59,553 nucleotides of DNA, from IMG/VR virus record IMGVR_UViG_3300016484_001067, positions 1-59,553 of that record; one strand, given 5' to 3'. The position numbers and the translations under genes were made by a program. Under the pieces are notes generated by a model. The model did no database searches, was not told the DNA's origin, and saw only the letters and a program-made list of their open reading frames with translations. Each line of letters starts with the position of its first letter. The first letter of the stretch is position 1. The DNA is from a virus (Duplodnaviria > Caudoviricetes). This document shows positions 1 to 59,553 of the stretch, piece by piece.

Positions 1-175
1 GGGCTCTCCGGGGTCCGTCAGGTTCAAAGGTTCCCGAGCGCGGCCATGATCGCCGCCGCTCGGTCGCGACGCAGCTGGCGCAACGCCGGCCACGTCGCCC
101 GCTCCACCACCGCGCTCGCGCAACGCGAGACCGCGGCCACCCCCGACGCCGCGCAACGCGGTCGAGGAGATCACC

Positions 176-436
176 ATGAAGCTCACCTCGGAGACGAAGG
201 TCGCCGATCCGGCTCTCGCCGAACCGGTCACGCTCGACCAGGTCCGCGCCGCGCTGAGTGCGCTCGGCATCGAGCTGCCGGTCGACCGGATCCGCAGCGT
301 CTTCATGGACGTCGACGGCATCAAGGTCGAGTACCTGCCCGAAGGGGCAGCCGGCGGATGCCACGTGCTCTGGGCTCCGATCAACAACGGCGTCGGCATC
401 TGGTCGCCGGCCGGGAAGCGTGGTCGTCGTGGCTGA
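176..436 (+). CDS. Hypothetical phage protein
   Basis: GAGGAG RBS at 164-169; stop overlaps the next start. Confidence 0.75.
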   Translation: MKLTSETKVADPALAEPVTLDQVRAALSALGIELPVDRIRSVFMDVDGIKVEYLPEGAAGGCHVLWAPINNGVGIWSPAGKRGRRG

Positions 437-701
437 CGCCGCCGACCAGGCGACCATCCCCGCCTACCGCATGACCGGCGCGCTCGCCGCACTCGGCCAG
501 GAGCTGGGGGAGCGGCTCTCCGTCGAGCCGCGCGCCGGGCTCGACCGCACCAGCGACCCCGAGCTGCAGGGCTACCGCGACGCCTGCGACCTGCTCAACG
601 CCGCCGCGGCCGACGTCGTCCGGATCGAGTTCCTGCCCGGCGTGGTCCAGTTGCACCGCGTCGACGGCACCGTGCTCACGCTTGAGGTCGTCGATGCCTG
701 A
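429..701 (+). CDS. Hypothetical phage protein
   Basis: GTG at 429 overlaps the previous stop; C-terminal part of ORF 258..701. Confidence 0.6.
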   Translation: MADAADQATIPAYRMTGALAALGQELGERLSVEPRAGLDRTSDPELQGYRDACDLLNAAAADVVRIEFLPGVVQLHRVDGTVLTLEVVDA

Positions 702-927
702 GCAGGCGGGGGAGACCCGCGTGGTGCTCGTGAAGCCTGGTGACGTGCTGCTCATCGGAAACGTCGGCGACCTTGCCGCAGTAGGCGGTGAGGACGGATT
801 CCTTGCGCTGAGCGCGGCGCTCGACAAGCTCGGGCTGCCCACGATCCTGTTCGCCAGCGACGTCGACACCTCCGTCCTGACGCGCGAGAACATCGCCGCG
901 CTCACACCTGGTGCAGCCGGTGCCTAG
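694..927 (+). CDS. Hypothetical phage protein
   Basis: ATG at 694 overlaps the previous gene; its stop overlaps the TerS start. Confidence 0.65.
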   Translation: MPEQAGETRVVLVKPGDVLLIGNVGDLAAVGGEDGFLALSAALDKLGLPTILFASDVDTSVLTRENIAALTPGAAGA

Positions 928-1588
928 GGGAGGCGCCCGGGTCAACTCCGGGCCGGCACCGGACCCGAACGCGCTGCGCCGCGACCGGCCGTCGGACGCC
1001 GCCGGCTGGACGACGCTCCCGGCCGAGGGCCGCCGCCGCGCGGACGGGAAGCCGTCCGCGTCGCCGCGGTGGCCGCTGCTGCCGGACATCGCGCTCGTGG
1101 CCGAGCACCGCGTCGTCTCGGGTCGGATCGACCTGATGCTGCGCGTCCTGGAGGAGAAGCTCGTCCTGGGGGACGACGTCTCGTCGCTCGAGGACAAGAT
1201 CGAGCGGGCGCAGAAGCGGCTTGAGGTGCTCGCGTTCCAGGTCGCGGAGCAGGACAAGCGCGAGAAGGCGCTCTGGCGCGAGGTCTGGCGGTACCCCCAG
1301 GCGATCATCTGGGAGCGGGACCACCAGCAGCGCGCCGTCGCGATGTTCGTCCGGCACCAGGTACTCGGCGAGCTCGGCTCCCTGGACGACGCCAAGGAGG
1401 CCCGGCAGTGGTCGGACCGCCTCGGCGTGAACCCGACCGCGATGCTGCGGAACCGGTGGAGGATCGCGACCGACGAGGTCAGCCAGCGCAGGCAGACCCG
1501 GACGTCGTCCGCTCCCGCCGCGCCGGCGCCCGTCGCGTCGGTGAGAGACCGTGCGCGGAAGCTGGCCGCCGGTGGCGGCGCAGCGTGA
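920..1588 (+). CDS. terS: Terminase small subunit
   Basis: MPRGGARVNSGPAPDPNALRRDR N-terminus and DRLGVNPTAMLRNRWRI motif typical of actinophage TerS; directly upstream of TerL. Confidence 0.85.
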   Translation: MPRGGARVNSGPAPDPNALRRDRPSDAAGWTTLPAEGRRRADGKPSASPRWPLLPDIALVAEHRVVSGRIDLMLRVLEEKLVLGDDVSSLEDKIERAQKRLEVLAFQVAEQDKREKALWREVWRYPQAIIWERDHQQRAVAMFVRHQVLGELGSLDDAKEARQWSDRLGVNPTAMLRNRWRIATDEVSQRRQTRTSSAPAAPAPVASVRDRARKLAAGGGAA

Positions 1589-3221
1589 GGCGCAGCCGCT
1601 CTACGTAGCCCCCGCCTGGATCGAGGCGCACTGCGTCGTCCCGGACGGCTTCCGCCGCGGCGCCCCGTTCAGCCTCTACGACTTCCAGCTCGAGTACCTG
1701 CTGAACTTCTACCTGGTCCGCGGCGACGCGGTCTGGGTGCCCGAGGCGCCGGTGCTCGGCCCGGCGTTCGTCTACCGCCGCGGCCTGCTCGTCGCCCCGC
1801 AGAAGATCGGCAAGGGCCCGAAGTCCGCGGCGCACACCTGCCTCGAAGGCGTCGGCCCGGCGCTGTTCGCCGGCTGGGCCGGAGCGGACGACGGGTACGC
1901 GTGCGCGGACTGGGGCTGCCGCTGCGGCTGGGAGTATCGCTACGAGCCCGGCGAGCCGATGGGCATGCCCTGGCCGACGCCGCTCATCCAGATCACGGCG
2001 CTCTCGCAGGAGCAGGTCGACAACATCTACGGCGCGCTGCGCCCGATGATCGACCTCGGCCCCCTGTCCGACGTCGTGCTCCGCACCGGCGAGGAGTTCA
2101 TCCGCCTCCCCGGCGACGGCCGCATCGACGCCGTCACCAGCTCGGCGCAGTCCCGCCTCGGCCAGCGCGTCACCTTCGTCCCCCAGGACGAGGTCGGCCT
2201 GTGGACGAAGACCAACAAGATGCAGGCCGTCGCGGACACCCAGTACCGCGGCCTGGCCGGCATGGGCGGCCGGGCGAGCCTCACGACGAACGCGTGGGAC
2301 CCGTCGCAGCACTCGGTCGCGCAGCAGCAGTTCGAGTCCTCCGCGAAGGACGTCTACCGGCAGTTCCGGCAGGCGCCCCGCGGGCTGTCCTACCGGAACA
2401 AGGCCGAGCGGAAGCGGATCCACCGCGCCGTCTACGGGGAGACGCTGCGCTCGGCCGGCGGCCACGTCGACGACGACAGCATCGACGCCGAGGCCGCCGA
2501 CCTGCTCGAGCGCGACCCGGCGCAGGCCGAGCGGTTCTTCGGGAACCGGATCGTGTCCGGTGCCGGCGCGTGGTGCCCGGACGAGCTCTGGGCGGACGCC
2601 GGCGCCCGGGCCCGGAAGGTCCCGGACGGCGCGCTCGTCGCGGTCGGGTTCGACGGCTCCGACGTCGACGACTGGACGGCCATCCGCCTCGAGACGGCGG
2701 ACGGGCACCGGTTCACCCCGACCTACGGGCCGGACGCCCGGCCAACGATCTGGGACCCGGCGGAGTGGGGCGGGGAGATCCCGCGCCAGGAGGTCCACGC
2801 AGCCGTCGACGAGCTGTTCCGCCGCTACACGGTCGTCCGGATGTACTGCGACCCGCGGGACTGGCGGTCGGAGATCGCCGACTGGGCGACCGAGCACGGC
2901 GAGAAGGTCGTCGTCGAGTGGGCGACGAACCGGATCGTCCAGATGCACGCGGCGCTCGAGCGGGCCCTGACCGACCTGAAGACCGGCCGGTCGACGCACG
3001 ACGAGGACCCGCTGACGACCCGCTGCGTCGGGAACGCCCGCAAGGCCGCCCGCCCGGGCGACCGGTACATCCTCACCAAGCCGGCCCCGAGCCAGAAGAT
3101 CGACGCCGCGATGGCGGACGTCCTGGCGCACGAGGCCGCCGCCGACGCGCACGCCGCCGGCGACTTCGAGCGCGCCGCGAAGGCCCGCAACAGGTCCAAG
3201 AAGATGCTCGTCCTGCGCTGA
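1572..3221 (+). CDS. terL: Terminase large subunit
   Basis: Walker A-like PQKIGKGP, Walker B FVPQDE, nuclease motifs GFDGS and KIDAAMA; start approximate. Confidence 0.93.
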   Translation: MAAQREAQPLYVAPAWIEAHCVVPDGFRRGAPFSLYDFQLEYLLNFYLVRGDAVWVPEAPVLGPAFVYRRGLLVAPQKIGKGPKSAAHTCLEGVGPALFAGWAGADDGYACADWGCRCGWEYRYEPGEPMGMPWPTPLIQITALSQEQVDNIYGALRPMIDLGPLSDVVLRTGEEFIRLPGDGRIDAVTSSAQSRLGQRVTFVPQDEVGLWTKTNKMQAVADTQYRGLAGMGGRASLTTNAWDPSQHSVAQQQFESSAKDVYRQFRQAPRGLSYRNKAERKRIHRAVYGETLRSAGGHVDDDSIDAEAADLLERDPAQAERFFGNRIVSGAGAWCPDELWADAGARARKVPDGALVAVGFDGSDVDDWTAIRLETADGHRFTPTYGPDARPTIWDPAEWGGEIPRQEVHAAVDELFRRYTVVRMYCDPRDWRSEIADWATEHGEKVVVEWATNRIVQMHAALERALTDLKTGRSTHDEDPLTTRCVGNARKAARPGDRYILTKPAPSQKIDAAMADVLAHEAAADAHAAGDFERAAKARNRSKKMLVLR

Positions 3222-3261
3222 CCGGCCGGGACGCCCTCACGCCGGAAGGGGCGGTGACAGC

Positions 3262-4812
3262 GTGGACACGCTGCAGGTGCCGTTCCGGCGTGCTGCGCTC
3301 TCCACCCACGACGGCGAGCCGGAGCCCGGCTCCCCAGAGTGGTGGCTGGCCTGCCTCGAGCGCCGCCACAAGGCGGAGGTCGAGGACCTCGCCCGGCTCA
3401 ACGCGCACTACGAGGGCTCGCAGCCGCTGAGCTACATGGCGCCCGAGCTGGTCCTCGAGCTCGCCGACCGGCTCCGGCAGGTCGTCGTCGCCTGGCCGCA
3501 GCTCGTCATCGACTCCGTCGAGGAGCGCCTGGACGTCGAGGGCTTCCGCCTCGCCGAGGAGCCCGAGGCCGACGAGGACCTCTGGGCGCTCTGGCAGGCC
3601 AACGACCTCGACGAGTGGTCGCAGCAGGCGCACCTCGACGCGCTCATCATGCGCCGCTCCTACGCCATCATCGGCACCAACGACGAGGACGCCTCCCGGC
3701 CGCTCGTCAGCGTCGAGTCGCCGCTGCAGGTGATCCACGAGCGGGACCCCCGGACCCGGAAGGTGTCCGCGGCCGCGAAGTTCTGGTCGGACGGCGACGG
3801 CGACCGGAAGCGGTGCGCCACGCTCTACCTGCCGAACTCGACGTCGTGGTGGCTGCACGACGGGCACCGCTGGGTCCCGGACGGCGGCGACCGGGCGGTC
3901 GACGAGCACGGCCGCGGCGTCGTCCCGGTCGAGCCGATCGTGAACCGGCCCCGGCTGCGCGCAGCGACGGCGCACATCGACGCCGGGTCGCTGGGGGAAG
4001 GCACGAGCGACCTCGCCCCGGTCATCCCGCTGTCGGACGCCGCCTGCAAGATCGCGACCGACATGATGGTCGCGGCCGAGTTCCACGCGATGCCCCGCCG
4101 ATGGGCGCTCGGGTTCGCACCGGAGGACTTCCAGGACGAGCACGGCAACCCGGTCGGCGCGTTCTCCCGGGTCGCCGGGCGCCTCTGGGCGACCGAGCGG
4201 ACCAAGCAGGACGGCGCCGAGGTCGGCCAGTTCCCCGAGTCGAACCTGTCCGGCTTCCACGACACGATGAAGCTGCTCGGCCAGCTCGTCGCGTCGGTAT
4301 CCGGTCTGCCGCCGCACTACCTCGGCCTCGTGACCGACAACCCGTCGTCCGCGGACGCGATCCGCTCCGGCGAGGCCCGCCTCGTCAAGCGGGCCGAGCG
4401 CAAGCAGCGGTCGTTCGGCGGGTCCTGGGAGCGGGTCATGCGCCTGGCCATGCTCTGGCGCGACGGCACCGTCCCGCCCGAGGCGATGCAGATGGAGACC
4501 ATCTGGCGCGACGCGGCGACCCCCACCATCGGGCAGCGCGCCGACGCCGCGGTGAAGCTCTTCACCTCCAACGTCGTCCCGCTCCGGCAGACCCGCGAGG
4601 ACCTCGGCTACTCCGCCACGCAGATCGAGCGGATGGAAGAGCAGGACGAGCGGGCAGCCGCCCTCGCGTTCGGCCTCACCCCGCCCGACAAGACCGGAAC
4701 CCCACCGGCCGCAGCGTCCGGCATGGACGGCGGGGCCGGTGACGGCGAAGACGGCGCCGACGGCGGGGACGGCGCCGAGCCCGCAGACGGGGCGCCGGCG
4801 GCCGAGGACTGA
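3262..4812 (+). CDS. Portal protein (SPP1 gp6-like)
   Basis: Follows TerL; HYEGSQPL, WPQLVIDSVEERL, NPSSADAIRSGEARLVKRAE motifs; N-terminal PFRRAALSTHD extension. Confidence 0.93.
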   Translation: MDTLQVPFRRAALSTHDGEPEPGSPEWWLACLERRHKAEVEDLARLNAHYEGSQPLSYMAPELVLELADRLRQVVVAWPQLVIDSVEERLDVEGFRLAEEPEADEDLWALWQANDLDEWSQQAHLDALIMRRSYAIIGTNDEDASRPLVSVESPLQVIHERDPRTRKVSAAAKFWSDGDGDRKRCATLYLPNSTSWWLHDGHRWVPDGGDRAVDEHGRGVVPVEPIVNRPRLRAATAHIDAGSLGEGTSDLAPVIPLSDAACKIATDMMVAAEFHAMPRRWALGFAPEDFQDEHGNPVGAFSRVAGRLWATERTKQDGAEVGQFPESNLSGFHDTMKLLGQLVASVSGLPPHYLGLVTDNPSSADAIRSGEARLVKRAERKQRSFGGSWERVMRLAMLWRDGTVPPEAMQMETIWRDAATPTIGQRADAAVKLFTSNVVPLRQTREDLGYSATQIERMEEQDERAAALAFGLTPPDKTGTPPAAASGMDGGAGDGEDGADGGDGAEPADGAPAAED

Positions 4813-5912
4813 TGGCCGGCCCCGCCCGCGGCGTCCTCGACGTCGCGGACCGGTACCGCGCCGACCTCTCGGCAACCGGCCACCAGGCAGCCCTCATCCT
4901 GGCCCGGCTCTGGACCCGGATCGACCCGACCGACCCCGTCGCCTCGTGGACGCCGCTGCTCGCCCAGGCGATCGGCGCGTTCACCGCGGCGCAGGCGGCC
5001 GCGGCCGCGATGGCCGACGCCTACGTCGACGACGTCCTGCGCGCCCAGCAGCTCGACCGGACTGCGGCCGCGCTCGTCGACGCCACCGCGTTCGCCGGGA
5101 TCTCCGCGCAGGGCGTTGCGCTCGAGGACCTCCTGCGGATCCCCGCCCAGCGCACCGCCTACGCCCTCACCCGAGGCGTACCGCCCGGCACCGCGCTCGA
5201 CCTCGGCCGGGCGCTTCTCGGGATGTACGCCCGCACCGAGACCGCCGACGCCGGCCGGCTCGCAACCGCTGTCGCAGGCTCTGCCCGGAACGTCGGCGGG
5301 TACGTCCGGGCGCTCCGGCCGCCGTCATGCTCGCGGTGCGCGATCCTCGCCGGCCGCTGGTACCGCTACTCGTCCGGCTTCGCCAGGCACCCCCACTGCG
5401 ACTGCGTGAACGTGCCCGCCGAGAACGACATCGCGCCCGAGCTCGTCACCAGCCCGCTCACCGCGATCCGCGACGGCCAGGTCCACGGCCTGTCCCGCGC
5501 CGAACGGCAGGCCATCGACTTGGGCGCCGACCCCTCGCAGGTCGTCAACGCCCGCGAGGGCATGGCCACCGCGGCGGACGGCCGCCGGTACACCACGACC
5601 GGCACCACGGCCCGTGGCGTCGCGGGCGCCCGGATCCTCGCCCGCGACCTTGCCCGGGCGGCCGGAGCCGACCCGGGCGGCACCTACCGGAACTTCACCG
5701 TCTCCCGCGCCGAGATCGCCCGCTGGGAGGCGCAGTACGGGCCGCTCCTGGCCCGCGGCCGCACCTTCACCCGCACCACCGCCGGCCGAACCCAGACCTA
5801 CGCCTACCGGGTCACCCGCACCCGCCGGGCGTCCGTCGAGGACATCCTCGCCGGCTCGACGAGCCCCGACGACGCCGTCCGTCAGCTCATCAACCACGGC
5901 TACCTCCTGTAG
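4812..5912 (+). CDS. MuF-like minor capsid / head morphogenesis protein
   Basis: After portal; CSRC...RHPHCDC motif. Confidence 0.8.
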   Translation: MAGPARGVLDVADRYRADLSATGHQAALILARLWTRIDPTDPVASWTPLLAQAIGAFTAAQAAAAAMADAYVDDVLRAQQLDRTAAALVDATAFAGISAQGVALEDLLRIPAQRTAYALTRGVPPGTALDLGRALLGMYARTETADAGRLATAVAGSARNVGGYVRALRPPSCSRCAILAGRWYRYSSGFARHPHCDCVNVPAENDIAPELVTSPLTAIRDGQVHGLSRAERQAIDLGADPSQVVNAREGMATAADGRRYTTTGTTARGVAGARILARDLARAAGADPGGTYRNFTVSRAEIARWEAQYGPLLARGRTFTRTTAGRTQTYAYRVTRTRRASVEDILAGSTSPDDAVRQLINHGYLL

Positions 5913-5997
5913 CCGCCCCAGACCCGCCGTACCGGGACCGCGCAACGCGGCCCGGCCCGGCGCGCACCACCTCTGTCACCGAGACCAGGAGGCCGCA

Positions 5998-6732
5998 ATG
6001 GCTCCCGCCCCGGACGCAACGTCCACCGCCCCGCTCCGCGTGCTCGCGCTGCCGTTCCGTGTCGTCCTGTCGACGCACGACGACGAGCCGCCCGCACCGG
6101 CCGACCCGCCCGCCGCGGACCCGCCCGCCGACCCGATCCCAGGCCTCGAGAGCGACCCCGCACCGGCCGACCCGCCCGCCGACCCTGGCACCGAGCCCGG
6201 CGACAAGCCGCTCGGGCCCGCTGGGGAGAAGGCGCTCCGGGAGATGAAGCTCAAGCTCCGCGAGGCGGAGCGGTCCGCGAAGGCCAATGCTGCCGCCGCC
6301 GCCCGGCTGCGCGAGATCGAGGACGCGCAGAAGACCGAGACCGAGCGGCTCGCCGAGGCCAAGCAGGCCGCGGAGCAGCGCGCCGCCGCCGCGGAGCAGC
6401 GCGCCGTCGCCGCCGAGATCCGCGCCCTGGCCACCGACCGGTTCGCCGACCCCGCGGACGCCGTCGAGGCACTCTCCCGCGACGGCGCCGCGTTCGTCGG
6501 CCCCGACGGGACCATCGACGACGCCGCCATCCGCGACGCCCTCGACGGCCTCCTGGACCGCAAGCCGCACTGGGCTAAGCCCACCGCCACGCCCGCCCCC
6601 ACCGCGCCGCCTGCCCCCCGCCCGGACCCCTCGCAGGGCTCCCGGACGCCGCCGCCGCCGGTCGACTTCACCACCGCCTCCCCGGAGGAGTTCCGCGCGG
6701 AAGCCGCGAAGCTCGGCATCCGCCTGCCGTGA
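5998..6732 (+). CDS. Capsid scaffolding protein
   Basis: AGGAGG RBS; Pro/Asp-rich N-terminus, GEKAL motif, coiled coil, PDPSQG motif; N-terminal PFRVVLSTHD. Confidence 0.88.
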   Translation: MAPAPDATSTAPLRVLALPFRVVLSTHDDEPPAPADPPAADPPADPIPGLESDPAPADPPADPGTEPGDKPLGPAGEKALREMKLKLREAERSAKANAAAAARLREIEDAQKTETERLAEAKQAAEQRAAAAEQRAVAAEIRALATDRFADPADAVEALSRDGAAFVGPDGTIDDAAIRDALDGLLDRKPHWAKPTATPAPTAPPAPRPDPSQGSRTPPPPVDFTTASPEEFRAEAAKLGIRLP

Positions 6733-6953
6733 TCGTCGTCCGGGCAGTCGTCTCGGACGACGGCGGCGGCTTCACCTCGATCGAGGTGAGCGGCCACCAG
6801 GGGGCTGCCGCAGGTGGCGACGGGAAGGTCTGCACCGCAGTGACCACGCTCCTGCGGTCGCAGATCGCCTACCTCGACCGCCTCGCCCAAGCGTTCCCGG
6901 ACGCCCTGTCCGTGACGATCGAAGAAGGAGACACATCCTCATGTCCAACCTGA
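6729..6953 (+). CDS. prp: Prp-like (DUF464, ribosomal-processing) cysteine protease
   Basis: MIVVRAV..SIEVSGH(23)..DGKVC(35)TAVTTL and C-terminal LDRLAQAFPDALSVT resemble Prp (SGHA..DIVCAAVS; His and Cys 12 apart); GTGA-coupled to scaffold and overlaps the capsid start. Confidence 0.8.
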   Translation: MIVVRAVVSDDGGGFTSIEVSGHQGAAAGGDGKVCTAVTTLLRSQIAYLDRLAQAFPDALSVTIEEGDTSSCPT

Positions 6954-8305
6954 CCGCCCAGGCGGCCCGCGTCGTGCGGCCGGGCTGGCTCCGCGTCCCG
7001 TTCCAGCGCGTCGCCCTGGCGTCGCACGACATCCAGTCCGCTCTCCCGGCCGCGCTGCGCGCGACCGTCCAGCGGGGCTTCCTCGAGCGGCTCTTCAAGG
7101 AGTCGATGCGCCCGGCGTTCCTCTACGGCGCCGTCGCGGACGTCGAGCCGTTCATGGGCGGCGTCGGCGACCAGAAGACGATGACCCGCGCCGGTCTGCT
7201 CACCCCGCAGTCGACGCCGGTCACGCCGGGCTCGGACGCGGGCACGGGCACCTACGCGATCGAGCAGTGGAGCGTCACGCTCGACAAGTACGGCCTCGGC
7301 GTCGACACGGACATGCTCGCAAGCGTCGTCCAGCTGGCGAGCAAGTTCACCACCGACATCTCGCGGCTCGGCATCAACGCCGGCCAGTCGATCAACCAGG
7401 TGGCGCGGAACAAGCTCTACCGCGCGTACTCCGGCGGCCGCACGTTCGCGTCGTCCGGCACGACCTCCAGCACCACGCTCCCGGTCAACGACACCAGCGG
7501 CTTCGGCTTCGTGTCGGTCAACGGCGTGCTCACGGCGGTCTCCGGCTCCAACCCGCTGACCGTCACGGTCAACGGTGTCGCGAACACCGTCACCGGGGTC
7601 TCCACGTCGTCCGGCGCCGGCAACCTCACCCTCGGCACGGCGATCTCCGCCACCGCGGGCTGGACGGTCGTCGCCGCCAACGCCCCCACGTCGCTGCGCG
7701 CGGGCTCGGCGTCCTCGATCTTCGGCCTCACCGGCTCGGACGTCGTCACCTTCGCCATGTTCCGCTCCGCGGTCGCGCGGCTGCGGAAGATGAACGTCCC
7801 GACGGTGAACGGCAACTACGTCGCGCACATCGACGCGGACACCGAGACGCAGCTGTTCGCGGACAGCGAGTTCAAGCAGCTCTACCAGGGCCGCGCCGAC
7901 TCGCAGACGTACCGCGAGCTCAGCCTCGGCGTCCTCGGCGGCATCGACTTCGTCCGCAACACCGAGGCGCCGACCGTCCTGGGCGGCTCCGCCGGCACGC
8001 TGACGGTGCACCGGCCGATCGTCATGGGCGCGAACGCGCTCGTCGCGACCCCGCTGGAGGGCATCGCCGACCTGCTCCGGGGCTCCGAGGTCGAGGCCGT
8101 CCCGAACATCAGCATGGTCAACGCCGCGCCCGGCGTCGACGTCGCGCTGATCGTCCGGCCGCCGCAGGACCGGTTCCAGCAGATCGTGTCCTCGGCGTGG
8201 CAGTGGGTCGGCGACTACGCCGTGCCGACCGACCTCAACGCTGCGGTCCAGGGCGGCAGCGACCCCGCGCTCTACAAGCGGGCGATCGTCCTCGAGCACG
8301 CCTGA
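6941..8305 (+). CDS. Major capsid protein
   Basis: AAGGAG RBS; position after scaffold; 454 aa with a Ser/Thr/Gly-rich insertion; N-terminal PFQRVALASHD. Confidence 0.88.
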   Translation: MSNLTAQAARVVRPGWLRVPFQRVALASHDIQSALPAALRATVQRGFLERLFKESMRPAFLYGAVADVEPFMGGVGDQKTMTRAGLLTPQSTPVTPGSDAGTGTYAIEQWSVTLDKYGLGVDTDMLASVVQLASKFTTDISRLGINAGQSINQVARNKLYRAYSGGRTFASSGTTSSTTLPVNDTSGFGFVSVNGVLTAVSGSNPLTVTVNGVANTVTGVSTSSGAGNLTLGTAISATAGWTVVAANAPTSLRAGSASSIFGLTGSDVVTFAMFRSAVARLRKMNVPTVNGNYVAHIDADTETQLFADSEFKQLYQGRADSQTYRELSLGVLGGIDFVRNTEAPTVLGGSAGTLTVHRPIVMGANALVATPLEGIADLLRGSEVEAVPNISMVNAAPGVDVALIVRPPQDRFQQIVSSAWQWVGDYAVPTDLNAAVQGGSDPALYKRAIVLEHA

Positions 8306-8321
8306 CCCAGGCGCTCGTCGT

Positions 8322-8360
8322 CCCGGAGGCCGCAGGTAGGGGAAGCCTGCGGCCTCCGGG
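8322..8360 (+). terminator. Strong hairpin after capsid gene (terminator or mRNA-stabilising structure)
   Basis: Perfect 15-bp inverted repeat CCCGGAGGCCGCAGG-9 nt-CCTGCGGCCTCCGGG; no U-tract. Confidence 0.6.
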
Positions 8361-8432
8361 TCACCCCGGCCGGCCGGTGGCCCGGCGCACGTCACGTCTC
8401 ACACCGAGCACCACGAGCAGCAGGAGAACTCC

Positions 8433-8954
8433 ATGAGCGTCGTCGTCCGCGCGGCGAAGGCCTTCTCGGCGTACCACGGGCCGAGCTGCCAGATCCTCTC
8501 CTTCACCCAGGGGCAGGAGATCGAGGGCGACCTCGCGGTCTACCTCGCGACCGCTGACTGCCCCGTCGAGGTCGTCTCCGACGAGTCGGACCAGATCGGC
8601 GCCGTCATCGCCGCGGCCGCCTCGGCCGCAGCGCCTGCCGCGCCCGCCGAGTCGTCGCCCACCGACAGCCCGGGGGCTGCCGTCGAGCCCGAGCCCGCGG
8701 TCCAGGCCGAGCCCGAGCCCGCGGCCCAGCCGTCGGCCGGGACCGAGACGGCGGTGGAGGACGCCGCTCCGGCCGCGCCGGCGCCCGCCGAGGCCGCCTC
8801 GTTCGACCCCGCCGAGCACAACGTCAAGGACGTCCTCGCGCACGTCGAGGCGCACCCCGAGGACCTGGCCGCCGTCCTGGCCGCCGAGCAGGCCGGCAAG
8901 CAGCGGACCACCCTCCTCGACGCCCTCCACGACCTCACGGCCACGCAGGCCTGA
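8433..8954 (+). CDS. Head-associated protein with Pro/Ala/Glu linker and small helical C-terminal domain
   Basis: AGGAG RBS; C-terminal NVKDVLAHV..AVLAAEQAGKQRTTLL domain often seen right after capsid genes. Confidence 0.7.
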   Translation: MSVVVRAAKAFSAYHGPSCQILSFTQGQEIEGDLAVYLATADCPVEVVSDESDQIGAVIAAAASAAAPAAPAESSPTDSPGAAVEPEPAVQAEPEPAAQPSAGTETAVEDAAPAAPAPAEAASFDPAEHNVKDVLAHVEAHPEDLAAVLAAEQAGKQRTTLLDALHDLTATQA

Positions 8955-8957
8955 CCG

Positions 8958-9623
8958 ATGACGGCTCTGGCCCTGGCCACACCGGCCCAGCTCAAGACCC
9001 GGCTGCAGGACCAGACCATCGACGACGCCACCGCCCAGCAGGCCATCGACGACGCCTCAGCCGTCGTCCGGGCGGTCGCGAAGCAGACGTTCGACTTCGT
9101 CGCCGACGACACCGTCACGCTCGCCGGCGGGCTGCGCACCCTGACCCTGCCCGAGCGGCCCATCCTGGTCGACGCCCAGCACCCGCTGACCGTCGTCGAG
9201 CTCCCGGACATCGGCGGGCTCGGTGTGACCGTCAGCGACGGGGTCCACTTCCGCCGCGTCGGGAACGTCCTGCACAAGCAGTGGCGGTCCCGGTCCATGC
9301 CCATGGTGCGGACCCGCGGCCACCTCGAGTACGCGGCGGTCCCGCCGGGCATCTGGTCGCCCTGGGTGCAGGTCACCTACTCGCACGGCTACGCGACGTC
9401 CGCTGACGTCCCGGCCGAGCTGACCGCCGTCGTCCTGGACGCCGCGGTCGTCTACGCGTCGAACCCGACCGGCCTGCGGTCGGTCGCGCTCGACGGCGAG
9501 GTGACGCTCACCTGGGCCGGGGAGAGCCTGTCCGCCCCGAAGTCCCTCGTCGACGACCTCGCGCGTCGGCTGTCCAAGCTCGGTGTCCGCCGCGGCGGAG
9601 CCTTCACCATCGCGGCCGGCTGA
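8958..9623 (+). CDS. Head-to-tail adaptor
   Basis: ALATPAQL..IDDASAVVR, VTYSHGY, NPTGLRS motifs; synteny. Confidence 0.8.
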   Translation: MTALALATPAQLKTRLQDQTIDDATAQQAIDDASAVVRAVAKQTFDFVADDTVTLAGGLRTLTLPERPILVDAQHPLTVVELPDIGGLGVTVSDGVHFRRVGNVLHKQWRSRSMPMVRTRGHLEYAAVPPGIWSPWVQVTYSHGYATSADVPAELTAVVLDAAVVYASNPTGLRSVALDGEVTLTWAGESLSAPKSLVDDLARRLSKLGVRRGGAFTIAAG

Positions 9624-9650
9624 CGCCGGACCTGAGCAAGGGAGCATCCC

Positions 9651-11099
9651 GTGTCCGACTCCGACGTCTACAGCCTCCGGAGCAGCCCCGTCATGCGGCG
9701 CCGGCCCGACGGGCAGCGCAGCGGCTCCGCGGTGGACTGGGCCGCCCTCGACCCGATCCTGGACCGCGGTGAGGTCGGCTACGACGAGACCAACGGCACC
9801 CTCAAGGTCGGCGACGGCGTCAAGCGCTGGTCGCAGCTCGCCGGCATCTCCGGCGGCGGCGGGGGAGCAGTCTCCTCGGTCGACGGCCAGACCGGCGCCG
9901 TGGACCTGTCGAGCACGTATGCACCCATCGTCTCCGACTGGACGACGGGTCGCTCCTACGTCGTCGGGCAGATGGTCCTCAACGCCGGGACGCTTTACCG
10001 GTGCACCACCGCGCACACGGCTGGCGGCGCGTTCGCCCCTGCGAACTTCGCCGCTGTCGCGACCATCGCTGGCGCCCTCGTCCCGACCGCCACGAAGACG
10101 ACCGCCTACACCGCGGCGGTCGGCGAGCTCGTCCAGGCCGACGTCACGTCGGCGGGCTTCACGGTTACCCTGCCCGCCGCGCCGGCAATTGGTGCGCTCG
10201 TCGGCGTCAAGAACGTCACGCCGTCCGTGGCGAACACGCTCACCATTGCCGCCTCGGGCGGCGGGCTGATCGACGGCGACGCGACCGCGACGACGAACGT
10301 CCCCAAGTACGGCGGCGGCGTCTTCCAGCACCTCGGATCGAACAACTGGCAGGTCGTCGGCGTCTACACGTCGCAGGGGCCGGCGGGTCCGCCCGGACTG
10401 ACGGGCGCGACCGGCGCGACCGGCCCCGCGGGCCCGGGTGTCCCGACTGGCGGCACCACCGGACAGGCGCTCGTCAAAACGTCCGGGACGGACTTCGCGA
10501 CCGCCTGGGCGACCCCCGCGGCGACCATCCCGTCTTCCGCGCACTTCGGTGTCCGGTCCGGCAACTTCATGCGCGTCCCGCAGATCGCCACCTCTCTGGC
10601 GAGCAGCGCGTTCACGGCCGGCACGCTGTACTGCGTCCCGTTCCTGCTGACCGAGGCCGTGACCGTCACGAAGCTGGGCGTCATGCTGTGGACGCTGGGG
10701 ACGACTGGCGCGCTGATCCGGCTCGGGGTCTACAACGACGCGAACGGCTACCCGGGCACGGTGGCGATCGACGCGGGCACGATGGACGCGAGCCCGACGG
10801 GTGGCGCCATCACGACCATCAAGTCGATCACTCTGGGCTCGCCCGTGGGGCTCGCGGCTGGGACGTACTGGTCGGCGTTCGTCATCCAGGGCGCCCCCTC
10901 CACCGTGCCGAACGTCATCGGCGTCGGGGGGTCCTCCTCGATCGTGTCCCTCGCCACGATCCCGGCCGGCCTCGGCGGGTACACCGCGACGGGTGCAGGG
11001 TCCGGCGCCCTCCCGGCCACGTACCCGGCTGGCGCGGGCACCATCCGGGACATGACGAACGCCGCGAACCCCGTGCCCGCCGTTCTGATCGGAGCCTGA
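9651..11099 (+). CDS. Fibre / receptor-binding-like protein (Mtd/hyaluronidase-like N-terminus, CBM5/12-like module, short collagen repeat)
   Basis: WAALDPILDRGEVGYDETNGTLKVGDG; WTTGRSYVVGQMVLNAGTLYRCTTAHT; GPAGPPGLTGATGATGPAGPG. Confidence 0.75.
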   Translation: MSDSDVYSLRSSPVMRRRPDGQRSGSAVDWAALDPILDRGEVGYDETNGTLKVGDGVKRWSQLAGISGGGGGAVSSVDGQTGAVDLSSTYAPIVSDWTTGRSYVVGQMVLNAGTLYRCTTAHTAGGAFAPANFAAVATIAGALVPTATKTTAYTAAVGELVQADVTSAGFTVTLPAAPAIGALVGVKNVTPSVANTLTIAASGGGLIDGDATATTNVPKYGGGVFQHLGSNNWQVVGVYTSQGPAGPPGLTGATGATGPAGPGVPTGGTTGQALVKTSGTDFATAWATPAATIPSSAHFGVRSGNFMRVPQIATSLASSAFTAGTLYCVPFLLTEAVTVTKLGVMLWTLGTTGALIRLGVYNDANGYPGTVAIDAGTMDASPTGGAITTIKSITLGSPVGLAAGTYWSAFVIQGAPSTVPNVIGVGGSSSIVSLATIPAGLGGYTATGAGSGALPATYPAGAGTIRDMTNAANPVPAVLIGA

Positions 11100-11102
11100 C
11101 CG

Positions 11103-12536
11103 ATGCCAGTCCTCGGCCAAGGGACGAACCTGCCGAACTCTCCCGGCTACCTTCAGGTCCCGACGTGGAACGGCTCCGCGTGGGTGCCTCGGCAGGCGTC
11201 GGGCATCAAGAACTCGACGACCCCGGAAGCGTTCGGCGCGCTCGGGAACACCCCGGCCAACGACGACGCCCCGGCGATCGAGGCCGCCATCGCGGCGATG
11301 GTGGCGGCGTGCATCGCGGACGGCTCCTACGTCTGCGAAGTCGTCTTCGACGCCGGGAAGAACTACTACGCGAACCGCGCGCCCCGCTACAACCCGACGA
11401 TCAACGGGGCAGCGTCATACGCAAACGCGCAGATCGCACTGCCGCACGTGCCGTGGGACTGGCGCGTCCCCGGCGCCCCCAAGGTCCCATCCGGGACCTA
11501 CACCGGAGCAACCCCGCTCGTCACACTGATCCTGCGCTCGCAGGCGTCGCAGCAGGCGTCGAACACCTCGTTCAACCAGCAGCCCTGCTCGATCATCACG
11601 ACCCCGACGACGGGTGCGAGCAACGCCACCGACGGAAATGGTGTGCCTTCGGTCATCGGCGGCCCGGCCATGTACAACACCAACACGACCCCGCCAACGC
11701 AATGGTCCGGGATCAACCTCATCGTCGACGGCCTGAACGTCGTCAGTTCCGCCAACCCGCGGTTCTGCGGCCTCGACCTGACCGGCATCAACACCTGCGA
11801 GCTGTGGTCGCTGCACGTCACCGTGCCGACGCAGGGCTACGCCGCGCCGACCGCCTGCACTAACAAGATGGCGTTCGGGGTGCGCCTGCCCGCCAACCAG
11901 AACGGCGGGAAGATCCGCATCGGCACTCTCGGCGTCTATGGCTACTACTCGGGTATCGCCATGTCCGAGCACGTCATCGCGGACAACGTGATGCTCTACT
12001 GGAACCAGGTGGCGATCTGCTACGACCAGCCGGGCTCGCACGAGTCGTGGTTCAGCCAGCTCCAGACCTCCGGCAACGCCAACCTGATCGCGTTCGTTGA
12101 CCGCAACACTGGGGTCGGGCAGGTGCCGGGCGTCGAGATGCCGTTCGCGGTCGGCATGTGGGGCATGGAGGACATGTCCTCGAAGATCTGGGACCTGAAC
12201 AACCAGCTCAAGATCGAGGCGACCATCTACAACGTCCCCATCGGCGGGGCGACCAACCTGATCCCTCCGATGGACGGCGGCGCTAACGTCCGCCTGACGC
12301 AGCTCCGGCAGTCCCGCGGGTCGGTGACGGCTCCGTCGGTGCCCGCTACGACGGTCGCCTACAAGAACGCTTTCGGCCGCGACGCGTGGGTGACGGTCAC
12401 GGGCGGCACGGTCACCGGCATCGCGATCGACGGCGTGTCGACAGGCCTGACGTCCGGGCAGTTCGTCGTCCCGAACAACCGGACGATCACGCTGACGTAC
12501 TCGTCGGCTCCGACCTGGGCGTGGTGGCTGTTCTGA
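11103..12536 (+). CDS. Pectate-lyase-like beta-helix tailspike / polysaccharide depolymerase
   Basis: TTPEAFGALGNTPANDDAPAIEAAI matches the typical beta-helix cap motif; Asn/Gly/Thr-rich body. Confidence 0.7.
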   Translation: MPVLGQGTNLPNSPGYLQVPTWNGSAWVPRQASGIKNSTTPEAFGALGNTPANDDAPAIEAAIAAMVAACIADGSYVCEVVFDAGKNYYANRAPRYNPTINGAASYANAQIALPHVPWDWRVPGAPKVPSGTYTGATPLVTLILRSQASQQASNTSFNQQPCSIITTPTTGASNATDGNGVPSVIGGPAMYNTNTTPPTQWSGINLIVDGLNVVSSANPRFCGLDLTGINTCELWSLHVTVPTQGYAAPTACTNKMAFGVRLPANQNGGKIRIGTLGVYGYYSGIAMSEHVIADNVMLYWNQVAICYDQPGSHESWFSQLQTSGNANLIAFVDRNTGVGQVPGVEMPFAVGMWGMEDMSSKIWDLNNQLKIEATIYNVPIGGATNLIPPMDGGANVRLTQLRQSRGSVTAPSVPATTVAYKNAFGRDAWVTVTGGTVTGIAIDGVSTGLTSGQFVVPNNRTITLTYSSAPTWAWWLF

Positions 12537-13521
12537 CCCTGCGGCGGCCAGCCAGCCGGCGGGCGACCGCCTCACGGATCGGCTCCTCCACCCAGCGGTG
12601 AGACGCCCAGGCCAAGGCCAGGACGACAGCGAGCTTCGCCGCCGTCTGCACGGACCGCGGCCCGGCCAGCACCACGCCCTGCGCGATCGGGAAGTGGTAC
12701 AGGTACACGCCGTAGGAGATCACCCCGATCTGCGGCAGCGGCCACCAGGCGAGGCCTCGCAGCCCGCCGCCGGCGACGACGGCGATCGTTCCGGCGCTCG
12801 CCGTCACTGTCGCCACGGTCAGTGCAACCGTCCGGGCCGGCCACCCACCAGCCAGCACGCCGAGGGCCGCGGCGGCGGTGCATCCTGCACCGAGCAGCGT
12901 CCAGCCAGTCAGCGCCTGCCGCCGTACTCCTGGCAGGACGCAGGCGAGCAGACATCCGGCGAGAAGTTCCCACATCCGGGCATGCGGCGCGTTGTACGTG
13001 GGCTCGTCAAGCGGCCCGAACGGCGGCGCGAGCCAGCACACGACAGCCAGTGACCCGCCGCCGAGAAGCCCAGCAGCAGTCGCGACCCGGGTGCGGGTGC
13101 GGGCGGCGATGACGACGAGCGGCCACAGCACGTAGAAGTGCTCCTCGATCGCCAGAGACCACGTGTGGCCAAGCGGGCCGAGGTCCCCGCCCTGCCAGCG
13201 GACCACGTCGGACAAGTACGCCAGTGCGACAGCACCATCCGTCAGGGTCGACCCCGCCACCACCACGGCAAGGACGACGGCGGCGAGCAGTGCCGGGTAC
13301 AGGCGGGCAGCCCGGCGGACGTAGAACGCTCTGAGCCGGACACGCCCTGCACCCTCGCGCTCGGCGAGGAGCAGCCCGGTGATCAGATACCCCGACAGGA
13401 CGAAGAACACGTCGACGCCGACCCAGCCGACCGGTAGCCGGTCCGGCATCGTGTGGAAGGCGAAGACGGCCAGGACGGCGACGGCGCGGATGCCGTCGAG
13501 CTCGTGGACGCGGTGACGCAT
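12487..13521 (-). CDS. Acyltransferase family 3 (OafA/YrhL-like) membrane O-acetyltransferase
   Basis: ELDGIRAVAVLAVFAFH, GVDVFFVLSGYLIT, FYVRRAARLYP, HTWSLAIEEHFY, ISYGVYLYHFP motifs; many TM segments. Confidence 0.95.
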   Translation of the reverse strand: MRHRVHELDGIRAVAVLAVFAFHTMPDRLPVGWVGVDVFFVLSGYLITGLLLAEREGAGRVRLRAFYVRRAARLYPALLAAVVLAVVVAGSTLTDGAVALAYLSDVVRWQGGDLGPLGHTWSLAIEEHFYVLWPLVVIAARTRTRVATAAGLLGGGSLAVVCWLAPPFGPLDEPTYNAPHARMWELLAGCLLACVLPGVRRQALTGWTLLGAGCTAAAALGVLAGGWPARTVALTVATVTASAGTIAVVAGGGLRGLAWWPLPQIGVISYGVYLYHFPIAQGVVLAGPRSVQTAAKLAVVLALAWASHRWVEEPIREAVARRLAGRRRVRTATTPRSEPTSTSA

Positions 13522-13582
13522 CCGCCGGACGCTACCGATCACCCGCCAGAGACACGCCGGGCATCGTCTGTTCCGCCGACCT

Positions 13583-13711
13583 TCAGAACCCCACCGCCCA
13601 CTCGGCGGCGCACGCTTCTGAGCAGGTCGCGCCGCGCCGCTCGACGAGGCGCCGGCACATCGGGCAGCGGGGCAGCAGCAGGCGGGCGACGACGGCTCGC
13701 AGGCGAGTCAC
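13583..13711 (-). CDS. Small Zn-ribbon protein (CPMC..TCSEAC)
   Basis: 42 aa from GTG at 13711 with four Cys; lies upstream of the acyltransferase. Confidence 0.4.
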   Translation of the reverse strand: MTRLRAVVARLLLPRCPMCRRLVERRGATCSEACAAEWAVGF

Positions 13712-13868
13712 GCCCGGCACGCTATCCCGCCCATATCGACGGCTACGACGGCTACGAGGGAACCGGAGAACTGCCCGGCGCGTCACCCAGGTGACAGAGA
13801 CGGGCCCGGACGGCGCTGGAACGCCGACCGGGCCCTGGCCGAACACCAGAGTCAGCTGGAGCCCGACC

Positions 13869-14792
13869 GTGAACGACGCTACCCGTCTGCCCGCCCTGCC
13901 CACGACCGACCCGCTCGCCGACCCGGCCAACCTCGCGGCCGTCGCCTTCCTCGGGCAGTACCTGAACCCCAACACCCGGGCCGCCTACGCCACCGACCTG
14001 CGGATCTTCTTCGAGTGGTGCGCCCGCCTCGGCATCCACCCGCTCGCCGTCCAGCGGGCCCACCTCCAAGCGTTCGTCGTGCACCTGCTCGAGCAGCGGC
14101 ACAACTCGCCGGCCAGCGTCGTCCGCCGCATCGGCACCCTGTCCGGCTACTACGACCTCACCGTCGTCGACGGCGTCCTGGAGCACTCCCCGGCGCACCA
14201 CCTCAAGCTGCCCGCCATCCACGAGGACCCCGCCAAGCGGACCTGGCTCACCCGGTTCGAGCTCGGCGCCATGATGCGCGAGGCCCGACTGGCCGGCCCC
14301 ACCGACTGGGCGCTCGTCTGCCTGCTCGGCACCCTCGGCATGCGCGTCTCCGCCGCCTGCGCCGTCCGCCTCGAGGACATCTCCACCACCGACATCGGGT
14401 ACAAGGTCATCCACACCATCGGCAAGGGCGGCAAGCCCTCCGTGAAGGCCCTCCCGATCCCGGTCATGCAGGCCGTGGACGCCGCCGCCGGCGACCGCAC
14501 CAACGGCCCCCTGCTGCTGCGCCGCGACGGCACCCAGATGACCCGCCGCTCCGCCGACCGGATCGTCCAGCGGCTCGCCAAGGCCGCCGGCATCCGCAAG
14601 AAGATCAGCCCCCACTCGCTGCGCCGGTCCTTCGCCACCCTCGCCCTGCAGGCCGGCGTCGACATCCGCGTCGTCCAGGCCGGCATGGACCACGCCAACA
14701 CCCGCACCACGCTGCACTACGACCGGCTTGGCGTCGAAGTCCACGCCCAGGCCTCGCACACCGTCGCAGCGCTCCTCGCCTCCGCCAGCTGA
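13869..14792 (+). CDS. Tyrosine recombinase (XerC/D-like)
   Basis: Core-binding domain plus complete catalytic set GMRVS, GKGGK, HSLRR, DHA..TTLHY; alternative start 13791. Confidence 0.93.
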   Translation: MNDATRLPALPTTDPLADPANLAAVAFLGQYLNPNTRAAYATDLRIFFEWCARLGIHPLAVQRAHLQAFVVHLLEQRHNSPASVVRRIGTLSGYYDLTVVDGVLEHSPAHHLKLPAIHEDPAKRTWLTRFELGAMMREARLAGPTDWALVCLLGTLGMRVSAACAVRLEDISTTDIGYKVIHTIGKGGKPSVKALPIPVMQAVDAAAGDRTNGPLLLRRDGTQMTRRSADRIVQRLAKAAGIRKKISPHSLRRSFATLALQAGVDIRVVQAGMDHANTRTTLHYDRLGVEVHAQASHTVAALLASAS

Positions 14793-14808
14793 CCTCCAGG
14801 GAGTGCCC

Positions 14809-15207
14809 GTGACGATCCGCTCGGCGCTCGTCACCGGCCAAGGCCTGGCGCTCCAGCTGATGGTGGACGCCTGCACCATCTCGCGGACCACCGGTGCCGG
14901 CGTCCAGGACGAGACGACCGGCCGGGTCACCCCGACCACCACCCAGCTGTACGCCGGGCAGTGCCAGATCCGGGTCCCGCAGGCGGTCGCCGAGACCCCC
15001 GAGGTCGGGGACCGGACCGCGACCCTGCAGCGGCTGATCGTCAAGGTGCCGCTCACGGTCGAGGACGTCCGGATCGGAGACGTCGTGGCCGTCACCGCGG
15101 CCGCGAACGACCCCGAGCTCGTCGGCCGCCAGTTCGTCGTCTCCGCGCTGCACCACAAGACCTACCCGACGGCCCGAAAGCTCGCCGCCGAAGAGATCAC
15201 CGCCTGA
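14809..15207 (+). CDS. Head-to-tail stopper (DUF6093-like)
   Basis: MVDACTISR..DETTG..LYAGQCQI motif; AGGGAG RBS. Confidence 0.8.
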   Translation: MTIRSALVTGQGLALQLMVDACTISRTTGAGVQDETTGRVTPTTTQLYAGQCQIRVPQAVAETPEVGDRTATLQRLIVKVPLTVEDVRIGDVVAVTAAANDPELVGRQFVVSALHHKTYPTARKLAAEEITA

Positions 15208-15226
15208 CGGCAGGGGAGGGGACGAC

Positions 15227-15619
15227 ATGGCCGGCAGTGGCGCCTCCGTGGACATCAGCGACCTCACCCGCCTCGTCGCCGACCTCGGTCGGGCCGGTCG
15301 TCAGGCCGTCAAGCCGGCCCGTGAGCTGCTCACCAAGGTCGCCGACGAGGTCCGCGACGACCTGCGGCAGCAGGCCCGCGGCCACGCGACGTTCCCCCAC
15401 TTCCCGCGGTCCATCACCGTCGACGTCCGCGGCCTGGACGCCGAGATCGGCCCCGACAAGCAGCGCCGCCAGGGCGCCCTCGGCAACGTCCTGTACTTCG
15501 GGACCTCCCGCACCGCACCGGTGCTGGAGCACCCGGGGCAGGCCCTCGACCGCGCTGTCCCTGGGATCGCCGCCCGTCTCGCCCAGGTCGGCGAGGACGC
15601 GATCGGCTCCGGCCAGTGA
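15227..15619 (+). CDS. Neck / tail completion protein (HK97 gp10-like)
   Basis: AEIGPDK..QGALGNVLYFGTS motif; synteny. Confidence 0.7.
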   Translation: MAGSGASVDISDLTRLVADLGRAGRQAVKPARELLTKVADEVRDDLRQQARGHATFPHFPRSITVDVRGLDAEIGPDKQRRQGALGNVLYFGTSRTAPVLEHPGQALDRAVPGIAARLAQVGEDAIGSGQ

Positions 15620-16053
15620 TCCGCGCCCACGTCGCCGGCGTCCTCGCGCTCGTCACGCCGCTCGCGGCCGCCCCGACCAGCATGCCGGTCTACTCCTCGG
15701 CCCTCGACGGCGCCGAGCAGCCGCCGCTGACCGGCCACCCCGACAGCCGCTGGGTCGTCGTCGACTTCGACGGCCTCCCGCAGGACAACGACCGCCTCGC
15801 CGGCTGGTCCGCGAACATCACCGGCCTGGTCTACGTCCGGCACTTCGGGCAGACGTTCGCCGAGGTCGGCTGGGCGCAGGAGAAGACCCGCTCAGCCCTG
15901 CTCGACGTCCGGCCCGTCATCGCAGGCCGCTCAGTACAGCCGCTGCGCATGTACTCCGCTCAGAGGCCCAGCCCGGACCGCGACGAGCCCACCCCGCTGT
16001 TCGCGGCCGTCGACGTCTACCAGCTCTTCACCGCGCCCGCCGTCGGCGCCTGA
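15616..16053 (+). CDS. Tail terminator
   Basis: Synteny before the major tail protein; GTGA coupling; size. Confidence 0.65.
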   Translation: MIRAHVAGVLALVTPLAAAPTSMPVYSSALDGAEQPPLTGHPDSRWVVVDFDGLPQDNDRLAGWSANITGLVYVRHFGQTFAEVGWAQEKTRSALLDVRPVIAGRSVQPLRMYSAQRPSPDRDEPTPLFAAVDVYQLFTAPAVGA

Positions 16054-16106
16054 GCAGCCGCCGCGCCGTCCGGCGCGCGCACCGCCACCACTTCCAGGGA
16101 GCAGTC

Positions 16107-16412
16107 ATGCCCGAGCCCGCGTGGGTCCGTGTCCGCAAGCCCGGTGTCGGGACCTGGTCCCAGCGCGAGGACGCCCCGCTCGTCGAGGGCGCCGTGCTCG
16201 TCGACGAGCACGCCCTCGACCCGGCCGGCCGTGTCGTCCCGGACGTCCCCGAGCAGCCGGACGCCGCACTCGAGGCAGCCACCACGACGTCCAGCGGCGA
16301 CGAGCAGCCCGAGCGCGACGGCGAGGAGGGCGGCGAGCAGGGCGCCCCGGACGGCACCACCGAGAGCCCCGACGCCGGCACCGCCGAGGCCACGGAGACC
16401 CGCCGCCGCTGA
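16107..16412 (+). CDS. Hypothetical acidic tail-region protein
   Basis: AGGGAG RBS before ATG 16107; C-terminal part of ORF 14961..16412. Confidence 0.6.
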   Translation: MPEPAWVRVRKPGVGTWSQREDAPLVEGAVLVDEHALDPAGRVVPDVPEQPDAALEAATTTSSGDEQPERDGEEGGEQGAPDGTTESPDAGTAEATETRRR

Positions 16413-16482
16413 GCGGCCACACACCAGGGGACACCCAGGCCGGGACGCACCGGCACGACCACCCAGCAAGGAGTAGCGAGCC

Positions 16483-16974
16483 ATGGCACGTCCCGCAGCC
16501 GTCGCAGCCGACGGCAACATCCGCGTCGCGTTCTGCACGACGCTCACCCCGGCCGCGCCGACGGCCGCCCAGTGCAACGCCGGCATCGACCTGTCGTTCT
16601 ACCTGACCCCGGACGGCCTGCGCCCGGCGTTCGACGAGGCGAAGATCACCGACGACCGGCTGGCCGACACCCAGACGTTCGAGCAGCGGGGCCGCGTCAC
16701 CAAGAGCCTCGACAAGCTCCGGTACGTCTACAACCCGAACTCCTCGCCGGACAACCTGGCCTACTCCGGCCTGCCCAAGGGCACCGCCGGCTACCTCGTC
16801 GTCCGGTACGGCGTCGACGCCAACACCGCGTTCGCCGCCGGCCAGAAAGTCGACGTCTGGCCGATCACGGTGGGGGAGCGGCTCAAGGAGCCGCCAGAGG
16901 CCAACTCGGTCTTCCACGTCAGCCAGAGCGCGTTCGTCACGAACACGGTCGGCGAGGACGTGTCCGTCGTCTGA
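16483..16974 (+). CDS. Major tail (tube) protein
   Basis: ADGNIRVAF..GIDLSFYLT..ITDDRL..GYLVVRYG..KVDVWPITVG typical of actinophage tail tube; AAGGAG RBS. Confidence 0.85.
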   Translation: MARPAAVAADGNIRVAFCTTLTPAAPTAAQCNAGIDLSFYLTPDGLRPAFDEAKITDDRLADTQTFEQRGRVTKSLDKLRYVYNPNSSPDNLAYSGLPKGTAGYLVVRYGVDANTAFAAGQKVDVWPITVGERLKEPPEANSVFHVSQSAFVTNTVGEDVSVV

Positions 16975-17063
16975 CGGACCCCAGCCCCGGCGCGGCGTCC
17001 GTTCCCCTGGCGGGCGCCGCGCCGGCTCCACAACACCAGGGGACGATCCAGGGGAGCAGCAGC

Positions 17064-17630
17064 ATGTCCGACACCACCAGCGCCACCAGCGAGACCACGT
17101 TCGACGTCGACGCGTGGCTCGACCAGGCGGCGCCGCCGCAGCGGTCCGTCACCGTCTACGGCCGCGCCGACCTCGTCGCCGAGCTCGAGGACCTGGCCGC
17201 GCAGCGCGCCGACCTCGCCCGGGTCGCCGAGCAGCCCAAGCCCGCGGCCGGCCCGGTCGACTACCGCCTCGGCGGCGCGGTCGACGTCACCGACGAGGAC
17301 CTCGAGCTGTCCATGCTCGACGCCCAGATCGGTGAGCTCCGCGCGACCGTCGACCGGTCGCGGCTCGTCCTGCACGTCCGCGGCCTGCTGAACACCGAGC
17401 GGGACGAGCTCATCGCCAAGCACGGTGGCAAGGACGACATTGACCGGCTCGACGCCCGCGCCTACGAGCACTCCGTGGTGTCCCGCGCGATGGTCGCGCC
17501 GACCATGACGCCGGAGCAGGTCGCCCGCCTCCACGAGGTCATCGGCGAGGCCCAGTGGGTCACCATCGGGCAGGCCCTCGAGCGCGCCTCGTCGGAGCGC
17601 GTCGACGTCCCTTTGTCGCGGCTCGGCTAG
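17064..17630 (+). CDS. Tail assembly chaperone (gpG-like)
   Basis: Between tail tube and tape measure; ends just after a slippery heptamer. Confidence 0.8.
   Translation: MSDTTSATSETTFDVDAWLDQAAPPQRSVTVYGRADLVAELEDLAAQRADLARVAEQPKPAAGPVDYRLGGAVDVTDEDLELSMLDAQIGELRATVDRSRLVLHVRGLLNTERDELIAKHGGKDDIDRLDARAYEHSVVSRAMVAPTMTPEQVARLHEVIGEAQWVTIGQALERASSERVDVPLSRLG
17609..17615 (+). other. -1 programmed frameshift site C CCT TTG
   Basis: X XXY YYZ heptamer in frame with the TAC; the -1 frame stays open to 18031. Confidence 0.8.
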
Positions 17631-18031
17631 GAGAGCACCCCGACCTCCTGGTCGAGCTCCGCACTGCCCGGGCCTGGGGGCAGCCGCTGTCCGTGCTACG
17701 CGGAGAGCGGCTGCCTGGCACCCGGTGGACCGAGCACGACACCAGCACCGCGCTCGCCCTGACCCTCTACGAGGCTGGGCTGTGCTCCGGCTGCGGTCAC
17801 CCGCTCGCTGAGACGACGTCGCCGCTGGCGGACCCGAATCACCCCGATCGGACGCATCACTACACGGCGCCGCCGCCGACGCGCTGCCATGCCTGCACTG
17901 CGGTGGGGCTGCGGACGCCGCAGTACGACGAGGCGCCCCAGCCGGACGCCCTGCGCTTCCACGCCGTCCGCGTGGACGACAGCGACGACCCGGCTGACGA
18001 CGAGCACCCGCTTGCGCATCACGACCCTTGA
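17612..18031 (+). CDS. Tail assembly chaperone frameshift extension (gpGT-like, Zn-binding)
   Basis: -1 frame relative to TAC; CSGCGHP and CHAC motifs. Confidence 0.75.
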   Translation, partial: FVAARLGEHPDLLVELRTARAWGQPLSVLRGERLPGTRWTEHDTSTALALTLYEAGLCSGCGHPLAETTSPLADPNHPDRTHHYTAPPPTRCHACTAVGLRTPQYDEAPQPDALRFHAVRVDDSDDPADDEHPLAHHDP

Positions 18032-18049
18032 CGACCCCGGAGGTGAGCG

Positions 18050-21000
18050 GTGGCCCTGTTCGGCGGCGACCGCTCCGTCGCGGTCCGACTGTCCCTGGAC
18101 ATCAAGGGGTACGCGGCGAACGCTGCCGTGGCCGCGAAGAAGACGCAGGACATCGGCAAGGCCGCGGTCGAGGCCGCAGGCAAGCACAAGCGGGCCTTCG
18201 ACGACGTCGGGTCGACGTTCCTCAAGACCGGCGCCGCGATCGGGGCCGTCGCCACTACCGCGGTCGTCGCGTTCGCCAAGTTCGACCAGGCGATGTCCCG
18301 CGCCGCCGCGGGAACAAACGCCGCCGGCGGCGAGCTGCAGGCGCTGCGAAAGGCCGCGCTCGACGCGGGCGCCGCCACCCAGTACAGCGCCACCGAGGCT
18401 GCCGACGCCATCACCGCGCTCGGCAAGGCCGGTGTGGACACCGCCGACATCCTGGGCGGCGGCCTCGACGCGTCCCTGTCCCTGGCAGCAGCCGGGCAGC
18501 TCGAGGTCGCTCAGGCCGCCGAGATCGCCGCCACCGCGATGACCCAGTTCGGGCTCAAGGGCCGCGAGAACATCGGCAAGGTCGCCGACCTGCTCGCCGC
18601 CGGCGCCGGGAAAGCGCAGGGCGACGTCACCGACCTGGCCAACGCCCTGAAGTTCGTCGGCCCGGTCGCCGCCTCGATGCGCGTCTCCATCGAAGAGACC
18701 ACCGGCGTCCTGGCCGAGTTCGCCTCCCAGGGCATCATCGGCGAGCAGGCCGGCACCAGCCTGCGCGGCGTGCTCGGCTCGCTCACCTCCCCGTCCAAGG
18801 CGGCTGCGGACGAGATCGGGGCGCTCGGGATCCAGCTCTACGACGCCAACGGCCAGTTCCTCGGCCTGCAGAACGTCGCCGGGCAGCTGCAGAAAGCCCT
18901 TGGCGGGATGTCCGACGCGCAGCGCGACGCCGCGCTCGGCGTCATCTTCGGCAACGACCAGATCACGGCCGCGAAGGTGCTCTACGCCGGAGGCGCGGCC
19001 GCCGTCCAGGAGTGGACCGACAAGGTCAACGACTCTGGGTTCGCTGCGAAGCAGGCCGCCCTGCTGATGAACAATCTGGGCGGGGACGTCGAGCAGCTCA
19101 AGGGCAGCCTGGAGACCGCGTTCATCCAGTCCGGATCGGGCGCCAACTCCGGGCTGCGGGCCCTCACCCAGACCGCCACCGACGCCGTCAACCTCTTCGG
19201 GGCCCTCCCTACGTCGGTGCAGAAGAACACCGTCGTCATCGCCGGGCTCACCGCGGGCACCCTGCTGCTCGCCGGCGGCATGCTCAAGGCCGCCGTCGCC
19301 ATCAAGACCGCCAAGACGAACATGGCCGAGCTCGGCATCTCGGCGCAGAAGACCAGCCGCGTGATGGCCGGCATCGGCAAGGCCGGGGCCGCCGCGACCG
19401 TCCTGTCGTTCCTGCCGGACGCCACTGCCGCCCTCGACAAGCAGTTCGGCGTCATCGGCAAGTCGACCTCCGAGATGAGCCGCGAGCTCGCGCTGTTCGC
19501 CAACGGCGCCGACCTCGCAGGGGAGTCCGCCAAGGTCTTCGGGGCCAAACTGTCCGGCGGCCTGGACGTCGGCATCTTCCGCTCGTCGCAGTCCCTCAAG
19601 AGCATCGTGAACGACCTGTCCGGCGTGAACGGGTTCTTCAACAAGGACCTGCCCGGCCTGCCGTCCGTCGAGGCCGAGCAGATCAAGAACTACAGCCAGG
19701 CGCTCGCCCAGCTTGCGCAGACCGACGCGCCCACCGCGGCGAAGGCGTTCGACCGGCTCACGAAGGCCGGCGGCCTCAACGCGGACGAGACCAACCGGCT
19801 GCTCGACCTGATGCCGGAGTACAAGGACTACCTGTCACAGGTCGCCACCCAGCAGGCCGCGCAGGGCAAGACGGCCGCCGAGGGCGCCACCGCCACCGGC
19901 GTGCTCAAGGAGCAGATGGCCGGTGCGAGCTACTCCGCCGAGCAGCTCGCCAAGGACATCGACGACGCCAACGCCGCGACGAAGAACTACAACGACGCCG
20001 CGCTCGAGTCCCGCTCGGCCAGCCGCGACTTCCAGGCGGCGCTCGACGACGCCCGGGAGTCGCTGAAGCAGAACGGCCGCACCCTCGACGACACCACGCC
20101 GAAGGGCCGCGCCAACGCCGAGGCCCTCGACGCGATCGCCGCGGCCGCCCAGCGGCAGGCCGACGCCGTCCTCGCCTCCGGCGGAACCCAGGACGACTAC
20201 ACCAAGTCGCTGCAGACGTCCCGCGCCGAGCTCGTCAAGGTCGCCACCAAGTTCTACGGCAACAAGACCGCCGCCGAGAAGTACGCCGACGCCGTCCTGG
20301 GCATCCCGAAGACCGCGAAGACCACCGTGTCCATCACCGGGATCGGCTCCGCGATCAACGACATGGACAACCTGATCACCCGCATCGCCATCGCCAACGG
20401 CAAGCGGGTCAGGATCCAGGTCTCCGCCACCGCCGGGAACGTCCGCGAGGGCCGGACCGCCCAGGCCGACGGGTCCGTCCTGCGTTTCTACGGCAACGGC
20501 GGCATGGAGCAGCACGTCGCGCAGATCGCCCCGGCCGGCGCCGTCCGCGTGTGGGCCGAGCCCGAGACCGGGGGAGAGGCCTACATCCCGCTCGCTCCCG
20601 CCAAGCGCGCCCGGTCCAAGGCGATCCTGGCGCAGACGGCGAAGATGTTCGGGATGGTCGCCTACGCCGACGGCGGCTTCGGCTCGTCGATGCCGTTCGG
20701 GCTGGGCGACGTCCAGCAGCGCTACGAGGACTCCCGCCTCAAGCCGATCTCCCGCAGCGAGTACGTCGCCGCCGTCAACGCTGCCCGCAACGCCGCCCAG
20801 GCGCAGCGCAAGGCCGAGCGGGACCTCGCCGAGATCCGCCGCAAGTCCCCGAAGGACACCAACGCCATCCGCGACGCCGAGGACCGCCTCGACCGGGCCC
20901 GCCGCACCGCCGCCGCCGCCCGCGCCAAGGAAGCCGACGCGGTCGCCCGGAAGAACGCCCCCAAGGGCTTCTCCCTCGCCGGGTACACCAAGAGCCTCGC

Positions 21001-21562
21001 CGGGACCGTCCAGCAGACCGAGGCCTACCGCGGGAACCTGTCCCGGATCGCCGCCCGCGGCGGCGACCAGCTCGCCACCCTCATCGAGGGCATGGGAGCC
21101 GACGGCGTCCAGCTCGCCGCAGCCCTGGCCAAGGCCAGCCCCAAGGAGTTCGCCCGGATCGTCGCGCTCCTCAAGCGCCTCGACCCGAGCGCGTTCGCCG
21201 CCGCAGCCGGCGGCCCGGCAGGGCCTACAGTCCGGCAGTTCGCCAACGGCGGCATCGCCACCGGCACCGGGATCCGGGTCTGGAACGAACCCGAGACTGG
21301 GGGAGAGGCGTACATCCCGCTCGCCGCGTCCAAGGCCGGCCGCTCCCGGATGATCGCCTCCGACGTCGTCTCCCGGCTCGGTGGGACCACCACCTGGTCC
21401 AGCGCCCGCGCGACGTCCGCCGCACCGTCCGCCGTCGCAGCCGGCGGGGCCGCCGGAGCGCAGTTCGGGTCCCTGCTCACCGCGGAGAAGATCGAACTCA
21501 TCGGCGGGACCCCGCAGCAGGTGGCGTCCGAGGTCATGTTCCGCGTCCGGGCCCTCGGCTGA
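18050..21562 (+). CDS. Tape measure protein (TP901 family)
   Basis: 1170 aa, Ala-rich; FDQAMS..YSATEAADA..GEQAGTSLRG core; GGAGG RBS. Confidence 0.95.
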   Translation: MALFGGDRSVAVRLSLDIKGYAANAAVAAKKTQDIGKAAVEAAGKHKRAFDDVGSTFLKTGAAIGAVATTAVVAFAKFDQAMSRAAAGTNAAGGELQALRKAALDAGAATQYSATEAADAITALGKAGVDTADILGGGLDASLSLAAAGQLEVAQAAEIAATAMTQFGLKGRENIGKVADLLAAGAGKAQGDVTDLANALKFVGPVAASMRVSIEETTGVLAEFASQGIIGEQAGTSLRGVLGSLTSPSKAAADEIGALGIQLYDANGQFLGLQNVAGQLQKALGGMSDAQRDAALGVIFGNDQITAAKVLYAGGAAAVQEWTDKVNDSGFAAKQAALLMNNLGGDVEQLKGSLETAFIQSGSGANSGLRALTQTATDAVNLFGALPTSVQKNTVVIAGLTAGTLLLAGGMLKAAVAIKTAKTNMAELGISAQKTSRVMAGIGKAGAAATVLSFLPDATAALDKQFGVIGKSTSEMSRELALFANGADLAGESAKVFGAKLSGGLDVGIFRSSQSLKSIVNDLSGVNGFFNKDLPGLPSVEAEQIKNYSQALAQLAQTDAPTAAKAFDRLTKAGGLNADETNRLLDLMPEYKDYLSQVATQQAAQGKTAAEGATATGVLKEQMAGASYSAEQLAKDIDDANAATKNYNDAALESRSASRDFQAALDDARESLKQNGRTLDDTTPKGRANAEALDAIAAAAQRQADAVLASGGTQDDYTKSLQTSRAELVKVATKFYGNKTAAEKYADAVLGIPKTAKTTVSITGIGSAINDMDNLITRIAIANGKRVRIQVSATAGNVREGRTAQADGSVLRFYGNGGMEQHVAQIAPAGAVRVWAEPETGGEAYIPLAPAKRARSKAILAQTAKMFGMVAYADGGFGSSMPFGLGDVQQRYEDSRLKPISRSEYVAAVNAARNAAQAQRKAERDLAEIRRKSPKDTNAIRDAEDRLDRARRTAAAARAKEADAVARKNAPKGFSLAGYTKSLAGTVQQTEAYRGNLSRIAARGGDQLATLIEGMGADGVQLAAALAKASPKEFARIVALLKRLDPSAFAAAAGGPAGPTVRQFANGGIATGTGIRVWNEPETGGEAYIPLAASKAGRSRMIASDVVSRLGGTTTWSSARATSAAPSAVAAGGAAGAQFGSLLTAEKIELIGGTPQQVASEVMFRVRALG

Positions 21563-21586
21563 CCGGCCCGACAGGAGAGGCACCCC

Positions 21587-22459
21587 ATGGCCGCTGACAC
21601 CATCGACATCACCTGGACCGACCCGGCCGGCGGCACCATCCTGCTGTCCCACGAAGGCCCGTACCGGGTGGCGTCCATCACCGGCTGGGAGGACATCCCC
21701 ACCGGCCGGATCGACGAGGTACCCCGCGCCAACGCGCACGGCTCCCACGACGCGCCCGTCTGGGCGTCCGCCCGCAACCCCGTCGTCGAGGGCTACTGCG
21801 TCAGCGACGCCGACCGGAACAGCCTGCTCGCCGGGCTCGCCTCCGGCGGCATCCGCCCCGGCGGCGACGCCAGCACCGGCACCCTCACCGTCACATTCGC
21901 CGGCCGGACCCTCTCCGCGAACGCCCGCCTCCTGCGGGCCGGCACCACCCTGCGGAACTGGGGCGTCGGCCACTTCGGCTGGCAGATCGAATGGTGGGCC
22001 GCGGACCCGCTGCGCTATGACACCACCCGCACCGCCACCACCGCCCCACCTACCGACGCCGGCGGCATGGTGTTCCCCCTGTTCGACTCCACCAGCCTCC
22101 TCGGCTTCGGTGGCCTGTCCACACCCGGCCTGCTCGTCCTCGACAACCCGGGCACCGCCGACACCTGGCCCGTGTTCACCGTCACCGGTCCCCTGATCGG
22201 CGGGTTCGAGCTCGTCGAGCTCACCACCGGCCGCCGGATCCGCTTCGAACGCGACGTCCCCGACGGCGTCCCCGTCGTCCTCACCACCAAGACCGCCGCC
22301 GTCACCTACGACGGCGTCCCCGGCTACGACGGCGAACTCACCGCGGCCGACTGGTGGCCCGTCCCCGCCGCCAGCACCCGCACCGTCCAGCTCAACCCGC
22401 TCGGCACCCCAGACCCGACCGCCACCCTCGCGGCCGCCTGGGCGCCCGCCTACTGGTAG
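21587..22459 (+). CDS. Distal tail protein (Dit-like)
   Basis: First gene after the tape measure; ADPLRY and NPGTADTWP motifs. Confidence 0.75.
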   Translation: MAADTIDITWTDPAGGTILLSHEGPYRVASITGWEDIPTGRIDEVPRANAHGSHDAPVWASARNPVVEGYCVSDADRNSLLAGLASGGIRPGGDASTGTLTVTFAGRTLSANARLLRAGTTLRNWGVGHFGWQIEWWAADPLRYDTTRTATTAPPTDAGGMVFPLFDSTSLLGFGGLSTPGLLVLDNPGTADTWPVFTVTGPLIGGFELVELTTGRRIRFERDVPDGVPVVLTTKTAAVTYDGVPGYDGELTAADWWPVPAASTRTVQLNPLGTPDPTATLAAAWAPAYW

Positions 22460-22467
22460 GAGACCGC

Positions 22468-23538
22468 GTGACCGCCAGGGACCCGCTGTTCGTCGTCGGC
22501 GCCGCCGGCGCCGGACAGACCAGCCCCACCGAGGCCCGGCTCGCCCTCGCCGGCCTCATCGCGCCCTCCACCGGCGCCGGCGCCCGCTCCGGCGTCCTCT
22601 ACGGCGCCGGGTCCCCCCTGGCCGTCACCGGCACCTCCGGCATGTCCTACAGCGTCGCCGCCGGCCAGGCCGTCGCCGACCGCGGCAGCACAGCCCTCGG
22701 CTCCTACCTCGGCTCCAACGACGCCGCAGCCACCGTCACCACCACCGCCGCCCCCGGCACCGCCGGCCAGTCCCGCTACGACGTCATCTGGATCCGCTTC
22801 CCCGACGCCGAGCAGGGCGACGCGAACTCCGCCGCCGTCCTCGGCGTCACCCAGGGCACCGCGTCCGCCAGCCCCACCGTCCCCGCCATCCCCACCGGCG
22901 CCCTCGCGCTCGCGCAGGCACTCGTCCCGAACGGCGCGACCCGCACCGACACCCTGGTCACGATCACGCAGGTGGCGCCGTGGACCGTCGCACGCGGCGC
23001 GGCCGTCCCGGTGCGCTCCTCGACCGAACGCGGCGCCCTGTCGACCTACAGCGGCCTGACCGCCTACCGGATCGACACCGGCCGCACCGAGCAGTGGACG
23101 CCGTCCGGGGCGTGGGCCACCATCGCCGACCCGGGCGCCTGGACCAGCTTCACCCCGACCTGGACCAGCAGCGGCACGAACCCGTCCCTCGGCAACGGCA
23201 CCCTCGCCGGACGCTGGACGCAGGTGGGCAAGCGGGTCGACTTCACCATCGTCCTGACCAGCGGCAGCACCACCACCTACGGCACCGGCGTCTGGCAGTT
23301 CGGCAACCTCCCGTTCTCCCAGGTGACCCTCGGCGGGCGCCTCTGGGTGCCGGCGATGGCCACCGACATCAGCGCCGGCGGCCGCTACGTCTGCTACGCG
23401 TACTGGCTGAACTCCGGTGCCATCACGCTCCAGACGACATCCAGCGGCCCCGCGATGGTCAACGTCGACGCGACCACCCCGTTCACCTGGGCGTCCGGCG
23501 ACCAGATGGTCGTCAACGGGTCGCTGGAAGTCGCGTGA
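22468..23538 (+). CDS. Minor tail protein
   Basis: AGGAG RBS; SRYDVIW..QGT..PAIPTGALALA and C-terminal WTSFTPTW..GNGTLAGRW domain. Confidence 0.8.
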   Translation: MTARDPLFVVGAAGAGQTSPTEARLALAGLIAPSTGAGARSGVLYGAGSPLAVTGTSGMSYSVAAGQAVADRGSTALGSYLGSNDAAATVTTTAAPGTAGQSRYDVIWIRFPDAEQGDANSAAVLGVTQGTASASPTVPAIPTGALALAQALVPNGATRTDTLVTITQVAPWTVARGAAVPVRSSTERGALSTYSGLTAYRIDTGRTEQWTPSGAWATIADPGAWTSFTPTWTSSGTNPSLGNGTLAGRWTQVGKRVDFTIVLTSGSTTTYGTGVWQFGNLPFSQVTLGGRLWVPAMATDISAGGRYVCYAYWLNSGAITLQTTSSGPAMVNVDATTPFTWASGDQMVVNGSLEVA

Positions 23539-23572
23539 CCAGGCCCCGCACGACCACCACCGGGGCTCCCTG

Positions 23573-24706
23573 ATGCCCGTCGCGTGGCTCGTCGGGGAAC
23601 TGCGCACCGGCCGCGTCACGAACCGGCTCCCGCTCGTCGACGGCACCTGCACCGACACCCTCGACGACGCCGGGACCCTCAGCGGGGCCGTCCCCCTCGC
23701 CGACCCCGCCGTTGCCGCGCTGCGCGTCCGGAACCTCACCGAGCCCGGCCGCACCTTCCTCGCCGCCGCCTGGGTCAACGCCGCAGGCGAGGAAGAGGCC
23801 ATCCTCGGCGCCGGACCGATCTGGGCACGCTCCTACGACGACACCACCCGCACCCTGCGCCTGGGCGCCGCCGGCATCTGGTCCTACTACGACCACCGCA
23901 AGATCCTGCCGGTCCTCGCCCCCGGCGAGACCGCCGGCGACGTCGCCGTCACCACCTCCGGCGTCACCCTCGGCACCATCGCGAAGAAGCTCGTCGAGCT
24001 CGCCCACACCCACACCGGCGGCGCCCTGCCCGTCGTCGTCCCCGCAGACGTCCCCGGCGACGAGACCCGCACCTACGCCGGGTACGAGCTCACCTGGATC
24101 GGCGCCGAACTGCGCGCCCTCACCGACATCGACGGCGGCCCCGAGATCGCCTTCACCCCGCGCCGCTCCACCACCGATCCCCGGAACATCGAGTGGGTCA
24201 TGCGCACCGGAGACACCACCAACCCGCTCCTCACCCAGGCCGGCGCCGACTGGACCTGGGACAACTCTGTCCCCGGCTCCACTGTCACCGGCATCAGCGT
24301 CGACGAGGACGGCACCAAGGTCGCCACCCGCGCCTGGGCGCCCGGCTACGGCTCCGGAGAGTCCCGCCTCATCGGCCAGGCCGACGACGGCACCCTCGCA
24401 GCCTGGCCGCTGCTCGAGACCGAGGACACCGCCCGCGACAGCGTCGAGGACCAGGCCACCCTCAACGCCTACGCCACCGCCCTCGCCGTCCGCTCCCGCG
24501 CCGCCACCGAGTCCTGGACCGTCACCGTCAAGCATGGCGGCTACCCCACCCCCGGCATGTACCGGCCCGGTGACTGGGCCCGGATAGTCGTCCCCGCCAC
24601 CCACCCCTACCTCGAGCCCGGCCCCCAGCGCGGCCGCATCACGTCCATCACCCTGCGCGACAACGGCGACGCCACCATCAGCTTCCAGCGGGAGATCACA
24701 GTCTGA
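23573..24706 (+). CDS. Minor tail protein (baseplate hub / Tal-like)
   Basis: GELRTG..GPIWARSY..WSYYDHR..GGPEIAFTP motifs; synteny. Confidence 0.75.
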   Translation: MPVAWLVGELRTGRVTNRLPLVDGTCTDTLDDAGTLSGAVPLADPAVAALRVRNLTEPGRTFLAAAWVNAAGEEEAILGAGPIWARSYDDTTRTLRLGAAGIWSYYDHRKILPVLAPGETAGDVAVTTSGVTLGTIAKKLVELAHTHTGGALPVVVPADVPGDETRTYAGYELTWIGAELRALTDIDGGPEIAFTPRRSTTDPRNIEWVMRTGDTTNPLLTQAGADWTWDNSVPGSTVTGISVDEDGTKVATRAWAPGYGSGESRLIGQADDGTLAAWPLLETEDTARDSVEDQATLNAYATALAVRSRAATESWTVTVKHGGYPTPGMYRPGDWARIVVPATHPYLEPGPQRGRITSITLRDNGDATISFQREITV

Positions 24707-25467
24707 TGGCCGGCGGCTACAAGCACACCCCCCAGGACATCGACGCGCTCGCCGCGCAGCTGCGGCGCCTCCAGGCGCAGCTCGACTCCCTGCGCGGGTC
24801 CGCGTCCGCCCGGAACACCACCGTCTCCGGCGGCGGCGGGTTCACCATCAAGGACGGCGGCCGGTTCCGGGTCGTCGACCCCGACGGTGACGTCCTCGTC
24901 GACGCCGGTGCGTTCACCGAGTACGCGCCCCGCCTCGACGGCAAGCCGCAGGTCGGGTGGGCGCTGCGCCGAGACAGTGGCGAGCTCGCCGCGATCTGCT
25001 ACACGAACGTCTCCGGCACCAAGCAGGCCTGGCAGTGGTTCGACCTGTCCGGAAACGTGATCCTCGCCGACGACGCCGTCTCCAACACCGGCCTCGCCCG
25101 GCCCTACGTCCCGTGGACGTTCGGGCTCGCCCGCGACACCGACTGGCCAGGCAGCACCTCCGCGACCTACCAGGACCTCTGGCGCGGCGAGGTGTTCCGG
25201 CAGCACCCGCAGTTGAAGTGGTCGATCGGCCTGACCACCTCGACGTCCGGGACCACCGGTGACGTCCGGGTCCTCGTCGACGGCACCCAGGTCGGCACCA
25301 CCAGAGCCGCGACCTTCTCCAGCGTCCTGCTCGCCTCCGAGACGAACGCGATCACCTCGATCGGCGGGCACGAGACCAGCCACATCGTCACCGTCCAGGC
25401 CCGCCGCACCGCCGGCACCGGCGCCGTCCAAGTCGGCGTCTTCGGCCTCTGGGGCGTCCAGTCCTGA
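24706..25467 (+). CDS. Minor tail protein
   Basis: N-terminal coiled coil then beta-rich region; TGATG coupling. Confidence 0.7.
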   Translation: MAGGYKHTPQDIDALAAQLRRLQAQLDSLRGSASARNTTVSGGGGFTIKDGGRFRVVDPDGDVLVDAGAFTEYAPRLDGKPQVGWALRRDSGELAAICYTNVSGTKQAWQWFDLSGNVILADDAVSNTGLARPYVPWTFGLARDTDWPGSTSATYQDLWRGEVFRQHPQLKWSIGLTTSTSGTTGDVRVLVDGTQVGTTRAATFSSVLLASETNAITSIGGHETSHIVTVQARRTAGTGAVQVGVFGLWGVQS

Positions 25468-25530
25468 CCCGCGGCCCGGGCACCGGGCCGCCTGCACCGC
25501 CTCCACCCCGACACCTCGAGGAGCCCTGCC

Positions 25531-25881
25531 GTGCCCACCACCCGCACCGTCCAGACCGGGTCGCTCACCGCCGTCGCCCCCGGCGCGTTCACCGCCGACG
25601 CCACCGGCGACAAGTTCGCCATGCCCGCCTCCGGCCCGGTGTTCCTGCGCATCATCAACGGCGGCGGCTCGTCGATCACCTGCACCATCGACGACCCGAA
25701 CAGCGTCGCCCCCGAGAACGCCACGACCTACAACCCGGACGTCGTCATCACCGTCCCGAACGGCACCACCCGCGTCGTGAAGATCACCGACTCGCGGCGG
25801 TTCCCGAACGCGGCCGACAGCAGCCTCGTCTCCCTCACCTGGTCCGCCGTCACCTCGGTCACCTTCGAGCTCTGGCAGTAG
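25531..25881 (+). CDS. Hypothetical beta-rich (likely virion) protein
   Basis: GAGGAG RBS; end of the tail module. Confidence 0.65.
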   Translation: MPTTRTVQTGSLTAVAPGAFTADATGDKFAMPASGPVFLRIINGGGSSITCTIDDPNSVAPENATTYNPDVVITVPNGTTRVVKITDSRRFPNAADSSLVSLTWSAVTSVTFELWQ

Positions 25882-26000
25882 CCCCCGCCCGTCCCGGGCC
25901 TGGCGTGCTGGGGGAGCCAGGCCCGGGCCGCACCACGCCACCCAGCACCACTACGCGCCCGCGCGCGACCAGCCGTCCGCACCAGGGGAGGACCACCGAC

Positions 26001-26216
26001 ATGCCCGTCCACACCGCACCCTCCGACCCGCCCAGCCTGCCGGCCGACATCGCCGCTCTCCTCGACGCTGCCGACCCCAACACGGCCCCCGTCGCCGACA
26101 CCACCGGCCCCGCCGACGACGTCGACGTCGACCAGGACCCCGGCTACGAGGAGGTCGAGCTGACCGACGACCAGGCCGACACCAGCCTCGACGACCCCAC
26201 CGTGATGGAGGCCTGA
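26001..26216 (+). CDS. Small highly acidic protein
   Basis: GGAGG RBS; Asp-rich 71 aa; in frame with the endolysin. Confidence 0.6.
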   Translation: MPVHTAPSDPPSLPADIAALLDAADPNTAPVADTTGPADDVDVDQDPGYEEVELTDDQADTSLDDPTVMEA

Positions 26217-26219
26217 GCG

Positions 26220-26996
26220 ATGACCACCGCGACCGCCCTCCTCAACGTCGCCCGCTCCCAGCTCGGCTACGTCGAAGGCCCGAACAACCACACCAAGTAC
26301 GGCGTCGCCTACGGCCTCGACCACGCCCCCTGGTGCGCCATGTTCGTCTGGTGGGTCTCCCGGCAGGCCTCCGGCGGTGACAAGCTCATCGCCCCGATCG
26401 CCTACACACCCGCCCTCGCCCAGTGGTTCCGCGAGCAGGGCGACGCACGCTGGGGCACCACCCCCCGCGTCGGCGCGATCGCCCTGTTCGACTTCCCCGA
26501 CAGCATCCACCGCATCCAGCACGTCGGGATCGTCGAGAAGGTCCTCCCCAACGGGTACATCCAGACGATCGAGGGCAACACGTCGTCCGGTGCCGCCGGC
26601 TCCCAGGCCGACGGCGGCGGCGTCTACCGGCGCATCCGCAAGACCAGCCTCGTCGTCATGTACGGCTACCCCGCCTACACCACCCCGGCCGCTGTCCGGC
26701 CCGCCCCCGCCGCCGCGCGCAGCACCACCCGCCACCTGACACCCCTCGTCGTCGACGGCGTCATGGGCGCCAAGACCATCTCCCAGACGCAGCGGTTCCT
26801 CCACGTCCCCGTCACCGGCAAGTGGGACGGCACCACCCGCCGCGCCCTGCAGCGGTGGCTCCGCGTCAAGCAGGACGGCGCCATCGGCCGCGTCACCACC
26901 CGCGCCTGGCGCGCCAAGGTCGGCGCCCCCGCCGGCACCGGCGTCGACCGCGCCCTCATCCGCGCCCACCAGCGGTACCTCAACCGCAACCTGTAG
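26220..26996 (+). CDS. Endolysin (CHAP domain plus peptidoglycan-binding domains)
   Basis: PWCAMFVWW, HVGIVE, TIEGNT CHAP motifs; VDGVMGAKT and DGAIGRVT binding repeats. Confidence 0.92.
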   Translation: MTTATALLNVARSQLGYVEGPNNHTKYGVAYGLDHAPWCAMFVWWVSRQASGGDKLIAPIAYTPALAQWFREQGDARWGTTPRVGAIALFDFPDSIHRIQHVGIVEKVLPNGYIQTIEGNTSSGAAGSQADGGGVYRRIRKTSLVVMYGYPAYTTPAAVRPAPAAARSTTRHLTPLVVDGVMGAKTISQTQRFLHVPVTGKWDGTTRRALQRWLRVKQDGAIGRVTTRAWRAKVGAPAGTGVDRALIRAHQRYLNRNL

Positions 26997-27060
26997 CACC
27001 CGCCACGGTCCACCACGCCGTCCGGGGGGACGTGCCCGCACGACAGGACGACGAGCCATC

Positions 27061-27633
27061 GTGACCAACCTGCCCGCGCTCCACGCGCTCGCCGAAACCG
27101 TCGCCGGCCTGAGCCCCGCCACCATCAGGGCCCTGGCCATCAGCATCGCCAGCCTCGCGCTCGCCGTGGTCCTGCTCGTGATCCGCCGGATCGTGCAGGC
27201 CCTGCCCGCGGTCCGCCGCGGCGTCATGTTCTGGAACGCCATCGTCGGCGAACACCCCGACGACGTCCCGCCCGGCCAGACACCCCGCCTCGGGCTCCTG
27301 GACCGGATGGCGAACCTGGAGACCGTCGCCGTCGACAGCCGCGACCTCGCCCGCCTCGCCGCCGCCGACGCCGCCGGCGCCAAGTCCGCCGCCGAAGGCG
27401 CCCAGGCGGCCGCCCGGGACGCCGCCACACAGGCCGAGGCCGCGGCCACCCTCGCCCGCGAGGTCTCAGACCTCGCCGGGCAGGCCGCCTCGTCCGCGGC
27501 CGCCGCCAAGCGCGTCTCCGCGGACGTCTCCGCCCAGCTCCAACGCAACGGAGGCTCCAGCCTCCGCGACGTCGTCGAGGCCGTTCGCACCCGCCTCGAC
27601 GAGCACATCGCCCGCACCGACAACGCGGCCTGA
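27061..27633 (+). CDS. Lysis-cassette membrane protein with coiled coil
   Basis: One N-terminal TM segment; C-terminal NGGSSLRD motif common in actinophage lysis cassettes. Confidence 0.7.
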   Translation: MTNLPALHALAETVAGLSPATIRALAISIASLALAVVLLVIRRIVQALPAVRRGVMFWNAIVGEHPDDVPPGQTPRLGLLDRMANLETVAVDSRDLARLAAADAAGAKSAAEGAQAAARDAATQAEAAATLAREVSDLAGQAASSAAAAKRVSADVSAQLQRNGGSSLRDVVEAVRTRLDEHIARTDNAA

Positions 27634-27674
27634 CCCGGCACCCGGACCAGCCGCCAGCGAAGGGACACCCAGCC

Positions 27675-28094
27675 ATGCCCGCACTCACCGGACCCCTCTC
27701 CACCGCCGCCTGGTGGGCCGAGGTCGTCCAGGCCGGCTTCCGCCAGGCCCTGCAGGTCCTGCTCCCGTTCCTCGTCCTCGTCGGCGCCAACGGCAGCATC
27801 AGCAGCAACGACGCGCTCGCCGCGGCCGTCGCCGTCTCCGTCGCGTTCGTCCTCGTCGTCCTGCGCCGCGTCGCCGGCGCCACCGCCTCCGACGACGCCA
27901 CCCTCCTCGAGGACCTCTTCTACCGGGCCGTGTCCGCGTTCGCCGGCAGCCTCCTCGGCGTCCTGTCCGCCGACGGCCTCGACCTCCTCCACGTCGACTT
28001 CGGCGCCGTCCTCCTCACCGCCGCGTCGTCCGCGGCCGTCGCCGCCGTCCACGGGATCGTCGACCCCGCCCGCCGGATCCCCGGCGCGAGCTGA
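27675..28094 (+). CDS. Holin
   Basis: About four hydrophobic segments; lies after the endolysin. Confidence 0.7.
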   Translation: MPALTGPLSTAAWWAEVVQAGFRQALQVLLPFLVLVGANGSISSNDALAAAVAVSVAFVLVVLRRVAGATASDDATLLEDLFYRAVSAFAGSLLGVLSADGLDLLHVDFGAVLLTAASSAAVAAVHGIVDPARRIPGAS

Positions 28095-28108
28095 CTGCAG
28101 GGCCTCGC

Positions 28109-28564
28109 ATGCCGAATCCCCCGATGGTGGTCCGCGACAGCGTCGACGCCGACGGCCGGGTCATCGCCCGGATCTGCTGGCTCTGGTGCCCCGGATGCTC
28201 GCAGATGCACCCCGTGCACATCCCGGCCCCGGACGGTGCTCGACCGAACCGCCCCACCTGGGAGTGGGACGGCAACGTCGAGCAGCCCACGTTCAGCCCG
28301 AGTCTGCTCTGCTACAGCTCCGCTCACCTCTGCGGCGACGAGCACCTCGTGCCGTGCGCCGGCGGCGAATGCGGGCACCTCGGCCACCGGGTCCTCGAGG
28401 ACGGAAGCCTTGCCGTCGGCGGCCCGCACACCGCCGACCCCGCCTGGGGTAACTGCCACTCGTTCATCCGCGCCGGACGCTGGGAGTTCCTCAGCGACTG
28501 CGCCCACGAGCTCGCCGGGCAGACGGTGCCGCTGCCCCCGATCCCGGACTGGTGGCTCGGATGA
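28109..28564 (+). CDS. DUF6527-like Cys/His-rich protein
   Basis: WCPGC..H..WEWDGNVEQPTFSPSLL..CHSFIRAGRWEFLSDCAHELAGQTV. Confidence 0.65.
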   Translation: MPNPPMVVRDSVDADGRVIARICWLWCPGCSQMHPVHIPAPDGARPNRPTWEWDGNVEQPTFSPSLLCYSSAHLCGDEHLVPCAGGECGHLGHRVLEDGSLAVGGPHTADPAWGNCHSFIRAGRWEFLSDCAHELAGQTVPLPPIPDWWLG

Positions 28565-28881
28565 GACGCTTCATCCTCGTCCGGCACGCCGACGTCTCCG
28601 GCGTCTCCGGCACCGGCATCGTCGCCGAGGGCATCGAGTTCTCCGACGGCCGCGTCGCCACCCGCTGGCTCGCCCCCGTCGGCCGGCCCGCGCAGACCTG
28701 CGTCTGGGACCGCATCAGCGACGTCGAAGCCGTCCACGGACACGGAGGCCTCACCCGCGTCCACTGGGTCGACGACGCCCGCGTCCACACCGACCCGCTG
28801 CCCACCGAGCCCTACGGCACCACGCCGCTGTTCGACAGCCTCGTGAACCCAGACCCGGCCCCGCCACCCGCAGCCGCCTGA
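28561..28881 (+). CDS. Conserved actinophage hypothetical protein
   Basis: RRFILVRHADVSGVSGTGIVAEGIEFSDG motif; ATGA coupling. Confidence 0.75.
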   Translation: MRRFILVRHADVSGVSGTGIVAEGIEFSDGRVATRWLAPVGRPAQTCVWDRISDVEAVHGHGGLTRVHWVDDARVHTDPLPTEPYGTTPLFDSLVNPDPAPPPAAA

Positions 28882-28955
28882 CCCCGGCCCCACCCGGGCC
28901 CGAGCGCCCCACCAGCCGTCCGGCGGCTGGTGGGGCGCTCGCCGTCGTTTGCGCC

Positions 28956-29228
28956 TCAGCCGCCCCCACCGGCCGGCTGGGCGAGCACCACGAGCCCGCG
29001 CGGCACCGACCGGTCCGCGCACACCTCGACGTCCCGCAGCGCAGCCGCCAACGTCGTCCGCGCGCACATCGGCCCCCACGCCACCAACGCGACATGCAGC
29101 TCGTCGAGCGTCACCGGGTGCGCGACCAACGCGGCACCCAGCACCCGGGCAGCGTCCGCGACCGCGAGCACATCCACCCGCGCAGGGTCCCGGACCGACA
29201 GTAGCGCTCGCGGCTCCGTGGCGAGCAT
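28956..29228 (-). CDS. Hypothetical protein
   Basis: GGAGGTG RBS upstream of ATG 29228 on the minus strand. Confidence 0.5.
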   Translation of the reverse strand: MLATEPRALLSVRDPARVDVLAVADAARVLGAALVAHPVTLDELHVALVAWGPMCARTTLAAALRDVEVCADRSVPRGLVVLAQPAGGGG

Positions 29229-29275
29229 GGCGACCACCTCCGTGATCGACTGTCCCACCTGACCGGTTTGTGTGG

Positions 29276-29548
29276 CTAGAACGAATCCTCGGGCACCGGC
29301 GCGCGGCGCGTCACCGCGGCCGCCGGCATCCACGGGATCAACGTCCGGGAGTCCACCACGACCTCGACCTGGACGACGTCCGGGTTCCGCCGCCAGCCCA
29401 TCGCCCGGCCCGGCAGATCAAGCACACGGCCATCCTCGAGCTCGACGTGCACGACGACCGCGGGACGCTCCAGCGGCGCCCAGGATCCGGCCGGGGCACC
29501 CGTCGTCTGATGCGCTCGCGCGGCGTTGCGGATCCTCGGCTCGGCCAT
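29276..29548 (-). CDS. Hypothetical protein
   Basis: Ordered beta-rich C-terminal part of ORF 29276..29827. Confidence 0.5.
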   Translation of the reverse strand: MAEPRIRNAARAHQTTGAPAGSWAPLERPAVVVHVELEDGRVLDLPGRAMGWRRNPDVVQVEVVVDSRTLIPWMPAAAVTRRAPVPEDSF

Positions 29549-29600
29549 GGCGGCGAGCATGCCACCAGGGTCCGACGGACAACCTGGCTGGTTACCTGCC

Positions 29601-30026
29601 TCAGAGGGCCCGACCGCCGTGGCGATGTGGGCGTGTCCGGTTGTAGGCGACCTTCCGCTGGTACTCCGCTTCGAGGTCGATGCCGTAGGCCTCGCACTCG
29701 GTGAGGAGACGGATGAAAATGTCGGCGAACTCGGAGCCGACACCCTCGGGCTTGCCAGGGCGGGTCGTCTCGTCGCACTCGTGGTCCCACGTCGAGTCGC
29801 CGCACTGCGGATCGGTACAGCGAACACGAACGTCCTTCGTGGCGTCCTTGACGCCCCAGTCGCGGTACGCTTCCAGCGCCTCTGACACCTCGGAGTGCAG
29901 GAGCGCCATCCGGTCGCCGAAGGTGCCGCGGTCGACGCCGGGGCCGGTCCATCCGAGGTCGCGTTCGACCTGGACGACCTCGGCCTGCATGGCTCGCAGC
30001 GACATGTGCTGACTCGGGTATCCCAT
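29601..30026 (-). CDS. MazG-like nucleotide pyrophosphohydrolase
   Basis: MALLHSEVSEALEAYR, KPEGVGSEFADIFIRLL, KVAYNRTRPHRHGG; GAGG RBS. Confidence 0.88.
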   Translation of the reverse strand: MGYPSQHMSLRAMQAEVVQVERDLGWTGPGVDRGTFGDRMALLHSEVSEALEAYRDWGVKDATKDVRVRCTDPQCGDSTWDHECDETTRPGKPEGVGSEFADIFIRLLTECEAYGIDLEAEYQRKVAYNRTRPHRHGGRAL

Positions 30027-30051
30027 TGCGTTGTCCTCTCCTAGCACCCGA

Positions 30052-30453
30052 CTACTGGTCTTCGTACCGGCGGTGCTCGCCCGGCCCGGTCGGCAGCCAC
30101 CAGTCCCTCAGCAGACACCACGCGGCTGGCGTCAGGGTCCAGAACACGACGCTAGACCCGTACCCCGACAGCGCGACGCCCGTGAGCATCGTGACGGTGA
30201 ACCAGCGGACCGTCGGCAGCCACGTCGCCGGGTGCGCCCGGTACCGCCAGAACCCCGGGTCGAAGACCTGCACGAGCAGCGCCTCGGACCGCGGCTTCCA
30301 CGGCTCCACCACGGGCTCCGGGACGGCGGCCGGTGGGACCGCGACGATGTCGAGCTCGACGGGCGCCCCCCGGTAGGTGGCCCTGCCGACAGGCACGACG
30401 ACCTCACCGGGCACGACCCGCACGACGGCGACGTCCGTCCCCGGCCGCGTCAC
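30052..30453 (-). CDS. Membrane protein
   Basis: GTGA-coupled to the hydrolase; two hydrophobic Trp-rich segments. Confidence 0.6.
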   Translation of the reverse strand: MTRPGTDVAVVRVVPGEVVVPVGRATYRGAPVELDIVAVPPAAVPEPVVEPWKPRSEALLVQVFDPGFWRYRAHPATWLPTVRWFTVTMLTGVALSGYGSSVVFWTLTPAAWCLLRDWWLPTGPGEHRRYEDQ

Positions 30454-31025
30454 GGCATCCACCCCGCGGCCACCTGCGCGGCCACGACACCCATGCCGGG
30501 GACGACACCGGCGCTCGCGGCGACGACCCACGCACCGAGCGGCACGAGCACCAGCCCGGCCGCGGCCTCGAGGATGCCGCCGCACCTGAGACCCGCGCCG
30601 AGGTGCGCCCACCACGGCATCAGCGGGATCCCCGGGCCGCGGCCGGAGAACCGGTCTGCGCGCCCGAACAGCAGGTCCCCGAGCAGGTGCGACCACCAGC
30701 CGGCGAGCAGCGCCCCAGCGACCAGCCACAGCCAGCCGCCGCGGGCCGGCTGCACCAGCCACGACGCGGTCAGGAGCGCCGGGAACAGCCACCAGTGGGT
30801 CAGCCCCCGGTGCTGCATCGGTCCGCCGCGGCCCAGTACCTCGTCCGGGACGACCTGGTCCACGCGCCGCCACCACCGGTACTGGTCGGCGTCCGGGGAC
30901 AGCTGCCCCGCAGACGTCACGACCGCGACAGCACCGGCCGCCGCGACCAGCGGCCACGCCAGCCCGCACGCCTGCCCGTAGGCCGCGCCCACGGCGAACC
31001 CGAGCGCGCGGTGCGTCGACGCCAT
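30450..31025 (-). CDS. Membrane metal-dependent hydrolase (YdjM-like)
   Basis: STH, SPDAD, HRGLTH and SHLLGD motifs. Confidence 0.85.
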   Translation of the reverse strand: MASTHRALGFAVGAAYGQACGLAWPLVAAAGAVAVVTSAGQLSPDADQYRWWRRVDQVVPDEVLGRGGPMQHRGLTHWWLFPALLTASWLVQPARGGWLWLVAGALLAGWWSHLLGDLLFGRADRFSGRGPGIPLMPWWAHLGAGLRCGGILEAAAGLVLVPLGAWVVAASAGVVPGMGVVAAQVAAGWMP

Positions 31026-31750
31026 CACGCGGCGGCCTCCTGCGCCTCGATGGCCTTGAGTGCCCGCTGCGCTGTCTTCCTGGCGTGCTTCTCGCCGAGC
31101 TGCTCCAGCTGCGACAGGCCCGGGAGCACGCCGTGCTCGGCGCGCCACGCGAGGGCGTCGGCGACGGCCAGGGCGACCTTCGGGCCCAGCGGCTGCTCGA
31201 CAGCCGGCCGCACCAGCGCCAGCCCGGACGGCGCCCCAACCACGCTTGCAGCGTCGCTGGCACGCTCCAACGCCGGCGGTTCGGCCTTGGAGCGTGCCGG
31301 TGCAGCCGCCGCGCGGCCGGCTGCCCGGCTGGAGCGGGCGGTCAGGTGGTACAGGTACGACGCCGCCCCGAGGACCGCGACCGGCAGGCACGACACGATG
31401 ACGGTGACCACCCAGGGCGCCCTCGTGGCGCCGTGCGCGGCGAGCAGGTGGTACGCGACCTGCCCGACAGCGCCGAGCACCAGGGCTGCGCCAGCGGACC
31501 AGGCAGCGAACCGCCGCGCGGCCGCCGGCATCTCCCGCCCGGACGTCGCGACCGACAGCGCGTAGGCCGCGTAGGCCTCCACCCCGATCGGCAGGGTGAT
31601 CGCCGTGTTCACGGTGAGCCCGTCCCAGATCCCCGGCAGCGGCTTCACCACCCCGAAGCCGGTCATCCCGCCGAGGCCGACCCAGCCCGACCAGATCGCG
31701 ACGGTCGCCGGGATCGCGATGGGCACCAGCCAACGCCTGTCCACGCTCAC
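31025..31750 (-). CDS. SpdA/DUF2637-like multi-pass membrane protein (plasmid/AICE spread-type)
   Basis: AIWSGWVGLGGMTGFG..TAITLPIGVEAYAAYAL..GQVAYHLL..VSCLPVAVLG; AGGAGG RBS. Confidence 0.65.
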   Translation of the reverse strand: MSVDRRWLVPIAIPATVAIWSGWVGLGGMTGFGVVKPLPGIWDGLTVNTAITLPIGVEAYAAYALSVATSGREMPAAARRFAAWSAGAALVLGAVGQVAYHLLAAHGATRAPWVVTVIVSCLPVAVLGAASYLYHLTARSSRAAGRAAAAPARSKAEPPALERASDAASVVGAPSGLALVRPAVEQPLGPKVALAVADALAWRAEHGVLPGLSQLEQLGEKHARKTAQRALKAIEAQEAAA

Positions 31751-32028
31751 GCCCCCTCCTGCGCCGTCTCCGGCAGCTCCAGGTCGTCGTCGTGCGGCAT
31801 GACGACGCGACCCCTCCCGCCGGCGGCCATCTCCTCCGCCAGGGCGTAGGCGCGGCCTCGCGCCTCCTGCTCCGTGTGGCAGCGCTCGGTCGGCGGCACC
31901 TTCCGCGGGTCGCCCTCGGGCAGGATCACCGTCGCGATCCACGGCTTCCAGATGCCCCACTGCCGGAACAGCCGGCCCCGCGACTGCAGCCGGTACCAGT
32001 CCGGCACGTACACCCCGGGCCGGCTCAC
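31747..32028 (-). CDS. Hypothetical protein
   Basis: GTGA coupling at both ends. Confidence 0.6.
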   Translation of the reverse strand: MSRPGVYVPDWYRLQSRGRLFRQWGIWKPWIATVILPEGDPRKVPPTERCHTEQEARGRAYALAEEMAAGGRGRVVMPHDDDLELPETAQEGA

Positions 32029-32138
32029 CGCAGCACCGCCGCAGCAACGCCCGCGCCGACACACACCAGCAGCAGCGACCACCTCGCGGACGCCGGCACC
32101 GGCATCGCGCGCACCAGCAGGCTGCGCCGCGCCGTCAC
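32025..32138 (-). CDS. Small membrane peptide
   Basis: 37 aa with hydrophobic C-terminus; coupled at both ends. Confidence 0.45.
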   Translation of the reverse strand: MTARRSLLVRAMPVPASARWSLLLVCVGAGVAAAVLR

Positions 32139-32428
32139 TGCACGCCCCGGCACGGGTAGCCGTCCTCGTTCAGCCAGCCGCCGTAGCCGACCACCTCGCG
32201 GTACCAGTAGACGCGCCGCTCCGCGGGCCCCAGGCGCACCTTGCCGCCGCGTACCCAGCCCGCCATCAGCTTCCCGAGGGACGGCTGGTAGTCGTCCGGC
32301 ATCGCGGGCAGCGCGGGGCTGGCCGGCAGCGGCGTCAGCGGGTGGGACTGCGGCGTCGAGCCGTGGCCCGGCGCCCCGTGGGCGGCGCACCGCATCGGAC
32401 CGCGCGGGTCGTCCTTCGACCGGCACAT
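32135..32428 (-). CDS. Hypothetical protein
   Basis: GAGGAG RBS; TGATG coupling to the FtsK-like gene. Confidence 0.6.
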   Translation of the reverse strand: MCRSKDDPRGPMRCAAHGAPGHGSTPQSHPLTPLPASPALPAMPDDYQPSLGKLMAGWVRGGKVRLGPAERRVYWYREVVGYGGWLNEDGYPCRGVQ

Positions 32429-34326
32429 CACTGGCTCCTCTCCATCAGCGACCAACGGCCGCCGTACTTGGCTTCCTTCGTCACCCCGGCCATCCGCGGC
32501 AGGGTGGAGTTCACGGTCGTCTTCGACAGGCGGGTCGCGGCGACGAGCTCCTTCTCGGTGCGCGGCCCGTCGACGAGCACGGCACGGATCCGCGCCTCGG
32601 GGTCCGGGTCCCGCAGGTAGCCCGGCTCCCCGGCGCCGGGCAGCTCGACGACCTGGGCGACGTGCCCGTCGTCGACACCCGCCCAGCTGCGCTCGCCGCG
32701 CGCGGGCGCACTCTCGGGCGTCCCCCACGGCTCCGGCTGCCGGGCGACCCGCGGCCGCTCCCAGCCAGGGATGTCGGCATGCCGCGCTCGCAGGGTCCGG
32801 GCGTCGCGCTGCAGGTAGAACTTCACCTGCGTGGGCGTCGGGTACGTCGGCGACTGGATGAACGCCACGCCCGGCGTCGCGGCGGAGATCGACGGGAGCA
32901 GGCTCTGGTCGCCGAACATGGCGTCCGACGTCTCCTTGCCGGCCCTGAACCCGATCCGGACATTGAACTGGTCCCGGACGCTCGTCCCGCCCCGGTCCGG
33001 CTTCCCGAACGCGGCCTCCGCGGTGCCCGGCTGCGACACCCAGATCAGGCCCATCGAGAACTTCCGCCACTCGAACACCGCCGTCCGCATGCACGTCATG
33101 AACGCGTCGTCGCGGACGGCGCGGGGGCCGCCGTCGACGACCGGCAGGTGCAGCGGGTGCTCCCGGGACGGCGGGATGACGTCCACGCCCAGGTCCCGCG
33201 CCATCCGCTTGAGCAGCGTCTTGCGGGCCTCGTGCTCGTCGAGCAGCGCCCGCCACACCTCCATCGCCTCGGGGATCGTCGTCGCGTAGGACGCCGCGTA
33301 CCGCTCCCAGCCGGCCAGCGTCGGCCCGTCCTCGAGGTCGATGATGTGCGGCACCACCACCCCCGACGAGACCGCGGCGAGCAGGATGTCGTCCAGGCCG
33401 TAGGTCTTCCCCGACCCCGACTCCCCGGTCATCCAGATCCGCCGCGCCCCCCACGACGGCGTGTGCAGATCCAGCAGCGCCGGCGACCAGTCGGCCAGCA
33501 CGCACCCGACCGGCTCCAGCCCAGTGGCCGGGTCGAGGCTGGCCCCGTCCGGCCACTCCACGACAGACGCCACCCGCTCGGCCTTGGCGGCCCGCTCCCG
33601 GTCCGCCCACTCCCGCGTCGTGATCCGGACGATCGCCTCGCCCTTGTGGCCACCCTCGACCACGCGCACGCAGTCCCCGTAGGTCAGGTAGACGGCCGCA
33701 ATGACCCCGGACGCCTTGGCCACGTGGTCGACGGTCTGCGCGACCCGGCCCAGCCGGATCCGCAGCACCACCTCCCGCAGCAGCCCCGTGGCCTCGTCGA
33801 CGACCAGTTCGGCCGCGCGCCGCCGGCCCACCGGCCGGATGACCCGCGACCCCGGCAGGACCGCCTTCTCCGTCACCTTCCCGTCGCCGTCGACCACGTC
33901 GACCGACAGCCGGTCCCACAGGGCCACCCACCGGTCAGTGGACACACGACGACGCCACCGGACGGCCGCGTACAAGGCCACCGCGCTCGCGGGGGCCGTG
34001 GGCACCAGTGCCGCCCACCAGGTCAGCCCGGCCACGTACAGGGCCACCCACTGGCCAGCGGCCAGCAGGCCCGCGGCCACCGTGGTCACCGCTGGCCGGA
34101 CCTCGGCCATGTAGATGACCCACCGGATGGCCCGCCGGGTCAGCGACTGGCGCTGTTTGGCCTGTGTCGGGGTCAGCGTGAACGTCTGGCCCGGCCCCAG
34201 GCCCACCGACCCCATGGCCACGCCCCGGCCTCTGGCCCCGCGGCGGGCACCCCGCCGGTCCAGGGCCAGGTTCCCCCAGACCAGCAGGAACAGCAGAGTC
34301 CCCACGAGCAGCGTCCGACCGTTCAC
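32428..34326 (-). CDS. FtsK/SpoIIIE-family (TraB-like) DNA translocase
   Basis: N-terminal TM segments, Walker A GESGSGKT, IIDLEDG, SQP and RDQFNVRI motifs, C-terminal winged HTH; Walker B reads VVDG; GGAGG RBS. Confidence 0.78.
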   Translation of the reverse strand: MNGRTLLVGTLLFLLVWGNLALDRRGARRGARGRGVAMGSVGLGPGQTFTLTPTQAKQRQSLTRRAIRWVIYMAEVRPAVTTVAAGLLAAGQWVALYVAGLTWWAALVPTAPASAVALYAAVRWRRRVSTDRWVALWDRLSVDVVDGDGKVTEKAVLPGSRVIRPVGRRRAAELVVDEATGLLREVVLRIRLGRVAQTVDHVAKASGVIAAVYLTYGDCVRVVEGGHKGEAIVRITTREWADRERAAKAERVASVVEWPDGASLDPATGLEPVGCVLADWSPALLDLHTPSWGARRIWMTGESGSGKTYGLDDILLAAVSSGVVVPHIIDLEDGPTLAGWERYAASYATTIPEAMEVWRALLDEHEARKTLLKRMARDLGVDVIPPSREHPLHLPVVDGGPRAVRDDAFMTCMRTAVFEWRKFSMGLIWVSQPGTAEAAFGKPDRGGTSVRDQFNVRIGFRAGKETSDAMFGDQSLLPSISAATPGVAFIQSPTYPTPTQVKFYLQRDARTLRARHADIPGWERPRVARQPEPWGTPESAPARGERSWAGVDDGHVAQVVELPGAGEPGYLRDPDPEARIRAVLVDGPRTEKELVAATRLSKTTVNSTLPRMAGVTKEAKYGGRWSLMERSQ

Positions 34327-34544
34327 CACGCACCTCCGTCCGGGCGTGCGGCCCGGCGGTGGGGGGCGTCCACCGCCGGGCCACACCCGGCCGCACCGGG
34401 CGGGGTCCCGTGCATGCGCGGCCGGCAACCGGCGGCAGACACCGCCGGAAGTGCATTTCCGCAGGTCAGGGCTGGAATTCCGGCCCGGGATTTGGTATCG
34501 CGCACGCGCGCTGCACGCGCGCTGCGGGCGCGCTGGACCATCAC
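34323..34544 (-). CDS. Hypothetical protein
   Basis: GTGA overlap with both neighbours; low complexity. Confidence 0.35.
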   Translation of the reverse strand: MMVQRARSARAARVRDTKSRAGIPALTCGNALPAVSAAGCRPRMHGTPPGAAGCGPAVDAPHRRAARPDGGAW

Positions 34545-34831
34545 GACCGGCCCCCTCGCCGCCAGGAATTCCGCGCACGCGCGCCCGCGCTCACACCCGC
34601 CGCAGGCACGTCACCCGCGCCCCGCGCATCAGGCGCGTCCGCGCTCGCGGGCACACCCGTGAGCGTCCCGAGCTCGCGGTTGATCGCGGCTGCGACCCGG
34701 GCCATCAGCTGCTCGGCCGCCAGGTCCTGGCCTGCTCGGCGCAGCGCGGTCGCTGCGCGGCGGGCGCTGTCGAACGCACGGACCGCGGCGCGCTGCGACG
34801 GGCTGACGCTCTCCCACCTGCTCGTGGCCAT
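34541..34831 (-). CDS. Hypothetical protein
   Basis: TGATG coupling to the upstream gene. Confidence 0.5.
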   Translation of the reverse strand: MATSRWESVSPSQRAAVRAFDSARRAATALRRAGQDLAAEQLMARVAAAINRELGTLTGVPASADAPDARGAGDVPAAGVSAGARARNSWRRGGRS

Positions 34832-35322
34832 CAGCTCGCCGACCCAGCGGCCAGACGAGCCTTGGCCCGCCACGCGGTGGATGCGGCGCGCTCGGCCTCT
34901 TGGCACGCCCAGTCCAGCGGCTGCCCTGCCCGGCGGTGCCGTCGAGCGGCTTGCGACGTCCCGCACTCGGGGACCGGCCGTGGCGGCCGCCCCGCGTTCT
35001 TCCTGGCCGTCAGGTCTGCCCAGTACGCGGCGGCTGCCCGCCGGCACGGCTCGCATGGCTTCTCGCCTCGGCGGTAGTGCCGGCGAGACGCCGCGTAGGT
35101 GCCGCACGGCTGCGACTGGCGCGTCGGCCCCGTGATGGCCAGCTGCTGCCGGTAACGGTTCCGCGCCTGCCGGCACTCCTCGCACGGCTTCTCTCCGCGC
35201 GCGTAGTGTCGCTGCGCCGCGGCCGCCGTCCCGCACGGCTGCAGCCCGTCCTTCCGGGCCTGCGTCACCGGCGGAGCGATCTGCTCCGCCAGCCAGGCCA
35301 CGTCGATGACGACCTTGCCCAT
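34831..35322 (-). CDS. Protein with three CGT..RH..C..C Zn-finger-like repeats
   Basis: PCGTAAAAQRHYARGEKPCEEC, PCGTYAASRRHYRRGEKPCEPC, ECGTSQAARRHRRAGQPLDWAC. Confidence 0.8.
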   Translation of the reverse strand: MGKVVIDVAWLAEQIAPPVTQARKDGLQPCGTAAAAQRHYARGEKPCEECRQARNRYRQQLAITGPTRQSQPCGTYAASRRHYRRGEKPCEPCRRAAAAYWADLTARKNAGRPPRPVPECGTSQAARRHRRAGQPLDWACQEAERAASTAWRAKARLAAGSAS

Positions 35323-35669
35323 CAGGCCGCAGCCTCCCCGAGCTCGTCGACGTCCTCGTCAGCGTCGTCGTCCTCACCTGCAGTGGTGACGGCCTGGCCG
35401 GGCATGCGCTTCGCCAGCCGGCGGCGCTCGCGCTCCGACAGCCCGCCCCAAACACCGAACCGTTCGTCGTTGAACAGGGCGTAGACCAGGCACTGCAGAC
35501 GCACCGAGCAGCGCATGCACGTCGCCTTCGCCTCGCGAGTCGACGCACCCTTCTCCGGGAAGAACGACTCTGGGTCCGTCTGCGCGCACAGCGCCTCGTC
35601 CTGCCACGCCAGCTCGGCCGCAGCCCCGCCGAGCAGCCCGGTCGCCAGACCGGCGACCGCCGTGTTCAC
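35322..35669 (-). CDS. whiB: WhiB family Fe-S transcription factor (WhiB2-like)
   Basis: WQDEALCAQTDPESFFPEKG..CMRC..C..GVWGGLSERERR. Confidence 0.95.
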   Translation of the reverse strand: MNTAVAGLATGLLGGAAAELAWQDEALCAQTDPESFFPEKGASTREAKATCMRCSVRLQCLVYALFNDERFGVWGGLSERERRRLAKRMPGQAVTTAGEDDDADEDVDELGEAAA

Positions 35670-36028
35670 GAGCACACCCAGGCAATGCCGGCCGCGATGA
35701 GCGCAACCCAGACGGCACAACCGCCGCCGACGGCGAGCACGAACTCTGCCGTCCGGCGCCGCTGCATCCACCGGGTCATCGGAGGCAGAGGCTTCGGCGG
35801 CGGGAACGCGCTCGCGGGAGGCATCGGCGTCCGGCGCTCCTCGGCCTCGGCCTCGCCGCGGCGCTCGAGGACGACGGAGAACGCCTGGCGTGCGGCGCGC
35901 TCGGCGGCGGCCAGGACGAGGGCCCGCTCGTGCTCGGTGAGCCCATCGAGGGGCTCGCCCACGATCTCGGACACGAGCCGGTCGGGGAGGTCCGCGGAAG
36001 GCCGCGGGTACGGCAGGATGGCGCTCAC
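35666..36028 (-). CDS. Membrane-anchored hypothetical protein, first gene of the leftward operon
   Basis: AGGAGG RBS; C-terminal TM segment. Confidence 0.7.
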   Translation of the reverse strand: MSAILPYPRPSADLPDRLVSEIVGEPLDGLTEHERALVLAAAERAARQAFSVVLERRGEAEAEERRTPMPPASAFPPPKPLPPMTRWMQRRRTAEFVLAVGGGCAVWVALIAAGIAWVCS

Positions 36029-36111
36029 GATCGGGTCCCTCCTACAAGGGTTCCGGTCCAGGCCCCGGTGTCAGCGTTGGCGCGCTGCCCGGGGCCGCTC
36101 TGTCGGCGGTG

Positions 36112-36161
36112 CTAGTCAGGTGACTATCTAGGACGCTAGCCTAGTCATGTGACTAGTGCAA
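36112..36161 (-). promoter_or_regulatory. Leftward sigma70-type promoter with two palindromic operators
   Basis: Minus strand TTGCAC-17 nt-TAGCGT (36161-36133); operators CTAGTCATGTGACTAG (36141-36156) and CTAGTCAGGTGACTAT (36112-36127). Confidence 0.75.
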
Positions 36162-36196
36162 GGGGGTCTTGAGTGCATCCCGCTATCGTTCGCCTC

Positions 36197-36397
36197 GTGC
36201 ATCACCTGGTCGGAGTCCAAGAGATCGCGGTGATGCTCGGCGTCTCCCGGCAACGCGTCGGGCAGCTCGCCGCCCGGGACGACTTCCCGGCACCCGAGGC
36301 GGACCTGGCCACGGGACGCATCTGGTCACGCGAGAAGGTCGTCGCCTGGGCCACTGCCACCGGACGGCGCCTCGCCGACCCGGAGAGACCCGCATGA
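36197..36397 (+). CDS. AlpA-like HTH regulator
   Basis: LVGVQEIAVMLGVSRQRVGQL..DFPAP..GRIW; TATCGT -10 box just upstream (probably leaderless). Confidence 0.85.
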   Translation: MHHLVGVQEIAVMLGVSRQRVGQLAARDDFPAPEADLATGRIWSREKVVAWATATGRRLADPERPA

Positions 36398-36795
36398 CCG
36401 CCTCCCACCTAGACCCGCAGACGTGGATCGACCTCGGTCTCGCGCCTGCCGAGGCTGCGCGGGTGGCGTCCCCGGAGCGCTGGGAACGCGATCGGTGGGC
36501 CGGCCAGCACGTGCGACTGACCGTCGGAGAGGTCACGGTCGACGGCACCCTCAGGACGCCCCTGCACCCCGAGGAGGACGGAACCGTCACGGTCGAAGTC
36601 GCCATCGTCCCGACGGGCGACCACAGATCCGACGCCTCCCTGCTCAACGACACCGGCCGGCTCGACGTCACCCTCGAGCACGCCGACGGGCGCTGGGTCA
36701 TCGACGGGGGCACGCGCCGCGGCTGGGTGCTTGAGGCCAACAGGTTCCCTGCCGTCCGCGTCCTGTTCCCGCGCGCCGAGCTGCGACGGCCATGA
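36394..36795 (+). CDS. Hypothetical protein
   Basis: ATGA coupling; GGAG RBS. Confidence 0.6.
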   Translation: MTASHLDPQTWIDLGLAPAEAARVASPERWERDRWAGQHVRLTVGEVTVDGTLRTPLHPEEDGTVTVEVAIVPTGDHRSDASLLNDTGRLDVTLEHADGRWVIDGGTRRGWVLEANRFPAVRVLFPRAELRRP

Positions 36796-36965
36796 CCTAC
36801 CGCTGGTTCGTCCGCGCGTACTACGCCGACGACGTGCAGCCACCGAAAGAGCCTGGTGGCTTCGCGATTGAGATCGGCGGGAGGACGGAGGAAGCGCTGA
36901 CCATGGACCTGCGCATCCTCCGGGGGCGGGACGACATCGGCCGGATCGAAGGCCCGTCCGAGTGA
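36792..36965 (+). CDS. Hypothetical protein (57 aa, MTYRWFVRAYY...)
   Basis: Read by hand; ATGA coupling to the previous gene. Confidence 0.5.
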   Translation: MTYRWFVRAYYADDVQPPKEPGGFAIEIGGRTEEALTMDLRILRGRDDIGRIEGPSE

Positions 36966-37039
36966 GGTCGAGACGCGGCCCCTGGCACGATGATCGGTGG
37001 TCGCGCTCGCGGCCGCCGTACAGGGGAGGGACCACCGCC

Positions 37040-37198
37040 ATGCTCCGCAGCCTGCTAGAGAACCCGCTACCGCTGCTCGTCCTCGTGCTCCTGGTGCTCG
37101 CCGTCGTCATGACGGTCCGCACCCTCCGCCGGCGCTCGCGGGACCGCCGCGAGCAGCTCGCCCGCATCGAGGCCAAGCTCGACCGCCGGCAGCGGTGA
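37040..37198 (+). CDS. Small single-pass membrane protein
   Basis: GGGAGG RBS; Leu/Val TM segment followed by a basic tail. Confidence 0.65.
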   Translation: MLRSLLENPLPLLVLVLLVLAVVMTVRTLRRRSRDRREQLARIEAKLDRRQR

Positions 37199-37464
37199 CG
37201 CCGTCCGGGTGAACCCGGCCGCAGGACGTCACCTGCCGGGCACGGGCCGCCTACGGTTGACCGTGCTAGGGCCAGGCAGCACCACGGGAGCCCCGCCGGA
37301 CGACGGTCACGGCGGGGCTCCTGGCGTTGTCGGCGCATCCGGGTACGTTGGCGATGACCCACTGACGGTTAGAGCTCGGGAACCGAGGCGCGTAGCGGCG
37401 GTCGTCGGTGGCGAGGGCGTCGGGCCCGGTTGCCGCTACCGAGGGCCCGACGCCTTACGAGTGC

Positions 37465-37647
37465 TCACCAACCGCGGGCGCGCCACTCTGGGATGGAGGG
37501 CCGCTCCGCGCCGATGGTCGAGTCGTTCCCGTGGCCCGGGTAGAACCAGGCGTCGTCCGGGAGCGTGCCGAAGATGCGCGCCTCGAGGTCGTCCATCAGC
37601 GACCCGAAGTCCCCCGGATTAGTTGTCCGGCCTGGACCGCCGGGGAA
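37465..37647 (-). pseudogene. attP-borne 3' fragment (60 codons) of a host MBL-fold metallo-hydrolase
   Basis: FPGGPGRT..DFGSLMDDLEARIFGTLPDDAWFYPGHGNDSTIGAERPSIPEWRARGW-stop; no own start; abuts the integrase. Confidence 0.8.
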
Positions 37648-37665
37648 TGCGCGCGGCGGACTAGG
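37620..37665. other. Putative attP crossover region
   Basis: Point where similarity to the host gene begins; weak GTCCG/CGGAC dyad centred near 37643. Confidence 0.55.
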
Positions 37666-37674
37666 CTGAACACT

Positions 37675-39156
37675 GTGACCGAGGGGGCCCGAGCGCTGCT
37701 CTACGCGCGCATCAGCGAAGACGACGCACAGCTCGGCGCCGGCGTGACCCGCCAGCTCGAGGACGGACGGGCGTTCTGCGAGGCGCAAGGCTGGACCGTC
37801 GTCGGGGAGCACGTCGACAACGACCTATCCGCGCTCACCGGCAAGCACCGGCCCGGCTACTTCGACCTCATGGCGGCCGCCGAGGCGCGCGAGGCCGACT
37901 GGATCGTCCCCTGGCAGACGTCCCGGCTCTGGCGCAACCGGCAGGAACGCGCCGCCGGCATCGAACGCCTCCGCCGGGTCGCCGTCGGCGTCGCCCCCGT
38001 CAAGGGCCCCCGCCTCGACCTCACGACCGCCTACGGGCGCGGCCTCGCAGGCCTTCTCGGCGAGTTCGACACCATGGAGTCCGAGGTCAAGTCCGAACGC
38101 ATCGAGCGCGCCGCCCGGCAGCGCGCCCAGCAGGGCCACGCCAACGGCGCCGTCGCCTACGGGTGGACGCGCGAGCACCAGTTCGACGACCGCGGACGCC
38201 GCATCGGCTTCCGCGACGTCATCGACCCCCAGGCCGCCGACGTCGTCCGCGAGATTGTCCGCCGGGTCCTGCGGATGGAGTCCCTCGCGTCCATCACCCG
38301 CGACCTCAACACCCGCGGCGTCCCGCCGCCCGGCGCGGGCCTCGTCTTCACCGACAAGGCCCGCGCCAAGAGCAACCAGGACGGCGCCCGCTGGGGCCAG
38401 ACGTCCGTGAAGAAGCTCGTCCTGCGCCCCGCCAACGCCGGCCTGCGCATCCACCACCGCGGCCGCCCCGACGAGACCGTCTACGACGCCGCCGCACCAG
38501 CCCTCATCGACCGCAGCGACTGGGAGCAGGCCGTCGCCATCCTCTCCGCCCCCGCCCGGTCCGTGAAGAACCCCGGCGGACGACGCCACCTGCTCACCTG
38601 GGGCGTCGGAGAATGCGGCCCCTGCGGCTCCCACCTGCGCGTCATCGCCATGCACGGCGGCCGCCACGTCCTCTACACCTGCGCCGACCGCGGCTGCGTC
38701 GGCCGCAACGAAGCCGCCGTCGACGACTTCGTCTCCCGCGTCGCCATCGAACGCCTCTCCCGCCCCGACGCCATGGCATGGATCCGCGCCGCGAGCCCCG
38801 ACGACACCGCAGCCGCACGCGCCGAAGCCGACGAGCTGCGCTCGCGGATCCAGGCCGCCGCCGACGCCTACGCCGCCGGCCGCATCGGCATCGACGCCCT
38901 CGAGCGCGTCGAGGAGCAGCTGCGACCACGCCTCACCACGGCCGAACGCCGCCTCGCCGGCAGCATCCGCGCCGTCCCCCACGACGTCCTCGCCGAGCTC
39001 GCCGGCCCCACCGCCCGCGCCGCCTGGGACCAGGCGCCCGTCACCACCAGGCGCGCCGTCCTCGAGCTGCTGCGCGTCCGCGTGCGGATCCTGCCGACCC
39101 GGCCCGGGCCCGGGTTCGACCCGGACTCCGTCGCGATCGACTGGCTCGACGCCTGA
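37675..39156 (+). CDS. int: Large serine integrase
   Basis: LLYARIS catalytic motif, RPG, SRLWRN, recombinase domain, CGPC..C..C Zn ribbon and coiled coil; TAGGCT -10 box just before GTG. Confidence 0.95.
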   Translation: MTEGARALLYARISEDDAQLGAGVTRQLEDGRAFCEAQGWTVVGEHVDNDLSALTGKHRPGYFDLMAAAEAREADWIVPWQTSRLWRNRQERAAGIERLRRVAVGVAPVKGPRLDLTTAYGRGLAGLLGEFDTMESEVKSERIERAARQRAQQGHANGAVAYGWTREHQFDDRGRRIGFRDVIDPQAADVVREIVRRVLRMESLASITRDLNTRGVPPPGAGLVFTDKARAKSNQDGARWGQTSVKKLVLRPANAGLRIHHRGRPDETVYDAAAPALIDRSDWEQAVAILSAPARSVKNPGGRRHLLTWGVGECGPCGSHLRVIAMHGGRHVLYTCADRGCVGRNEAAVDDFVSRVAIERLSRPDAMAWIRAASPDDTAAARAEADELRSRIQAAADAYAAGRIGIDALERVEEQLRPRLTTAERRLAGSIRAVPHDVLAELAGPTARAAWDQAPVTTRRAVLELLRVRVRILPTRPGPGFDPDSVAIDWLDA

Positions 39157-39185
39157 CCACACCGTCACGGGACGGCGCTCGCGGG

Positions 39186-39380
39186 TCAGGCGGAGCGACG
39201 GAGCCGGTCGGCGTTCGCGAACGCCTGGACGTCGGCCCACGCGTCTGCGACCTGTTGGGGGGTCGCTGTCGGGCTGAGGATGACCGTGAGGGTGACGGGG
39301 TCCACCACTGTCGGCGTCTCCGCCGGGAGGTCGCCCACTGCCATGACTACGTCGTGGATGGATGCCACGTCGTCCCTCAC
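39186..39380 (-). CDS. Hypothetical protein downstream of the repressor
   Basis: 64 aa ORF co-oriented with the repressor. Confidence 0.5.
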   Translation of the reverse strand: MRDDVASIHDVVMAVGDLPAETPTVVDPVTLTVILSPTATPQQVADAWADVQAFANADRLRRSA

Positions 39381-39388
39381 CCCGTCCG

Positions 39389-39853
39389 CTACAGCCCCCG
39401 GATTTCCCTGATGCGCTGCAGAGCGGCCGCCTTGGCTGCAGCCTCGACTTCCTCACGCTCAGCGGGAGACAAGTCACTCAGAGCACTTGCATGGAACCTA
39501 ACGATCAGTTCGGACAGTCGGTAGTCATCATCACCAAACTCGGCTGTTTGCCCGGTATTAACACTCTCTGGATCTTGACCTGCCAGGACGCGGTCGAAGG
39601 TGCCCGGCACCAGGCCCATCGCGGCTTCGAGCGCGGAGCGGCGTGACGGCTGCGGCCAGCTCTTGCCGTCGAGGAAGTTGGCGAGGGTGTCCCGGTCGAT
39701 GCCGGCGGCCTTCGCGAGGCCGAGGCGGCTCATGGGTGGCTTCGCTGCCCCCATCTGCGCCTGGATGAAGTTCCGCAGTCTCAGGCGGTCTTCGTCCTGC
39801 GCATCTGCATGTGCATCTCGCATGGCGGTGAAGCCTGTTTCATCCCCTGTCAT
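39389..39853 (-). CDS. Immunity repressor (XRE HTH)
   Basis: MSRLGLAKAAGIDRDTLANFLDGKSWP HTH; divergent from Cro-like gene; start 39853 or 39823. Confidence 0.8.
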   Translation of the reverse strand: MTGDETGFTAMRDAHADAQDEDRLRLRNFIQAQMGAAKPPMSRLGLAKAAGIDRDTLANFLDGKSWPQPSRRSALEAAMGLVPGTFDRVLAGQDPESVNTGQTAEFGDDDYRLSELIVRFHASALSDLSPAEREEVEAAAKAAALQRIREIRGL

Positions 39854-39960
39854 GGCGCAATGTTCCGCGATTCTCCGCGCGTCTGGGTAGTCCCGTTCCG
39901 CAGGTTGGACCAGTCCTCCGTAGCCCGAACGGCTGATCCTCGGCATCGACACACCTCGCG

Positions 39961-40005
39961 TGCCGAAGATTGCTTGACATTGCGCGATCTACTGCCGAAG
40001 ATTGC
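39961..40005 (+). promoter_or_regulatory. Rightward early promoter with two 13-bp direct-repeat operators
   Basis: TTGACA (39974-39979)-18 nt-AAGATT; TGCCGAAGATTGC at 39961-39973 and 39993-40005. Confidence 0.75.
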
Positions 40006-40008
40006 GGC

Positions 40009-40236
40009 ATGGGAACACCGGAGTTCGGCACCACGGAGACCGACGGAGCACGCCTCCGCCGCGACCGTACCGCCGCCGGTATCGACCCTCGCACGTTCGC
40101 CGAGCTCGTCGGCTACTCGCGGTCCCACATCCGCGCCGTCGAGACCGGCCACCGCCCCATCACGGAGCAACTCGCCGGGCTCGCAGCCGCGGTCCTCGGC
40201 ACCGACCCTGCCCGCTACCTCACCCAGAGGGGGTGA
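40009..40236 (+). CDS. Cro-like XRE HTH protein
   Basis: GARLRRDRTAAGIDPRTFAELVGYSRSHIRAVETG. Confidence 0.85.
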   Translation: MGTPEFGTTETDGARLRRDRTAAGIDPRTFAELVGYSRSHIRAVETGHRPITEQLAGLAAAVLGTDPARYLTQRG

Positions 40237-40242
40237 CCTGCA

Positions 40243-40494
40243 TTGGCCACGCGTCCCACGCCCCCGGCGGACAGCCCGCTGCTCACGCCGGACCAGGCGG
40301 CCGCCCGGATCAACGCCGTCCTCAACGTCGACTGGAACGGCCGCACCATCGTCCGCCGCGTCAAGGCCGGCGACATCGCCGGGGAGCGCGTCGACGGCCG
40401 CGGCACCGTCCGCATCAGCCAGGCCGCGCTCGACGAGTACCTCGCGACCTACGTCGAGCGGCACCGCGTCGTCCCGAAGACGCAGGCCGCCTGA
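40243..40494 (+). CDS. Excisionase-like HTH DNA-binding protein
   Basis: LLTPDQAAARI..RTIVRRVKAGDI..RISQAALDEYL. Confidence 0.75.
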   Translation: MATRPTPPADSPLLTPDQAAARINAVLNVDWNGRTIVRRVKAGDIAGERVDGRGTVRISQAALDEYLATYVERHRVVPKTQAA

Positions 40495-40655
40495 TGGCCG
40501 CCCGCGCCGCCGACCGGGACGAGCGGCTCCGCGCCGCTGTCGCCCGCGCCGTCGACGCGGCGCCACCGCTCAGCGACCGGACCATCGCCCGCCTGTCCGT
40601 CCTGCTCGGCCCCACCAGCACGACAGACATCAGCGGCGAGCAGCCGGCCGCCTGA
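40494..40655 (+). CDS. Small hypothetical protein
   Basis: TGATG coupling; VDAAPPLS motif. Confidence 0.65.
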   Translation: MAARAADRDERLRAAVARAVDAAPPLSDRTIARLSVLLGPTSTTDISGEQPAA

Positions 40656-40670
40656 GCACCCGAACGGCAC

Positions 40671-40703
40671 CACCCAGCAACGCACCCAGCAAGCACCCAG
40701 CAA
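40671..40703 (+). repeat. Three near-tandem CACCCAGCAA repeats
   Basis: Copies at 40671, 40683 and 40694, followed by hairpin GGCCCCGC-ACTCG-GCGGGGCC (40711-40731). Confidence 0.85.
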
Positions 40704-40795
40704 CGCAGCAGGCCCCGCACTCGGCGGGGCCCGCTCACCGCCCACGGACGCCGCAACCGACCAAGGCCAGCGTCCACAGACAGATCGAGGATGAC

Positions 40796-41275
40796 ATGAG
40801 CACCAGCACGAGCACCAGCACCACCCCGGCGACCGGCGTGCTCACGCCCGTCCGGCCGGCCGCCCTCGTCTCCGAGAGCACCGACCTGTCGAAGCGGATC
40901 CTGTCCGCCGTCGCAGCGCACCGCGTCGTCGCGTACAGCATCGACCCGAAGACCATCAGCGTCCCTGGGCACGTCGGCGTCCGCCTCGTCTGGGAGTACG
41001 GCATCTTCACCGTCGAGGTCCTCGACCCCGACCTGGGCACCGACGTCGCCGACTACCTCGGCCTCGTTCCCCAGGGCCACCTCGACCACACCATCCCGCA
41101 GCGGACCTGGCGCGGCACCGTCGCCGACCAGCCCGTCATCCTCGTCGCCCGCGGCCGCACCGCCGCCGACCTCACCCCCGAGACCGCCCGCCGGATCATC
41201 GCCGACATCGAGGCCGAGCAGACCTACGCCGCCGAGATCCGCCGCGACGGCACCCTCGTGGACGTGACCCTGTGA
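40796..41275 (+). CDS. Hypothetical protein
   Basis: GAGG RBS; start of a coupled gene chain. Confidence 0.7.
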   Translation: MSTSTSTSTTPATGVLTPVRPAALVSESTDLSKRILSAVAAHRVVAYSIDPKTISVPGHVGVRLVWEYGIFTVEVLDPDLGTDVADYLGLVPQGHLDHTIPQRTWRGTVADQPVILVARGRTAADLTPETARRIIADIEAEQTYAAEIRRDGTLVDVTL

Positions 41276-41733
41276 CGGCCCCGAACGACCGCATCCGCGC
41301 CGCCGCGCTGCTCGCCCTCTCGGCCTGCGACGCCGCCGGCGTCACCGTCGCCCTCCTCGACATCAGCAACCACCGGGACGGCGAGGTCAACATCTACGGC
41401 CACCCGCGCATCACCGCCCGCCAGGCCAAGCAGATCCTCCACGTCGCCGGAACCGACCCGGCCACCCACCGCGGCAGGGCCAGCCACACCGGGGAGACCG
41501 ACGTCCTCGACGGCCGCACCCCCGACGGGCTGCGCCTCCTCGTCTCCTGCGAGCCGCACCTCGACCGGGAGAAGGCACTCGACGCCCTCGCCGAGCTCTC
41601 CGGCCGGCAGGTCACGGAGGACGACCGCAACAGCCTGGTCGACGCCTACCAGCGCGCGCTCGCCGGCATGCCCGGCCCCGCCGACCTGGCCCGGCTCGCC
41701 ACGGCCGCGCAGACCCTCGGGCTCGGTGCCTGA
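41272..41733 (+). CDS. Hypothetical protein
   Basis: GTGA coupling. Confidence 0.7.
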   Translation: MTAPNDRIRAAALLALSACDAAGVTVALLDISNHRDGEVNIYGHPRITARQAKQILHVAGTDPATHRGRASHTGETDVLDGRTPDGLRLLVSCEPHLDREKALDALAELSGRQVTEDDRNSLVDAYQRALAGMPGPADLARLATAAQTLGLGA

Positions 41734-42014
41734 TGGCCCGACCCCAGCTCGCCGCCGACCAGGTCGCCGACCGCACCTGGCCCCTGTTCGTCCAGCGCTG
41801 GCGCGCCAAGGCCCTGCCGTGGTGCGACACCTGCGAGCAGCCCGCCGTCCTCGTCCCCCTCGAGGGCTGGCGCCACGCCGGCATCGGCGCGCTCCCCATC
41901 GACCCCGCCCCGACTGGCCACCCCGTCACCGCCCTGCAGTGGCACGCCGGCCAGGACCAGCCCGACGCCACCCGCCCCGTGCTCGTCGCCATCACGGAGG
42001 ACGACCCCCGATGA
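41733..42014 (+). CDS. Hypothetical protein (CDTC..H)
   Basis: TGATG coupling. Confidence 0.65.
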   Translation: MARPQLAADQVADRTWPLFVQRWRAKALPWCDTCEQPAVLVPLEGWRHAGIGALPIDPAPTGHPVTALQWHAGQDQPDATRPVLVAITEDDPR

Positions 42015-42154
42015 CCCTCCTCACCATCGCGCTCACCGCGCTCACCCTCGCCCCCCGCCCCGTCCCGCCGTCCGTCGCCCGCCGCGACGACTGGACCGCG
42101 CTCGCCGCCGCCACCGGCGTCCTGCGCGACCGCCGCCCGGGCGGTGCCCGATGA
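42011..42154 (+). CDS. Small hypothetical protein
   Basis: GGAGG RBS; ATGA coupling at both ends. Confidence 0.55.
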   Translation: MTLLTIALTALTLAPRPVPPSVARRDDWTALAAATGVLRDRRPGGAR

Positions 42155-43008
42155 GCCGCATCTACTTCCACAGCCCCAGCGGCGACGCCGAGGTTCCCGG
42201 CACGGAGCGGGCCTGGATGGGCACGGTGACCGACAGCCTCGGGATGTCCCCGGTCGACAGCCACCTGCTCATCAACCTCTCCACAACCGGCTGCGTGACT
42301 CTCTTCGGGCGCTCGGTTGCTACATGGAGCGCCGAGCAGGTCCAGAGCGCCCGCCTGGCCGTTAGGCACTCCGACAGCGTCAGCGATGGCCTGGCCATCA
42401 GCGTCTACGGCGTCGACTTGGATCCCGGCTGCCTCACCCTCAACACGGCACTGCAGCTTGGGTCCCCGGCCATCCGCTTGATGACCCGCCTGCACAACCA
42501 GTGCGAGATCCACTGCTGGGTCGACGGCCCCAACCGCTCCTGGCTTGCCGACCTCATCGACGCCGGACTCGCCGAAGGATCCTTCCGGCACACCGAGGAG
42601 GCACGAGGCTGCGGCTGGAGCGACGTCACCAAGCTCCTGCGCTCGCGTGACGACGAGCCGGTCGTCACGTCGTACAGCGTCTGCGACCAGTTCCCCAACT
42701 CCTACGCGTCGACCTGGATGCCCGCATGGCCCGAGGGCGTCCCGGAGCGCTGGGACGCCCTAGACGAGGCGACGCAGGAAGAGCGCTCTGAGCGAGCGGA
42801 GAGCTGGTACGACCTGCCGCCGGACGAGCAGTGGGCACGCGGCATCGAGTGGCTCCGGGCACAGGCCGGCGGGCTTGAGCTCACCCCCGACCAGTTCACG
42901 GGGAGCCGAGAGTTCCACTTCGGCCGCGACCTCTCGTGGATCGACCTCAAGCACTGGGACGCACAGCAGCGCGTCGCGACGGCCTATGGCACGGGCGGTG
43001 CCCAGTGA
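42151..43008 (+). CDS. Hypothetical protein (285 aa)
   Basis: ATGA coupling; globular composition. Confidence 0.75.
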   Translation: MSRIYFHSPSGDAEVPGTERAWMGTVTDSLGMSPVDSHLLINLSTTGCVTLFGRSVATWSAEQVQSARLAVRHSDSVSDGLAISVYGVDLDPGCLTLNTALQLGSPAIRLMTRLHNQCEIHCWVDGPNRSWLADLIDAGLAEGSFRHTEEARGCGWSDVTKLLRSRDDEPVVTSYSVCDQFPNSYASTWMPAWPEGVPERWDALDEATQEERSERAESWYDLPPDEQWARGIEWLRAQAGGLELTPDQFTGSREFHFGRDLSWIDLKHWDAQQRVATAYGTGGAQ

Positions 43009-43247
43009 CGCGCTCGAACGACGTGCCGGGCGGCCCCTGGACGATGCGCTGCGACCGCGAGGGCTGCGAGACGCGGTCCGAGGAGTTCCCCTCGTCCCCC
43101 GCGCTCAGCATCTTCGCGGAGCGCGGCTGGTTCGTCGCCAAGCTCTGGGGCGACCGCTGCCCGACCTGCGTCGCCGCAGGCCTCGTCGACAAGGTCGAGC
43201 CCCACCCGTGCCTGCCCTCGCCGATCGACGTGGTGAGCACGCTGTGA
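43005..43247 (+). CDS. Small Zn-binding protein
   Basis: RCDREGC..GW..DRCPTC. Confidence 0.65.
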   Translation: MTRSNDVPGGPWTMRCDREGCETRSEEFPSSPALSIFAERGWFVAKLWGDRCPTCVAAGLVDKVEPHPCLPSPIDVVSTL

Positions 43248-43582
43248 CGCCGGCCCGCGTCTACGACGACGCCGCGCAGCGCCTGGACGAGCTCGGCCGC
43301 GAGGCCTCCGGCCGGCTGCCCTGGACGTTCCAGCCCGAGCCGCGCTCGCGGTTCGGGGCGCTCGTCGACGCCGACGGCGACGTCGTCGTTGAGCGCATCT
43401 GGGAGCCCGACGCCCTGCTGCTCGCCGCCGTCCGGGCCGCCGTCCCGCTGCTCGTCGACGAGCTGCACCGCCGCTCCGACGCCGCCCGCGAGCAGGACCG
43501 CGTCGACGACCTCGGCTCCGACGAGCTCGACCCCCGCTGGCTCGACCTCGCCCGCGCCATCACCACCGGAGGCACGCCATGA
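43244..43582 (+). CDS. Hypothetical protein
   Basis: GTGA coupling. Confidence 0.65.
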   Translation: MTPARVYDDAAQRLDELGREASGRLPWTFQPEPRSRFGALVDADGDVVVERIWEPDALLLAAVRAAVPLLVDELHRRSDAAREQDRVDDLGSDELDPRWLDLARAITTGGTP

Positions 43583-44148
43583 CCACGGACCGCCTCGCGC
43601 TCGCCGCCCACGACCAGGCCGCCGCGCTCCGCGTCAACGACGGCCGGACCGTCGACCCGCTCGCGCTGCTCCTCGCGATCCACGACGCCCGCACCCAGGT
43701 CGAGCTCGCCGCCGCCCGCCTCGCCGCGATCCGCGCGATCGGGGCGATCGGCGGGTACGCGTGGCCCGACGAGCGGGACCACGGCTGCCGCGTCACCACC
43801 GGCCCCGACGCCCTCGCCCTCGGCTGCCTCGTCGACCGGGAGCCCGAGAACCCCGACGACCCCCACGGGCCCGGCCTGGGCCGCCTCATCCACGCCGCCC
43901 ACGAGCCCTACGTCTTCCACCGCCGCATCGCGCACCTCACCGCCCGCGCCGAGTCCCGCCTCGACCCCGACACCATCCCCGCCGAGATCCTCGAGCAGCA
44001 CCCCACCGGCACCCTCGACGCCGACACCGTCCTCGACGCCATCCTCGAGCTCGACACCCACGACCACCTCGCCGCGCTCGCTGCCGACGCCCACCAGCCC
44101 GCCGAGCAGCAGCACCGCGAGATCGACCTGCGGGACGGCGACCGGTGA
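43579..44148 (+). CDS. Hypothetical protein
   Basis: GGAGG RBS; ATGA coupling. Confidence 0.7.
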   Translation: MTTDRLALAAHDQAAALRVNDGRTVDPLALLLAIHDARTQVELAAARLAAIRAIGAIGGYAWPDERDHGCRVTTGPDALALGCLVDREPENPDDPHGPGLGRLIHAAHEPYVFHRRIAHLTARAESRLDPDTIPAEILEQHPTGTLDADTVLDAILELDTHDHLAALAADAHQPAEQQHREIDLRDGDR

Positions 44149-44615
44149 CCCCGCCCCGGACCCGCCGCGCACCCGCGAGGACCCTCGGCGCGCCCCTCAC
44201 CCGCGCCGAGATGGACGCCCAGACCGCAGCAGCCATGCACGAGTCCGTCCTCCAGGGCCGCGTCGCAGGCCTCTGCAAGCAGTTCGGCGTCCGGCACTAC
44301 CACACCCACGACTCCCGCCGGTCGACGTCCGGGTGGCCCGACAGCGCCATGGTCGGCGTCGGCGGCTTCATGGTCCGCGAGCTCAAGCGCGAACGGGAGA
44401 AGCCCACCCCCGCCCAGCAGGCGTGGCTCGACGACCTCATCGCAGCGGGCATCAACGCCGGCGTCTGGCGCCCCTCCGACCTCATCTCCGGCCGCATCCA
44501 GACCGAGATCGCCGCGCTCGCCGGCCGCGAGCAGGAAGGCCGCCGCCTCACGACGGCCATGGACATCACCCGGGCGATGCTCGCCCGCCACCGCAACCAG
44601 GGAGACACCCCGTGA
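44145..44615 (+). CDS. VRR-NUC domain nuclease
   Basis: YHTHDSRRS..GWPD..RELK..PTPAQQAWL. Confidence 0.85.
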   Translation: MTPPRTRRAPARTLGAPLTRAEMDAQTAAAMHESVLQGRVAGLCKQFGVRHYHTHDSRRSTSGWPDSAMVGVGGFMVRELKREREKPTPAQQAWLDDLIAAGINAGVWRPSDLISGRIQTEIAALAGREQEGRRLTTAMDITRAMLARHRNQGDTP

Positions 44616-44959
44616 TCCGCGACGCCTACGCCGACGACCCCAAGCGCGTCCGGCCGCTCATCACGCTCGGCACCGGCGCCGCAGGAGAGCCGCTGGCGAC
44701 CTGGACGTGCCCCCTCTGCTCCATCTCGGTCGGCCACCAGATCCGCGTCGTCGGCCTCGCCTGGGCCGCCAACCGAGCCCGCATGCACATGCGCACCAGC
44801 CACGGCTACAGCCCCATCCCCGGCTGGCGGCCGCCGCCCCGTGCCCGCCAGCCCCGGATGGCGCTCGCCGCGGCGAGCAGCGCCCGCGAGGCCACCGTCA
44901 TCACGCTCACCGGCCCGGGCCGCCCCCGCGGTCACGTCGTCCCGCCGCTCGCCGGCTGA
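44612..44959 (+). CDS. C2H2-like Zn-finger protein
   Basis: WTCPLC..HMRTSH; GGGAG RBS. Confidence 0.6.
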   Translation: MIRDAYADDPKRVRPLITLGTGAAGEPLATWTCPLCSISVGHQIRVVGLAWAANRARMHMRTSHGYSPIPGWRPPPRARQPRMALAAASSAREATVITLTGPGRPRGHVVPPLAG

Positions 44960-44993
44960 CCGCCCCCGCCCGATACCACGAGAGGAGGACAGC

Positions 44994-46121
44994 GTGCGCA
45001 CCTACGCGATGGTCTTCTGCAGCATCTGGGCCGACCCCGACTTCCGCGCCCTCAGCCCCGCCGGCCAGTGGCTCTACCTGAACCGCCTGACCTCCCCGAG
45101 CCTCACGCACGTCGGCTCCGCGGACTGGCGGCCCAAGCGGATCGCCGCGCTCGCGGACGGCGCCGACGTCCAGTTTGTCGAGGCCGCGGGCGCCGAGCTC
45201 GCCGCGACCCGGTTCGTCGTCATCGACGACGAGACCGAGGAGATCCTCCTGCGCTCGTTCGTCCGCTGGGACGGCCTCATGAAGATGCCGAACATGGCCA
45301 TCGCGATGGCCAAGGCGCACGCCGCCCTCGCCTCCGAGCAGCTGCGGCAGGTCGCCGTCCACGAGCTGCGCCGCCTCCGCCTGGACCAGCCCGACCTCAC
45401 CGGCTGGGACCACCGCGACAGCAAGGACCAGGTCGCCGCGATCCTCGAGCAGCCGGCCGTCGACGCCCGCGACCTGACGCCCTGGACCCCGGACTGGATG
45501 GACGCCTGGGAAGGGTTCGCCGAGGCCCTCCGAAACGGTCCGGCAAACCCTTCCGGGAACCCTTCGGCAAAGGGTTCGGGAAACCCTTCGGGAAAGGGAT
45601 CGGATCGTGGTTCGGGAAAGGGTTCGGTAAACGGTTCGTCGAAGGGTTCGGCAAACCCATGCCTCACTCCTTCTCCCTCTCCCTACCCTGCTACAGCAAC
45701 CAGCAGCCCTTCCGCGTTTGCTGACGCAAACGCGGCGCGGCCGAGCCGCGCGGGCGATCACGAGACGCCGTCCGAGGCCTCCGACGCCCCCGAGCCGGGG
45801 TCCACGACGACCTCCGCGAACCTCCTACTCGCCGGCTGGATCGACACCCTCGACGAGCGGCCCGCGTCCCGGGTCAAGGGCCAGCTCGCCCGCGAGATCA
45901 AGACGCTGCTCGTCGACGGTTTCTCCGAGGAGCACGTCACCCTCGGCCTGACCGAGTGGCAGATGCGCGGCGTCCACCCGTCGGTCCTGGCGTCCATCGT
46001 CCAGTCCATCCGCGACCGCGGCGGCCGCCCCGCCGCCGCCAGCGGCGCGCAGGGCGCCCCGCTGCCCGGTGCGGGCGTCTGGGACCGCGGACCCGTCCGC
46101 GCGGCCGGGAGGCCCGCGTGA
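44994..46121 (+). CDS. Replication initiator protein
   Basis: SIWADPDFRALS..QWLYL N-terminus; internal iteron array; directly upstream of DnaB. Confidence 0.8.
   Translation: MRTYAMVFCSIWADPDFRALSPAGQWLYLNRLTSPSLTHVGSADWRPKRIAALADGADVQFVEAAGAELAATRFVVIDDETEEILLRSFVRWDGLMKMPNMAIAMAKAHAALASEQLRQVAVHELRRLRLDQPDLTGWDHRDSKDQVAAILEQPAVDARDLTPWTPDWMDAWEGFAEALRNGPANPSGNPSAKGSGNPSGKGSDRGSGKGSVNGSSKGSANPCLTPSPSPYPATATSSPSAFADANAARPSRAGDHETPSEASDAPEPGSTTTSANLLLAGWIDTLDERPASRVKGQLAREIKTLLVDGFSEEHVTLGLTEWQMRGVHPSVLASIVQSIRDRGGRPAAASGAQGAPLPGAGVWDRGPVRAAGRPA
45509..45660. repeat. 12-bp-period iteron array (putative replication origin)
   Basis: Roughly ten units alternating AAACCCTTCGG / AAAGGGTTCGG; AT-richer than the flanks. 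Confidence 0.75.
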
Positions 46122-47479
46122 GCGCCCTGGACGAGGCCTTCCCGGCCGAGCCCGACGTCACCGCGGGCCGGGTCCAGCCGAACGACGAGCTGGCCGAGCA
46201 GTCCGCGCTCGGCGGGATGCTCCTGTCGCCGGCCGCCGTCGACGACGTCACCGCGATCCTGCGCGCCGAGGACTACTACCGCGGACGCCACCAGGTCATC
46301 CACGAGGCGATCGTCGACCTCCGGGCGGCGGGGGAGCCCGTCGACGCCGTCAGCGTCGGCGCGCACCTGCTCCGCAACGGCCAGATCGCCCGGGTCGGCG
46401 GGCACGCCTACCTCCACACGCTCGCCTCGTCGGTCCCCACCGCAGCGAACGCCGGCTACTACGCCCGGATCGTCTCCGAGCACGCCGGCCGCCGCCGACT
46501 CATCGCATTCGGCACCCGCACCGCGCAGCTCGGCTACGAGACAGACGGCTCCGACCTCGCCGCGCTCGTCGGCGCCGCCCGCATCGACCTCGACGGCGTC
46601 CTGGACGTCACCGCAGGCGACGTCACCGACATCAACGACGTCGCCGACGCCGCGCTCGAGCAGATCCGCGGCGGACGCAAGGTCACCCCGACCCCGTGGG
46701 CCGACCTCAACGAGGTCGTCGACGGCTGGGCCCCCGCCACGTTCGTCGCGATCGGTGCCCGCCCCAAGGTCGGCAAGACCCTCGTCACCGGGCAGATCCT
46801 GCGCGAGTTCGTCCTCCGGCAGCGATCCCTCGACGGCCTCGCCGGCATCTACTTCACGCACGAGATGACCGGCCCCCGCCTCTACACCCGCCAACTCGCC
46901 GGCCTCGCCCGCGTCTCCCAGACCGCCCTCCGCCGCGGCAACCTCACCCCCGCCGAGTGGGACCGCATCAGCCAGGCCGACGCGACCCTGCGCAGCCTCC
47001 CGTTGGTCTTCGAGGGCGCATCCGGGTGGACGCCGTCCCAGATCGTCGCCCGCGTCCGCCAGGCCAACCGGAAGCGCCGCGTCGGCATGGTCGCCGTCGA
47101 CCACATCGGCCTCACCAAGGCCGACAAGCGCCGCGACGGCAACCGGCAGATGGAGCTCTCCGACGCCGCCGACACCTACCTCGCCGCCGCCCACGACCTC
47201 GACTGCACCTTCGTCATCTGCACCCAGCTGAACCGCGGCCCCACCCAGCGCGCCGACTCCCGGCCCGTCCCCTCGGACATCCGCGACACCGACCGCATCG
47301 AGCAGAACGCCGACCTCCTGCTCCTGCTCCACCGCGACATCGACAAGGCACCCGACCGGCTGTTCATGGCCGCCCCCACGAACCGCGACGGAGAACCCGC
47401 CCTCGTCGAACTCGAGTTCGACGGCGCCCGAGCAGAAGTCCGCGACCTGCCCTGGACGCCGTCCGGCGCCCACGCCTGA
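46118..47479 (+). CDS. dnaB: DnaB-like replicative helicase
   Basis: AEQSALGGMLL, GARPKVGKT, HEM, VDHIGL, QLNR, DIRDTDRIEQNAD. Confidence 0.95.
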   Translation: MSALDEAFPAEPDVTAGRVQPNDELAEQSALGGMLLSPAAVDDVTAILRAEDYYRGRHQVIHEAIVDLRAAGEPVDAVSVGAHLLRNGQIARVGGHAYLHTLASSVPTAANAGYYARIVSEHAGRRRLIAFGTRTAQLGYETDGSDLAALVGAARIDLDGVLDVTAGDVTDINDVADAALEQIRGGRKVTPTPWADLNEVVDGWAPATFVAIGARPKVGKTLVTGQILREFVLRQRSLDGLAGIYFTHEMTGPRLYTRQLAGLARVSQTALRRGNLTPAEWDRISQADATLRSLPLVFEGASGWTPSQIVARVRQANRKRRVGMVAVDHIGLTKADKRRDGNRQMELSDAADTYLAAAHDLDCTFVICTQLNRGPTQRADSRPVPSDIRDTDRIEQNADLLLLLHRDIDKAPDRLFMAAPTNRDGEPALVELEFDGARAEVRDLPWTPSGAHA

Positions 47480-47509
47480 CCACCCAGCGACCGACCCAAG
47501 GAGACCCCG

Positions 47510-47896
47510 ATGACCGACGCCCCCGCTGCCCAGCAGCGCTACGCCCACGAGATCGCCCCCGAACCGAAGACCGGCGCCGCGCCGCTGCTCGAACACGCCA
47601 GGTACCACGTGGCCCGCGCCTACGGCCTGCGCAACCACGACGTCGACTCCGCCGGCTACCTCCAGCGAATGCAGGAGTGGACAGCCCAGGCGCACCTCGC
47701 GCTGCTGCTCTACGGCCTCCAGCAGAAGAACGCCGACCACGCCGTCACCTTCTCCCACGACGTCCTCGTCGACGGCGAGGCCGATGAGTGGCTCTGGCAG
47801 GCCCTCACCGACCTCGGCATCGACCCCGACAGCATCCGGCCCTACGAACTCCCCGAGGTCGCCCTCGCATCCCGCGCCGCCCGGCAGGACCACTGA
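47510..47896 (+). CDS. Hypothetical protein
   Basis: AAGGAG RBS. Confidence 0.75.
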   Translation: MTDAPAAQQRYAHEIAPEPKTGAAPLLEHARYHVARAYGLRNHDVDSAGYLQRMQEWTAQAHLALLLYGLQQKNADHAVTFSHDVLVDGEADEWLWQALTDLGIDPDSIRPYELPEVALASRAARQDH

Positions 47897-48885
47897 TGAA
47901 AAGCACCGGATCCGCCGGCGCCGCCGTCATCGCGACGGACGGCATCCCCGTCCCGACCGCCCCCTGGATACGCCCCGCGCACTGGCCGGCCCGCCCCCAA
48001 CGGTCCGCCTGGACGTCACCGATCCCGCGCCCGGCCGCGGACGACGAGGCCGCGCTCGCGGCGACCCGCCGCGCTGAGCGTGCCGCCGCTGCCCCGGCCC
48101 CGAGGCCCGCCCGGAATGCCCCAGCCAAGACCGCCCGGCAGCGCGCCGAGCGTGCCCCGCGCACGACGCCTCCGAAGTCTCCCGCCGCGCCGCGGGCCGT
48201 CCGCCCGGCCAAGCCGGCTGCGGCGCCGAGGCCGCGGACCCGCAAGCTCGACCCGGTCGAGGTCGTCCGCCTCTACGTCGACGAGCAGCAGTCCCTCACG
48301 GACATCGCCCGCGTCTTCGACGCCACCCCGCAGTCCGTCCGCGCCTGCCTCGTCACCGCCGGCGTCGCCCGCCGGCCCGCGCACAACACGAACGCCGGCG
48401 CCCACTTCCACGCCGCCGCGCTCGAGCTCCGCGGCCGCCTCCGCGACGACCTCACCCGCCTCTGGGCCACCGACGCCTCCAACGCGGACATCGCCGTCGC
48501 CCTCGGCATCTCCCTGCCGACCGTCGGCCGAGTCGCCCGCGACCTCGGCCTCCCGGTCCGCCGCAAGAAGCTCGACCGCGACCAGGTCGTCGCCCTCTAC
48601 GCCGAGCACCGCAGCATCGGCGCCGTCGCCGCCGCCCTCGACACCTCCGACGCCGCCGTCCGCTACCAGCTCCGCCAGGCCGGCGTCGCCGTCCGCAGGC
48701 CCGGCGACAACGGCACCCGCCGCTCGGACGCCGACCGCGCCACCGCGCTCGCGATGTACCAGGCCGGCGCACCCGTGGAGGACATCTACCGGGCCCTCGG
48801 CATCACCGAGTCGACCCTGCACCGCTGGCGCAAGGCCGCCGGCATCCCCGCCCGCACGCCCGGCCGACGCCCGGCCGCCGCCTGA
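47896..48885 (+). CDS. Multi-HTH DNA-binding protein
   Basis: Four HTH-like units (SLTDIARVF, SNADIAVALG, SIGAVAAALD, PVEDIYRALG). Confidence 0.75.
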   Translation: MKSTGSAGAAVIATDGIPVPTAPWIRPAHWPARPQRSAWTSPIPRPAADDEAALAATRRAERAAAAPAPRPARNAPAKTARQRAERAPRTTPPKSPAAPRAVRPAKPAAAPRPRTRKLDPVEVVRLYVDEQQSLTDIARVFDATPQSVRACLVTAGVARRPAHNTNAGAHFHAAALELRGRLRDDLTRLWATDASNADIAVALGISLPTVGRVARDLGLPVRRKKLDRDQVVALYAEHRSIGAVAAALDTSDAAVRYQLRQAGVAVRRPGDNGTRRSDADRATALAMYQAGAPVEDIYRALGITESTLHRWRKAAGIPARTPGRRPAAA

Positions 48886-48912
48886 CCCAGCAACCGACCA
48901 GGAGACCCATCC

Positions 48913-50472
48913 ATGGCCACCAAGACCACGCCCACCGCCGCCCCCGAGCTGCGGACCCTCGACCTCGGCGACCTCGTCGAGCACCCGAAGAACGTCCGCC
49001 GCGACGTCGGCGACGTCACCGAGCTCGCCGCCTCCATCGAAGAGCAGGGCATCCTCGAGCCCCTCATCGTCGCCCCGAACAACCTCGACCCGAGGACCGG
49101 CCTGCACGACGGCACGTTCGTCGTCATCGCCGGCCACCGCCGCCTCGCCGCCGCCCGCGTCGCCCGCCTCGACGAGGCCCCGTGCATCGTCCGGCACGAC
49201 CTCACCACCGACGCCGACATCATCACCGCGATGCTCGTCGAGAACGGGCACCGCGCCGACCTCACCCCCGTCGAGGAGGCCGCCGCCTACCAGCAGCTCC
49301 TCGACCTCGGCGCGACCGCCACCCAGGTCGCCAAGCGCACCGGCCGCTCCAAGGCCACCGTCGCCGGCCGCCTCAACCTCATGCGCCTCCCCGAAGGCAC
49401 CCGCGAGAAGATCCACCACCGGCAGATCACCCTCGAGGACGCCGCCGCGCTCGCCGAGTTCGCCGACAGCCGCGACACCCTCGCCCGCCTGGAGATGGTC
49501 GCCGGCACCAGCAACTTCCGCTGGGAGCTGGAGCGAGCCCGCCGCACCCGGCAGATCGCCGTGACGACCGAGGCGACCCGGGAGCGGCTCACCGCCGAGG
49601 GATGTCCGGTCGTCGCCACGTCGTCGCTGGCCGGCTGGTGGCAGAACCACACCCTGCGCAACGTCCTCGGCGACGACGTCCCCGGCATCACCGACGACAC
49701 CACCGTCAAGGAGGACGACGAGGCCCGCCGGGTCGCGCACCTGGGCTGCCCCGGCCACGGCGCCGTCATCAACGAGATGGACGGTCGCGCCGTCTACGTC
49801 TGCACCACGTCCGCCGTCCACGCCGCCGACCGACCGGACGACACCGAGCAGGACAGCGACGACGAGCCCGACCCGGACTGGGCCGCCACGCGGGCGGCCG
49901 AGCAGGAAGCCCGCGCCGCGGCCGCCCGGCAGACCCGCGAGGACGTCGAGACCGCCGCAGGCATCCGCCGCGACTTCATCGCCGACCTCACCACCGGCAC
50001 CCGGCACATCCCCACCCCGCAGACCCACCTCCCCGCGCTCGAGCTCGCGAAGTACCTCACCGAGTGCTACGCCGAGGTCCTCCCCGAAGACCTCGCCCCG
50101 TACCTGCGCGTCACCCTCACCGACCGCCCCGACGGTCACGGCGACGACCGCGACGCCTGGCACGACGAGTGCGTCGCCGCCGTCGAGGCCGCGATGGACA
50201 AGCACCCCGCCGGCGCCGCCCTCGCCGTCTACGCGGCGTCCGTCGAGTCCGGCCTCACCCAGCCCTGGCAGTGGGACCCCACCGGCACGAACCTCGCCGC
50301 CGGCAGCGTCGAGCGCCGCTACCTCGGCGTCCTCGTCTCCCTCGGCTACGAGCTCACCGACTGGGAGAGCGACCGCATCGCCCGCGCCGACGCCCACGCC
50401 GCCGAGAAGGCCGCCGCCGCGTCCGCCGCAGCCGAGGACGACGACGAGGACGACGACGAGGACGCAGCATGA
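48913..50472 (+). CDS. ParB/RepB/Spo0J-family protein
   Basis: HPKNVR..ELAASIEEQGILEPLIV..IAGHRRLAAA..ENGHRADLTPVEEA followed by HTH. Confidence 0.9.
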   Translation: MATKTTPTAAPELRTLDLGDLVEHPKNVRRDVGDVTELAASIEEQGILEPLIVAPNNLDPRTGLHDGTFVVIAGHRRLAAARVARLDEAPCIVRHDLTTDADIITAMLVENGHRADLTPVEEAAAYQQLLDLGATATQVAKRTGRSKATVAGRLNLMRLPEGTREKIHHRQITLEDAAALAEFADSRDTLARLEMVAGTSNFRWELERARRTRQIAVTTEATRERLTAEGCPVVATSSLAGWWQNHTLRNVLGDDVPGITDDTTVKEDDEARRVAHLGCPGHGAVINEMDGRAVYVCTTSAVHAADRPDDTEQDSDDEPDPDWAATRAAEQEARAAAARQTREDVETAAGIRRDFIADLTTGTRHIPTPQTHLPALELAKYLTECYAEVLPEDLAPYLRVTLTDRPDGHGDDRDAWHDECVAAVEAAMDKHPAGAALAVYAASVESGLTQPWQWDPTGTNLAAGSVERRYLGVLVSLGYELTDWESDRIARADAHAAEKAAAASAAAEDDDEDDDEDAA

Positions 50473-50762
50473 CCGCCGACGGCCACACCATCGGCCTCGC
50501 CCGCGCCGCGCAGACCACCGTCCGCTGGATCAGCGAGCTCGTCGGCGTCGACTTCCCCGGCCCCGCCGGCCGCTCCACCGTCACCGACCACGAGCTCATC
50601 GCCGCGACCCGCGCGCTCGCCGACGACGCCCACGGCGTCCTGGGCGCCGGCCCGACCGGCGACGACGTCGAGCACGCCGTCCGGACCCTCCTCGGCGTCA
50701 TCGGCTCCGACCCGGAGGCATACCGCGACGACGTCGACCCGGACGACGTCCTCACCACCTGA
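50469..50762 (+). CDS. Hypothetical protein
   Basis: ATGA coupling. Confidence 0.65.
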   Translation: MTADGHTIGLARAAQTTVRWISELVGVDFPGPAGRSTVTDHELIAATRALADDAHGVLGAGPTGDDVEHAVRTLLGVIGSDPEAYRDDVDPDDVLTT

Positions 50763-50817
50763 CCAGCACCGCCCGAGCACGACCCAGCAACCGACCACGC
50801 ACCACGAGGAGACCCAG

Positions 50818-51303
50818 ATGACCGACCATCCGACGATCGTCAACCCGTCCGCCATCGGCAACCCCGACGAGACCCCCGTCATGCGCGTCCCCGCCGGTCC
50901 CGCCGGCGACGTCCTGCGCATGCTCGTCGACAACAACCGGCGCGCCTGGCTCGCCGAGCGCTGCGCTACCTGCGGCTCACGCCGCGAGACCCACTCCGCC
51001 CCCGCCGGCCAGGAGTTCCACGACTTCGTCGACAAGTCGATCGCCGAGAACCAGGCCGACCGGCTCGCCGACATGGAGGCCGCCCGCCGCCCCACCCGCG
51101 ACGGGCTCCTCCACCTCGTCGAGGCCGTCGTCACCGCCGCCGGCCAGCACCGCTCTGCCGCCATCCGCGTCGCCCACGCCCGCCGCACCCTCACCACCAG
51201 CGAGCTCGAGGCCGCGCTCGCGGCGTCCGACAGCGCGCACGAGGCGGAGCGGGACGCCGTCCGCGCTCTCCGGGCCGCCATCACCCGGGCGGTCGCAGCG
51301 TGA
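50818..51303 (+). CDS. Hypothetical protein
   Basis: GAGGAG RBS; CATC..H motif. Confidence 0.7.
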   Translation: MTDHPTIVNPSAIGNPDETPVMRVPAGPAGDVLRMLVDNNRRAWLAERCATCGSRRETHSAPAGQEFHDFVDKSIAENQADRLADMEAARRPTRDGLLHLVEAVVTAAGQHRSAAIRVAHARRTLTTSELEAALAASDSAHEAERDAVRALRAAITRAVAA

Positions 51304-51722
51304 ACCCCGCCCAGACGCTGCGGGCCGCGTCGGACCGTCTGCGCGCCCTCGACCGCACCGCGACACCTGGCCCGTGGATCGTCACCGAGGACTACGACGA
51401 CCTCGTCCTCGCAACGGTGGACGCCCTCGACCCGGATGGCGACGGTCTCGCCGGGTCCTACCACTGCACCGACCGCGTCGCGGCGCACGACTTCACCATC
51501 TACGACGAGGACAGCAACGAGGAGCGGCAGGTACGCGCCGCGTTCGCCCTGATCAGCGCGCTCCGACCGGTGGCAGCACCGCTCGCGGATCAGTTCCAGT
51601 ACCTAGCCGAGTTCGTCGAGAAGCACTACGGCGACGACGACTTCCCGGAGACGTCCCTTCCTGTGTTCGTCCACGCAGCCCTGCCGGTCGCCCGCGCCGT
51701 CCTGCGGGAGGCCCAGGCATGA
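51300..51722 (+). CDS. Hypothetical protein (Ead/Ea22-like ATPGPW motif)
   Basis: GTGA coupling; TATPGPW. Confidence 0.65.
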   Translation: MNPAQTLRAASDRLRALDRTATPGPWIVTEDYDDLVLATVDALDPDGDGLAGSYHCTDRVAAHDFTIYDEDSNEERQVRAAFALISALRPVAAPLADQFQYLAEFVEKHYGDDDFPETSLPVFVHAALPVARAVLREAQA

Positions 51723-51964
51723 GCAGCCGCGGGATGAGCCCCAAGGGCGACGGCTACGCCCTCACCGGCCAGGACAGCACCCTCACCCTCGCCGCCGTCC
51801 AGGACGTCGACCGCGCCAAGGCCGCCATGAACGCCATCGCGCTCGCCGCCGACCCCGCGGCCGCCCGCCTGATCCTCGCCGCCGTCGGCCTCGACGACGT
51901 CCGCCGCGCGGCCGTCCGCGCCCAGATCAGGGCCCGCCAGCAGGCCAGGGGAGGTGCCGCGTGA
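51719..51964 (+). CDS. Hypothetical protein
   Basis: GGAGG RBS; ATGA coupling. Confidence 0.65.
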   Translation: MSSRGMSPKGDGYALTGQDSTLTLAAVQDVDRAKAAMNAIALAADPAAARLILAAVGLDDVRRAAVRAQIRARQQARGGAA

Positions 51965-52851
51965 GCGCGACGACGAGCATCGAGTGGACCGACCGGACCT
52001 GGAACCCGGTCACCGGCTGCACCAAGGTGTCCGCCGGCTGCGACCACTGCTACGCCGAGACCCTCCACGAGCGGTTCCACGGCAAGGGATCGTTCGTCGC
52101 CGTCCGGCACCACTCCGAGCGGCTGCACCTGCCGCAGCGGTGGCGGAAGCCGTCCCGGATCTTCGTGAACAGCATGAGCGACCTGTTCCACGGGTCGGTC
52201 GCGGACGAGTTCATCGCCGAGGTCTGGGCCGTCATGGCGGTCACGCCGCGGCACACCTTCCAGGTCCTCACCAAGCGGCACGCCCGGATGCAGTCGCTGC
52301 TCAACAGCGACGCGTTCTGGGCCCTCGTCAACGCCGCCGTCGAGGTGCGCGTCCGGACGATGCAGAGCCGCTACGTCAGCGTCTCCTACGACCCGTCCGT
52401 CCGGGCACTGCCGAACGTGTGGCTCGGCGTCTCCGTCGAGGACCAGCGCTGGGCGGACATCCGCATCCCCGCGCTCCTACAGACCCCTGCCGCCGTTCGC
52501 TGGATCTCCGCCGAGCCTCTCCTTGGGCCGCTCGACCTCCACGAGCCCTACCTCAACCCCGGCCTCGACTGCCCCTGCGAGCAGGGCGGCGACCGGCTCT
52601 GCAGCCCGACCCTGGACTGGGTGGTCGTCGGCGGCGAGTCCGGCCCGGGCGCACGGCCGATGGACCCGTCCTGGGTCCGCCAGATCCGCGAGGACTGCGT
52701 CGCCAACTCCGCGCCGTTCCTGTTCAAGCAGTGGGGCGCGCACGACGCCTCCGGCCGCCGCGTCGGGAAGAAGGCCGCCGGACGCGAGCTCGACGGGCGC
52801 ATCTACGACGCCTACCCTGACGTGCCGGCGCTCGCGGGCGGTGCGGCGTGA
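51961..52851 (+). CDS. DUF5131 (phage Gp37/Gp68) three-Cys protein
   Basis: IEWTDRTWNPVTGCTKVSAGCDHCYA, FVNSMSDLFH, SAEPLLG, WVVVGGESG, FKQWG. Confidence 0.93.
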   Translation: MSATTSIEWTDRTWNPVTGCTKVSAGCDHCYAETLHERFHGKGSFVAVRHHSERLHLPQRWRKPSRIFVNSMSDLFHGSVADEFIAEVWAVMAVTPRHTFQVLTKRHARMQSLLNSDAFWALVNAAVEVRVRTMQSRYVSVSYDPSVRALPNVWLGVSVEDQRWADIRIPALLQTPAAVRWISAEPLLGPLDLHEPYLNPGLDCPCEQGGDRLCSPTLDWVVVGGESGPGARPMDPSWVRQIREDCVANSAPFLFKQWGAHDASGRRVGKKAAGRELDGRIYDAYPDVPALAGGAA

Positions 52852-53126
52852 GCACCGTCGTCCAGCCGTCGCCGCCGTCCCGTTGGTGGATCCGCCTGCC
52901 CGGCCCGACGTCCACCCCGCCCGCACCGACCCCGGCCGGAGCCCCGGGCCCGGACGGCGAGCAGATGCTCGTCGACGGCGTCGGTGTCGCCCGCCTGCTC
53001 ACGTTCACCGGCCCCTGCCCGGCCGGCCACGACGCCCGCTGGACGGCCGAGCGGCTCGACGCCCGGTCCCGGACGACGTACACGTGCGCCACCTGCCCAC
53101 CCGACGACCCGGGAGGTGCGTCGTGA
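52848..53126 (+). CDS. Hypothetical protein
   Basis: GTGA coupling; CPAGH..CATC. Confidence 0.55.
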   Translation: MSTVVQPSPPSRWWIRLPGPTSTPPAPTPAGAPGPDGEQMLVDGVGVARLLTFTGPCPAGHDARWTAERLDARSRTTYTCATCPPDDPGGAS

Positions 53127-53368
53127 AGCAGCACCAGCCGGAGAAGAACTGGCAGCCGTGCGCGTGCGGGAAGCGCGGCTGGGTGTCCCGAAAGGCCGCC
53201 CGCGCGGTCCGCCGCAAGGCCGACCACGCCGAGCTCATGTCGACCTACGCCTGCCCGGTCTCCGGGCTCTTCCACATCGGACACCTCCCGCCGCAGGTCG
53301 CCGACGGCCGCCTGTCCCGCGCCGACCTCGGCGCGTCCGCACCCCGGCGGGGGAGAGGAGCAGCCTGA
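53123..53368 (+). CDS. Small Zn-finger protein
   Basis: CACGKRGW..YACPVSGLFHIGH; GGAGG RBS. Confidence 0.7.
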   Translation: MKQHQPEKNWQPCACGKRGWVSRKAARAVRRKADHAELMSTYACPVSGLFHIGHLPPQVADGRLSRADLGASAPRRGRGAA

Positions 53369-54258
53369 TGGCACCCAAGGACCGCGCACCCGCCTCGACC
53401 ATGGACCGCGCCGGCATCTACGTCGACCGCGGACGCACCAGCCCCGAGCAGGCGCTCGCCGCGCGCATCAAGGCCCTCGGCGTCACCCCCGAGCAGGTCC
53501 GCGCCTGGGCCGAACGCGAGGGCATCCTCCTGCCCCGCTACGGCGTCGACCGGCTGGTCGTCACCGAGTACGAGCACGCCCACCCCGACGCCACCCCCAT
53601 CCCGCCTGTCACCGAGCCCGAGGAGCCCCCGTGCCCGACACCGACACCCGGCGCGACGTCCGCCCCGACGGCGCCGGCATTGTCCAGGCCGCGCAGGAGC
53701 CGCTCTGCGGCCACCGGCACCTCGCCGACGCCCTCGTCTGCACCCGCCCCGCCCACCCCGGCGACTTCCACGGCGACGGCCTCGGCAACCTCTGGACCGG
53801 CCCCATCGTCGACGCCGAAGCCTGCTGAGCCCGGCCCCACCACCCAGGGCGCCCGCCGCGCCGCCCAACTCGCCGCCGTCCCCACCCTGGTCAGCGGCGA
53901 GCACGCCCGCACCGGCACCCTCACCAGCAACCCGACCCGCACCACCATCACGCCCACCACCACGCCCACCAGCACGGCCCCGAGCACCCGACCCCCGGCC
54001 ATCGACATCCCCACCGCGCTCGCCGCCGCCCGCCGCCTGGGCGCGACCGGCGCCGGCGCCCGGGCTGTCGTCCGCCGCCTCGTCGAGCTCGGCGCCCACC
54101 TCAACGACCGCCTCACCACCGGCGGCCCCTGGACCTGCCACGTCTGCCAGCAGCCCGTCGCCGGCGAGCACGTCGCCCGCACCGGCCGCGCTGTCCACGG
54201 CGATCCCGCCACCCTCAGCGGCTGCTACGCAGCCCACACCGGAAGGAAGACCGCGTGA
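53368..54258 (+). CDS. Protein with Lsr2-like DNA-binding domain, long Pro/Thr linker and C-terminal Zn motif
   Basis: PEQVRAWAEREGILLPRYGVDRLVVTEYEHAH; CHVC..H..C. Confidence 0.55.
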   Translation: MAPKDRAPASTMDRAGIYVDRGRTSPEQALAARIKALGVTPEQVRAWAEREGILLPRYGVDRLVVTEYEHAHPDATPIPPVTEPEEPPCPTPTPGATSAPTAPALSRPRRSRSAATGTSPTPSSAPAPPTPATSTATASATSGPAPSSTPKPAEPGPTTQGARRAAQLAAVPTLVSGEHARTGTLTSNPTRTTITPTTTPTSTAPSTRPPAIDIPTALAAARRLGATGAGARAVVRRLVELGAHLNDRLTTGGPWTCHVCQQPVAGEHVARTGRAVHGDPATLSGCYAAHTGRKTA

Positions 54259-54881
54259 CCACCCCCAGCACCACCACCCAGGGCGCCCCGCTCTGCTTCA
54301 TCGACACCGAGACGACCGGCGTCCACCCCGGCCGGCAGGCGTGGGAGATCGCGATGATCCGCCGCGACCCGGACGGCGTCCAGTCCGAGACCCTCATCCA
54401 GGTCCTCAACGTCGACCTGTCCGCGGCCGACCCGTTCGGCCTCAAGGTCGGCGGCTTCTACGACCGGCACTTCCAGTTCGCGCCGTTCGCACCATCGTCG
54501 GACACGCTGCTCCTCGACGCCGCGGAGGCCGCCACCGTCGTCGAGCGCGTCACCCGCGGCGCGCACCTCGTCGGCGCCGTCCCGAACTTCGACGCCGAGA
54601 CCCTCGACCCGATGCTCCGCCGCGGCGGCCTCATCCCCGCCTGGCACTACCACCTCGTCGACGTCGAAGCCCTCGCCGTCGGCTGGCTCGCCGGCCGCGG
54701 CAGCATCGGCGGCTTCGACCGCTTCACGCCCCGCCCGACGCTCCCCTGGAAGAGCGACGACCTGTCCCGCGCCTGCGGCGTCGAGCCCGCCACCCCCGAG
54801 GAGCGGCACACCGCCCTCGGCGACGCCCGCTGGGCCATGCGCCTCTACGACGCCATCATCGGAACGGCGGCCGCAGCGTGA
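54255..54881 (+). CDS. DnaQ-like (DEDDh) 3'-5' exonuclease
   Basis: FIDTETTG, PNFD, RHTALGDA. Confidence 0.9.
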   Translation: MTTPSTTTQGAPLCFIDTETTGVHPGRQAWEIAMIRRDPDGVQSETLIQVLNVDLSAADPFGLKVGGFYDRHFQFAPFAPSSDTLLLDAAEAATVVERVTRGAHLVGAVPNFDAETLDPMLRRGGLIPAWHYHLVDVEALAVGWLAGRGSIGGFDRFTPRPTLPWKSDDLSRACGVEPATPEERHTALGDARWAMRLYDAIIGTAAAA

Positions 54882-55369
54882 CCGCCGGCAAGTTCCGCAA
54901 GAAGCCCGTCGAGATCGAGGCCCAGCAGTGGCTTCCGGCCGACCTCGCCGCCGTCGGCCGGGTCATGGCCTGGATGGACGCCCAGGACGCCTACGTCACG
55001 GAGACGGGCAAGCTCGCCATCCGCACCCTTGAGGGCACGATGACCGCCGACGACGGCGACTGGATCATCCGTGGCGTCCAGGGCGAGTTCTACCCCTGCA
55101 AGCCGGACATCTTCGCCGCGACCTACGCCCCTGCGGAGACCGCAGCCGAGGGCACTGCACTGCCGAACCTCGGCCTCGCCACCACACGGCAACTTCTCGA
55201 CGAGCTCCGCGCCCGTATCGAAACCGACTACGCCGTCGGCGGCGGAGGCCTCGACTACACCACCGTCCACGGCCGCCCGGACACGCCCGCCCCGGCGGCC
55301 CGCCCCAACACGCTCACCGCCGCCGAAGCCCTCGCGCTCGCCGACGCCGAGTACAGCGAGGACGACTGA
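54878..55369 (+). CDS. Conserved phage protein
   Basis: KFRKKPVEIEA..IRTLEGTM..GDWIIRGVQGEFYPCKPDIFAATY. Confidence 0.8.
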   Translation: MTAGKFRKKPVEIEAQQWLPADLAAVGRVMAWMDAQDAYVTETGKLAIRTLEGTMTADDGDWIIRGVQGEFYPCKPDIFAATYAPAETAAEGTALPNLGLATTRQLLDELRARIETDYAVGGGGLDYTTVHGRPDTPAPAARPNTLTAAEALALADAEYSEDD

Positions 55370-55713
55370 TGACCGACCGCCAGACCCGCCCCGCGCCGAC
55401 CAGCGTCCCGCCCGCGATCGGCGGCTACGAGTCCGTCGCGGCGTCCTACGCCAGCGGCACCGACCTGAGCGACCTCCGCGCCCACGTCGATGCCCTCACC
55501 GAGGACCACGCCCGCAGCACCGTCACCCTCACCGAGAACATCGCCGGCAAGGCCGACGGCGCCTTCGTCGACGACGCCCTCGACCGCATCACCACCGCAG
55601 GCCTCACCACCGCCCGCGCACTCCTCCGCGTCCACGCCCTCGCGCTCGCCGGTCTCGCCCTCGGGCTCCTGGCCGTCGTCCTCGCGGCCGTCGCCCTGGC
55701 GGTGCCCCGATGA
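55369..55713 (+). CDS. Membrane-anchored hypothetical protein
   Basis: TGATG coupling; C-terminal TM segment. Confidence 0.65.
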   Translation: MTDRQTRPAPTSVPPAIGGYESVAASYASGTDLSDLRAHVDALTEDHARSTVTLTENIAGKADGAFVDDALDRITTAGLTTARALLRVHALALAGLALGLLAVVLAAVALAVPR

Positions 55714-56069
55714 CGCGCGTCATCATCACCAACCCGATGGACGGCGCCGGCCGCGCCACCGAAGACCCCATCGAGGCTCTCCGCGACGCCTGCGCCCACA
55801 CCGCCAAGGACATGACCGAGGACCGCACCGACGCCTGGATCTACGGCATCGTCCTCGGCTGGGACGACGACCCCGACCAGCCGTCGTCCGGCATCAACGT
55901 CCTCGACGAGGTCGCCGACCAGCACGGCTGGACGCCCGAGCAGCGCGACCGCCTCCGCCGACTCCACCACGCTTTCAACCAGCTCGACCGCCTCCGCCAG
56001 CGCGCCGAGAAGGCCGAAGCAGCGCTCGCCGCCGTCGTCCTGCCGCCCGCGTTCCCACCCGCGCCCTAG
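55710..56069 (+). CDS. Hypothetical protein
   Basis: ATGA coupling; DAWIYGIVLGWD motif. Confidence 0.65.
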   Translation: MTRVIITNPMDGAGRATEDPIEALRDACAHTAKDMTEDRTDAWIYGIVLGWDDDPDQPSSGINVLDEVADQHGWTPEQRDRLRRLHHAFNQLDRLRQRAEKAEAALAAVVLPPAFPPAP

Positions 56070-56146
56070 CAGGCGCTCGCCGCACCACCCGTTCGACGTC
56101 CGTCGGGGGACGGACGACCACCACCCAGGGAAGGAAGCCAGCAACG

Positions 56147-57349
56147 TTGGACTGCCAGTCCGGATGCACCGTCCCCCGCGAGCACCTCGCGAGCTGCCCC
56201 GACCCCGCGGCGTGCCGCGGCTGCCTCCCGCGTGAGGCGGCCGACGGCATCGCCGTGTGCCAGCGCTGCCAGGGCCGCCTCCACGACGCCCTCGTCAGGC
56301 TCCCCGACCTCGTCGAGCACATCCGCTCGCACGTCACCCCAGGCGCGGCCCGCCTGGACGCCGTCCACGTCCGGGGCTCCCGGACACCTCCGGCGCCGCT
56401 GTCCCTGGCGGCCGTCGACGACGCCGACGCCCTTCACGCGATGGTCGCCTCGTGGTGCACCGAGGTCATGGACGGCCGCGACGTCCGCGGCCCCGTCTGG
56501 GCCGGCACGATGCTCCTGCCCGCCGCGAAGCGCACCCGCGTCCCCGGCCGGCACCGCAGTACCTGCCCGGCCCCCGACCGGTGCGCCGGCTGCGCCGTCG
56601 CCTACGTCGACGCCCGCGCGTTCGGCCTCGCGTCCTCCGCCTACGACGCTGACGAGGACGCCGCGGACCGGCCGGCCGCCGTCCTCGTCGGCTGGCTCAC
56701 CCGCCACCTCGACTGGTGCCTCACCCAGGACTGGGCGGCCGACCTCGTCGCCGACGTCACCGACCAGGTCCACACCCTCGCCGCCCGCTGGGCCATGACC
56801 GAGCAGGCCGTCTCCCTCAAGGCACCCTGCCCGGCCTGCGACCGTCTCACCCTCAAGCGGTTCGCCCCGGCCTTCTACCGCGGCCAGGTCTCCATCCGGT
56901 GCGCCGCGAAGGACTGCGGCGAACCCATCCCCGAGGACCGGTACGGCCTCTACACCCGCATCGTCGTCGCCGCCCGCGCCTTCGAGGACCCCGTCGCCGC
57001 GCACCTCTACCGGCTCGAGGTCGCCAAGACCAAGCCCGCCCAGGTCTACGTCGTCCGCCGAGCCCTCCGCGCCCTGGGGGAGTGGCTCGCCGCCGACGAG
57101 ACCGCGCGAGCCACCGGGCAGACCACGCCGCTCCTCGCCGCCCCCACCACCCTCGCCGCCTGGACCGTCGCCCTGCTCGACCCGGACGCCGTCACCGACC
57201 AGCGCCTCGACACCGCACGCCGCCGCCTCGCCGCCGTCCGCGGCTTCTACTCCTGGGCCGTCACCGAGCGCCTCCTCGACGACGACCCGACCGTCGGCCT
57301 CGAGGTCGTCGACCCGCGCGACTTCGCGCCGCTCGGCGGTGCCGCGTGA
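56147..57349 (+). CDS. Cys-rich Zn-binding protein fused to a tyrosine-recombinase core-binding (SAM-like) domain
   Basis: Several CxxC motifs; C-terminal TARRRLAAVRGFYSWAVTERLLDDDPTVGL; TTG start after AAGGAAG. Confidence 0.7.
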   Translation: MDCQSGCTVPREHLASCPDPAACRGCLPREAADGIAVCQRCQGRLHDALVRLPDLVEHIRSHVTPGAARLDAVHVRGSRTPPAPLSLAAVDDADALHAMVASWCTEVMDGRDVRGPVWAGTMLLPAAKRTRVPGRHRSTCPAPDRCAGCAVAYVDARAFGLASSAYDADEDAADRPAAVLVGWLTRHLDWCLTQDWAADLVADVTDQVHTLAARWAMTEQAVSLKAPCPACDRLTLKRFAPAFYRGQVSIRCAAKDCGEPIPEDRYGLYTRIVVAARAFEDPVAAHLYRLEVAKTKPAQVYVVRRALRALGEWLAADETARATGQTTPLLAAPTTLAAWTVALLDPDAVTDQRLDTARRRLAAVRGFYSWAVTERLLDDDPTVGLEVVDPRDFAPLGGAA

Positions 57350-57555
57350 TCGCCCTGACCATCCCGCAGGCCGCCGCCCGCGTCGGCCGCCGGGTCGACA
57401 CCATCCGCCAGTGGATCGCCGACGGCGACCTCCTCGCCGTCCGCAACCCCATCGACCGGCAGCGGTACGTCCGCGAGGACCAGCTGCTCGACGTCGAACG
57501 CGCCCGCCGCGCCCGAGCCCGCGCCAACCGCACCCTCGCCCAGGAGGCATCGTGA
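57346..57555 (+). CDS. HTH DNA-binding protein
   Basis: LTIPQAAARVGRRVDTIRQWIADGDL. Confidence 0.8.
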   Translation: MIALTIPQAAARVGRRVDTIRQWIADGDLLAVRNPIDRQRYVREDQLLDVERARRARARANRTLAQEAS

Positions 57556-57872
57556 CCGACGTACCCGACCAGTCCGCCGAGTACCAGCCCGTCATGCCAT
57601 TCGTCGCATGCATCACCAACGGTGGCTCCTACGACGACGCAGCCTTCGTCGCCGGCTACGAGTGTGGCCACCTCGATGCCGTCCTAGGTGCCACGAAGGG
57701 CGTTGCCGTCGTCCTTCACCGCTGGGTCACCCCGGCGCTCATCCCGCAGCTCGACCTCATCGCCATGAAGCACGAGCAGCGGCTGGTCGTCGGCGAGGAA
57801 AGCGAGGACGGCGAGTGGCGGCGCGTGCGCATCGGGCACCCGCTGCTCTTAGACGACCAGGAGGCGTCGTGA
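57552..57872 (+). CDS. Hypothetical protein
   Basis: AGGAGG RBS; VMPFV..NGGSYDDAAFVAGYECG. Confidence 0.7.
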   Translation: MTDVPDQSAEYQPVMPFVACITNGGSYDDAAFVAGYECGHLDAVLGATKGVAVVLHRWVTPALIPQLDLIAMKHEQRLVVGEESEDGEWRRVRIGHPLLLDDQEAS

Positions 57873-58168
57873 GCGAGTTTCCCGGCACCCTGCCGGTGCA
57901 GGCCGAGCAGAAACCCGCCGGAAACCACGTGACGCTCGATAGCGTCCGCGCGGCCTACGCGACCCTCGCCGCCCAGCCGCGGCCACCGAAGTGCATCGCC
58001 GTCGCCCCGGACGTCATGGACCGGCTGCGCTCGACCGCGTGGCCTGACCCGCCGGCCGGCGTGCTGAACCCGCTGCTCGGCATCCCGCTCGTCGTCGACG
58101 AGGAACTGCCGCCAGGCACAGTCGAGCCGCGCGACGAGTTCCCTCCATCGCAGGCGGTGAACGGCTGA
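57869..58168 (+). CDS. Hypothetical protein
   Basis: AGGAGG RBS; GTGA coupling. Confidence 0.65.
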   Translation: MSEFPGTLPVQAEQKPAGNHVTLDSVRAAYATLAAQPRPPKCIAVAPDVMDRLRSTAWPDPPAGVLNPLLGIPLVVDEELPPGTVEPRDEFPPSQAVNG

Positions 58169-58650
58169 TGGCCGAAGTTGAGCGGGATCCCGCGTGCGTC
58201 GAACGGTGGCCGGGCGCCGCATCGGGCGAGTTCGACCCGCGCTGCTGCCGCTTCCCGAAGTCGTGCAGCGCCGACCTGCCCGAAGTCGACCCGGAGGTGG
58301 AGCGCCTCGCCCGGGTGTGTGCGGACGCTGACGCCGGATCCCCGCAGCCCCACCCGATCGACAACGACCGGAGGATCGTTGCGGCGGTCCTCGGGGATCT
58401 CCGGGAGCGGTACATCCTCGTCCCCCGCGACGGGACGGAGGTTTACCAGCAGTGGGCGAACAGCCGCCGCGCCGATGGCCCAGGACCCGACGCGCGCCCC
58501 GCCGTGGACGAGGAGCACGCCGACTCGCTGCGCAGCCAGTGGAACCACCTGCACGCCACCGTCGCGGCATCCAAGGGCGAGGAGCCGCGGCCGCCGCTGC
58601 GGAAGTACGTCCGGCTGACCGTCCACACCCGCTGGGAGCCTTCGCCGTGA
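58168..58650 (+). CDS. Hypothetical protein
   Basis: TGATG coupling; N-terminal CVERWP..DPRCCRFPKSC. Confidence 0.65.
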   Translation: MAEVERDPACVERWPGAASGEFDPRCCRFPKSCSADLPEVDPEVERLARVCADADAGSPQPHPIDNDRRIVAAVLGDLRERYILVPRDGTEVYQQWANSRRADGPGPDARPAVDEEHADSLRSQWNHLHATVAASKGEEPRPPLRKYVRLTVHTRWEPSP

Positions 58651-58976
58651 CCCGGGCTGGCTTCGGCCGCGTCATCCTGTGTGGCAACCTCAGCGGCCGA
58701 GAGTGCACCTGCGGGGCGCCTACCGACACACCGTCCGGGATGCATCACACCTACTGCCCGATCAACGTGGCGTCTCTGCGCTGCCCGGCTTGCGGGACGC
58801 CGATCGTCATCGCGGCTCGGACGATGATCCCCGCGCACGGCTTCGACGGGGGGCCGTGCAGCGCGTCGGGGCGAGACCACAGCGAGGTAACGTTCGAGGG
58901 ACGGGAGCGCAGTGCTCCTGCCCGTGGTCTTCGTGCCGAAGATGACACGCCCGAGTTCGGCACTCCTCCGCACTGA
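58647..58976 (+). CDS. Cys/His-rich hypothetical protein
   Basis: GTGA coupling; CTCG..HHTYCP, CPACG..H..C. Confidence 0.55.
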   Translation: MTRAGFGRVILCGNLSGRECTCGAPTDTPSGMHHTYCPINVASLRCPACGTPIVIAARTMIPAHGFDGGPCSASGRDHSEVTFEGRERSAPARGLRAEDDTPEFGTPPH

Positions 58977-59045
58977 CCTGCGGAAACCTGTTACCGTCTC
59001 AACATCGACGTAGTGCGCCCATCCCCCCGAGCGGCGCGCTCGTCA

Positions 59046-59078
59046 GGAAGCCCCGGTCACCCCCGTGCCGGGGCTTCC
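59046..59078 (+). promoter_or_regulatory. Hairpin in the leader of the putative late transcript (terminator/attenuator)
   Basis: GGAAGCCCCGG-11 nt-CCGGGGCTTCC; TACCGT -10-like box at 58992-58997. Confidence 0.5.
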
Positions 59079-59097
59079 GCACGCCGGGAGGTGCACG

Positions 59098-59472
59098 ATG
59101 CCGCGGAACCGCTGGCGAGCCTGCCCGACGCCCGGCTGCCCGCAGATGGTCCACGGCCCCGGCCGCTGCGCCACCTGCGCCCGCGAGGCCGAGCAGCGAC
59201 GAGGCAGCGCCTACCGCCGCGGCTACGACAAGGCGCACAACGACACCCGGGCCAAGCTCATCGCCGAGCTGGCCCGCGACATCGCGCGCGGCCGGCCCGC
59301 CTGGACCTGCGCCCGCTGCGAGCAGCCCATGACCCCCGAGCAGGAGCTGCAAGCGGGTCACACCCGGGACCGATACTTCGACCCGACGGCCCGAGCCGAC
59401 CGGCTCGAGCACGCCCACTGCAACACCTCGGCCGGTGGCCGCCTCGGCGCCGCCATCACCAACGCACGGTGA
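59098..59472 (+). CDS. HNH endonuclease (packaging-associated)
   Basis: CPTPGC..RCATC, RRGYD, CARC..AGH..EHAHCN; last gene before the terminase on a circular map; GGAGG RBS. Confidence 0.8.
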   Translation: MPRNRWRACPTPGCPQMVHGPGRCATCAREAEQRRGSAYRRGYDKAHNDTRAKLIAELARDIARGRPAWTCARCEQPMTPEQELQAGHTRDRYFDPTARADRLEHAHCNTSAGGRLGAAITNAR

Positions 59473-59553
59473 CTGTGACGCGCCGCTGACACGCGGTGCG
59501 AATCGGACATAGAGGGTGGGGGAGGGCCCCCTCGCCGTGCGGGGCGAAAGACA

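Follow-up and report, generated by a model that had tools for sequence, protein, structure and literature searches.

We suggest that head maturation in this phage relies on a phage-encoded protease, a minimal Prp-family enzyme (mini-Prp) that trims N-terminally tagged head proteins, and we put the probability of this reading at roughly 0.78. The suggestion is based on the homology of the enzyme, the conservation of its dyad, the perfect co-occurrence of enzyme and tags and the position of the tag boundary, all of which were observed here. The window (the whole stretch of 59,553 bases that was analysed) contains the following features, where a slash marks the putative cut:

3262..4812, + strand: portal gene, 516 aa, SPP1-type (Pfam SPP1_portal, E 1.7e-36; PHROG 104 portal, E 1e-137)
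3262..3312, + strand: portal N-terminal tag MDTLQVPFRRAALSTH/D, residues 1-17 (MDTLQVPFRRAALSTH16-D17), by motif search; then a GEPEPGSP linker and the conserved portal helix
4812..5912, + strand: VG15-family head protein gp4, 366 aa (Pfam VG15)
5998..6732, + strand: scaffolding protein gene, 244 aa (PHROG 4708 head scaffolding, E 2.6e-22; Pfam Phage_scaffold below cut-off; AGGAGG)
5998..6081, + strand: scaffold N-terminal tag ...LRVLALPFRVVLSTH27/D28, by motif search; then a Pro/Asp-rich linker
6729..6953, + strand: putative mini-Prp cysteine protease gene, 74 aa (Pfam PF04327, 27.8 bits; PHROG 4478 'peptidase')
6941..8305, + strand: major capsid gene, 454 aa (PHROG 1357 major head protein; NCBIfam N4-gp56 family capsid, 63.5 bits, cut-off 60)
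6941..7030, + strand: capsid N-terminal tag MSNLTAQAARVVRPGWLRVPFQRVALASH29/D30, by motif search

The source phage is of the Streptomyces type.

We propose the following mechanism. The protease would be the 74-aa minimal member of the Prp family (PF04327, MEROPS C108) whose gene lies upstream of the capsid gene and downstream of the scaffold gene, with the latter of which it is probably coupled in translation. A short N-terminal propeptide having the core hydrophobic-x-x-...-L(P4)-x-x-H(P1)/D(P1') would be carried by the newly made scaffold and major capsid proteins and, only in this phage, also by the portal. Mini-Prp, acting through a His23/Cys35 dyad, would bind this tag in the way canonical Prp binds ...L-N-L-Q-F-F/A in pre-L27 and in the scaffold and capsid proteins of phage 80alpha; a cut after His would leave mature capsid, scaffold and portal proteins starting with DIQSALP, DDEPPAP and DGEPEPG, respectively. 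We consider it likely that the enzyme accepts the tags of scaffold and capsid as substrates.

The 74-aa open reading frame as a Prp relative

At its start the ORF at 6729-6953 overlaps the scaffold stop codon (GTGA), and its last 13 nt are also the first of the capsid gene. Its product contains SGH23 and VC35TAV, with G22-H23, D31, C35 and T39 as the residues of note, and the His23-Cys35 spacing of 12 residues equals that of His22/Cys34 in S. aureus Prp. Against Pfam PF04327 (Peptidase_Prp) it scored 27.8 bits (E 3e-6), right at the cut-off of 27, and in a six-frame search with this model the same ORF scored 25.7 bits, slightly under the cut-off; with the NCBIfam ribosomal-Prp models it was far under (23 bits vs 136).

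An exhaustive HMMER search recovered 25 relatives, most of them 57-81 aa and four 111-122 aa long, and the family alignment shows the mini forms to be full-length forms from which about 50 internal residues are missing. Gly-His (G22, H23) and Cys (C35) were invariant in 25/25 aligned members, the shortest included. A profile built from the mini forms alone (n = 21) reached S. aureus Prp (4peo/7kld) at E 8.5e-9, and its five top PDB matches were all Prp-family structures (4peo/7kld, then 1s12, 2g0i, 7jvs and 2idl); a profile of only the five closest relatives gave E 0.03 at best against a Prp structure. By sequence profile, the ORF product is thus a homologue of the Prp family, and the enzyme is a truncated form in which roughly half of the fold of canonical Prp is missing. 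Its D31 and T39 fall near the positions of Asp31 and Ser38, which the activity of S. aureus Prp is reported to require (PMC9261936). The AF2 monomer model of mini-Prp (pLDDT 87.7) consists of a hairpin and a long helix only; Foldseek with this model retrieved no Prp structure and no match at E<=0.001 in PDB or BFVD, so that the model gives no demonstration of a Prp-like three-dimensional active site, and a co-fold yielded nothing. The original prediction of a Prp relative thus stands on the profile side (PF04327 and the mini-only profile) and gained nothing from the fold search; its coordinates and residues for this ORF and the three tags were confirmed.

The S78, ClpP, S77 and S49 families had no match anywhere in the window, in agreement with the view that an HK97-type prohead protease is missing. 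Among actinobacterial hosts, the 7.3 Mb Kineosporia genome contained a single PF04327 match, which is a prophage copy, and the PF04327 search of Corynebacterium glutamicum, taken as a control, was negative. This agrees with Actinobacteria not being known to use the L27/Prp system, and, judging from these genomes, the host cannot supply the enzyme.

Distribution and boundary of the tags

In all six frames of the window, PF.{3,4}L.[ST]HD gave three matches in all, at the N-termini of the portal, scaffold and capsid proteins, as had been claimed. Two relaxed expressions added one match each (52714-52746 and 44283-44312), neither at the start of a called gene. Shine-Dalgarno sequences precede all three tagged starts, with ribosome-binding sites graded strong: AGGAGG ahead of the scaffold ATG at 5998, GAAGGAG ahead of the capsid ATG at 6941 and GGAAGGGG ahead of the portal GTG at 3262. 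The portal and capsid tags are identical at 9/14 residues but at only 28/42 bases, and different codons are used at 5 of the 9 identical residues, which indicates that the tags are not a DNA repeat.

Comparison with untagged homologues places the tag boundary at H-D in both capsid and scaffold. Untagged capsids begin MP-ISNFPAALQ, MA-IANFPASLQ or MSFRDALPASLQ and align to D30-IQSALPAALR of the window; their consensus start, M-[PA]-I-x-N-F-P, falls at D30/I31 (two adjacent residues), where the tag ends. The untagged scaffold-like protein of phage Hyacinthe begins MA-DPDPNPNP and aligns to H/D-DPDPADP of the tagged scaffolds. H29 was invariant in the 23 aligned capsid N-termini. Scaffold tags were present in 32/32 relatives with the N-terminus in view, always ending in [HF]/[DE] ahead of a DPxP linker, with Phe replacing His at P1 in four scaffolds (loci L004, L046, L047 and L054). 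In twelve low- and mid-GC loci that have a mini-Prp, the scaffold and capsid bear tags such as LKLNLKQF/EE and LKLNLQQF/KA, similar to the proven Prp site LKLNLQFF/A (PMC9405229 Table 1; PMC5744158). P4 is Leu throughout the tags, as in the S. aureus Prp complex, where P1, P2, P4 and P6 are reported to lie in hydrophobic environments. Known Prp sites are Phe/Ala, with a P1' reported to be limited in size, and His at P1 and Asp at P1' in the window count against such a site. Since His alternates with Phe, a P1 of Prp known from experiments (PMC5744158), a cut after His is favoured, and we infer, with moderate confidence, that the scissile bond lies between H and D. The H/D cut put forward earlier is consistent with both the boundary and this alternation; the exact bond is probable.

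The co-occurrence count covered non-redundant homologues of the capsid whose sequence extends 300 nt or more upstream, after exclusion of 57 duplicates, 2 loci with short upstream sequence, 3 N-terminally cut loci, and L032 and L033, in which the anchor expression did not match. A mini-Prp gene was found within 700 nt upstream of all 88 tagged capsids (88/88) and on neither strand of the loci with untagged capsids (0/7); no tagged capsid lacked mini-Prp and no untagged one had it. The association of a prp-like gene with the HD motif, for which the original prediction had proposed a survey, is thus perfect. L032 (Ralstonia phage Hyacinthe) and L033 (Komagataeibacter phage phiKX1) are complete genomes; inspected by hand, both were untagged and Prp-less, and the positive controls matched. 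The co-occurrence is phylogenetically clustered, the untagged capsids belonging to one distant clade (39-46% identity), and the 88/7 table may go back to as little as one gain or loss. The protease-and-tag system characterises a whole family, with 88 or more non-redundant loci. The idea of a self-contained system is therefore supported by homology, co-occurrence and a Prp-less host, but it is not confined to this phage, and that cleavage takes place is what we infer. The window and the Kineosporia prophage share a clade-specific tag variant, L-[SA]-[ST]-H, and their lineages have GHQ in the protease; the main clade has GHE, paired with Arg at P2.

The portal bears the tag in this phage only (1/85 distinct portal N-termini, the other 84 being without it), so that comparative support is absent. 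The 72%-identical portal of the Kineosporia prophage also lacks it, reading V-P-APNA-D where the window has V-P-FRRAALSTH-D. On these grounds, it is plausible, at somewhat less than even odds, that the portal tag is a recent insertion, neutral or otherwise used, which is not processed. However, every position conserved in the clade is kept (PF, Leu at P4 and S-T-H-D), a flexible GEPEPGSP linker lies between the tag and the conserved portal helix, and the synonymous codons at 5/9 residues identical to the capsid tag argue for selection on the peptide. No in-frame start codon was found between the tag and the conserved N-terminal helix; the portal tag is thus translated, and the true start does not lie downstream of it. 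That the portal is processed as well seems slightly the better guess. The proposed extension of the system to the portal stands as far as the tag is concerned, and its cutting may be supposed.

Other explanations for the tags

The tag could be mainly an assembly or chaperoning signal with mini-Prp as its reader, cleavage being secondary, slow or absent; binding would then gather portal, scaffold and capsid subunits or keep them folding-competent. According to PMC5744158, uncleavable capsid and scaffold mutants of 80alpha are viable and pre-cleaved scaffold gives no capsids; since cleavage is dispensable there and the scaffold N-terminus is required for assembly, the tag may have a more important role than being removed. 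Canonical Prp was handled as a dimer in assays (PMC9261936), which makes a reader with two binding sites conceivable. In addition, the sister clade within this capsid family does without tag and protease, so processing is not intrinsic to the capsid fold. However, the invariance of Gly-His and Cys in 25/25 members would be unnecessary in a binding protein, and the tag ends at the N-terminus of untagged homologues, as expected for a removed tag. We consider a mere reader unlikely.

It is still less probable that a different protease, either a host enzyme or the VG15-family gp4, removes the tags while mini-Prp has another role. GenBank gives the gp4 homologue of phage Kromp the label 'capsid maturation protease', PHROG 1522/193 are named 'head maturation protease', and the gp4 family has an invariant cluster of C173, C176, H193, C196 and C198. 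However, Pfam VG15 was the sole match in 19/19 members, Phage_Mu_F did not match, phmmer against PDB sequences found nothing, and the AF2 model of gp4 (pLDDT 83) had no PDB fold match at E<=0.001; the protease name thus comes from annotation only. The CxxC...HxxCxC pattern seems to resemble a metal-binding cluster more than a catalytic dyad, and the tags track the presence of mini-Prp (in a table that scores mini-Prp against tag). Finally, an artefact of wrong start codons, chance similarity or an in-frame repeated DNA or RNA element, for which the long spurious ORFs typical of high-GC genomes and the GTG start of the portal could speak, is very improbable given the Shine-Dalgarno sequences at all three starts, the three matches in six frames, conservation at the protein rather than the DNA level, and the recurrence of tags on the same pair of genes in 88 non-redundant relatives.

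Relation to known systems

The S78, ClpP-like (S14), T4 gp21-type (S77) and S49 proteases have the role proposed here for mini-Prp, N-terminal trimming of capsid, scaffold and sometimes portal during maturation, and are encoded at the same position among the head genes, but they have unrelated serine-protease folds, none of them present in the window. The lambda portal gpB undergoes trimming.

Streptococcus phage Cp-1 likewise encodes a Prp-family cysteine protease acting on the capsid N-terminus: its enzyme, placed with Prp in MEROPS C108, is reported to trim 48 N-terminal residues off the major head protein (PMC12445089; PMC9405229). The host of Cp-1, in contrast, is a Firmicute whose own ribosome uses Prp. 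A tblastn search of 50,697 phage records with two mini-Prps did not match Cp-1.

The same module is present in Streptomyces phage Kromp (GenBank MH744420), in which gp5-gp6-gp7 are scaffold, a 62-aa 'protease' and capsid in the same order, with the tags GWFQLTRH/DDPDP (scaffold) and SWFRLDRH/DIRTTLP (capsid). Window and Kromp proteins share 39-61% identity (54% for the major capsid proteins). Kromp differs in its untagged portal and in combining a W-F-x-L-x-R-H/D tag with a GHE protease, where the window has L-S-T-H/D and GHQ. The gene of this isolated phage was already annotated, simply as 'protease'; our literature search found no publication describing the tags.

With canonical Prp (phage-related ribosomal protease; PF04327/DUF464, MEROPS C108) mini-Prp shares the His/Cys dyad in a G-H...C-A-A-V-[ST] context. 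The putative substrates are also alike: a short N-terminal extension common to otherwise unrelated proteins, as in pre-L27 and the 80alpha capsid and scaffold, with both scaffold and capsid tagged (PMC5744158; PMC9405229), and with Leu at P4, a hydrophobic P6 and an aromatic or imidazole side chain at P1. Unlike canonical Prp, which is host-encoded, mini-Prp is encoded by the phage in hosts without Prp, outside any rplU-prp-rpmA operon; it is shorter, with 74 aa against about 106, an internal stretch of some 50 residues being absent, and is far under the NCBIfam ribosomal-Prp cut-offs. The window motif ends in L-x-x-H/D, the canonical one in L-Q-F-F/A, and in this phage, in contrast to 80alpha, the portal is tagged as well.

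Head-gene block and the small Prp-like gene

With 59,553 bases and 73% G+C, the window represents all or nearly all of a viral genome, and the following features were found in the standard head-gene block at its left end.

Head-gene features (window coordinates)
1551-3221, plus strand: large terminase
3262-4812, plus strand: SPP1-type portal (Pfam E 1.7e-36)
4812-5912, plus strand: VG15-family protein (Pfam VG15), hereafter gp4
5998-6732, plus strand: scaffolding protein
6729-6953, plus strand: 74-aa ORF, hereafter mini-Prp, between the scaffold and capsid genes
6941-8305, plus strand: major capsid protein

The start of the 74-aa ORF overlaps the scaffold stop (GTGA), and at its other end it shares 13 nt with the beginning of the capsid gene. 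The gene order was identical in the nearest isolated phage, Streptomyces phage Kromp (MH744420), which is propagated on S. lividans and in which the small ORF is annotated as 'protease'. Kromp was also the only phage matched by the mini-Prps in a tblastn search of 50,697 GenBank phage records. In addition, an ORF at the small-terminase position (911-1588) matched PHROG 226 (E 1.8e-15); this PHROG is named 'minor tail protein', probably wrongly for a gene so placed. Directly behind the head-tail adaptor gene lies a 482-aa ORF (9651-11099) that encodes a collagen-like Gly-X-Y run (GPAGPPGLTGATGATGPAGPG), and next come a 477-aa ORF (11103-12536) and the remaining tail genes.

Prp is known as an essential ribosome-maturation protease of Firmicutes, borrowed by one staphylococcal phage, and it is being pursued as an antibiotic target. 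As originally predicted, the 74-aa ORF was Prp-like: with 27.8 bits (E 3e-6), it just passed the threshold of 27 bits for Pfam Peptidase_Prp (PF04327, MEROPS C108), the marginal match spanning profile positions 3-55 of 90. Searched in six frames, the window scored 25.7 bits, slightly below this cut-off, and the copy from a Kineosporia-genome prophage, the closest relative, scored 28.7 bits. When 1.84 billion representatives were searched exhaustively with HMMER, the ORF had 25 relatives at E<=0.001, most of them 57-81 aa and four 111-122 aa long. According to the alignment of 25 sequences, the short forms correspond to the long forms minus internal ~50 residues. G22, H23 and C35 were invariant, A37 and V38 were at least 90% conserved, and C-A-A-V-[ST] was nearly invariant; the 21 mini forms alone showed the same conservation around the dyad (Gly-His ... 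Cys-Ala-Ala-Val-Ser/Thr). The position of T39 corresponds to Ser38 of S. aureus Prp (PMC9261936).

Against PDB, the profile of mini forms only (A7) matched S. aureus Prp (4peo/7kld) with E 8.5e-9, the best five matches all being Prp-family structures. The family profile (A2) matched solved Prp with E 3.9e-11, the match being split between chain residues 1-57 and 82-104, and the five window-clade sequences alone reached only E 0.03. A second match of the mini-Prp profile in the window (41667-41741, minus strand, E 0.012, 12 bits) is most likely noise.

The expectation that the ORF adopts the Prp fold was not borne out. The AF2 monomer of the 74-aa protein (pLDDT 87.7) consisted of two strands forming a hairpin and one long helix, a complete Prp fold having about 105-120 aa, and Foldseek with this model found no Prp in PDB (best E 5.6) or BFVD. 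When mini-Prp in two copies was co-folded with the first 55 capsid residues, from alignment input and without controls, the partner-chain score was 0.01 with a mark of 0.32, which speaks neither for nor against the proposal. With the NCBIfam equivalogs of ribosomal Prp (PRK14553), the best score was 23.1 bits, far short of the cut-off (136), and the rplU-prp-rpmA operon context was absent, the gene sitting between phage scaffold and capsid genes. Judged by its sequence, mini-Prp is a member of the Prp family and not a complete Prp fold.

Other candidate proteases and the host

Actinobacteria are not known to use the L27/Prp system. In agreement with this, the 7.3-Mb Kineosporia genome contained one PF04327 match, which was the prophage copy, so that the host would be unable to supply Prp. 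Among 14 control genomes, PF04327 was matched only in those of B. subtilis, T. maritima and L. lactis, and C. glutamicum was one of those without a match.

It should be noted that gp4 bears protease labels: the Kromp annotation calls it a 'capsid maturation protease', and PHROG 1522 a 'head maturation protease'. A protease role for gp4 found no support: Pfam VG15 was the sole family match in 19 of 19 members, PDB gave no sequence match, and a confident model (pLDDT 83) had no fold match in PDB at E<=0.001. The idea that gp4 is MuF-like, which came from its HP-x-C-x-C motif, was dropped, Pfam Phage_Mu_F being unmatched at E<=10. Within gp4 (4812-5912), the residues C173, C176, H193, C196 and C198 were invariant, and this CxxC...HPxCxC arrangement looks like a metal-binding cluster.

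The reported lack of an HK97-type prohead protease also held, since S78 (PF04586) had no matches at E<=1 in the 59,553-base record. The same search gave no matches for S14 ClpP (PF00574), S77 (PF03420) or S49 (PF01343), and control genomes matched each of the four families.

N-terminal tags and the presumed cut site

A short shared motif (the tag) was located near the N-termini of the portal (LQVPFRRAALSTH16-D), scaffold (LALPFRVVLSTH27-D) and capsid (LRVPFQRVALASH29-D), and each of these starts is preceded by a good Shine-Dalgarno sequence. The motif had been noticed at these three head-protein N-termini and at the start of no other ORF, and a regex search of the whole window in six frames indeed returned these sites only. 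The portal and capsid tags are identical at 9/14 residues and 28/42 bases, with different codons at five of the nine identical residues; thus, it is the protein sequence that has been preserved, and a DNA repeat does not account for the likeness. In the Kineosporia prophage, the capsid tag is LRVPFQRAAVASH|D and the scaffold tag is LPLRAVLATH|D. In an alignment, the window-clade capsid tag (6983-7027) resembles W-F-R-L-x-R-H with a seven-residue insert, VPFQRVA, between W-L-R and L-A-S-H.

At the presumed P1 position, His was invariant in 23 aligned capsid tags and was replaced by Phe in four scaffolds (LARF|D), while the following residue varied (D, A or E). Low- and mid-GC relatives had scaffold and capsid tag pairs such as KRLSVNISQF|DGE with KRLSVNIGQF|ETF and LKLNLKQF|EE with LKLNLQQF|KA. 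These tags closely resemble LKLNLQFF|A, the proven site for Prp in L27 and 80alpha (PMC9405229, Table 1; PMC5744158). When the actinophage tag is aligned on this site, His falls at P1, Leu at P4 and Phe at P6, which agrees with the hydrophobic contacts at P1, P2, P4 and P6 described for the S. aureus Prp complex (PMC9261936). Together, these observations point to a cut between H and D, as originally predicted, which we consider somewhat more probable than a cut at D|x.

The residue after the catalytic His (G22-H23 at 6795-6800, then Q24) makes the enzyme motif GHQ in four loci: the window and the relatives L002/L030 and L028. GHQ accompanies Ser at P2 of the tag in these four loci, and Ser or Thr at P2 when the window clade is taken together; GHE accompanies Arg at P2 in 34 other loci. 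This pattern is consistent with co-evolution of enzyme and tag, although, as a single evolutionary switch, it is weak evidence.

The proposed extension of the tag to the portal is real in sequence but specific to the window phage, whose portal was the only tagged one among 85 distinct portal N-termini examined. The Kineosporia prophage portal, 72% identical to that of the window, has no tag and reads V-P-APNA-D against V-P-FRRAALSTH-D in the window. Cleavage of the portal tag is the least secure of our proposals, with odds barely better than even. Most related portals open with a W-L-x-H-L-I-x-C-H-D-K helix (e.g., L001:2437-2500), the window equivalent being W-W-L-A-C-L-E-R-R-H-K. In its form W-L-x-x-L-I-x-C-H-D, this helix fits a loose tag regex; it was rejected as a tag because, in the alignment, nearly all homologues have it within the portal body, even where the locus lacks mini-Prp. 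Two other loose portal matches (L112 and L128) were rejected as well, since no plausible start codon precedes them and their loci lack the module.

Enzyme and tags among relatives, and known systems

A total of 211 loci were gathered from IMG/VR, metagenome and genome collections scanned with the protease, portal and capsid. From the capsid-based scan, the best 80 of 576 relatives were taken; protease-profile scans of metagenomes and genome contigs gave only three further loci. The usual tag in high-GC relatives was W-F-x-L-x-R-H-D, followed by a D-P-x-P linker in the scaffold and by [IV]-R-[ST]-T-L-P-A-A-I in the capsid. Scaffolds were tagged in 32/32 loci with the scaffold N-terminus in view.

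The co-occurrence of gene and tag, for which a survey had been suggested, was counted for non-redundant capsid homologues with at least 300 nt upstream, mini-Prp being sought within 700 nt upstream. As a result, 88 capsids were tagged and had a mini-Prp, seven had neither, and the mixed classes were empty; 57 duplicates, two loci with short upstream sequence, three N-terminally cut capsids and the phages Hyacinthe (L032) and phiKX1 (L033) were left out of the count. In the seven untagged loci, mini-Prp was found on neither strand. The 88/7 table may reflect very few independent events, since the untagged capsids form a distant clade (39-46% identity). Across no fewer than 88 non-redundant loci of phages and prophages, the putative mini-Prp/tag pair is conserved, and its specificities differ between clades.

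Mini-Prp was absent from Ralstonia phage Hyacinthe and from Komagataeibacter phage phiKX1, both complete genomes, in a search whose positive controls matched; the Hyacinthe annotation lists no protease between its portal and capsid genes. Their untagged capsids start with MP-ISNFPAALQ and MA-IANFPASLQ, respectively, and the scaffold-like protein of Hyacinthe with MA-DPDPNPNP; these starts fall exactly at the residue following the tag His. The untagged sister clade of the capsid family comprises L202, L204, L205, L207-L209, L211, L032 and L033, some of them from phages of Proteobacteria.

Two tandem tags were observed in the capsid genes of L008/L009 (5192-5401), L180 and L181 (SWFRLDRHD-GLRTLIPSPAA...-ARPWFDLGRHD-VRSTLP), and a partial second copy (AYRFG...AFRFDLARHD) in L026/L027 and L196/L197. 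These copies suggest that tags may duplicate and move as units. In addition, 12 low- and mid-GC (38-53%) viral contigs (L034-L038, L043-L045, L049-L052) carried a 59-65-aa mini-Prp upstream of the scaffold, in the order protease, scaffold, capsid. In these loci, both scaffold and capsid start with L27-like tags ending in Q-F, Q-x-F or L-F.

Based on the above results, we propose mini-Prp as the enzyme that takes the tags off scaffold and capsid, with a probability of about 0.78. The shared tag on three head proteins beside a Prp-like gene was thus confirmed as an observation, and its interpretation as a self-contained protease-and-tag head system is supported. More speculatively, and in our opinion improbably, the mini-Prp family could be more than a processing enzyme, namely a portable 'tag-and-trim' module of head assembly. 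Its ~60-residue core and 8-15-residue tag would co-evolve like lock and key, R-H|D being paired with GHE, S-T-H|D with GHQ and Q-F| with the low-GC forms; the tag could be grafted onto any protein entering or licensed at the procapsid, the portal being such a graft. If the small protease were a dimer holding two tags, it would nucleate the co-assembly of portal, scaffold and capsid and then free the parts by cleavage; such a role would also account for 80alpha, in which the scaffold tag is needed and its removal is not.

If confirmed, mini-Prp would rank with the smallest proteases of defined sequence specificity, and since its tag is defined and transferable, protein engineering could profit from it. 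The family would also offer a natural specificity-switch series (F|, RH|D, STH|D) for substrate reading by Prp, and a clean system for the role of N-terminal tags in capsid assembly, including a naturally tagged portal. The annotation 'capsid maturation protease' would need correction for the VG15-family gene, which has no detectable protease features. Full-text literature searches, with the primary Prp and Cp-1 papers and supplements outside their scope, found no published account of a mini-Prp tag system. In passages of two recent preprints, the group that named Prp still calls the phage tags 'intriguing' and does not mention phage-encoded mini forms.

The window system resembles that of 80alpha, as described in PMC5744158, in that the same N-terminal motif stands on non-homologous head proteins, three of them in the window, together with a Prp-family enzyme. 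However, 80alpha uses the Prp of its host (PMC5744158), whereas the window phage encodes its own; in the reverse of such borrowing, the phage would supply Prp-less hosts with a pared-down 60-74-residue enzyme and its own tags. The 80alpha motif L-x-L-x-L-Q-F-F|A, which is cut after Phe, was not found in the window tags, whose PF-x(3-4)-L-x-[ST]-H|D shares with it only the P4 Leu and the hydrophobic periodicity. Unlike the window, low-GC members of the family carry L-x-Q-F-type tags. According to PMC12445089 and PMC9405229, a phage-encoded member of the Prp family is already known from Cp-1. The putative window system differs from the known ones in its minimal enzyme, His|Asp-type site, Prp-less hosts, family-wide coupling of gene and tag, and tagged portal.
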